The position numbers and the translations under genes were made by a program. Shown here in pieces: positions 1 through 22,933 of a stretch of 22,933 nucleotides of DNA (its first letter is position 1; each line of letters opens with the position of its first letter). The stretch comes from PVC group bacterium. Its GTDB lineage: Bacteria > GCA-001730085 > JADFSZ01. The notes under the pieces were generated by a model. That model was not told the origin of the DNA, did no database searches, and saw nothing but the letters and a program-made list of their open reading frames with translations. Location: the NCBI GenBank assembly GCA_022560555.1, contig JADFSZ010000004.1, positions 1-22,933 on the forward strand. Direction: 5' to 3'.

Positions 1-336
1 GAATAACAGCTCGTTCCATCAAAAAGGCAACCTTTCAAAATCCATGGATGACAACTTGCCATAAGCTTAACATAGAAATATAATGATGAAAAGTCATAAA
101 TCACTCATAGCACAATTGTTGAAACTCATGAACCCCATCGCGCTCATAACAGATTTTGGTCATAGGGTACAAAATTTTAGGATTAGACACATCGTACGCG
201 GCACAAAAAAAAGGCAAACTTTTAAATGTGATCGGGAGTTCGGGTTATTGGGAAATCGCGGTTAATTTAGGTCACGCGGCAAAATATCTAAAGGCCAAGC
301 GCGGATCAATCGTGACGGTCACATGGTCTTAAAGAA

Positions 337-630
337 TTAATTTGAGCGGCACAATTGTTTCATCTCACGTATGTATTCGGGAAAATATTCCAAAATTACT
401 GTCATATTAAACCGTCTCAGAATTGATTCTTTGGGTTCCCGCTCCAAAAGAAATTCGAAGGATTTTTCAACCCAAATCTCAGGTTTGATCTTGCGGTCTG
501 TCCAAGTGATATAATTTGATTTATCTAACGTGACACTGTGGGTTGTTTGTCCCCCATCATCCGCGCAAGTTACTTCGAATGTATACGATTGAACTTGATC
601 TTCCTTAAGCTGGACTTGAATGTTTGTCAT
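337..630 (-). CDS. Small conserved hypothetical protein (97 aa)
   Basis: Intact ORF. Its ATG (630..628) overlaps the TGA (629..627) of the upstream transporter gene in an ATGA junction, which implies translational coupling. It looks soluble. The C-terminal stretch SFEFLLEREPKESILRRFNMTVILEYFPEY resembles a conserved-hypothetical family I recall from other bacteria but cannot name. No catalytic motif recognised. Confidence 0.6.
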   Translation of the reverse strand: MTNIQVQLKEDQVQSYTFEVTCADDGGQTTHSVTLDKSNYITWTDRKIKPEIWVEKSFEFLLEREPKESILRRFNMTVILEYFPEYIREMKQLCRSN

Positions 631-1910
631 GGTCGAACCTTCCCTTGTTTATTACGAACCCGTTTGTTTATGCAGTATCGATTCACAATCACAGACCCGA
701 TGGCATCCCCTTCGACATTGATCATGGTCCGGAATGTATCTAAAAATCGGTCAATCGGAATGAGGATTCCGATCGCCTCAATCGGAAGTCCTACGGATTG
801 CAAAACGGGAATCATGGTGACCATCCCCGCACTTGGAATTCCCGGAGCTCCCATCGAAGCCAAAATGGCGACAAGAAAAATCATAAGCTGCGAAACAATA
901 TTCAAATCAAGTCCAATAAGATTCGCAACAAAAAGCGCCGCAATGGCCTCATACAGGGCCGTCCCATCCATGTTGATCGTCGTGCCCAAAGGCATCACAA
1001 AACCCGCAATATCTTTGTCCACTTTGAGATGTTCATCCACACACCTGAGACTGATAGGCAGCGTGGCCGAGCTTGACGATGTGGAGAAGGCCGTGATCAA
1101 AGCATCTTTCATTCCCCTAAAAAATATCCACGGAGAAAATTTTCCGAACCATTTTAATAGGAGCGGCAAGGTCACCGCCCCGTGTAAAAAGGTGCCCAAC
1201 AATACAACACCGATAAACTTAGCTAAACTTTTGAGCAAACGGATATCCTGACTGGCAAAAAGGATGGCGAGAAGAGCCAGTATCCCCCAAGGCGCCAGGC
1301 GCATGATCCATCCCACAATCATCATGATCAAATCAAAAAACTCCTGGAGTAAATTGTGAATACCTTTGGCTTTTTCTTTCGCCTTGACGATGGCAATCCC
1401 GATAAAGATCGCAAACACAATAGTTCCTAATATTTCTCCTTCAGCCATCGCTTTAACCGGGCTAATAAAAAATCGTTCGTTGATAAATTTACTGAAATAC
1501 TCAGAGGTTGTAATATCGGGACTCGTATAGGCACTCATATCTTTTTCAAAGATATCAATCTGTGTATCTACCCCCGGACGTAAGATATTTACAAGAGTCA
1601 ATCCTAACAGTACGGCCAAAGCAGATGTGCCGATAAAATAGCCAAGGGTGCTCTTCCAAACAATACCCATGGCGGAATGCTTTCTAAGATTCGCAATGCC
1701 TAAAGCAATGGAAGTAAAAACCAAAGGAACCACGATCATCTTCAAGAGGTTAATGAACACACCTTTGACGATTCCAAGAACATAGAGAACCGTCTGTGTT
1801 TTGTCGGGACTGAACATCCCCGCATTCAGCATAAACCCAAAAACGATGCCCACCCCTGCTCCGATAAGAATATGACGGTTGAGGTAATCTTTTTTTGCGG
1901 ATGATTTCAT
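627..1910 (-). CDS. Dicarboxylate/amino acid:cation symporter (DAACS / GltP-SstT-like family)
   Basis: 427-aa polytopic membrane ORF. It carries the family hallmarks SSSATLP (reentrant hairpin HP1 region) and NMDGTALYEA (TM7 NMDGT motif), and a GAPGIPSAG-type HP2 loop. Substrate cannot be assigned from sequence alone. Confidence 0.9.
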   Translation of the reverse strand: MKSSAKKDYLNRHILIGAGVGIVFGFMLNAGMFSPDKTQTVLYVLGIVKGVFINLLKMIVVPLVFTSIALGIANLRKHSAMGIVWKSTLGYFIGTSALAVLLGLTLVNILRPGVDTQIDIFEKDMSAYTSPDITTSEYFSKFINERFFISPVKAMAEGEILGTIVFAIFIGIAIVKAKEKAKGIHNLLQEFFDLIMMIVGWIMRLAPWGILALLAILFASQDIRLLKSLAKFIGVVLLGTFLHGAVTLPLLLKWFGKFSPWIFFRGMKDALITAFSTSSSSATLPISLRCVDEHLKVDKDIAGFVMPLGTTINMDGTALYEAIAALFVANLIGLDLNIVSQLMIFLVAILASMGAPGIPSAGMVTMIPVLQSVGLPIEAIGILIPIDRFLDTFRTMINVEGDAIGSVIVNRYCINKRVRNKQGKVRP

Positions 1911-1958
1911 AAGTGAAAATATTGTGTGATTATTTTTTCGATATGGTGATCAAAATTC

Positions 1959-1987
1959 TTGTCGCGAGTCATGATATATATTATACT
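1959..1987 (+). promoter_or_regulatory. Sigma70-like promoter for the NhaC-family transporter gene
   Basis: TTGTCG (1959..1964), a 17-nt spacer, then TATACT (1982..1987). The -10 hexamer shares almost the same bases as the -10 of the divergent minus-strand promoter. Confidence 0.45.
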
Positions 1988-2011
1988 ACGTGGGATCAAC
2001 TTTCCTGTCAA
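1983..2011 (-). promoter_or_regulatory. Sigma70-like promoter for the DAACS symporter operon
   Basis: On the minus strand: TTGACA (2011..2006), a 17-nt spacer, then TAGTAT (1988..1983), with TATAAT offset by 3 nt at 1985..1980. It lies about 70 nt upstream of the ATG at 1910. Confidence 0.5.
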
Positions 2012-2032
2012 TACCACATAAAGGGATCGATC

Positions 2033-3820
2033 GTGACCAACATTCTTCAAAACAGAGACATTTCAAAATACTGGTTTGCACGATCTCCAAAATTTTGGAT
2101 TTTTCTTCTTGTGCTCAGTACCGCTTTTATCGCCGGACGAAAAGTGCAACCCACATGGACCGTAGAAATAATTCAGCTTGATGTTAAGAAAAACGACGCG
2201 GGACAGATCTACTATATCTACAAAGAGAAGCCAAAAGTTATTGAACAAGTTGTCCCTCTCTCTCAAGCTGAACTCACACCCGAAAAAATCCAACTCTTGA
2301 ATCAAACGGGACAATCGCCTCCCCTCCTGGAAGAATTTGTCTTAGAACCCATAACGAAAGAAGGGAAATCTTTGACCTTGTACTACCAACACACTTTGAA
2401 GCGCCATTGGAGATGGTGGTCACTCCTTCCCGCCTTCGCGGCCGTTTTATTTTGCTGGATCACGAGAGAGCCCATCACCTCATTGTTCGGAGGGATTGTT
2501 TGCGGAGCTTTTCTTTTACAAAAATACAATATACCCGGAGATGTCTTAGTTCCCGCGCTCATGACAAAAGATGCGGCCACCATTTTAGTGATTTATCTGT
2601 GGTTTTTAGGAGGACTCATGGGTGTTTGGTCCCGTACCGGAGCCGCGCAGGCGTTCGCGGACCTAATGACACGCACGGTTGTTCGAGGCCCCCGAACGGC
2701 AAAACTTGTCGCGTGGTTTTTAGGTGTCATCTTTTTTCAAGGCGGAACCATTAGCACGGTTTTGGTCGGCACAACGGTTAAACCCATTGCGGACAAAGAA
2801 AATATAAGCCACGAAGAGCTTTCTTATATTGTCGACTCCACAGCGTCTCCGATCGCTTCTCAATTGGCATTCAACGCCTGGCCCGGTTATGTCCAAGCGT
2901 TTATCTTTGTCTCCGGCGTAAGCTTTTTAGCCACGGAAGCGGACCGGATCACATTCTTTTTCAAAAGCGTTCCGTTTTGTTTCTATGCCATCTTTGCCGT
3001 TCTCGGAACGTTTCTTTTGAGCATAGATAAACCTTTTTTTCTTGGCAAGAGAATGAAAGAAGCTATCGCTCGATCCCGTCAAACAGGCGAGCTGGATGCG
3101 CCAAACGCCGATCCGCTTTCTTCGAAAGAACTCCAATCGAGTCATGTTCCCGAAGGATACACACCGCATGTCATTGAATTTTTTCTGCCGCTTATTGTCC
3201 TTATTGGTATATGCATCGGGACATTTATCAAGATGGGGTCTCCCAACGTTCTTTGGGCATTCGGACTTGCCCTTTTGTGCGCCATGAGTTTAGCCCTCAT
3301 CCGCGGCATGTCCCTCAAAGATCTTATGGTTGGATTTCACGAAGGGATTAAAGGTGTGGTCCTAGGAGCTGTAATCCTTCTTTTAGCCATTACGATCGGC
3401 GGAATCAGCCAGCAAACGGGAGGTGGGATTTTTCTTGTTGAACTTTTGGGCCATCATATTCCGTATTGGGCTTTGCCCGTCATTCTACAGCTTATGACCA
3501 TGCTTATCTCGTTTTCAACAGGGACTAGCTGGGGAACTTATGCCGTCGCATTCCCTTTGGCCATGCCCTTAGCCTGGACAGTGGCCAATGTCAACGGCGT
3601 TGCACATCCGGAGCTTTTTATGACCATTTGCTTTGCGACAGTGATGGATGGCAGTGTCTACGGGGATCAGTGCTCACCGATTTCGGATACAACCGTTTTA
3701 ACGTCCATGTGCACCGGGTGTGATCTTATGGATCATGTAAAAACGCAAATGCCTCAGGCTAGTATGGCCGCCCTTTTAGCCGCCATATGCTGGACAGCCT
3801 TAACATACTTTTACGTATAA
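2033..3820 (+). CDS. Na+/H+ antiporter NhaC-family membrane protein with an N-terminal TM anchor and an extracytoplasmic extension of about 100 aa
   Basis: The ORF is open from 1913, but an ATG there would sit 2 nt from the divergent gene start and upstream of both predicted promoters. The in-frame GTG at 2033 has AAGGGA 6 nt upstream. The core from about [28 protein letters not shown] onward, and the C-terminal [21 protein letters not shown], match the NhaC-family pattern (G-D-x-C-S-P-I-S-D-T-T). The exact start is uncertain (1913, 1943 or 2033). Confidence 0.8.
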
Positions 3821-3855
3821 TCTTTTTAATGGCTCAATGATATATGCCAAAAATT

Positions 3856-4800
3856 TTATACTTCAAAATATTGCTGGGTTGAAAAATAGCGTTCTCCTGT
3901 ATCCGGCAAAACAGTAACAAGCGTTTTTCCGGCCCCAAGCTCTTCGGCTATTTTCAGGCTCGCCCACACAGCGGCCCCCGAGGAAATCCCCATAAACAAA
4001 CCTTCCTGTCGAGCCAAAAGACCGGCTGTTTCAAAGGCCTCCGCATCCTTAACCGTCACAATCCGGTCAATCAGATCCCTGTTGAGAATTTCCGGAATAA
4101 AACCGGCGCCGATCCCTTGGATTTTATGTGTTCCGCTCTTTTTCCCTGATATCACGGCGCTCCCCTCAGGTTCGACAGCAACTATCTGAATATCCGGATT
4201 TGCCTTTTTAAGCACTTCGCCTGCTCCCGATAACGTTCCTCCCGTTCCCACCCCAACAACAAAGGCATCGATTTTTCCGTTGGTTGCATCCATAAGTTCT
4301 TTCGCTGTCGTTTGACGGTGAGCCTCCAGATTTGATTGATTCATAAATTGGGAAGGCATAAAACTATCGGGGGTCTTGGCCAGTAAATCTTTTGCCCGCT
4401 GAATAGCTCCGGACATCCCTTTCTTGCTAGCAGTGAGGACAACCTCCGCACCATATGACTTGATGATAAATTGACGCTCCAAGCTCATGGATTCCGGAAT
4501 GACGACAATACAGCGGTACCCTTTGACGGCGGCAACCATGGCAATCCCGATACCCGTGTTTCCGCTCGAAGGTTCAATAATAACACCGCCGGATGTTAAA
4601 GCGCCCTCGGACTCGGCCATCTCGATCATCTTAAGACATATTCGATCTTTGACGCTCCCCCCTGGATTAAAACTTTCTAATTTTGCTAATATTCGGGCAG
4701 AACCGTGGGGCACAATTTTGTGCAACTGAATCAGGGGCGTGTTGCCGATCAAATCCAATATCGAATGATAGATTTTTTGTTCAAACGGACTCATAGACAT
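3856..4800 (-). CDS. cysK: Cysteine synthase A / O-acetylserine sulfhydrylase (PLP-dependent)
   Basis: 314 aa. Has GNTPLIQL, the PLP-lysine motif NPGGSVKDR, the substrate loop SSGNTGIG, the phosphate-binding loop GVGTGGTLSG and a late GISSGAA. CysK versus CysM or CBS-type cannot be fully resolved by eye. An alternative ATG lies two codons downstream. Confidence 0.9.
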   Translation of the reverse strand: MSMSPFEQKIYHSILDLIGNTPLIQLHKIVPHGSARILAKLESFNPGGSVKDRICLKMIEMAESEGALTSGGVIIEPSSGNTGIGIAMVAAVKGYRCIVVIPESMSLERQFIIKSYGAEVVLTASKKGMSGAIQRAKDLLAKTPDSFMPSQFMNQSNLEAHRQTTAKELMDATNGKIDAFVVGVGTGGTLSGAGEVLKKANPDIQIVAVEPEGSAVISGKKSGTHKIQGIGAGFIPEILNRDLIDRIVTVKDAEAFETAGLLARQEGLFMGISSGAAVWASLKIAEELGAGKTLVTVLPDTGERYFSTQQYFEV

Positions 4801-4827
4801 TTATGGTTTTTGCAATTTTGGAAAATT

Positions 4828-5796
4828 TTAATGTTGAAAGAGCAGCCATGTTAACACGTAAGCAAGCCCCATGGCAAGAATCGGCATAAGAATCCAATTA
4901 TATATCACTTTTTTGGATAAAGGTTTTTTGAAGGTATGGCCATGACCACTTTCGTCTTTAAGGCTCGCAATGGCAAAAATCGCAGCCACTTTAACCATAA
5001 CAAATGATTGAGGGACACCGCAAACGGAAGCAATAATGACCAACGTTCCGCAAACAAGGCATATGATACTGGCAGACAAAAGGCCCAGGGGAATAATTTT
5101 CTCGCTTGATGTTTTAAGTGATCCCGGAAACAGGAAGCTGCCAACACCGAAAAACGGAGCCATCACAAGGAGCCCGATGACAGGGGAGATCATCTCGCTT
5201 CCCACAAGGGGCCCTACAACATTGGCCACGTTATTCGTGCCTACAGAAAACGCGTTGTAACAACTGGAAAAAATAACAAAAGCTTTTAAACGGGATTTAT
5301 GATTAACGAGTTTTTCGTAAATCCAAAAATTTATTTTTCGGGGAGGATAAATCATTTTCCCGATAAAATAGGTTAAAAAATATCCGGCGACAGGCAAAAA
5401 GATCCAGAATGGCAGCATCCATAATATATTTTCCCACTCGACTTGATCAAAATAAAGACCCACCCCCATAAGTGCGGCCACAGTAACCAAACTCGTTGAT
5501 TGCGGCACATGCAGGATATTGCTGATAAAAATACTCAAAACAGCCGAAAATAAGATAATGATACAGACTTTTGGCGTTATAATAAACGCAGGGATAATAC
5601 CTCCTTCAAGAGTGTTCGTCACTTCACGGCCCAAACACAGAGCTCCCGCAACCACACAAAGAGCAAAAAGGCATTGAGCTCTTTTGGGTGTGATAGCCTT
5701 GCTTCCGCATGCCGCGGCAAACGTGACGCCAAAAATACTAGCCCCCATATTTACGGAAAAGAACACCGCTAAAACAATGATGAATATCTCCGTCAC
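4828..5796 (-). CDS. PiT (PHO4) family-like anion permease with degenerate signature motifs
   Basis: 322-aa polytopic membrane ORF with two homologous halves. The N-half NMGASIFGVTFAAACGSKAITPKRAQ and the C-half FSVGTNNVANVVGPLVG align by eye with the duplicated PiT signature (GANDVAN...G...AL..RQA). The signature Asp is not conserved in either half (S/I in the first, N in the second). Confidence 0.65.
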   Translation of the reverse strand: MTEIFIIVLAVFFSVNMGASIFGVTFAAACGSKAITPKRAQCLFALCVVAGALCLGREVTNTLEGGIIPAFIITPKVCIIILFSAVLSIFISNILHVPQSTSLVTVAALMGVGLYFDQVEWENILWMLPFWIFLPVAGYFLTYFIGKMIYPPRKINFWIYEKLVNHKSRLKAFVIFSSCYNAFSVGTNNVANVVGPLVGSEMISPVIGLLVMAPFFGVGSFLFPGSLKTSSEKIIPLGLLSASIICLVCGTLVIIASVCGVPQSFVMVKVAAIFAIASLKDESGHGHTFKKPLSKKVIYNWILMPILAMGLAYVLTWLLFQH

Positions 5797-5802
5797 GGAC
5801 AG

Positions 5803-6831
5803 TTACTCCTGAATACTACTGTCTTCGTTATACTCTAATCCTAATGACAAAATTTTACTCACCAGATCATCAAAATTCAAACCATGTTTTCTTGCCGATA
5901 ACGCAAAATCATCATCCTTCGTAATACCCGGATTTGGATTAGCTTCAATGACAAAAACCTCTTTGTCGGACGTCAGCCGAATATCAATTCGCGCGTAACC
6001 CCGAATCCGCAAAATCTTATACACACGTTTTGAGGTTTCAATGATTTTCTTTTCCAAAACAGGATCTTTTAAGTAGGCAAAACCATATCTCACTTTCCAT
6101 TTTTTTCGATATTCCGGGTCCCACTTTACCTTATATGTGGCAATTTGCGGGCCTTCGTTTTCTATCGGCAATTTTAATTCCCGAATGGGGAAGGTCGTAA
6201 TAATCCGATTTCCCAGCATGCTGACATATAATTCTCTACCCTCAATATACTCTTCCGCGATAACATCCTGAGCTAAATTGTCATGAATAAAGTTTGCGCG
6301 CTCCTTTAAGTCAGTGTCGTTGGATATCACAGAAGCATTTGAGATTCCGTAAGACGACTCATCACGCAGGGGTTTGATAATCACGGGATATTTCAGCCAT
6401 TTGGGATGATAAACCCGACAGCCGCGATAAAATATCTTGAACTTTGACACATGGATATGGTGATGACTTAAGATTTCCTTCGTTATCCCCTTGTTTTTAC
6501 AAAGGACCATCGCCGCCGGATTGGAACCCGTGTAGGGTATTTGCAAAAGCTCGAACAGTCCCACAATGTTGCGTTCGTAAAATGATTGTCCGTGAAAATG
6601 CTCGACTAAATTAAAAAAAATATCCGGTTTTTTCTCCGCAACAGCATCCAAAAGGGGTCGAATATCATCATAAATCCCTACCACCCGGATATCATGTCCC
6701 AAATTTTTCAATGATTCGTAACATTGCCGCTCTGTTTTATATTCTTTCTTTTTAAATAACTCTAGATAATTTCTGTTCTGGGGAGTTTCGCCCATCGTAT
6801 CGCAAATAAGAATGACATCCAGCTTTTTCAT
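5803..6831 (-). CDS. ATP-grasp ligase, D-alanine--D-alanine ligase-like family
   Basis: 342 aa. Has the Ddl-type N-domain (LNLVEHFHG-like, LLQIPYTGS), the ATP-binding strand PVIIKPLRDESSYGIS, the hinge AEEYIEGRELYV and the Mg-binding YARIDIRL...VFVIEANPNPG. The start ATG overlaps the stop of the upstream peptidase gene (6828..6831). Confidence 0.85.
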   Translation of the reverse strand: MKKLDVILICDTMGETPQNRNYLELFKKKEYKTERQCYESLKNLGHDIRVVGIYDDIRPLLDAVAEKKPDIFFNLVEHFHGQSFYERNIVGLFELLQIPYTGSNPAAMVLCKNKGITKEILSHHHIHVSKFKIFYRGCRVYHPKWLKYPVIIKPLRDESSYGISNASVISNDTDLKERANFIHDNLAQDVIAEEYIEGRELYVSMLGNRIITTFPIRELKLPIENEGPQIATYKVKWDPEYRKKWKVRYGFAYLKDPVLEKKIIETSKRVYKILRIRGYARIDIRLTSDKEVFVIEANPNPGITKDDDFALSARKHGLNFDDLVSKILSLGLEYNEDSSIQE

Positions 6832-7841
6832 AAATCCCTCTTAAAAAGCCCCGTGTAAAAATGGTTTTTAACAAGCGCCGTCAGGCAGCCTATGCACATT
6901 AATTTTGTCTCAGTTTCTTCAGACCGGCAATAAAGACCCATCTCTTTCGAGCGGCGTGTCAAGCGTCGAACAAGGTGATCGATAACATATTTGTGTTGCC
7001 CAGTCCATTTTTGCACTATACTTATTAATTCTTTTCGATTTTTTTGTAGATACCGATAGGCTTTATTTGGGGGGGGGCTCACGTCACGGCTGAAGAGCAC
7101 AAGAAGTTCTTTATCAAAAAACTCCGGTGACTCCTGCGCGTACATTTTTTTTCGTTTCTTGTAATGTGTAATTAATTTTGACTTCAAGCGCTTCACGTTA
7201 AAATACCGTGTCTGCGATTCCACCAGCGGCTCCCGATCTTTCACCTTCCGCATCAGAGTGTCTACATATTCAAGTTTGTTGATCACGCGCCAATTTTTAT
7301 ACCTTACACGCCAGTTAATTTTCGGATTCATCCATACGGCAAACGATTCCGCGAAATCCTCATCCGGATGACTCTGGGCATATCCTTCTTCGATATTGCT
7401 GACATAATTTCGGCTATATTTCTTAAATTTATAGTAGTCCGAAAACTCTTTGGAAGGCTGTCCGAAGAGTTTTCTCCATTTTGGCTTATTTTGAAATTTA
7501 TAAGCGTATGATATCGCGTGTCCCATCTCATGGCGCATTAATTTCAAGAATTCTTCTTGGGATTCTCCTTCGACTTCAAGCATCATCTGTCTTTCTAAAG
7601 CCCTCAGGCGCGAATGGCAGAGATAAAAAGGAATTCCGATCGCTGGCACACCCTCAGGACAAAGCCACTCGTCCGCCAAATAAACCGCGGGACGAAACCG
7701 GATACCCTTTAGTTCGAGCTCCATGGTAAACACTTCCACATACGGAACGACCATCGAGTGCTCCAAGCTTATCGGCAAATCGCAAAACCGCATCTCCAAC
7801 AACGCTTCATCCGTCAGTTTGTCTAAATCATTTATCTTCAC
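6828..7841 (-). CDS. Putative zinc-binding metallopeptidase (HExxH)
   Basis: 337 aa. Has an HExxH motif in LMRHEMGHAISYAY and a downstream acidic SHPDEDFAESFAVW segment that could supply the third ligand. The N-terminal GIPFYLCHSRL...EVEGES block resembles the uncharacterised 'putative zinc-binding metallopeptidase' family, recalled from memory and not verified. The C-terminal third is basic and helical. Confidence 0.75.
   Translation of the reverse strand: MKINDLDKLTDEALLEMRFCDLPISLEHSMVVPYVEVFTMELELKGIRFRPAVYLADEWLCPEGVPAIGIPFYLCHSRLRALERQMMLEVEGESQEEFLKLMRHEMGHAISYAYKFQNKPKWRKLFGQPSKEFSDYYKFKKYSRNYVSNIEEGYAQSHPDEDFAESFAVWMNPKINWRVRYKNWRVINKLEYVDTLMRKVKDREPLVESQTRYFNVKRLKSKLITHYKKRKKMYAQESPEFFDKELLVLFSRDVSPPPNKAYRYLQKNRKELISIVQKWTGQHKYVIDHLVRRLTRRSKEMGLYCRSEETETKLMCIGCLTALVKNHFYTGLFKRDL
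7069..7077. repeat. G9/C9 homopolymer tract inside the metallopeptidase CDS
   Basis: Nine consecutive G on the plus strand (C9 on the coding strand) encode Pro-Pro-Pro in ...RDVSPPPNKAY.... It is the longest G/C run I saw in the window. Confidence 0.95.
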
Positions 7842-7856
7842 CTCATTTTCCTCTCA

Positions 7857-8858
7857 TTACGGAACGGTTCTAAACCGTGTGGCTCTTAAAATATTCTCAA
7901 GAAGCATCAACACCAGGGCCGCGCTGATGGGGAGTACATACAATTCCCGATAGTTATAAAAAGCGTTTTGTTCCACTTTGCTTTTTTCCATCTTATCGAT
8001 TTCATCGTATATATTCCGCAATTCTTTCGTATTTGTCGCTCGAAAATATTGTCCCCCGGTGATAGCCGCGATTTCCGTTAAGGATTCTTCGTTAAGCTCA
8101 AAAATCACATTTTGATATCTCGTCCGTCCCCAAGGATCCCTCGTCGGATACGGAACAGGCCCCATCGATCCCGTTCCAATCGTATACACTTTGATACCCA
8201 GTGATTTCGCGATTTTCGCCGCCTTACGGGGCTCAACCTCACCGGCATTGTTGATGCCATCCGTCAAAAGAACAATAATCTGACTTTCACCTTTTTTATC
8301 TTTCAGACGTTTAATGGATGAGATCAGACCCGAGCCTATGGCTGTTCCGTCTTCGATTAAACCGACTTCGGCCCGATCAAGAAAGGTGTTCGTCACATCA
8401 TGATCCAGCGTTAAAGGGCACAAAGTATAAGCCCTTCCGGCAAAAACAACAATCCCAATCCGGTCATCTGCGCGTTCACGAATAAAATCCTTAATGACAG
8501 ACTTTGCTATTTCAAGCCGATTAACACGTTTTTTGTTTTTTTGAAAATCTTCCGCGAGCATACTTGTTGAGACATCCACTGCCAAAATAATATCAATCCC
8601 CTCTTTATGAATCTTGGTTTCCTCTAGGCCCCAACGCATGCCGACAAGACCAAGAACCATTAACATCACAACAGAGGTTTTCAAGAGAAACATGCCTTTC
8701 TTAAATATTTCAAATGCGGGAGAATAAATATTTTTAAAAGCTCTCGTATTTGAGAATTTCACTTCGGCGTATTGAGAACCTTCCCGGTACCAAATCCAGA
8801 CGAGCGCCAAAAGAATCGGGGCCAAAACAAAAAACCAAGGATGCGTGATTTCAAACAT
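7857..8858 (-). CDS. VWA domain-containing membrane protein, BatA-like
   Basis: The start is placed at the ATG at 8858 (MFEITHPWFFVLAPILLALVWIWY, a typical BatA N-terminal TM). The ORF extends to 8972 but would then overlap the upstream gene by 122 nt. With the 8858 start the overlap is 8 nt. It has the MIDAS motif DVSTSM, a VWA core (IIVLLTDGINNAG) and a C-terminal TM helix. Confidence 0.85.
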   Translation of the reverse strand: MFEITHPWFFVLAPILLALVWIWYREGSQYAEVKFSNTRAFKNIYSPAFEIFKKGMFLLKTSVVMLMVLGLVGMRWGLEETKIHKEGIDIILAVDVSTSMLAEDFQKNKKRVNRLEIAKSVIKDFIRERADDRIGIVVFAGRAYTLCPLTLDHDVTNTFLDRAEVGLIEDGTAIGSGLISSIKRLKDKKGESQIIVLLTDGINNAGEVEPRKAAKIAKSLGIKVYTIGTGSMGPVPYPTRDPWGRTRYQNVIFELNEESLTEIAAITGGQYFRATNTKELRNIYDEIDKMEKSKVEQNAFYNYRELYVLPISAALVLMLLENILRATRFRTVP

Positions 8859-9843
8859 AATTCGCCCTCTGACTGTTACGAAGGTCCTCTTTTTCATTCT
8901 CCTCGGGCGGCCCAGGAATCGTGCTTCGAATAAATTCCCGCGCCTGAACAAGAAGGTGATTCGCTTCGTCAAGACGGGGCCTAAATCGCGCGAATTTCAC
9001 TAAATCACATTCGGACATAAATTCCTGCAAAAGTTTTCGATGCTCATATGTTATCACATGTGTTCTGCTTGTTGCCTCCAAAAACTCTTGCGTTGTCTGT
9101 TCCGGGGCGTTTAGAGAAAATCGTCCTTCGATATAGTGACGCACAATATCAGAAACCCCCGAATAGAATTCTTTATACAAGTCCTCTTCCAGCAAACCTG
9201 AATCTTCAAGCCTTTTCAATTCTTCTAAAGCACGTTCATGAATCGGACGCGGATCAAGATCAACGCCCTTCATCTCCTCTTTGGATTTTTTGGAGCGTAG
9301 CCACCACCAAACACCGAACACCAAAAGAGCTAAAACGATCCCCCCTAACACAATCAACGTTATCATGGACGGCTCCACAGGACCCTTGATATCACGAATG
9401 TCCGTATCATCAACACCTATAAGACTTACAACATCAATAAAAAGCTCCGGTGTTTTATATTCAGAAAATTCGCCCTCAGGATCAACAGCAACGAAGATTT
9501 TCGGTCGTATCACATACGGCCCCGGAACAAAAGTATTCAGACTATATTTTTTTTTGACAAATACCATATCCGGGTCAACTTTTAGCGGTTCACTTTTTTC
9601 AACGCTTTCAATAAAGAGACCATCGATATCAACGGACAGAAGGGGGAATCGAACTTGATAATTACGTGGATATTGAGCCGATATTGTTAGTGTTACGTTC
9701 TTTGCGACTTGAACTTTCGTTTTATCTATTGACGCCCAGACTTTCACACGATCATTATCAAACGATAAACCGTATGGTGCGCATAAAACCATGAAAACGA
9801 TCATCCCTGATAAAGTGCGCGTTAAGAACTGAGTCGTTATCAT
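8851..9843 (-). CDS. Membrane protein combining a BatD-like N-terminal extracytoplasmic domain with a DUF4381-like C-terminal domain
   Basis: 330 aa. In order: a signal-like N-terminus, a beta-rich region (WASIDKTKVQVAKNVTLTISAQ) reminiscent of BatD, a TM helix (ITLIVLGGIVLALLVFGVWWW), then a helical domain ending in ...ECDLVKFARFRP, typical of the small DUF4381 proteins found between DUF58 and BatA. Domain names are from memory. Confidence 0.65.
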   Translation of the reverse strand: MITTQFLTRTLSGMIVFMVLCAPYGLSFDNDRVKVWASIDKTKVQVAKNVTLTISAQYPRNYQVRFPLLSVDIDGLFIESVEKSEPLKVDPDMVFVKKKYSLNTFVPGPYVIRPKIFVAVDPEGEFSEYKTPELFIDVVSLIGVDDTDIRDIKGPVEPSMITLIVLGGIVLALLVFGVWWWLRSKKSKEEMKGVDLDPRPIHERALEELKRLEDSGLLEEDLYKEFYSGVSDIVRHYIEGRFSLNAPEQTTQEFLEATSRTHVITYEHRKLLQEFMSECDLVKFARFRPRLDEANHLLVQAREFIRSTIPGPPEENEKEDLRNSQRANYV

Positions 9844-10719
9844 CTACTTTCGCCTCTCCCTCATCGCAAAAAATTTCTTCAACGGACGAATATATCCATG
9901 ATCTGTTCGAATCTCAATATGATCGATTTTGTGCATTTTAAATAACGCATTCCTCTTTTCTGTTTGAGACAGGCTATTTTCTCTGTAGTGGCGGAGCACC
10001 TCAGGATCATACGTGTCCACAAATACAATATTTTCAGACTCAATATCCCTAAGTTTTATTATGCCTACAGGGTGAATCTCACACTCTCTTGGATCCGTAA
10101 CAGATACAGCGATCATATCATGACGTCGGCGCGCTATTTTAAGATCTTTTTCATACCCGGACGCAAAGAAATCTGAAATCAGAAAACATACCGCGTGACG
10201 TTTAATGATAGACATCAAAAATCTCAAAGCCGCTTGTATATTCGTTCCCTTTTGACAGGGCTGAAAATACAGTATTTCACGAATAACTCTTAAGACATGT
10301 TTTTTGCCCTTTTTGGGCGGAATATAACGTTCGACTTGATCTGTAAAAATAATGAGCCCGACTTTATCCTGATTTTTGATAGCGGAAAAAGCTAAAACGG
10401 CTCCGAGCTCAGCCACGTATTCACGTTTATTTCTTTGGATCGAACCAAACTCTCCTGAACCGGAAGCGTCCAGGATGAGCATCAATGTTTGCTCTCTCTC
10501 CTCAACAAATTTTTTAATATGCGGAAATCCCGTGCGAGCCGTCACATTCCAGTCAATCAAACGCACATCATCCCCGGGTTGATAGGCACGAACTTCATCA
10601 AATTCAATCCCGCACCCCTTAAAGACACTATGATATTGCCCTGAAAAGATTTCGCTTACCACACGCCGCGTACGAATATGAATATTCTTAACATTTTTTA
10701 ATATTTCGGAAGGGATCAT
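9844..10719 (-). CDS. DUF58 domain-containing protein (MoxR-associated, VWA-like)
   Basis: 291 aa. Has the characteristic VRAYQPGDDVRLIDWNVTARTGFPHIKKFVEERE block followed by a degenerate VWA fold (LMLILDASGS). Its stop is directly adjacent to the next gene start (9844/9843). Confidence 0.85.
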   Translation of the reverse strand: MIPSEILKNVKNIHIRTRRVVSEIFSGQYHSVFKGCGIEFDEVRAYQPGDDVRLIDWNVTARTGFPHIKKFVEEREQTLMLILDASGSGEFGSIQRNKREYVAELGAVLAFSAIKNQDKVGLIIFTDQVERYIPPKKGKKHVLRVIREILYFQPCQKGTNIQAALRFLMSIIKRHAVCFLISDFFASGYEKDLKIARRRHDMIAVSVTDPRECEIHPVGIIKLRDIESENIVFVDTYDPEVLRHYRENSLSQTEKRNALFKMHKIDHIEIRTDHGYIRPLKKFFAMRERRK

Positions 10720-10732
10720 AACTCAGTTCCTT

Positions 10733-11794
10733 TTACGGAAAGATCAGCATCGCATCTCCATAACTATAAAACCGATAACTATTTTTGATGGCTTCCTGAT
10801 AAGCCTTTTGAATAAATGACAATCCGCCGAACGCGGCCACCAGCATAAAAAGCGTTGAGCACGGCAAATGAAAGTTTGTAATCAACGCATCCGCCATACA
10901 AAACTTGTATCCGGGATAAATAAAAAGATCGGTTTCGCCTACTATGTCTTTCTCTCGATAAAGTTCAATATTTTTTGAGGCGGCCTCAAGAACACGCAGG
11001 GTTGTTGAACCTACAGCAATAACACGTCTTTTATGTCTCTTTGCCCAACGTATTCGATTCACTTCATGTGAGGCAATTCGGTATGATTCAGGAATCAACT
11101 TGTGATCTTTGATGTTTTCTGAGGTTACGGGCTTAAATGTTCCCGGCCCCACATGTAAAGTTACATAATGCACTCCTATTCCCTTTGATTTCAATCGTGA
11201 CAAAAGGGGTTTTGTAAAATGCAATCCCGCGGTAGGGGCCGCGACAGATCCAGGATCTTTCGCGTATACAGGTTGATAATCCAATAGATCCAATCGATAC
11301 CTTTCGTTTCCATCATCATAGGACCGGGTAATATACGGCGGCAAAGGAGCTCTGCCGATTTTTCCAATCGTCGTCATGAAAGACTTTCCCTTTTTATTGA
11401 ACGTCACAGGGATTTCAAATGTTTCAGGAATGCGCGCTCCCGTGATTTTTCCGATGAGATTCCCGGGCAGAACAATCTCATCGCCAAGAGCAAACGAAGC
11501 TCGTGATTTTGTAAAAACATACCATTGCCCGTCCCCGATAGGTCTTGACAATGTGATTTCAGTTTTTGCGCCTGTTTTTTTTGCTCCGATCAACCTGGCG
11601 GGTATAACTTTTGAATTGTTCATAACCAAAACATCGTCCTTTTTTAATATCTGAGGCAACTGTTTGAATCGATAATGCTCAATGCTTTGGCTTTTACAAT
11701 GAAGGACCATAAGACAGCTCTGATCACGGCGGGTCTTTGGATATTGAGCGATGGAAGATTTTGGAAGAAAATAATCGAATTCTTTTAATTTCAT
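10733..11794 (-). CDS. queA: S-adenosylmethionine:tRNA ribosyltransferase-isomerase
   Basis: 353 aa. The N-terminus MKLKEFDYFLPKSSIAQYP...RDQSCLMVL closely parallels E. coli QueA. Also has VAAPTAGLHFT, VTLHVGPGTF, AVGSTTLRVLE, TNFHLP.STL and YRFYSYGDAM. Confidence 0.95.
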   Translation of the reverse strand: MKLKEFDYFLPKSSIAQYPKTRRDQSCLMVLHCKSQSIEHYRFKQLPQILKKDDVLVMNNSKVIPARLIGAKKTGAKTEITLSRPIGDGQWYVFTKSRASFALGDEIVLPGNLIGKITGARIPETFEIPVTFNKKGKSFMTTIGKIGRAPLPPYITRSYDDGNERYRLDLLDYQPVYAKDPGSVAAPTAGLHFTKPLLSRLKSKGIGVHYVTLHVGPGTFKPVTSENIKDHKLIPESYRIASHEVNRIRWAKRHKRRVIAVGSTTLRVLEAASKNIELYREKDIVGETDLFIYPGYKFCMADALITNFHLPCSTLFMLVAAFGGLSFIQKAYQEAIKNSYRFYSYGDAMLIFP

Positions 11795-12960
11795 TGCAAT
11801 TTGACCAGTTTCGATCCCGAATAATAAAATAACAGAATCTCATCCGTCTTTAGTTTTTTTTCGGCTAGTCCTTTCGCCCCCCATTGGCAAAATCCGACAC
11901 CATGCCCCCATCCTTGTCCATGAAATACAAGCTGGTCACGATGAGTTGAAAGATCAAAACGCGTGCTCTTTATCATACGAGGACTGACACGCAGACGAAA
12001 GTCAACAGCATCCATCACATATTGGCCCTGACTTGTGGTGATATTCAGTTGCTTGACACGGCCCGAACTCGTTTTATTCTTTACGTCAACAGAAATCACA
12101 ATCTCCGACGAATCATTGAAAATATCTTTTATTTTATTTTGGAGGTCCTCAAGCTTAAGATTGAATATCCAATCATAATTTGGCGCATCGGAACAAAAAT
12201 TACAAGTCACGCTTTTTAAACACGGCACATCTATTTTTTTCCATACCATATTCCCGTACTCTGTCTTTCCGCCGCAGGTTGAGTGAAAAAACGCGGGTAT
12301 AAGCGTATTTTTATATACAAGCACAACCCCCTTCGTCTCCTTCACAATACGGTTTGAAATCCATGTTTCGTTACCGAAACCACCGTAAACTTGCGAATAA
12401 ATGTCTGCCGTAAGATCATAAAGCTCGTCTTGATGGATGCCCTTTTGATATAAAGCGTATGTTCGTGATGCTATCGCTTGCGCGCGCAGGGCATTTTCGG
12501 GCCAGCGCTTGGGCATTTCGCCGACGAGAACCCCTTTAATATAATCTTCAAGCCCAATATGATTCACAACGAGGATTTTATTTTTTGAAACCACATATAT
12601 GGCAATATCCCCACGGTACTTTTTATTGTTCATCGAAAATGTTTCGTCTGGCCTTAAACGGATTTCCAAATAATTTGTGACAAAAGATTTTGACCCAAGC
12701 CAAATCCCTGTTTCCCCTCCCTTAACACCTGTCAGAGGCAAATCAGCATCTTTCCAAAGAAGTTTTCCTGAATTGCCGTCACGACATTCAAAACGCCCGG
12801 AAATCATCAAGTCAAAAGACTCGAACCCTTTTGAAGAAAGATTCACGCGGATCATGTGTTTGTTTTCTGCGGATAAATCCCCGGCAGATGCAAACATCAG
12901 GAGAGTAAAGCCGAAAACAAAATAAAACAGCTTAGAAAACTTTATGCCGATGACTGTCAT
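11791..12960 (-). CDS. SpoIID/LytB domain-containing protein (peptidoglycan remodelling)
   Basis: 389 aa with an N-terminal signal/TM. Has SpoIID motifs AQAIASRTYAL, FHSTCGGKTE and GHGVGFCQWGA. The stop overlaps the queA start by 4 nt. Confidence 0.9.
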   Translation of the reverse strand: MTVIGIKFSKLFYFVFGFTLLMFASAGDLSAENKHMIRVNLSSKGFESFDLMISGRFECRDGNSGKLLWKDADLPLTGVKGGETGIWLGSKSFVTNYLEIRLRPDETFSMNNKKYRGDIAIYVVSKNKILVVNHIGLEDYIKGVLVGEMPKRWPENALRAQAIASRTYALYQKGIHQDELYDLTADIYSQVYGGFGNETWISNRIVKETKGVVLVYKNTLIPAFFHSTCGGKTEYGNMVWKKIDVPCLKSVTCNFCSDAPNYDWIFNLKLEDLQNKIKDIFNDSSEIVISVDVKNKTSSGRVKQLNITTSQGQYVMDAVDFRLRVSPRMIKSTRFDLSTHRDQLVFHGQGWGHGVGFCQWGAKGLAEKKLKTDEILLFYYSGSKLVKLQ

Positions 12961-13028
12961 GGGATTAATGCTCGTTCAAGCAAATAGGCTTCAAAAATAT
13001 TCTGAGATAGCAAGAGAGGACAAATTTA

Positions 13029-14063
13029 TTATTTTTCATCAGCGTCCCAAAGGTCTCCAAGGAAGGCACCCGTTGCTTTCGTGCCGAGATATTCACATCC
13101 AATTTTCGTGATTTTTCGTCCGTTTGAGGTGCGCTGAATGTACCCTTCGGCAATAAGAAAAGGTTCAAAGACTTCTTCGAGGGTTTGCTGATCTTCACCA
13201 ATACTCACACTTAAATTATTAATACCGACCGGACCACCGTCAAATTTCTCTAAAATACATCTCAATATCCTCCGGTCCATATCATCCAAACCTTTTTTAT
13301 CGACACCTAACATGAACAAAGCTTTATCCGCCACATCCTTTGTGATTTTGTTATCCGCTTTAATTTGCGCGTAATCCCGCACCCGTTTGAGAAGCCTATT
13401 CGCAATCCGGGGCGTCCCTCGGGAACGAAAAGATATTTCCCTCGCGCCTTCTTCATCAATGACCACACCAAGAATCTTCGCTGAGCGCATCACAATGTCA
13501 TAAAGATTTTCAGGAGGATAATATTCCAGCCGTTGTGTGATGCCGAATCGCTCGCGCATCGCTGACGTCAAAAGACCGCTTCTTGTCGTAGCTCCGATCA
13601 AAGTGAATTTCGCGAGATTCAACTTAACGGACCGTGCGGAAGGGCCCTTGTCAATCACGATATCAATCGCAAAATCTTCCATCGCCGGATAGAGGTACTC
13701 TTCCACAATCCGGCCCAAGCGATGAATCTCGTCAATAAAAAGGACTTCTCTCTCTTCAAGCCCTGTTAAAATACCCGCCAGATCCGCCGGCCGCTCTAAT
13801 GCCGGGCCGGATGTATGTTTCATCTGAACTCCCAGGACGGACGAAACAATATGTGCCAATGTGGTTTTGCCCAAACCCGAAGGGCCGAAAAACAAAATAT
13901 GATCCACGGCCTCTTTACGTTCAATAGCCGCCCTTAGAAAAATATCTAAACACTCTTTTAAATGATCCTGTCCGATAAAATCAGAAAATGTTTGAGGTCT
14001 CAGAGATCTCTCTGTTGGTATATCTTCTTGTTGTATTGAGGGGGAAATCACGCGATCTTCCAT
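13029..14063 (-). CDS. ruvB: Holliday junction branch migration DNA helicase RuvB
   Basis: 344 aa. Has LRPQTFSDFIGQ, Walker A GPSGLGKTTLA, Walker B LFIDEIHRL, sensor GATTR and arginine finger region GTPRIANRLL. AAAGGA lies 8 nt upstream of the ATG. Confidence 0.97.
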   Translation of the reverse strand: MEDRVISPSIQQEDIPTERSLRPQTFSDFIGQDHLKECLDIFLRAAIERKEAVDHILFFGPSGLGKTTLAHIVSSVLGVQMKHTSGPALERPADLAGILTGLEEREVLFIDEIHRLGRIVEEYLYPAMEDFAIDIVIDKGPSARSVKLNLAKFTLIGATTRSGLLTSAMRERFGITQRLEYYPPENLYDIVMRSAKILGVVIDEEGAREISFRSRGTPRIANRLLKRVRDYAQIKADNKITKDVADKALFMLGVDKKGLDDMDRRILRCILEKFDGGPVGINNLSVSIGEDQQTLEEVFEPFLIAEGYIQRTSNGRKITKIGCEYLGTKATGAFLGDLWDADEK

Positions 14064-14097
14064 GTGAGATCCTTTCCGTTCCGTTTTTTAATTCCTT

Positions 14098-14691
14098 TTA
14101 CCTTTTTAAGACTTTACGAATAAGTTCCTCGGTCGTGCAGGAAACACCGGTTTCTCTTTGAACACGCCCGACCTCTTGACGAGCGGATTGAGCGGAATAC
14201 CCAAGTGCGGTTAAAGCTTCAACAGCATCTTCGTGAGCATTTATATTAGCCTCTTTCGAGCTCGTTTCTTTTTGGGTCATCAAATCATCAAAGGACACTT
14301 TATCCTTTAGCTCCAGAATCATTCTCTGAGCCGTCTTTTTTCCTATGCCAGTTACACACGTCAAGCGCCCCACATCCTCTTTAAGGATGGCCTGTTGAAA
14401 ATCGATAATACTCATTGTCGACAAAACATTTAAGGCTGATTTCGGCCCGACACCACCGACACTGATAAGAAGCAGAAAAAGATGTTTTTCCGCACGGGTA
14501 AAGAATCCAAACAAATCTAAAGAATCCTCCCTGACATGCTGATACACAAAAACTTTAACGTTGTCCCCGACAGATCCTACCAAATCACTTGTCGAAAGCG
14601 AAACCGCGATATCATACCCAATACCATTGGCTTCGATCACAAGATGTGCGGGGTGTTTTTCCGCGAGTTTTCCTCGAATATAATTAATCAT
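14098..14691 (-). CDS. ruvA: Holliday junction DNA-binding protein RuvA
   Basis: 197 aa. Has MINYIRGKL...ANGIGYDI (OB domain), tandem HhH (ISVGGVGPKSAL, VTGIGKKTAQR) and a C-terminal domain III (ALTALGYS). Confidence 0.95.
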   Translation of the reverse strand: MINYIRGKLAEKHPAHLVIEANGIGYDIAVSLSTSDLVGSVGDNVKVFVYQHVREDSLDLFGFFTRAEKHLFLLLISVGGVGPKSALNVLSTMSIIDFQQAILKEDVGRLTCVTGIGKKTAQRMILELKDKVSFDDLMTQKETSSKEANINAHEDAVEALTALGYSAQSARQEVGRVQRETGVSCTTEELIRKVLKR

Positions 14692-15182
14692 GTCTGTTTA
14701 ATCAATTGTTGAAATTTTGAAGAATTCAAAAAACAATAGGCGGAGGCTAAAGCATCCGCGGCATCTTCAGAGCGCGGCATATCTTTGAGCTTCAGCAAAC
14801 TCTGCATCATCTTTTGAATTTGATATTTTTGCGCGCGTCCATTTCCTTTAACGGCTTTTTTAATTTGCGTGGGAGAAAACTCATGGATCTCAATATCATG
14901 AAGATCCGCGAGAAGTAAAACGATGCCTCGTCCTTCACCTAAGGAGATAGCGCTCTTGACATTCACACCAAAAAACACCTTTTCGATGGAAATAATATCA
15001 GGTTTGATTTGACCGATAATGGTATCTAATTTCCGATAGATTTCTCCAAGCCGAAACGAAAGATCCATTTTGGCAATCGATCTGACAACACCGTATTCCA
15101 ATGACCGGATAGCACCGTTATTTTTTTCCAAAACGCCGTAGCCAACATTATGTGTCCCGGGGTCAATGCCCAATACTTTCAT
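14688..15182 (-). CDS. ruvC: Crossover junction endodeoxyribonuclease RuvC
   Basis: 164 aa. Has MKVLGIDPG (catalytic Asp), IEKVFFG (Glu) and ...DAADALA near the C-terminus. There are 4-nt overlaps with both neighbours. Confidence 0.95.
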   Translation of the reverse strand: MKVLGIDPGTHNVGYGVLEKNNGAIRSLEYGVVRSIAKMDLSFRLGEIYRKLDTIIGQIKPDIISIEKVFFGVNVKSAISLGEGRGIVLLLADLHDIEIHEFSPTQIKKAVKGNGRAQKYQIQKMMQSLLKLKDMPRSEDAADALASAYCFLNSSKFQQLIKQT

Positions 15183-15916
15183 GAGGCTTCATCCATTATA
15201 TCAAAATTAGAATACACATTTTGAACATCATCGTGATCTTCCAGCTCCTCCATCAGACGAAGAACAGGTCCGGCTTGGACCTCACTTATCCTAACATAAT
15301 CTTTGGGCACCATGGTCAACTGGGCATCCATGATCGGCACTTTTTTATCCTCTAAAAATGACTTCACTTTGTAGAAATCACTGACTTGAGTATATACAAG
15401 ATAGGCCTCCTCGTCTGATGTATCAAGATCTTCTCCTCCGGCCTCCAAAACAGAGTTCATTAAATCATCTTCGGATATGTCCTCTTTTTTGACACGGATC
15501 TCCCCTTTCTTTTGAAACATCCATGCCACACATCCGGCCGCACCAAGATGGCCGTGATTTTTCTCAAAGATTTTTCTCAGCTCAGGATGAGTCCGATTTT
15601 TATTGTCTGTTAACACATCAACAATGATGGCTATCCCCGAAGCCCCATAGCCCTCATAAGTGATCGGCTCATAATTCACACCCGGAATCTCTCCTAGACC
15701 CTTTTTGATGGCTCTTTCAATGTTAGACGTGGGCATATTGATCCCCTTCGAGCTTAGAATAGCTGTCCGTAAGCGTGCATTACGATTAGGATCTCCGCCT
15801 CCCTCCCGGGCGGCAACTGTGATTTCCTTGATCGCCTTTGTAAAAACTTTACCGCGCTTCTGGTCGATAGCGGCCTTTTTATGCTTGATACTGCTCCATT
15901 TGGAATGTCCTGACAT
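15179..15916 (-). CDS. yebC: YebC/PmpR family DNA-binding transcriptional regulator
   Basis: 245 aa. The N-terminus MSGHSKWSSIKHKKAAIDQKRGKVFTK is the family signature. GAGGGA lies upstream of the ATG. The yebC-ruvC-ruvA-ruvB order is a widely conserved arrangement. Confidence 0.95.
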   Translation of the reverse strand: MSGHSKWSSIKHKKAAIDQKRGKVFTKAIKEITVAAREGGGDPNRNARLRTAILSSKGINMPTSNIERAIKKGLGEIPGVNYEPITYEGYGASGIAIIVDVLTDNKNRTHPELRKIFEKNHGHLGAAGCVAWMFQKKGEIRVKKEDISEDDLMNSVLEAGGEDLDTSDEEAYLVYTQVSDFYKVKSFLEDKKVPIMDAQLTMVPKDYVRISEVQAGPVLRLMEELEDHDDVQNVYSNFDIMDEAS

Positions 15917-15949
15917 GAGTCCCTCACGGTTATAAGAACGTCTTATTTT

Positions 15950-15978
15950 ATTTTATACAGTCAAAGCTCCTTTGTAAA
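15950..15978 (-). promoter_or_regulatory. Candidate sigma70-like promoter for the yebC-ruv gene array
   Basis: On the minus strand: TTTACA (15978..15973), a 17-nt spacer, then TAAAAT (15955..15950), about 35 nt upstream of the yebC ATG. Alternative registers exist (TATAAA with a 15-nt spacer). Confidence 0.35.
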
Positions 15979-16024
15979 GCACCAAAGTTCATGAACCACA
16001 ATGTTTTCCACTGATATTTTTTCA

Positions 16025-16053
16025 TTGCCAGGCCCGCTTAAACACCCTATAAT
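16025..16053 (+). promoter_or_regulatory. Near-consensus sigma70 promoter for the adenylate-forming enzyme gene
   Basis: TTGCCA (16025..16030), a 17-nt spacer, then TATAAT (16048..16053), about 50 nt upstream of the ATG at 16103. Confidence 0.55.
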
Positions 16054-16102
16054 CGTAAAGGTAGACATATCTAAAACTTCGACCGATAGCGCATGATCAT
16101 CT

Positions 16103-17629
16103 ATGTTTCTGACAAAGCATATACTCCAAAATTCCACTTTTAGACAGTTTCTCCTGAAAAATGCTCCGTATCGCTATTTGGAGAATATTACGCGAACGCG
16201 TATCATCAAGAAGGTTAGATCTGTCATTCCCACGATTCCGGCTTATTGCGAATACCTTCATAAGCACAAAATCTCAACTGATCCCGTTAATCTGAAAAAT
16301 TTAGCCATAGAAGATTTACCTCTGACAAACAAATCCGAATACATCCAAAAATATCCCCTTAAGGACATCTGCGCCAACGGCACGATTGAAGATAAATACT
16401 GTCTCGAATCCAGCTCCGGATACTCGGGAGAAGAACAGTATTGGGCCCGAAACACGTATGAGGATGAGAGTTTTACCCGCTACCTGGAAGTGTCCTCCAA
16501 ACAATATCTTCAGATCGATAAAAAATCGACACTTTTGATCGTCTGCTGGGCACTCGGAACGTGGGTCACGGGAGAAAAATTCGCACACGCGGCGCGGGTG
16601 GTCGCATGCAACAGCAACTACAAGCTGACCGTAATCACGCCGGGCAACAACTTTCCCACAGTCATAAACATTTTAAATAAATTCCAAGGCATGTTTGATC
16701 AAATCGTGATTGCTGGATATCCCTTTTTCATAAAAAGCCTTCTTTTGAAAGGGCCCGAAATCGGGATCGATTGGAGCCAAGCGCGCTATCATATTATCAT
16801 CGGCGGGGAGGGATTTCCGGAAGACTTGCGGGATTTTTTTGCAAAACAACTTCATAGTCCCGTTAATACCTTTGGCCAAAGCATGATCGCATCTGCCTAT
16901 GGCTCTGCGGACACCGGAATCGGGGTAGGACATGAGACTCCGTTCTCAATCCTTATCCGACGTTTGGCAAAAAAAGATGCTCGTCTTTCTGAATCCCTAT
17001 TCGGAACATCTGTTCATAATCTTCCGGTTGTATTTCAATTCAATCCCTTGAATTATCTCATCGAAAATGTCGATGGGGAAATTATTATCACGGCCCCTTT
17101 TAACGGTGTCCCTCTTATTCGATACAATCTTCATGATAGCGGAGGAGTTATCCCGTATGATCAAATAAACACTATACTTGAGGAGCATGGCTACAATCCG
17201 AAAAAGGAATTAGCCGAGCTCGGTCATTCCCCTCAAGATCTCTGGAAGCTTCCCATTCTCTATGTATTCGGACGCTCGGACGGAACCATCATTTATAACG
17301 GGGCCAATATTTTTCTGGAAAACATCAAAGAAGCTCTTGCTTTGCCGGAAATTGTCCATTCCAATACCGGCCGGTTCACCCTCTCGCGTATCCTGCTGGA
17401 AAATTTTGAACCAAAAATCAAAATTGTCATTGAATTATCCCAAGGGGTAGAAGTCACAGAGCAGCTAAAAACGATGTATGAAGTGGCAGTGATTTCAACT
17501 CTCGCCAGAGTCAACAAAGAATATCGCGATCAACTTGAAAAGCTTCATGACAAAGCAACTCCTCTCATCGAATTTATCCATCCCTCCATACACCCGGAAC
17601 AGGACACGATTAAACACAAGTATATTTAA
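16103..17629 (+). CDS. Adenylate-forming enzyme, phenylacetate-CoA ligase (PaaK) / coenzyme F390 synthetase-like
   Basis: 508 aa. Has LPLTNKSEYIQKYP (PaaK-like entry motif), the P-loop-position motif ESSSGYSGEEQYW (canonical SSGTTGKP is degenerate here), YGSADTG (A5-like) and VFGRSDGTIIYNGANIF (the GRxDD-hinge/A8-like motif). No obvious SD sequence. The gene is framed by its own promoter and terminator. Confidence 0.6.
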   Translation: MFLTKHILQNSTFRQFLLKNAPYRYLENITRTRIIKKVRSVIPTIPAYCEYLHKHKISTDPVNLKNLAIEDLPLTNKSEYIQKYPLKDICANGTIEDKYCLESSSGYSGEEQYWARNTYEDESFTRYLEVSSKQYLQIDKKSTLLIVCWALGTWVTGEKFAHAARVVACNSNYKLTVITPGNNFPTVINILNKFQGMFDQIVIAGYPFFIKSLLLKGPEIGIDWSQARYHIIIGGEGFPEDLRDFFAKQLHSPVNTFGQSMIASAYGSADTGIGVGHETPFSILIRRLAKKDARLSESLFGTSVHNLPVVFQFNPLNYLIENVDGEIIITAPFNGVPLIRYNLHDSGGVIPYDQINTILEEHGYNPKKELAELGHSPQDLWKLPILYVFGRSDGTIIYNGANIFLENIKEALALPEIVHSNTGRFTLSRILLENFEPKIKIVIELSQGVEVTEQLKTMYEVAVISTLARVNKEYRDQLEKLHDKATPLIEFIHPSIHPEQDTIKHKYI

Positions 17630-17632
17630 ACG

Positions 17633-17661
17633 AAAAAAGGCGGCTGAAATAGCCGCCTTTT
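17633..17661. terminator. Bidirectional rho-independent terminator between convergent genes
   Basis: AAAAAA-GGCGGCT-GAAAT-AGCCGCC-TTTT. The 7-bp GC-rich stem (17639..17645 / 17651..17657) has an A-tract on one side and a T-tract on the other. It can therefore serve both the plus-strand gene ending at 17629 and the minus-strand mlaD ending at 17685. Confidence 0.8.
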
Positions 17662-17684
17662 AATAAACTCAAAGGGTACAAAAA

Positions 17685-18548
17685 TTATTTTTTCTTGCGG
17701 TCAGCTTTTAATTCCTCGGGTGATTTTTTCAAAAGCATCCAAGGATGAGCTTCAATTTTCATGGCAAACTTCGCGAAATCCGCGCTCGCTGCCCTGAAAT
17801 TCGTAACGATCCGGCGAATATCTTCGCGGTTTTCTACAACGAGGCCATCCGTGTTTGTCAAGAGACTATCCAGTTTGCCAAGCGCGTTGTCGAGCTTTCC
17901 TTTAAGACCGTCAGTCGCTAATGCCAAATTTTTTATCATTGATCTGATATCTCCGCGATTGTCCGCGATCATGCCCCGGGCATCAACGGCAAGACCTTCG
18001 AAATTTGAAACCGTGTTTTTCAGTGAAGCAATCATTTCTTTATCTCCGAGAAAGTCTGCCAAATTGTCAATCATGGCTTCGACTTTTTCCACAATCTTCT
18101 TGCCACTCACCAGCAATTGCTCAAGATCAAACGGAGCCTCCCCAACCAAGCGCTGCCCTTCAGGCAGTGCCGGGGCGCTAGGCGTTCCCGGTGAAATCTC
18201 AATATACTTGTCTCCCATGAGGCCCATTGTCTTAATAGAAGCTACCGAATCCGTTTTAATCACAGCGGATTTATCAATCGAAATCGAAAACACAACACGC
18301 GGATCATCCGGGGCTTTCACCTCCGCGTCCGTTAGGATGACAATGCGATCTATTTTTCCCACAGGAACACCGGCATACATTACGGAACTGTCCTCTGCAA
18401 GACCGTTCGCGGCGGGAAACACAATTTCTGCTTCGTACGTACTCTTAAATATTTTAATGTCGCCGATATTAAAAATAAACAATCCCATAATGGCAAGACA
18501 GCTAACAATCACAACGCCTGCTTTAAGTTCATCTTTTTGAAAATCCAT
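17685..18548 (-). CDS. mlaD: MCE/MlaD-family substrate-binding protein with a long C-terminal helical extension
   Basis: 287 aa. Has an N-terminal TM (AGVVIVSCLAIMGLFIF), an MCE beta-barrel domain (MYAGVPVGKIDRI...IKTMGLMGDKYIEISPG), then about 140 aa of heptad-like helical sequence. Confidence 0.85.
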   Translation of the reverse strand: MDFQKDELKAGVVIVSCLAIMGLFIFNIGDIKIFKSTYEAEIVFPAANGLAEDSSVMYAGVPVGKIDRIVILTDAEVKAPDDPRVVFSISIDKSAVIKTDSVASIKTMGLMGDKYIEISPGTPSAPALPEGQRLVGEAPFDLEQLLVSGKKIVEKVEAMIDNLADFLGDKEMIASLKNTVSNFEGLAVDARGMIADNRGDIRSMIKNLALATDGLKGKLDNALGKLDSLLTNTDGLVVENREDIRRIVTNFRAASADFAKFAMKIEAHPWMLLKKSPEELKADRKKK

Positions 18549-18566
18549 ATCGTCTACTTCCTTCCC

Positions 18567-19367
18567 TTAGGATTCCTCGGTTAATTCCTTAAAATAGTCT
18601 TCTCCCGATCGGCGAAGCGCAATCGGACCTTCGGCACTGCCGGTTATAAACTGCTGAACAACAGGATTTTTTGAATTCTTGATTTCATCCACGGTACCCT
18701 GCTCCAGAATCTTCCCTTCGTACAGCATAATAATTTTGTCCGCGATACGAAAAGCACTTTCCATCTCATGAGTCACAACGATAGAGGTCATGCCAAGTTT
18801 TTTTGATAAATCGAATATCAGCTTGTCAATCACAGCCATAACGACAGGATCGAGCCCCGCTCCCGGCTCGTCATAAAACACAAGTTCGGGATCCATCGCG
18901 ATGGCCCTGGCAAGCCCCACACGCTTTTTCATCCCTCCGCTGATTTCAGCCGGCTTCAAATGTTCAAATCCGGATAGCCCCACCATCTCAAGCTTAATTT
19001 TAACCATAATCCGGATAATCTCTTCATCCAAATCCGTATGTTCCCGTAAGGCCAGTGCCACATTATCCCCCACCGTCATAGAATTAAAAAGGGCGGATCC
19101 TTGAAAAAGCATGCCAAATTTCTTTCGAAGTTCAATTAATTGATCTTCATCCGCTTTTACAATGTCAATATTATTAATGAGCACGGAACCCGCATCCGGA
19201 CGAAGCATTCCGATTAAAATACGCAGGAATGTCGTTTTACCGCATCCGCTTCCGCCCATAATGACGATGGTTTTCCCCCGCTCGAAATCAACATTGATAC
19301 CGTTTAAAATCTTTCTATCTCCAAAACTCTTATCGAGATTACGAACTTCTATGATATGGTCAACCAT
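18567..19367 (-). CDS. mlaF: ABC transporter ATP-binding protein, MlaF-like
   Basis: 266 aa. Has Walker A GGSGCGKTT, Q-loop MLFQGSALF, signature ISGGMKKRVGLARA, Walker B LVFYDEPGAGLD, H-loop VTHE and a short C-terminal extension. Confidence 0.9.
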   Translation of the reverse strand: MVDHIIEVRNLDKSFGDRKILNGINVDFERGKTIVIMGGSGCGKTTFLRILIGMLRPDAGSVLINNIDIVKADEDQLIELRKKFGMLFQGSALFNSMTVGDNVALALREHTDLDEEIIRIMVKIKLEMVGLSGFEHLKPAEISGGMKKRVGLARAIAMDPELVFYDEPGAGLDPVVMAVIDKLIFDLSKKLGMTSIVVTHEMESAFRIADKIIMLYEGKILEQGTVDEIKNSKNPVVQQFITGSAEGPIALRRSGEDYFKELTEES

Positions 19368-19383
19368 AAATTTTTCTCATTGA

Positions 19384-20196
19384 TTATACAAAAACAAAAT
19401 AAAAAAGACTTGTCAATACACAGTCAGCAAAAATAATCAGGGTAATCGAAGCCACTACAGATATTGTCGTTGCTTTTCCGACCCCTTCAGCGCCCCCTTT
19501 GACAATCAATCCTTCATAACATCCGATAAACCCGATGATAAGAGCAAACACAAAACTTTTGAGCAAGCCAGTCCAGATATCTTTTAGCACAAGCGCATCA
19601 ATTGTTTTTTGGATATATAATCCGGTCGGAATATTGATACTATAGTGTCCGATGAGATAACCGCCGTAGATACCGACAAGGTCAGCAAACATGGTTAAAC
19701 AAGGCAGCATAATCACCAAAGCTAATATTCTCGGTACAACTAAATACCGAACCGGGTTAATTCCCATCACTTCCAATGCATCGATTTCTTCGGCCACTTT
19801 CATGGTTCCTAATTCCGCCGTAATAGCCGCGCCGGCACGGCCGGCAATGACAATCGCCGTTAAAAGAGGACCAAGTTCCCGGCACATCGACACAGCCACC
19901 AAACTTCCCACATACATCACAACCCCGAATTTTTTCAGGAGATACGCTGTCTGCATGGCCATAATCATTCCCATAAAAAGTGACACCAAAAACACAATTG
20001 ATATCGACTTATTGCCCATGAAGACGCACTGATAGGACACATGCTCCCGACTCAGCCCCTTTTGCCCTTTTTTGAAAGGCGCAATGAAAGTCCAATAAAA
20101 ATTCGAAACCATGAGGGAGTAAAGACTGGAGAGATGGCTTAAAAACACACGCGCGTTTTTTCCGATATGTTCTAATGCTCTGATCGCAAATTCCAT
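19384..20196 (-). CDS. mlaE: ABC transporter permease, MlaE-like
   Basis: 270-aa polytopic membrane ORF with the MlaE/YrbE pattern (...RELGPLLTAIVIAGRAGAAITAELGTMKVAEEIDALEVMGINPVRYLVVPR...). Confidence 0.9.
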   Translation of the reverse strand: MEFAIRALEHIGKNARVFLSHLSSLYSLMVSNFYWTFIAPFKKGQKGLSREHVSYQCVFMGNKSISIVFLVSLFMGMIMAMQTAYLLKKFGVVMYVGSLVAVSMCRELGPLLTAIVIAGRAGAAITAELGTMKVAEEIDALEVMGINPVRYLVVPRILALVIMLPCLTMFADLVGIYGGYLIGHYSINIPTGLYIQKTIDALVLKDIWTGLLKSFVFALIIGFIGCYEGLIVKGGAEGVGKATTISVVASITLIIFADCVLTSLFYFVFV

Positions 20197-20228
20197 AGTG
20201 TATTGTCTGAGCTGGTTTGGGGGTAAAA

Positions 20229-20570
20229 TCAGGTTTTTTGGATTTCGTCTAAAGCGGCCGATTCAGTCTCCACTATGCGAAAAATCCCGTCGAGTTTTGC
20301 TAATTCAAAGACAGATCGGACTGTATCATTAATATTGTACAAGCAAAGCCGCCCATTCAATTTCTTCAGCTTCTGAAGCAGCTCAATGAGAGTCGCAAGC
20401 CCTGAAGAATCAATATATTCCACCTGAGAAAAATCAACCGCGATCTTCGGTGCACCTGAATCAGAGTGCTTGGAAAACTCATTTCTAATTTGCGGGGATG
20501 AATACAAATCCAAATCCCCTTTGAGGTGAAAAAGAGTAATACCGTCTTTCGTGTCAACTTGTATGTCCAT
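20229..20570 (-). CDS. STAS-domain protein (anti-sigma-factor antagonist / SpoIIAA-RsbV-like; possible MlaB equivalent)
   Basis: 113 aa. Has the ...VEYIDSSGLATLIELL... motif, with Ser55 aligning to the phosphorylated Ser58 of B. subtilis SpoIIAA (FMDSSGLGV). GGAG lies about 8 nt upstream of the ATG. It sits 32 nt upstream of mlaE. Confidence 0.9.
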   Translation of the reverse strand: MDIQVDTKDGITLFHLKGDLDLYSSPQIRNEFSKHSDSGAPKIAVDFSQVEYIDSSGLATLIELLQKLKKLNGRLCLYNINDTVRSVFELAKLDGIFRIVETESAALDEIQKT

Positions 20571-20587
20571 AGGGCAACTCCGTGGGT

Positions 20588-20616
20588 ATGATATTATAAG
20601 TTATACCAAGTTTCAA
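20588..20616 (-). promoter_or_regulatory. Candidate internal sigma70-like promoter upstream of the STAS-mlaEFD genes
   Basis: On the minus strand, in the 56-nt kinase-STAS gap: TTGAAA (20616..20611), a 17-nt spacer, then TATCAT (20593..20588). The predicted start would leave a very short leader around the GGAG, so this is tentative. Confidence 0.3.
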
Positions 20617-20626
20617 CAGGAACCTT

Positions 20627-21031
20627 TTACTTCTTCTTCACCATTGTCAGGAGGGTTCCGGTGCTGTTTGACGTGTCATAATCTATTTCATCCATAATCT
20701 TTTGCATCAAAAACACGCCCAATCCTCCGGGGCGAACATTGTCCAACTTCCTCGATTTAAAATCTTTGGGGTCACTTTTTTTACCGTAGTCTCTTAGTCG
20801 GAAATATAATTTCCCTTCAGATTCACTCATTTCGAAATTGATAATACCATCCGTCCGTTCATTATATCCGTGGCGAATAATGTTGCAAATGGCCTCATCC
20901 ACGGCTAGAACAATCATCATGGCATCTTTTCCCTTATACCCTGAAATTTCTAAAAATGATTTTACCGAGGCTCGAATAATTCTCAAATATTTTGCATCAC
21001 TTTTAAATGACAGCTGAAGCATGGCCAACAA
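20627..21031 (-). CDS. Anti-sigma regulatory factor-type serine kinase (RsbW/SpoIIAB-like, HATPase_c)
   Basis: 134 aa. Has N-box EAICNIIRHGY, G1-like RDYGKK and G2 PGGLGVFLMQKIMDE. Size and motif order are typical of partner-switching kinases. Confidence 0.9.
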   Translation of the reverse strand: MLAMLQLSFKSDAKYLRIIRASVKSFLEISGYKGKDAMMIVLAVDEAICNIIRHGYNERTDGIINFEMSESEGKLYFRLRDYGKKSDPKDFKSRKLDNVRPGGLGVFLMQKIMDEIDYDTSNSTGTLLTMVKKK

Positions 21032-21043
21032 CCTCCTGGATCA

Positions 21044-22306
21044 TCATGAACACACAATAGAGACGAGCGTCATATCATCATGCTGGGGTGCGTCTCCGAC
21101 AAATTGATGAACACTGTCTAAAATTTGTTTAGAAAGACCGGGGTGCCCGTAATTTTTTTTAATAACATTCTCGAGCCGAGGGAACCCATACTCCTCTTTT
21201 TTGTTATTCCGCGCTTCAATAATTCCGTCCGTAAATAAAAGAATCTCTTTAGAGTCCGTCCAAGGGATAGTGTGAGACGTGTACGTCACCTCGGAAAATA
21301 TTCCCAGGGGGCTACTCTGAGCTTCTTTGATCTCTTCCAAGGTCTTCTTCTTATGATCCACAAGCAACGGAGGGATATGGCCGGCATTAGAAAAAGTGAC
21401 GGTTTGAACTTGCAGGTTAAAAATCATGTAAAACATTGTTGAAAACATTCCAAACTGTGGTTTGAGAGACAAGGATTTATTGACGGAATCCAGGACAACA
21501 TGAGGAAGGGTATCTTTGTTGGCCTCAAAACGCATCGCGCTGATGGTTTTCACCATATAAAGCCCTGATGGAACCCCTTTACCGGAAACGTCCCCAAAAA
21601 CCACACCATACTCTTTTGGAGAAAACTCTAAAACGTCATAAAAATCTCCGCTGACTTCCCTCGCTGGCGTGTTATGAGCGAATACAGATAAACCTTTCAG
21701 ATGCGGCAATACATCGGGCATAAAGGTTTCCTGAATCTGTCGGGCAAAATCCAACTCCTGCTCGATTCTTTGCTTATCCATCATTTCTTTGTGCATGCGC
21801 GCGTTTTCGATTGCGATGGCGCTCTGGTTAGCAAATGCCATAAATATTTCAATATCCTCTTCACAAAAGGCTTCCTGATGAACAGGATTGATGGCTTGAA
21901 GAATACCGATAATTTTTTCCTTAACACGCATTGGTACACATAGGATGGATCTTGTGATAAAACCGGTTGACTCATCGGGCTTGCTATAAAAGCGCGGGTC
22001 TTTTTGGACATCTTTGACCAACAGCGGTTCATTATGTTCGGCCACCCAACCGGCGATTCCTTGGCCGATTTTTAGACGAAATTTCTCTTTAAGAGTGCCC
22101 CCTGTTTCTCCGGTCGCGACTTGAAAAACAAGCTCATTTGCAGCCTCATCTATCAGCATAAGGCTACTGACGTTACACTCCATCACTTTTTCGACAATTT
22201 TCATAATGAGCCCCAAGAGCTCACTCAAATCAAGGGTAGAATTAATGAGCGTTCCCACCTCAATGAGACTTGATAGCTTTTCAATTTTATGACTAGTAGC
22301 ATTCAT
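21044..22306 (-). CDS. GAF domain-containing PP2C-type (SpoIIE/RsbU family) serine phosphatase
   Basis: 420 aa. The N-terminal GAF domain runs from about residue 15 to 170 (VSSLMLIDEAANELVF...GIAGWVAEHNEPLLV...SILCVPM). The C-terminal PPM/SpoIIE domain has the metal-binding motifs SGDFYD, GDVSGKG, FTDGIIEA and HDDMTLV. Confidence 0.92.
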   Translation of the reverse strand: MNATSHKIEKLSSLIEVGTLINSTLDLSELLGLIMKIVEKVMECNVSSLMLIDEAANELVFQVATGETGGTLKEKFRLKIGQGIAGWVAEHNEPLLVKDVQKDPRFYSKPDESTGFITRSILCVPMRVKEKIIGILQAINPVHQEAFCEEDIEIFMAFANQSAIAIENARMHKEMMDKQRIEQELDFARQIQETFMPDVLPHLKGLSVFAHNTPAREVSGDFYDVLEFSPKEYGVVFGDVSGKGVPSGLYMVKTISAMRFEANKDTLPHVVLDSVNKSLSLKPQFGMFSTMFYMIFNLQVQTVTFSNAGHIPPLLVDHKKKTLEEIKEAQSSPLGIFSEVTYTSHTIPWTDSKEILLFTDGIIEARNNKKEEYGFPRLENVIKKNYGHPGLSKQILDSVHQFVGDAPQHDDMTLVSIVCS

Positions 22307-22424
22307 GATATACCAGTATTTCTTAGAGACGGGTGTTAGAAATGGTTCTTATTTTCTCACAAAAAAACATTTTTTTAATGAAAAAACCTTTCTGAGAAAA
22401 GGGCCTTTATGAACGTAAGGCCGT

Positions 22425-22453
22425 ATCATATCACAAGCTTGGTACTCTGACAA
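22425..22453 (-). promoter_or_regulatory. Candidate sigma70-like promoter for the phosphatase-kinase-STAS-mla cluster
   Basis: On the minus strand: TTGTCA (22453..22448), a 17-nt spacer, then TATGAT (22430..22425), about 115 nt upstream of the phosphatase ATG. It is back-to-back with the tRNA promoter, with 15 bp between the two -35 boxes. Confidence 0.4.
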
Positions 22454-22468
22454 TTCTGATTCTCCCTA

Positions 22469-22497
22469 TTGAAATTTTGGTCGGGCTATGATATAAA
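22469..22497 (+). promoter_or_regulatory. Candidate sigma70-like promoter for the tRNA-Glu/tRNA-Leu pair
   Basis: TTGAAA (22469..22474), a 17-nt spacer, then TATAAA (22492..22497), 13 nt upstream of the tRNA-Glu 5' end. Confidence 0.5.
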
Positions 22498-22510
22498 ACA
22501 TCGAATCAAT

Positions 22511-22585
22511 GGCCCCATCGTCTAGCCTGGTCTAGGACGCTAGATTCTCATTCTAGAAACACGGGTTCGAATCCCGTTGGGGCTA
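22511..22585 (+). tRNA. tRNA-Glu (anticodon CUC)
   Basis: A 75-nt cloverleaf folded by hand. Acceptor GGCCCCA/TGGGGCT (G1:U72 wobble), D-arm GTCT...GGAC as in E. coli tRNA-Glu, anticodon stem CTAGA/TCTAG with loop TTCTCAT (anticodon CTC), 4-nt variable loop, T-arm ACGGG-TTCGAAT-CCCGT, discriminator A. CCA is not encoded. Confidence 0.93.
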
Positions 22586-22615
22586 TTTTTAGTTGGGAAA
22601 GGTATGCGTAAAGGA

Positions 22616-22698
22616 GCCGAAGTGGCGGAATGGCAGACGCGCTAGGTTCAGAACCTAGTGGTGGCAACATCGTGGGGGTTCGACTCCCCCCTTCGGCA
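22616..22698 (+). tRNA. tRNA-Leu (anticodon CAG), class II with long variable arm
   Basis: 83 nt. Acceptor GCCGAAG/CTTCGGC, D-arm GCGGAATGGCAGACGC nearly identical to E. coli tRNA-Leu(CAG), anticodon stem CTAGG/CCTAG with loop TTCAGAA (anticodon CAG), long variable arm, T-arm GGGGG-TTCGACT-CCCCC, discriminator A. CCA is not encoded. Confidence 0.93.
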
Positions 22699-22933
22699 TG
22701 ACTTCCTGTATCTTGTGCATGGTTTTCGAGGACCGAAGGGTTCATCCCGAATCGGCTCCCCAAGCAGGCCTAGATACCAGAAGAGCAAGCTCTTCTGAAT
22801 CTATGCACAAGCTTTTTGGGCCACAAATTTGGGATGAACTCGTGTCAGGTTTTCGTAGATCGAAGAGCTACGGAAACCTGGCGATCGGAAAGACAGGCGT
22901 CAAGTCCAGCAGGGCCCACTGAAGAGCAAAAAG
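22699..22933 (+). ncRNA. Unassigned, highly structured non-coding region (possible small RNA and/or cis-regulatory leader, truncated by the window end)
   Basis: Several long helices were found by hand. H1 is 22712..22722 with 22801..22811, followed by T5 at 22813..22817. H2 is the hairpin 22778..22797. H3 is 22738..22752 with 22827..22841 (15 bp, 2 G:U). H4 is the hairpin 22846..22858 / 22868..22880 (13 bp). No credible CDS. No RNA family could be assigned. Strand is assumed from the co-orientation with the tRNAs and the T-tract. Confidence 0.35.

Follow-up and report, generated by a model that had tools for sequence, protein, structure and literature searches.

We describe here a cluster of six minus-strand genes, all in one direction, in a stretch of DNA of 22,933 nucleotides, the whole of which is referred to as the window. 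In transcription order, the genes encode a GAF-PP2C phosphatase, an RsbW/SpoIIAB-like kinase, a STAS protein, MlaE, MlaF, and MlaD. We consider it moderately probable that a phosphorylation-gated, MlaB-like STAS subunit controls the MCE (MlaFED-type) lipid ABC transporter encoded by the last three genes. Since linkage of the cassette recurs across many bacterial phyla, such a switch would most likely turn the transporter on or off. This reading is built on direct observation of the gene content, of catalytic motifs that are intact, of the phosphosite, of a linkage conserved across many lineages, and of fusions between STAS and MlaE.

The intergenic gaps, calculated from the gene coordinates, measure 12, 56, 32, 16, and 18 nt in transcription order. 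The six co-directional genes lie on the minus strand, at the coordinates and with the gap sizes given in the first-pass annotation of this DNA (Table 1). Its bidirectional terminator at the end of the cluster was likewise recovered, as a strong hairpin bordered by an A-run and a T-run on opposite sides, situated between MlaD and a convergent open reading frame (ORF) at 16103-17629 and common to both. A candidate sigma-70-type promoter precedes the PP2C start codon by about 120 nt; it represents a consensus match, not functional evidence. Another promoter-like match falls within the 56-nt spacer between the kinase and STAS genes and is a possible internal promoter for STAS-mlaEFD.

Table 1. Features of the cluster and its flanks, with positions in the window
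Feature	Position	Strand	Basis or details
Candidate sigma-70-type promoter, TTGTCA-17 nt-TATGAT, with TG	22425..22453	-	Consensus scan only
GAF-PP2C (SpoIIE-type PPM) serine phosphatase, 420 aa	21044..22306	-	Pfam GAF 6e-19, SpoIIE 1e-42
GAF domain of the phosphatase, aa 26-166	~21809-22231		
SpoIIE/PP2C domain of the phosphatase, aa 230-417	~21056-21619		
RsbW/SpoIIAB-like GHKL serine kinase, 134 aa	20627..21031	-	HATPase_c_2, 94 bits
Promoter-like match, TTGAAA-17 nt-TATCAT	20588..20616	-	Consensus scan only
SpoIIAA-type STAS protein, 113 aa	20229..20570	-	PF01740, 83 bits; TIGR00377, 80.5 bits (exceeds cut-off of 53)
DSSG motif of STAS	20400-20411		
Predicted phosphosite Ser55, within DSSG	20406-20408		
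MlaE permease, 270 aa	19384..20196	-	PF02405, 276 bits; TIGR00056, 249 bits (above cut-off)
MlaF-type ABC ATPase, 266 aa	18567..19367	-	NF008809 (MlaF), 259 bits, positions 6-267 of 270; best match, below the equivalog cut-off of 441
MlaF C-terminal extension, aa 247-266	18570-18629		
MlaD/MCE-domain protein, long form, 287 aa	17685..18548	-	PF02470, 64 bits; TIGR00996 and TIGR04430 both below cut-offs
Bidirectional intrinsic terminator AAAAGGCGGCTgaaatAGCCGCCTTTT	17635-17661	.	11-bp stem (6 G-C pairs), 5-nt loop

The PP2C catalytic and metal-binding motifs GDxYD, GDVSGKG, TDG, and DDxT are conserved across 50 family members. An alignment of kinase homologs shows no variation at R20, E46, N50, D81-x-G, or the PGGLG box of the kinase, and the N, G1, and G2 boxes are kept; across 73 kinases from the survey described below, conservation reaches at least 90% at E46, N50, D81-x-G, and G-x-G. 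In NCBIfam the kinase matches RsbW (68.8 bits) and SpoIIAB (57.6 bits) best, without reaching the equivalog cut-off of either, and its AF2 model (pLDDT 86) superimposes on SpoIIAB with a TM score of 0.84-0.86 in Foldseek. The invariant Arg20 carries the same sequence number as Arg20 of SpoIIAB, a position which we take to be functionally important in that protein. Conservation of the ATP-binding residues, Arg20, and the PP2C motifs, together with a DSSG motif in 80 of 80 STAS relatives, suggests that the kinase and the phosphatase are probably enzymatically active.

Judged by sequence and predicted fold, the STAS protein is of the full-length anti-sigma-antagonist (SpoIIAA/RsbV) type. Its AF2 model (pLDDT 90) has the topology b1b2a1b3a2b4a3b5a4 with helix alpha2 starting at residue 55; SpoIIAA and RsbV are likewise characterized by a single STAS domain whose alpha2 begins with a phosphorylatable Ser. 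These two proteins are also its best Foldseek matches, with MlaB in about 35th place (TMq 0.56-0.64). Within the subfamily, alpha2 reads GLATL[IV]E with hardly any variation, where SpoIIAA and RsbV have GLGV. Membership in the MlaB family was ruled out by a score of 31 bits against NF033618, below the cut-off of 90, and by a fifth strand and a fourth helix that are absent from MlaB.

A gene-neighborhood survey, as proposed in the first-pass annotation, was strongly positive from three independent starts (STAS, kinase, and MlaE). Among the 80 species-level genome loci whose STAS proteins are the nearest relatives, MlaE directly followed STAS in all 76 assessable loci, in the order MlaE-MlaF-MlaD, and the kinase directly preceded STAS in 72 of the 80. 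Overlaps of 4 nt between STAS and MlaE were frequent in this survey and suggest translational coupling. All six kinase homologs examined (36-44% identity) resided within the same cassette, including representatives from Desulfobacteraceae, Syntrophobacteraceae, Nitrospirota, and Verrucomicrobiae. Starting from MlaE, STAS was found directly upstream in 35 of the 67 nearest relatives, 28 of these 35 also with the kinase, and about half of the 67 were without any STAS. PP2C was usually part of the surveyed clusters (37 of 48 loci with full flanks in the STAS survey), at varying positions and with varying sensor domains (GAF, CHASE2, PAS, or FHA-GAF). Many type-B loci encode a CHASE2-PP2C protein followed by GAF-HD or GGDEF-EAL proteins, and in Verrucomicrobiota a cNMP-binding protein gene is oriented divergently from STAS.

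The kinase-STAS-Mla arrangement is far beyond chance. It might nevertheless reflect mere co-transcription, a standard partner-switching module and a standard Mla operon having stayed neighbors through common regulation or an inherited gene order while their proteins are not coupled; both halves are complete, known modules, and the promoter-like match in the kinase-STAS spacer would fit such an arrangement. However, the linkage is kept through three gene orders (PP2C-kinase-STAS-mlaEFD, kinase-STAS-mlaEFD-PP2C, and STAS-mlaEFD-PP2C-kinase) and four sensor-domain types, a pattern that favors selection on the linkage over inherited synteny. Cassettes carry source labels spanning at least eight phyla or classes (Omnitrophota, Planctomycetota, Verrucomicrobiota, Auribacterota, KSB1, Calditrichia, Nitrospirota, and two Desulfobacterota families), and their flanking genes are unrelated between lineages. 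Neither a similar STAS protein (P0006, 44% identity) nor second STAS genes inside the loci are linked to MlaE, and adjacency to MlaE is therefore specific to this STAS subfamily. With the frequent 4-nt overlaps and the STAS-MlaE fusions described next also against it, mere co-transcription is already disfavored and, in our estimation, highly improbable.

Which component of the module is tied to the transporter can be judged from loci in which the cassette is reduced. Kinase-free STAS-MlaE pairs were found in 8 of the 80 genome loci and in 7 of the 35 metagenome loci, and two loci (L148 and L157) encode fusions of STAS to MlaE. In the L148 fusion the phosphosite residue is Ala (DASG), consistent with a constitutive attachment of STAS to MlaE. 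The kinase-free loci and the fusions thus point to STAS, not the kinase, as the component tied to the transporter. This weighs against classical partner switching, in which the kinase would be the output arm, sequestering either a distant sigma factor or MlaF/MlaE (as an "anti-MlaF"), and STAS would merely titrate the kinase without ever being a transporter subunit. That the kinase and STAS are bona fide RsbW/SpoIIAB- and RsbV/SpoIIAA-type proteins by sequence and fold, with Arg20 invariant and STAS under the MlaB-family threshold, speaks for such an organization, and some other gene of the genome could encode a further target of the kinase. However, no Sigma70-family domain was detected in any ORF of at least 90 aa in the window, no sigma factor among the annotated genes of seven cassette loci with precomputed Pfam calls, and none in the 25 Pfam families that occur most often in 135 ORFs of the upstream flanks. 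The earlier description of the cluster as sigma-less thus holds for the 23-kb window. Considering also that Ser55 maps onto the residue through which MlaB contacts MlaF, we regard an output through the kinase as unlikely.

This correspondence was obtained with BLASTP, hhalign, and phmmer, all of which align Ser55 with Thr52 of E. coli MlaB (segment IDSSGLATLIELL against VDTGGLALLLHLI). Thr52 sits centrally in the interface between MlaF and MlaB, and a T52E exchange weakens MlaF binding, while T52A abolishes ATPase activity and renders MlaB non-functional although MlaF is still bound (PMC7367683). The behavior of T52A indicates that the role of Thr52 is not simply that of a phospho-switch. MlaB is required for association of MlaF with the complex (PMC7367683; PMC5016091). 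Phosphoregulation of MlaB has already been hypothesized for E. coli, where a kinase and phosphatase were then not known (PMC5016091, PMC7367683).

On the transporter side, MlaF aligns over its full length with MlaF of E. coli, P. aeruginosa, and A. baumannii. Its C-terminal extension retains the handshake residues Tyr258 and Leu262, equivalent to E. coli Tyr261 and Leu265, with Thr at the third position (E. coli L266), and a C-terminal [DE]YL..L motif is found in most of 62 family MlaFs. The proposal that STAS is the MlaB equivalent is backed by this conserved handshake, the kinase-free STAS-MlaE pairs, the fusions, and the alignment of Ser55 with Thr52, but as a SpoIIAA/RsbV-type protein by sequence and fold it does not belong to the MlaB family itself. 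In Veillonella, MlaF has retained a short C-terminal extension in the absence of MlaB (PMC10665443); together with the lack of STAS in about half of the nearest MlaE relatives, this implies that a STAS subunit is not intrinsically required. No MlaC or MlaA domain was detected in any window ORF of at least 90 aa, in agreement with the annotated absence of MlaC and consistent with the existence of MlaEFD-only "core" systems (PMC10665443). The annotated absence of a separate MlaB, too, applies to the 23-kb window.

For the phosphorylation-gated STAS subunit we propose the following mechanism. Unphosphorylated STAS would dock on the helical subdomain of MlaF via its helical face, with alpha2 beginning at Ser55, in the manner of E. 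coli MlaB, and would stabilize or activate the MlaF ATPase. The RsbW-like kinase would bind the same face and phosphorylate Ser55, ejecting STAS from MlaF and leaving the transporter shut down or destabilized. Dephosphorylation by GAF-PP2C might follow once the GAF domain senses a cytoplasmic ligand, and in other lineages CHASE2, PAS, or FHA-GAF could be the sensing domain. STAS-MlaF binding, the effect of phosphorylation, the direction in which it regulates, and the existence of a ligand are inferred here; for the binding, the fusions and the STAS-MlaE adjacency provide indirect support. The closest similarity of the GAF domain is to GAFs that bind cNMP, those of PDE5, PDE2, and CyaB2. The earlier suggestion of a GAF-sensing switch is qualified by GAF being just one among several input domains in the family. 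Instead of a sigma factor, the output of the module would be the trafficking of envelope lipids. We found no paper on the wiring of a kinase, phosphatase, and STAS protein to an Mla transporter.

Information might also flow in the opposite direction, with the transporter as a sensor whose MlaFE occupancy or ATPase state is read via STAS, the module relaying envelope-lipid status to distant outputs such as gene expression or second-messenger enzymes. Wider signaling is suggested by the GAF-HD or GGDEF-EAL proteins behind CHASE2-PP2C in type-B loci and by the divergent cNMP-binding protein gene in Verrucomicrobiota. Yet the phosphatases' own sensor domains (GAF, CHASE2, PAS, FHA) already provide inputs, no conserved output gene was seen to accompany the cassette across lineages in the flanks and annotated loci, and E. 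coli MlaB acts on the activity and stability of MlaF rather than reporting on it. We therefore consider a transporter-as-sensor arrangement quite improbable and retain control of the transporter by STAS as the preferred reading.

With E. coli MlaFEDB (PDB 6XGY, 6XBD; PMC7367683, PMC5016091) the cluster shares MlaE, an MlaF with handshake residues, an MCE protein, a gene for a small cytoplasmic STAS protein in the same operon, and a hydroxyl residue starting helix alpha2 (MlaB Thr52; Ser55 here). In contrast, MlaB is a minimal STAS protein of four strands and three helices encoded at the operon end, whereas STAS here is full-length, five-stranded, SpoIIAA-type, and encoded upstream of mlaE. Moreover, MlaD is of the long form, MlaC and MlaA are absent from the window, and the cluster has the dedicated kinase and phosphatase that E. 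coli lacks. If our reading is true, the control hypothesized for E. coli MlaB, and never found there, is present in this cassette.

The Bacillus SpoIIE-SpoIIAB-SpoIIAA and RsbU-RsbW-RsbV modules comprise the same triad of PP2C, GHKL Ser kinase, and STAS protein with a DSSG phosphosite, the same kinase N, G1, and G2 boxes and Arg20, and folds that the predicted ones match at TM 0.8-0.9. They usually have a sigma factor gene in the same operon; in the data searched, none is linked to the module described here, which is invariably linked to an ABC lipid transporter instead. Non-sigma effectors are acted on by the unphosphorylated form in P. aeruginosa SiaABCD, Anabaena HenR/All4160 (PMC13555669), V. 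fischeri SypE/SypA, and Bordetella BtrU/W/V, in which a phosphatase and a kinase likewise set the phosphorylation state of a STAS or STAS-like protein. In All4160, phosphorylation of the STAS domain negatively regulates an envelope-biosynthesis enzyme (PMC13555669). None of these systems involves a transporter, whereas the effector proposed here is the ATPase of a lipid ABC transporter. A STAS domain physically attached to a membrane transporter and regulating it is known from SLC26/SulP proteins and is paralleled by STAS-MlaE fusion permeases, also noted in PMC5016091. Unlike these, STAS in the present cluster is a polypeptide of its own, which leaves it able to switch partners.

The six minus-strand genes of the cassette are co-directional and separated by only 12, 56, 32, 16, and 18 nt. 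Their domains are as the first-pass annotation had described, including a STAS protein with the DSSG serine, and the bidirectional terminator that it had placed at the end of the cluster corresponds to a hairpin between mlaD and a convergent open reading frame, which bounds the cluster in both directions. Its statement that the window lacks a sigma factor and MlaC also held, since no sigma-70, MlaC, or MlaA domain was detected in window ORFs of at least 90 amino acids.

Features of the cassette and its immediate surroundings in the window
Feature	Position	Strand	Remarks
GAF + SpoIIE/PP2C phosphatase, 420 aa	22306..21044	-	assigned by domain matches
HATPase_c_2 protein (kinase), 134 aa	21031..20627	-	top curated matches RsbW (68.8 bits) and SpoIIAB (57.6 bits), neither reaching its equivalog cut-off
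Promoter-like match TTGAAA-17 nt-TATCAT	20588-20616	-	within the 56-nt kinase-STAS spacer
STAS protein, 113 aa	20570..20229	-	PF01740, 83 bits; TIGR00377 "anti-sigma factor antagonist", 80.5 bits, above cut-off
DSSG codons	20411..20400	-	Ser55 codon 20408..20406
MlaE	20196..19384	-	
ABC ATPase	19367..18567	-	top match MlaF, alignment over the whole length
MCE/MlaD protein, 287 aa	18548..17685	-	
Terminator hairpin	17635-17661	both	11-bp G+C-rich stem, A and T runs on either side
Convergent ORF, 508 aa	16103-17629	+	terminator shared with mlaD
tRNA-Glu(CTC)	22510-22586	+	
tRNA-Leu(CAG)	22616-22698	+	

An Rfam scan of the window yielded the two tRNAs as sole matches; neither a riboswitch nor a leader was detected ahead of the first gene of the cluster. 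Both tRNA genes are divergent from the cassette and lie just upstream of its candidate promoter region; two ORFs overlapping them (22548-22763 and 22698-22922) are probably spurious. The 508-aa convergent ORF has no Pfam match, and its N-terminus weakly resembles PaaK-type phenylacetate-CoA ligases (E 2e-5), so that it may encode a divergent adenylate-forming enzyme. The remaining content of the window is ordinary chromosomal, comprising ruvABC, yebC, queA, transporters, and a BatA/VWA/DUF58 cluster (7857-10719), which includes a 330-aa ORF without a Pfam match (8851-9843) and adjoins a minus-strand gene pair (5803-7841) for an ATP-grasp protein resembling D-Ala-D-Ala ligases and a putative zinc metallopeptidase of the Peptidase_Mx type. 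RuvB shares 98% identity with a protein labeled "PVC group bacterium" and about 60-63% with those of Omnitrophica and other uncultured lineages, which marks the source as an uncultured bacterium of the PVC group. Within the cassette, the promoter-like match lies in the spacer between the kinase and STAS genes, which abut or overlap in most related loci, unlike in the window. Together, these features raise the possibility that STAS-mlaEFD may here be expressed independently of the kinase and phosphatase.

An alignment of the STAS protein and its database relatives was scanned against one genome per species, a survey covering the subfamily set by the query patterns and not STAS proteins at large. 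It returned at least 580 relatives in the genome collection, whereas an exact search of the assembly index with the window STAS gave no match. From these relatives, the top 80 by similarity (36-51% identity) were taken with their flanks, and the ORFs of the loci were scored with family HMMs and by comparison with the six proteins of the window. The gene neighborhood that the first-pass annotation had noted at a single locus recurs in these relatives. MlaE directly follows STAS in all 76 loci whose downstream sequence extends 500 nt or more, with MlaF and MlaD next; in many loci the STAS and MlaE genes share a 4-nt start-stop overlap, a value that is approximate because the longest ORF was used throughout. 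The RsbW-like kinase gene is located directly 5' of STAS in 72 of 80 loci, and all six kinase homologs examined on long contigs (36-44% identity), with hosts labeled Desulfobacteraceae, Syntrophobacteraceae, and Nitrospirota among others, reside in the same cassette. In the 48 loci with full flanks, PP2C is encoded upstream of the kinase, as in the window, in 11, downstream of MlaD in 25, and at both positions in 1, while a further 7 have the kinase but lack a PP2C gene within reach, and the last 4, all from Verrucomicrobiae, have STAS-MlaE alone. A Calditrichia metagenome-assembled genome shares the gene order of the window, and a Verrucomicrobiae locus has a third order, STAS-MlaE-MlaF-MlaD-GAF_PP2C-kinase. 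The cassette occurs widely, in uncultured lineages and in some that can be cultivated.

As controls, a STAS protein of similar identity (P0006, 44%) was found in an unrelated gene context, and second STAS genes within some loci are not MlaE-adjacent. Some cassettes have a second STAS gene close by in the opposite orientation (L041:13533-14045, L081:8071-8472, and L055:6110-6442, all minus), which recalls systems with two anti-sigma antagonists. Starting from MlaE, 67 of the 80 metagenome loci closest to the window protein had enough upstream sequence; STAS is directly upstream in 35 of these, accompanied by the kinase in 28, and the other 32 have neither. The phospho-switch module is therefore an accessory on roughly half of the window's MlaE clade rather than a universal part of it.

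The genes around the cassette vary by lineage, with tRNAs in the window, LysM-YkuD and AccA in many loci labeled Omnitrophota or Planctomycetia, and different genes again in other lineages, leaving the cassette itself as the sole conserved part. In loci with a CHASE2-PP2C gene after MlaD, LysM-YkuD L,D-transpeptidase (22/135) and AccA (19/135) were the commonest upstream flank ORFs, and this neighborhood of envelope and fatty-acid genes may reflect lineage synteny or a functional neighborhood. Co-transcription alone, with no coupling between module and transporter, is a highly improbable explanation, contradicted by a linkage that is retained over three gene orders, four sensor-domain types, and lineages whose labels cover eight or more phyla or classes. 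These labels are taken from the record titles of metagenome-assembled genomes, and some, such as "Cytophagia" and "Planctomycetia" on third-party assemblies, are probably imprecise. Some form of coupling at the protein level is, in our judgment, very probable.

DSSG is kept in 80 of 80 STAS relatives, and the helix that follows it (GLATL[IV]E) is almost invariant. The structural model of the window STAS (pLDDT 90) shows all elements of the b1-b2-a1-b3-a2-b4-a3-b5-a4 topology. Its alpha2 helix begins at Ser55, and the model is closest to RsbV and SpoIIAA (TMq 0.82-0.90), with MlaB at only TMq 0.56-0.64. Orthology to MlaB was ruled out by a score of 31 bits against a family cut-off of 90 and by the longer fold. 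The proposal that this protein is the MlaB equivalent consequently fails as to family membership but gains from its adjacency to MlaE, from STAS-MlaE fusions, and from the exact alignment of Ser55 with MlaB Thr52 by BLASTP, hhalign, and phmmer, in which the STAS segment IDSSGLATLIELL matches the MlaB segment VDTGGLALLLHLI.

The kinase retains E46 and N50 of the N box, D81-x-G (G1), and a PGGLG box (G2). Its invariant Arg20 has, by our own count rather than by a tool alignment, the same sequence number as Arg20 of SpoIIAB, which we take to be a SpoIIAA-contacting residue. The AF2 model (pLDDT 86) superimposes on SpoIIAB from SpoIIAA complexes with a TM of 0.84-0.86. This SpoIIAA/RsbW character of the two proteins would also fit the kinase being the output arm, holding either MlaF itself or a sigma factor whose gene lies elsewhere, with STAS merely its antagonist. 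However, STAS adjoins MlaE even where the kinase is absent, and an N-terminal STAS is fused to MlaE in two near relatives of the window MlaE, one with DASG and hence Ala at the phosphosite (L148:3614-4747) and one with DSGG (L157:659-1786). Both observations indicate that STAS, not the kinase, is tied to the transporter, and sigma genes were found neither in the window nor in seven annotated cassette loci nor among the frequent upstream-flank families. We thus regard the kinase-output alternative as unlikely.

Further variants of gene content were seen. An MlaE-MlaF fusion of 534 aa is encoded in a kinase-STAS-linked locus (L040:6414-8018). A Chthoniobacterales locus encodes a PP2C_2-type phosphatase about 50 nt upstream of STAS-MlaE (L071:2589-3449), with no RsbW-like kinase within reach, and four other Verrucomicrobiae loci lack both kinase and phosphatase and keep DSSG.

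The PP2C catalytic motifs GDxYD, GDVSGKG, TDG, and DDxT are conserved over the phosphatase family, and the sensor domain is swapped: cytoplasmic GAF in loci of the window type, often with an ABC_trans_aux lipoprotein gene after MlaD, membrane CHASE2 in Omnitrophota- and Planctomycetia-labeled loci, and PAS or FHA-GAF in single metagenome loci. Among PDB sequences, the window GAF domain (21809-22231) best matches GAFs that bind cyclic nucleotides, from PDE5 (3e-28), PDE2A, PDE10, and CyaB2, together with a GAF-HD-GYP protein (4mcw). An NKFDE-type motif is kept only in part (N..F...D, read off the PDE5 alignment). These similarities hint at a cNMP-like ligand.

The membrane CHASE2-PP2C gene follows MlaD in L008, L041, L078, L086, and other loci (e.g., L041:11540-13474). 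Between MlaD and this phosphatase, L013 and L041 encode a protein with a FecR domain as well as a putative outer-membrane beta-barrel, and the same gap of about 1.8 kb is present in L022, L023, L040, L055, and L056; the arrangement suggests an envelope-spanning sensing unit. In several loci a GAF-HD (HD_5, HD-GYP-like) or GGDEF-EAL gene directly follows CHASE2-PP2C (L061:6876-7979, L085:11643-12755, and L059:11920-13659), and in L005 and L006 a gene for a cNMP-binding protein is divergent from STAS, so that a second-messenger neighborhood recurs around the cassettes. The GAF-HD and GGDEF-EAL neighbors hint at wider signaling, as would be expected if the transporter were the sensor and the module passed lipid status elsewhere. 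Against this, the phosphatases have input domains of their own and no output gene recurs with the cassette across lineages, making such a role for the transporter quite improbable.

In E. coli, helices alpha1-alpha3 of MlaB bind the helical subdomain of MlaF with Thr52 near the center of the interface. Binding is weaker with the phosphomimetic T52E, ATPase activity is lost with T52A, and MlaB is required to keep MlaF on the complex (PMC7367683, PMC5016091). Phosphorylation of MlaB was raised as a possibility, with no kinase known (PMC5016091, PMC7367683). The window MlaF can be aligned over its whole length with MlaF structures from E. coli, P. aeruginosa, and A. baumannii. Of the three "handshake" residues in the C-terminal extension (E. 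coli Tyr261, Leu265, and Leu266), it retains the first two, as Tyr258 and Leu262; a [DE]YL..L motif is found in most of 62 cassette MlaFs. Comparative genomics and homology mapping thus support a gating interpretation with a putative STAS-MlaF contact. Unphosphorylated STAS would act as an MlaB-like subunit stabilizing or activating MlaF; the kinase would compete for the same STAS face and phosphorylate Ser55, releasing STAS and down-regulating the transporter, and PP2C, controlled by its sensor domain, would reset the switch. We lean modestly toward this specific mechanism.

How Mla/MCE lipid transporters are regulated is a question on which the cassette bears, as is why MlaB has, at the position corresponding to the SpoIIAA phosphosite, a conserved Thr that is critical for function. 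The cassette is a natural system encoding STAS, kinase, and phosphatase beside the transporter, which makes the MlaB-phosphorylation hypothesis directly testable. It is an evenly balanced proposition that these loci represent a widespread, undescribed class in which a kinase/phosphatase pair would switch STAS on and off MlaF, placing MCE lipid trafficking under post-translational control by cytoplasmic (GAF, PAS, FHA) or periplasmic (CHASE2) signals, with proteobacterial MlaB, and its unexplained essential Thr52, a reduced relative that lost its kinase. If so, an ABC transporter would join the short list of partner-switching non-sigma outputs, and outer-membrane lipid homeostasis would be signal-controlled across many little-studied phyla, among them Omnitrophota, Planctomycetota, Verrucomicrobiota, Desulfobacterota, and Nitrospirota.

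A full-text literature search found no paper linking RsbW/PP2C modules to Mla/MCE transporters, and a review of STAS-only proteins does not mention Mla. An Mla phylogenomic study identified MlaB by synteny and described it as sparsely distributed; kinases and phosphatases are not mentioned in the passages searched (PMC10665443). Partner-switching modules and MCE lipid ABC transporters are both known kinds of system; the variant here would be a partner-switching module that has such a transporter as its output. Compared with RsbU/W/V-SpoIIE/AB/AA partner switching, the cassette has the phosphatase, kinase, and STAS protein but, at least locally, not the sigma factor. With MlaFEDB it shares MlaE, MlaF, the MCE protein, and the Thr52-equivalent residue, but its STAS protein lies outside the MlaB family, so that it would act in an MlaB-like manner by analogy at most. 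The closest functional analogs are partner-switching systems with non-sigma outputs. One of these is SiaABCD of P. aeruginosa, whose kinase SiaB weakly resembles the window kinase in structure. Another example of phospho-STAS control of a non-sigma output is found in Anabaena, where STAS-domain phosphorylation negatively regulates the glycosyltransferase All4160 and is opposed by the phosphatase HenR (PMC13555669).
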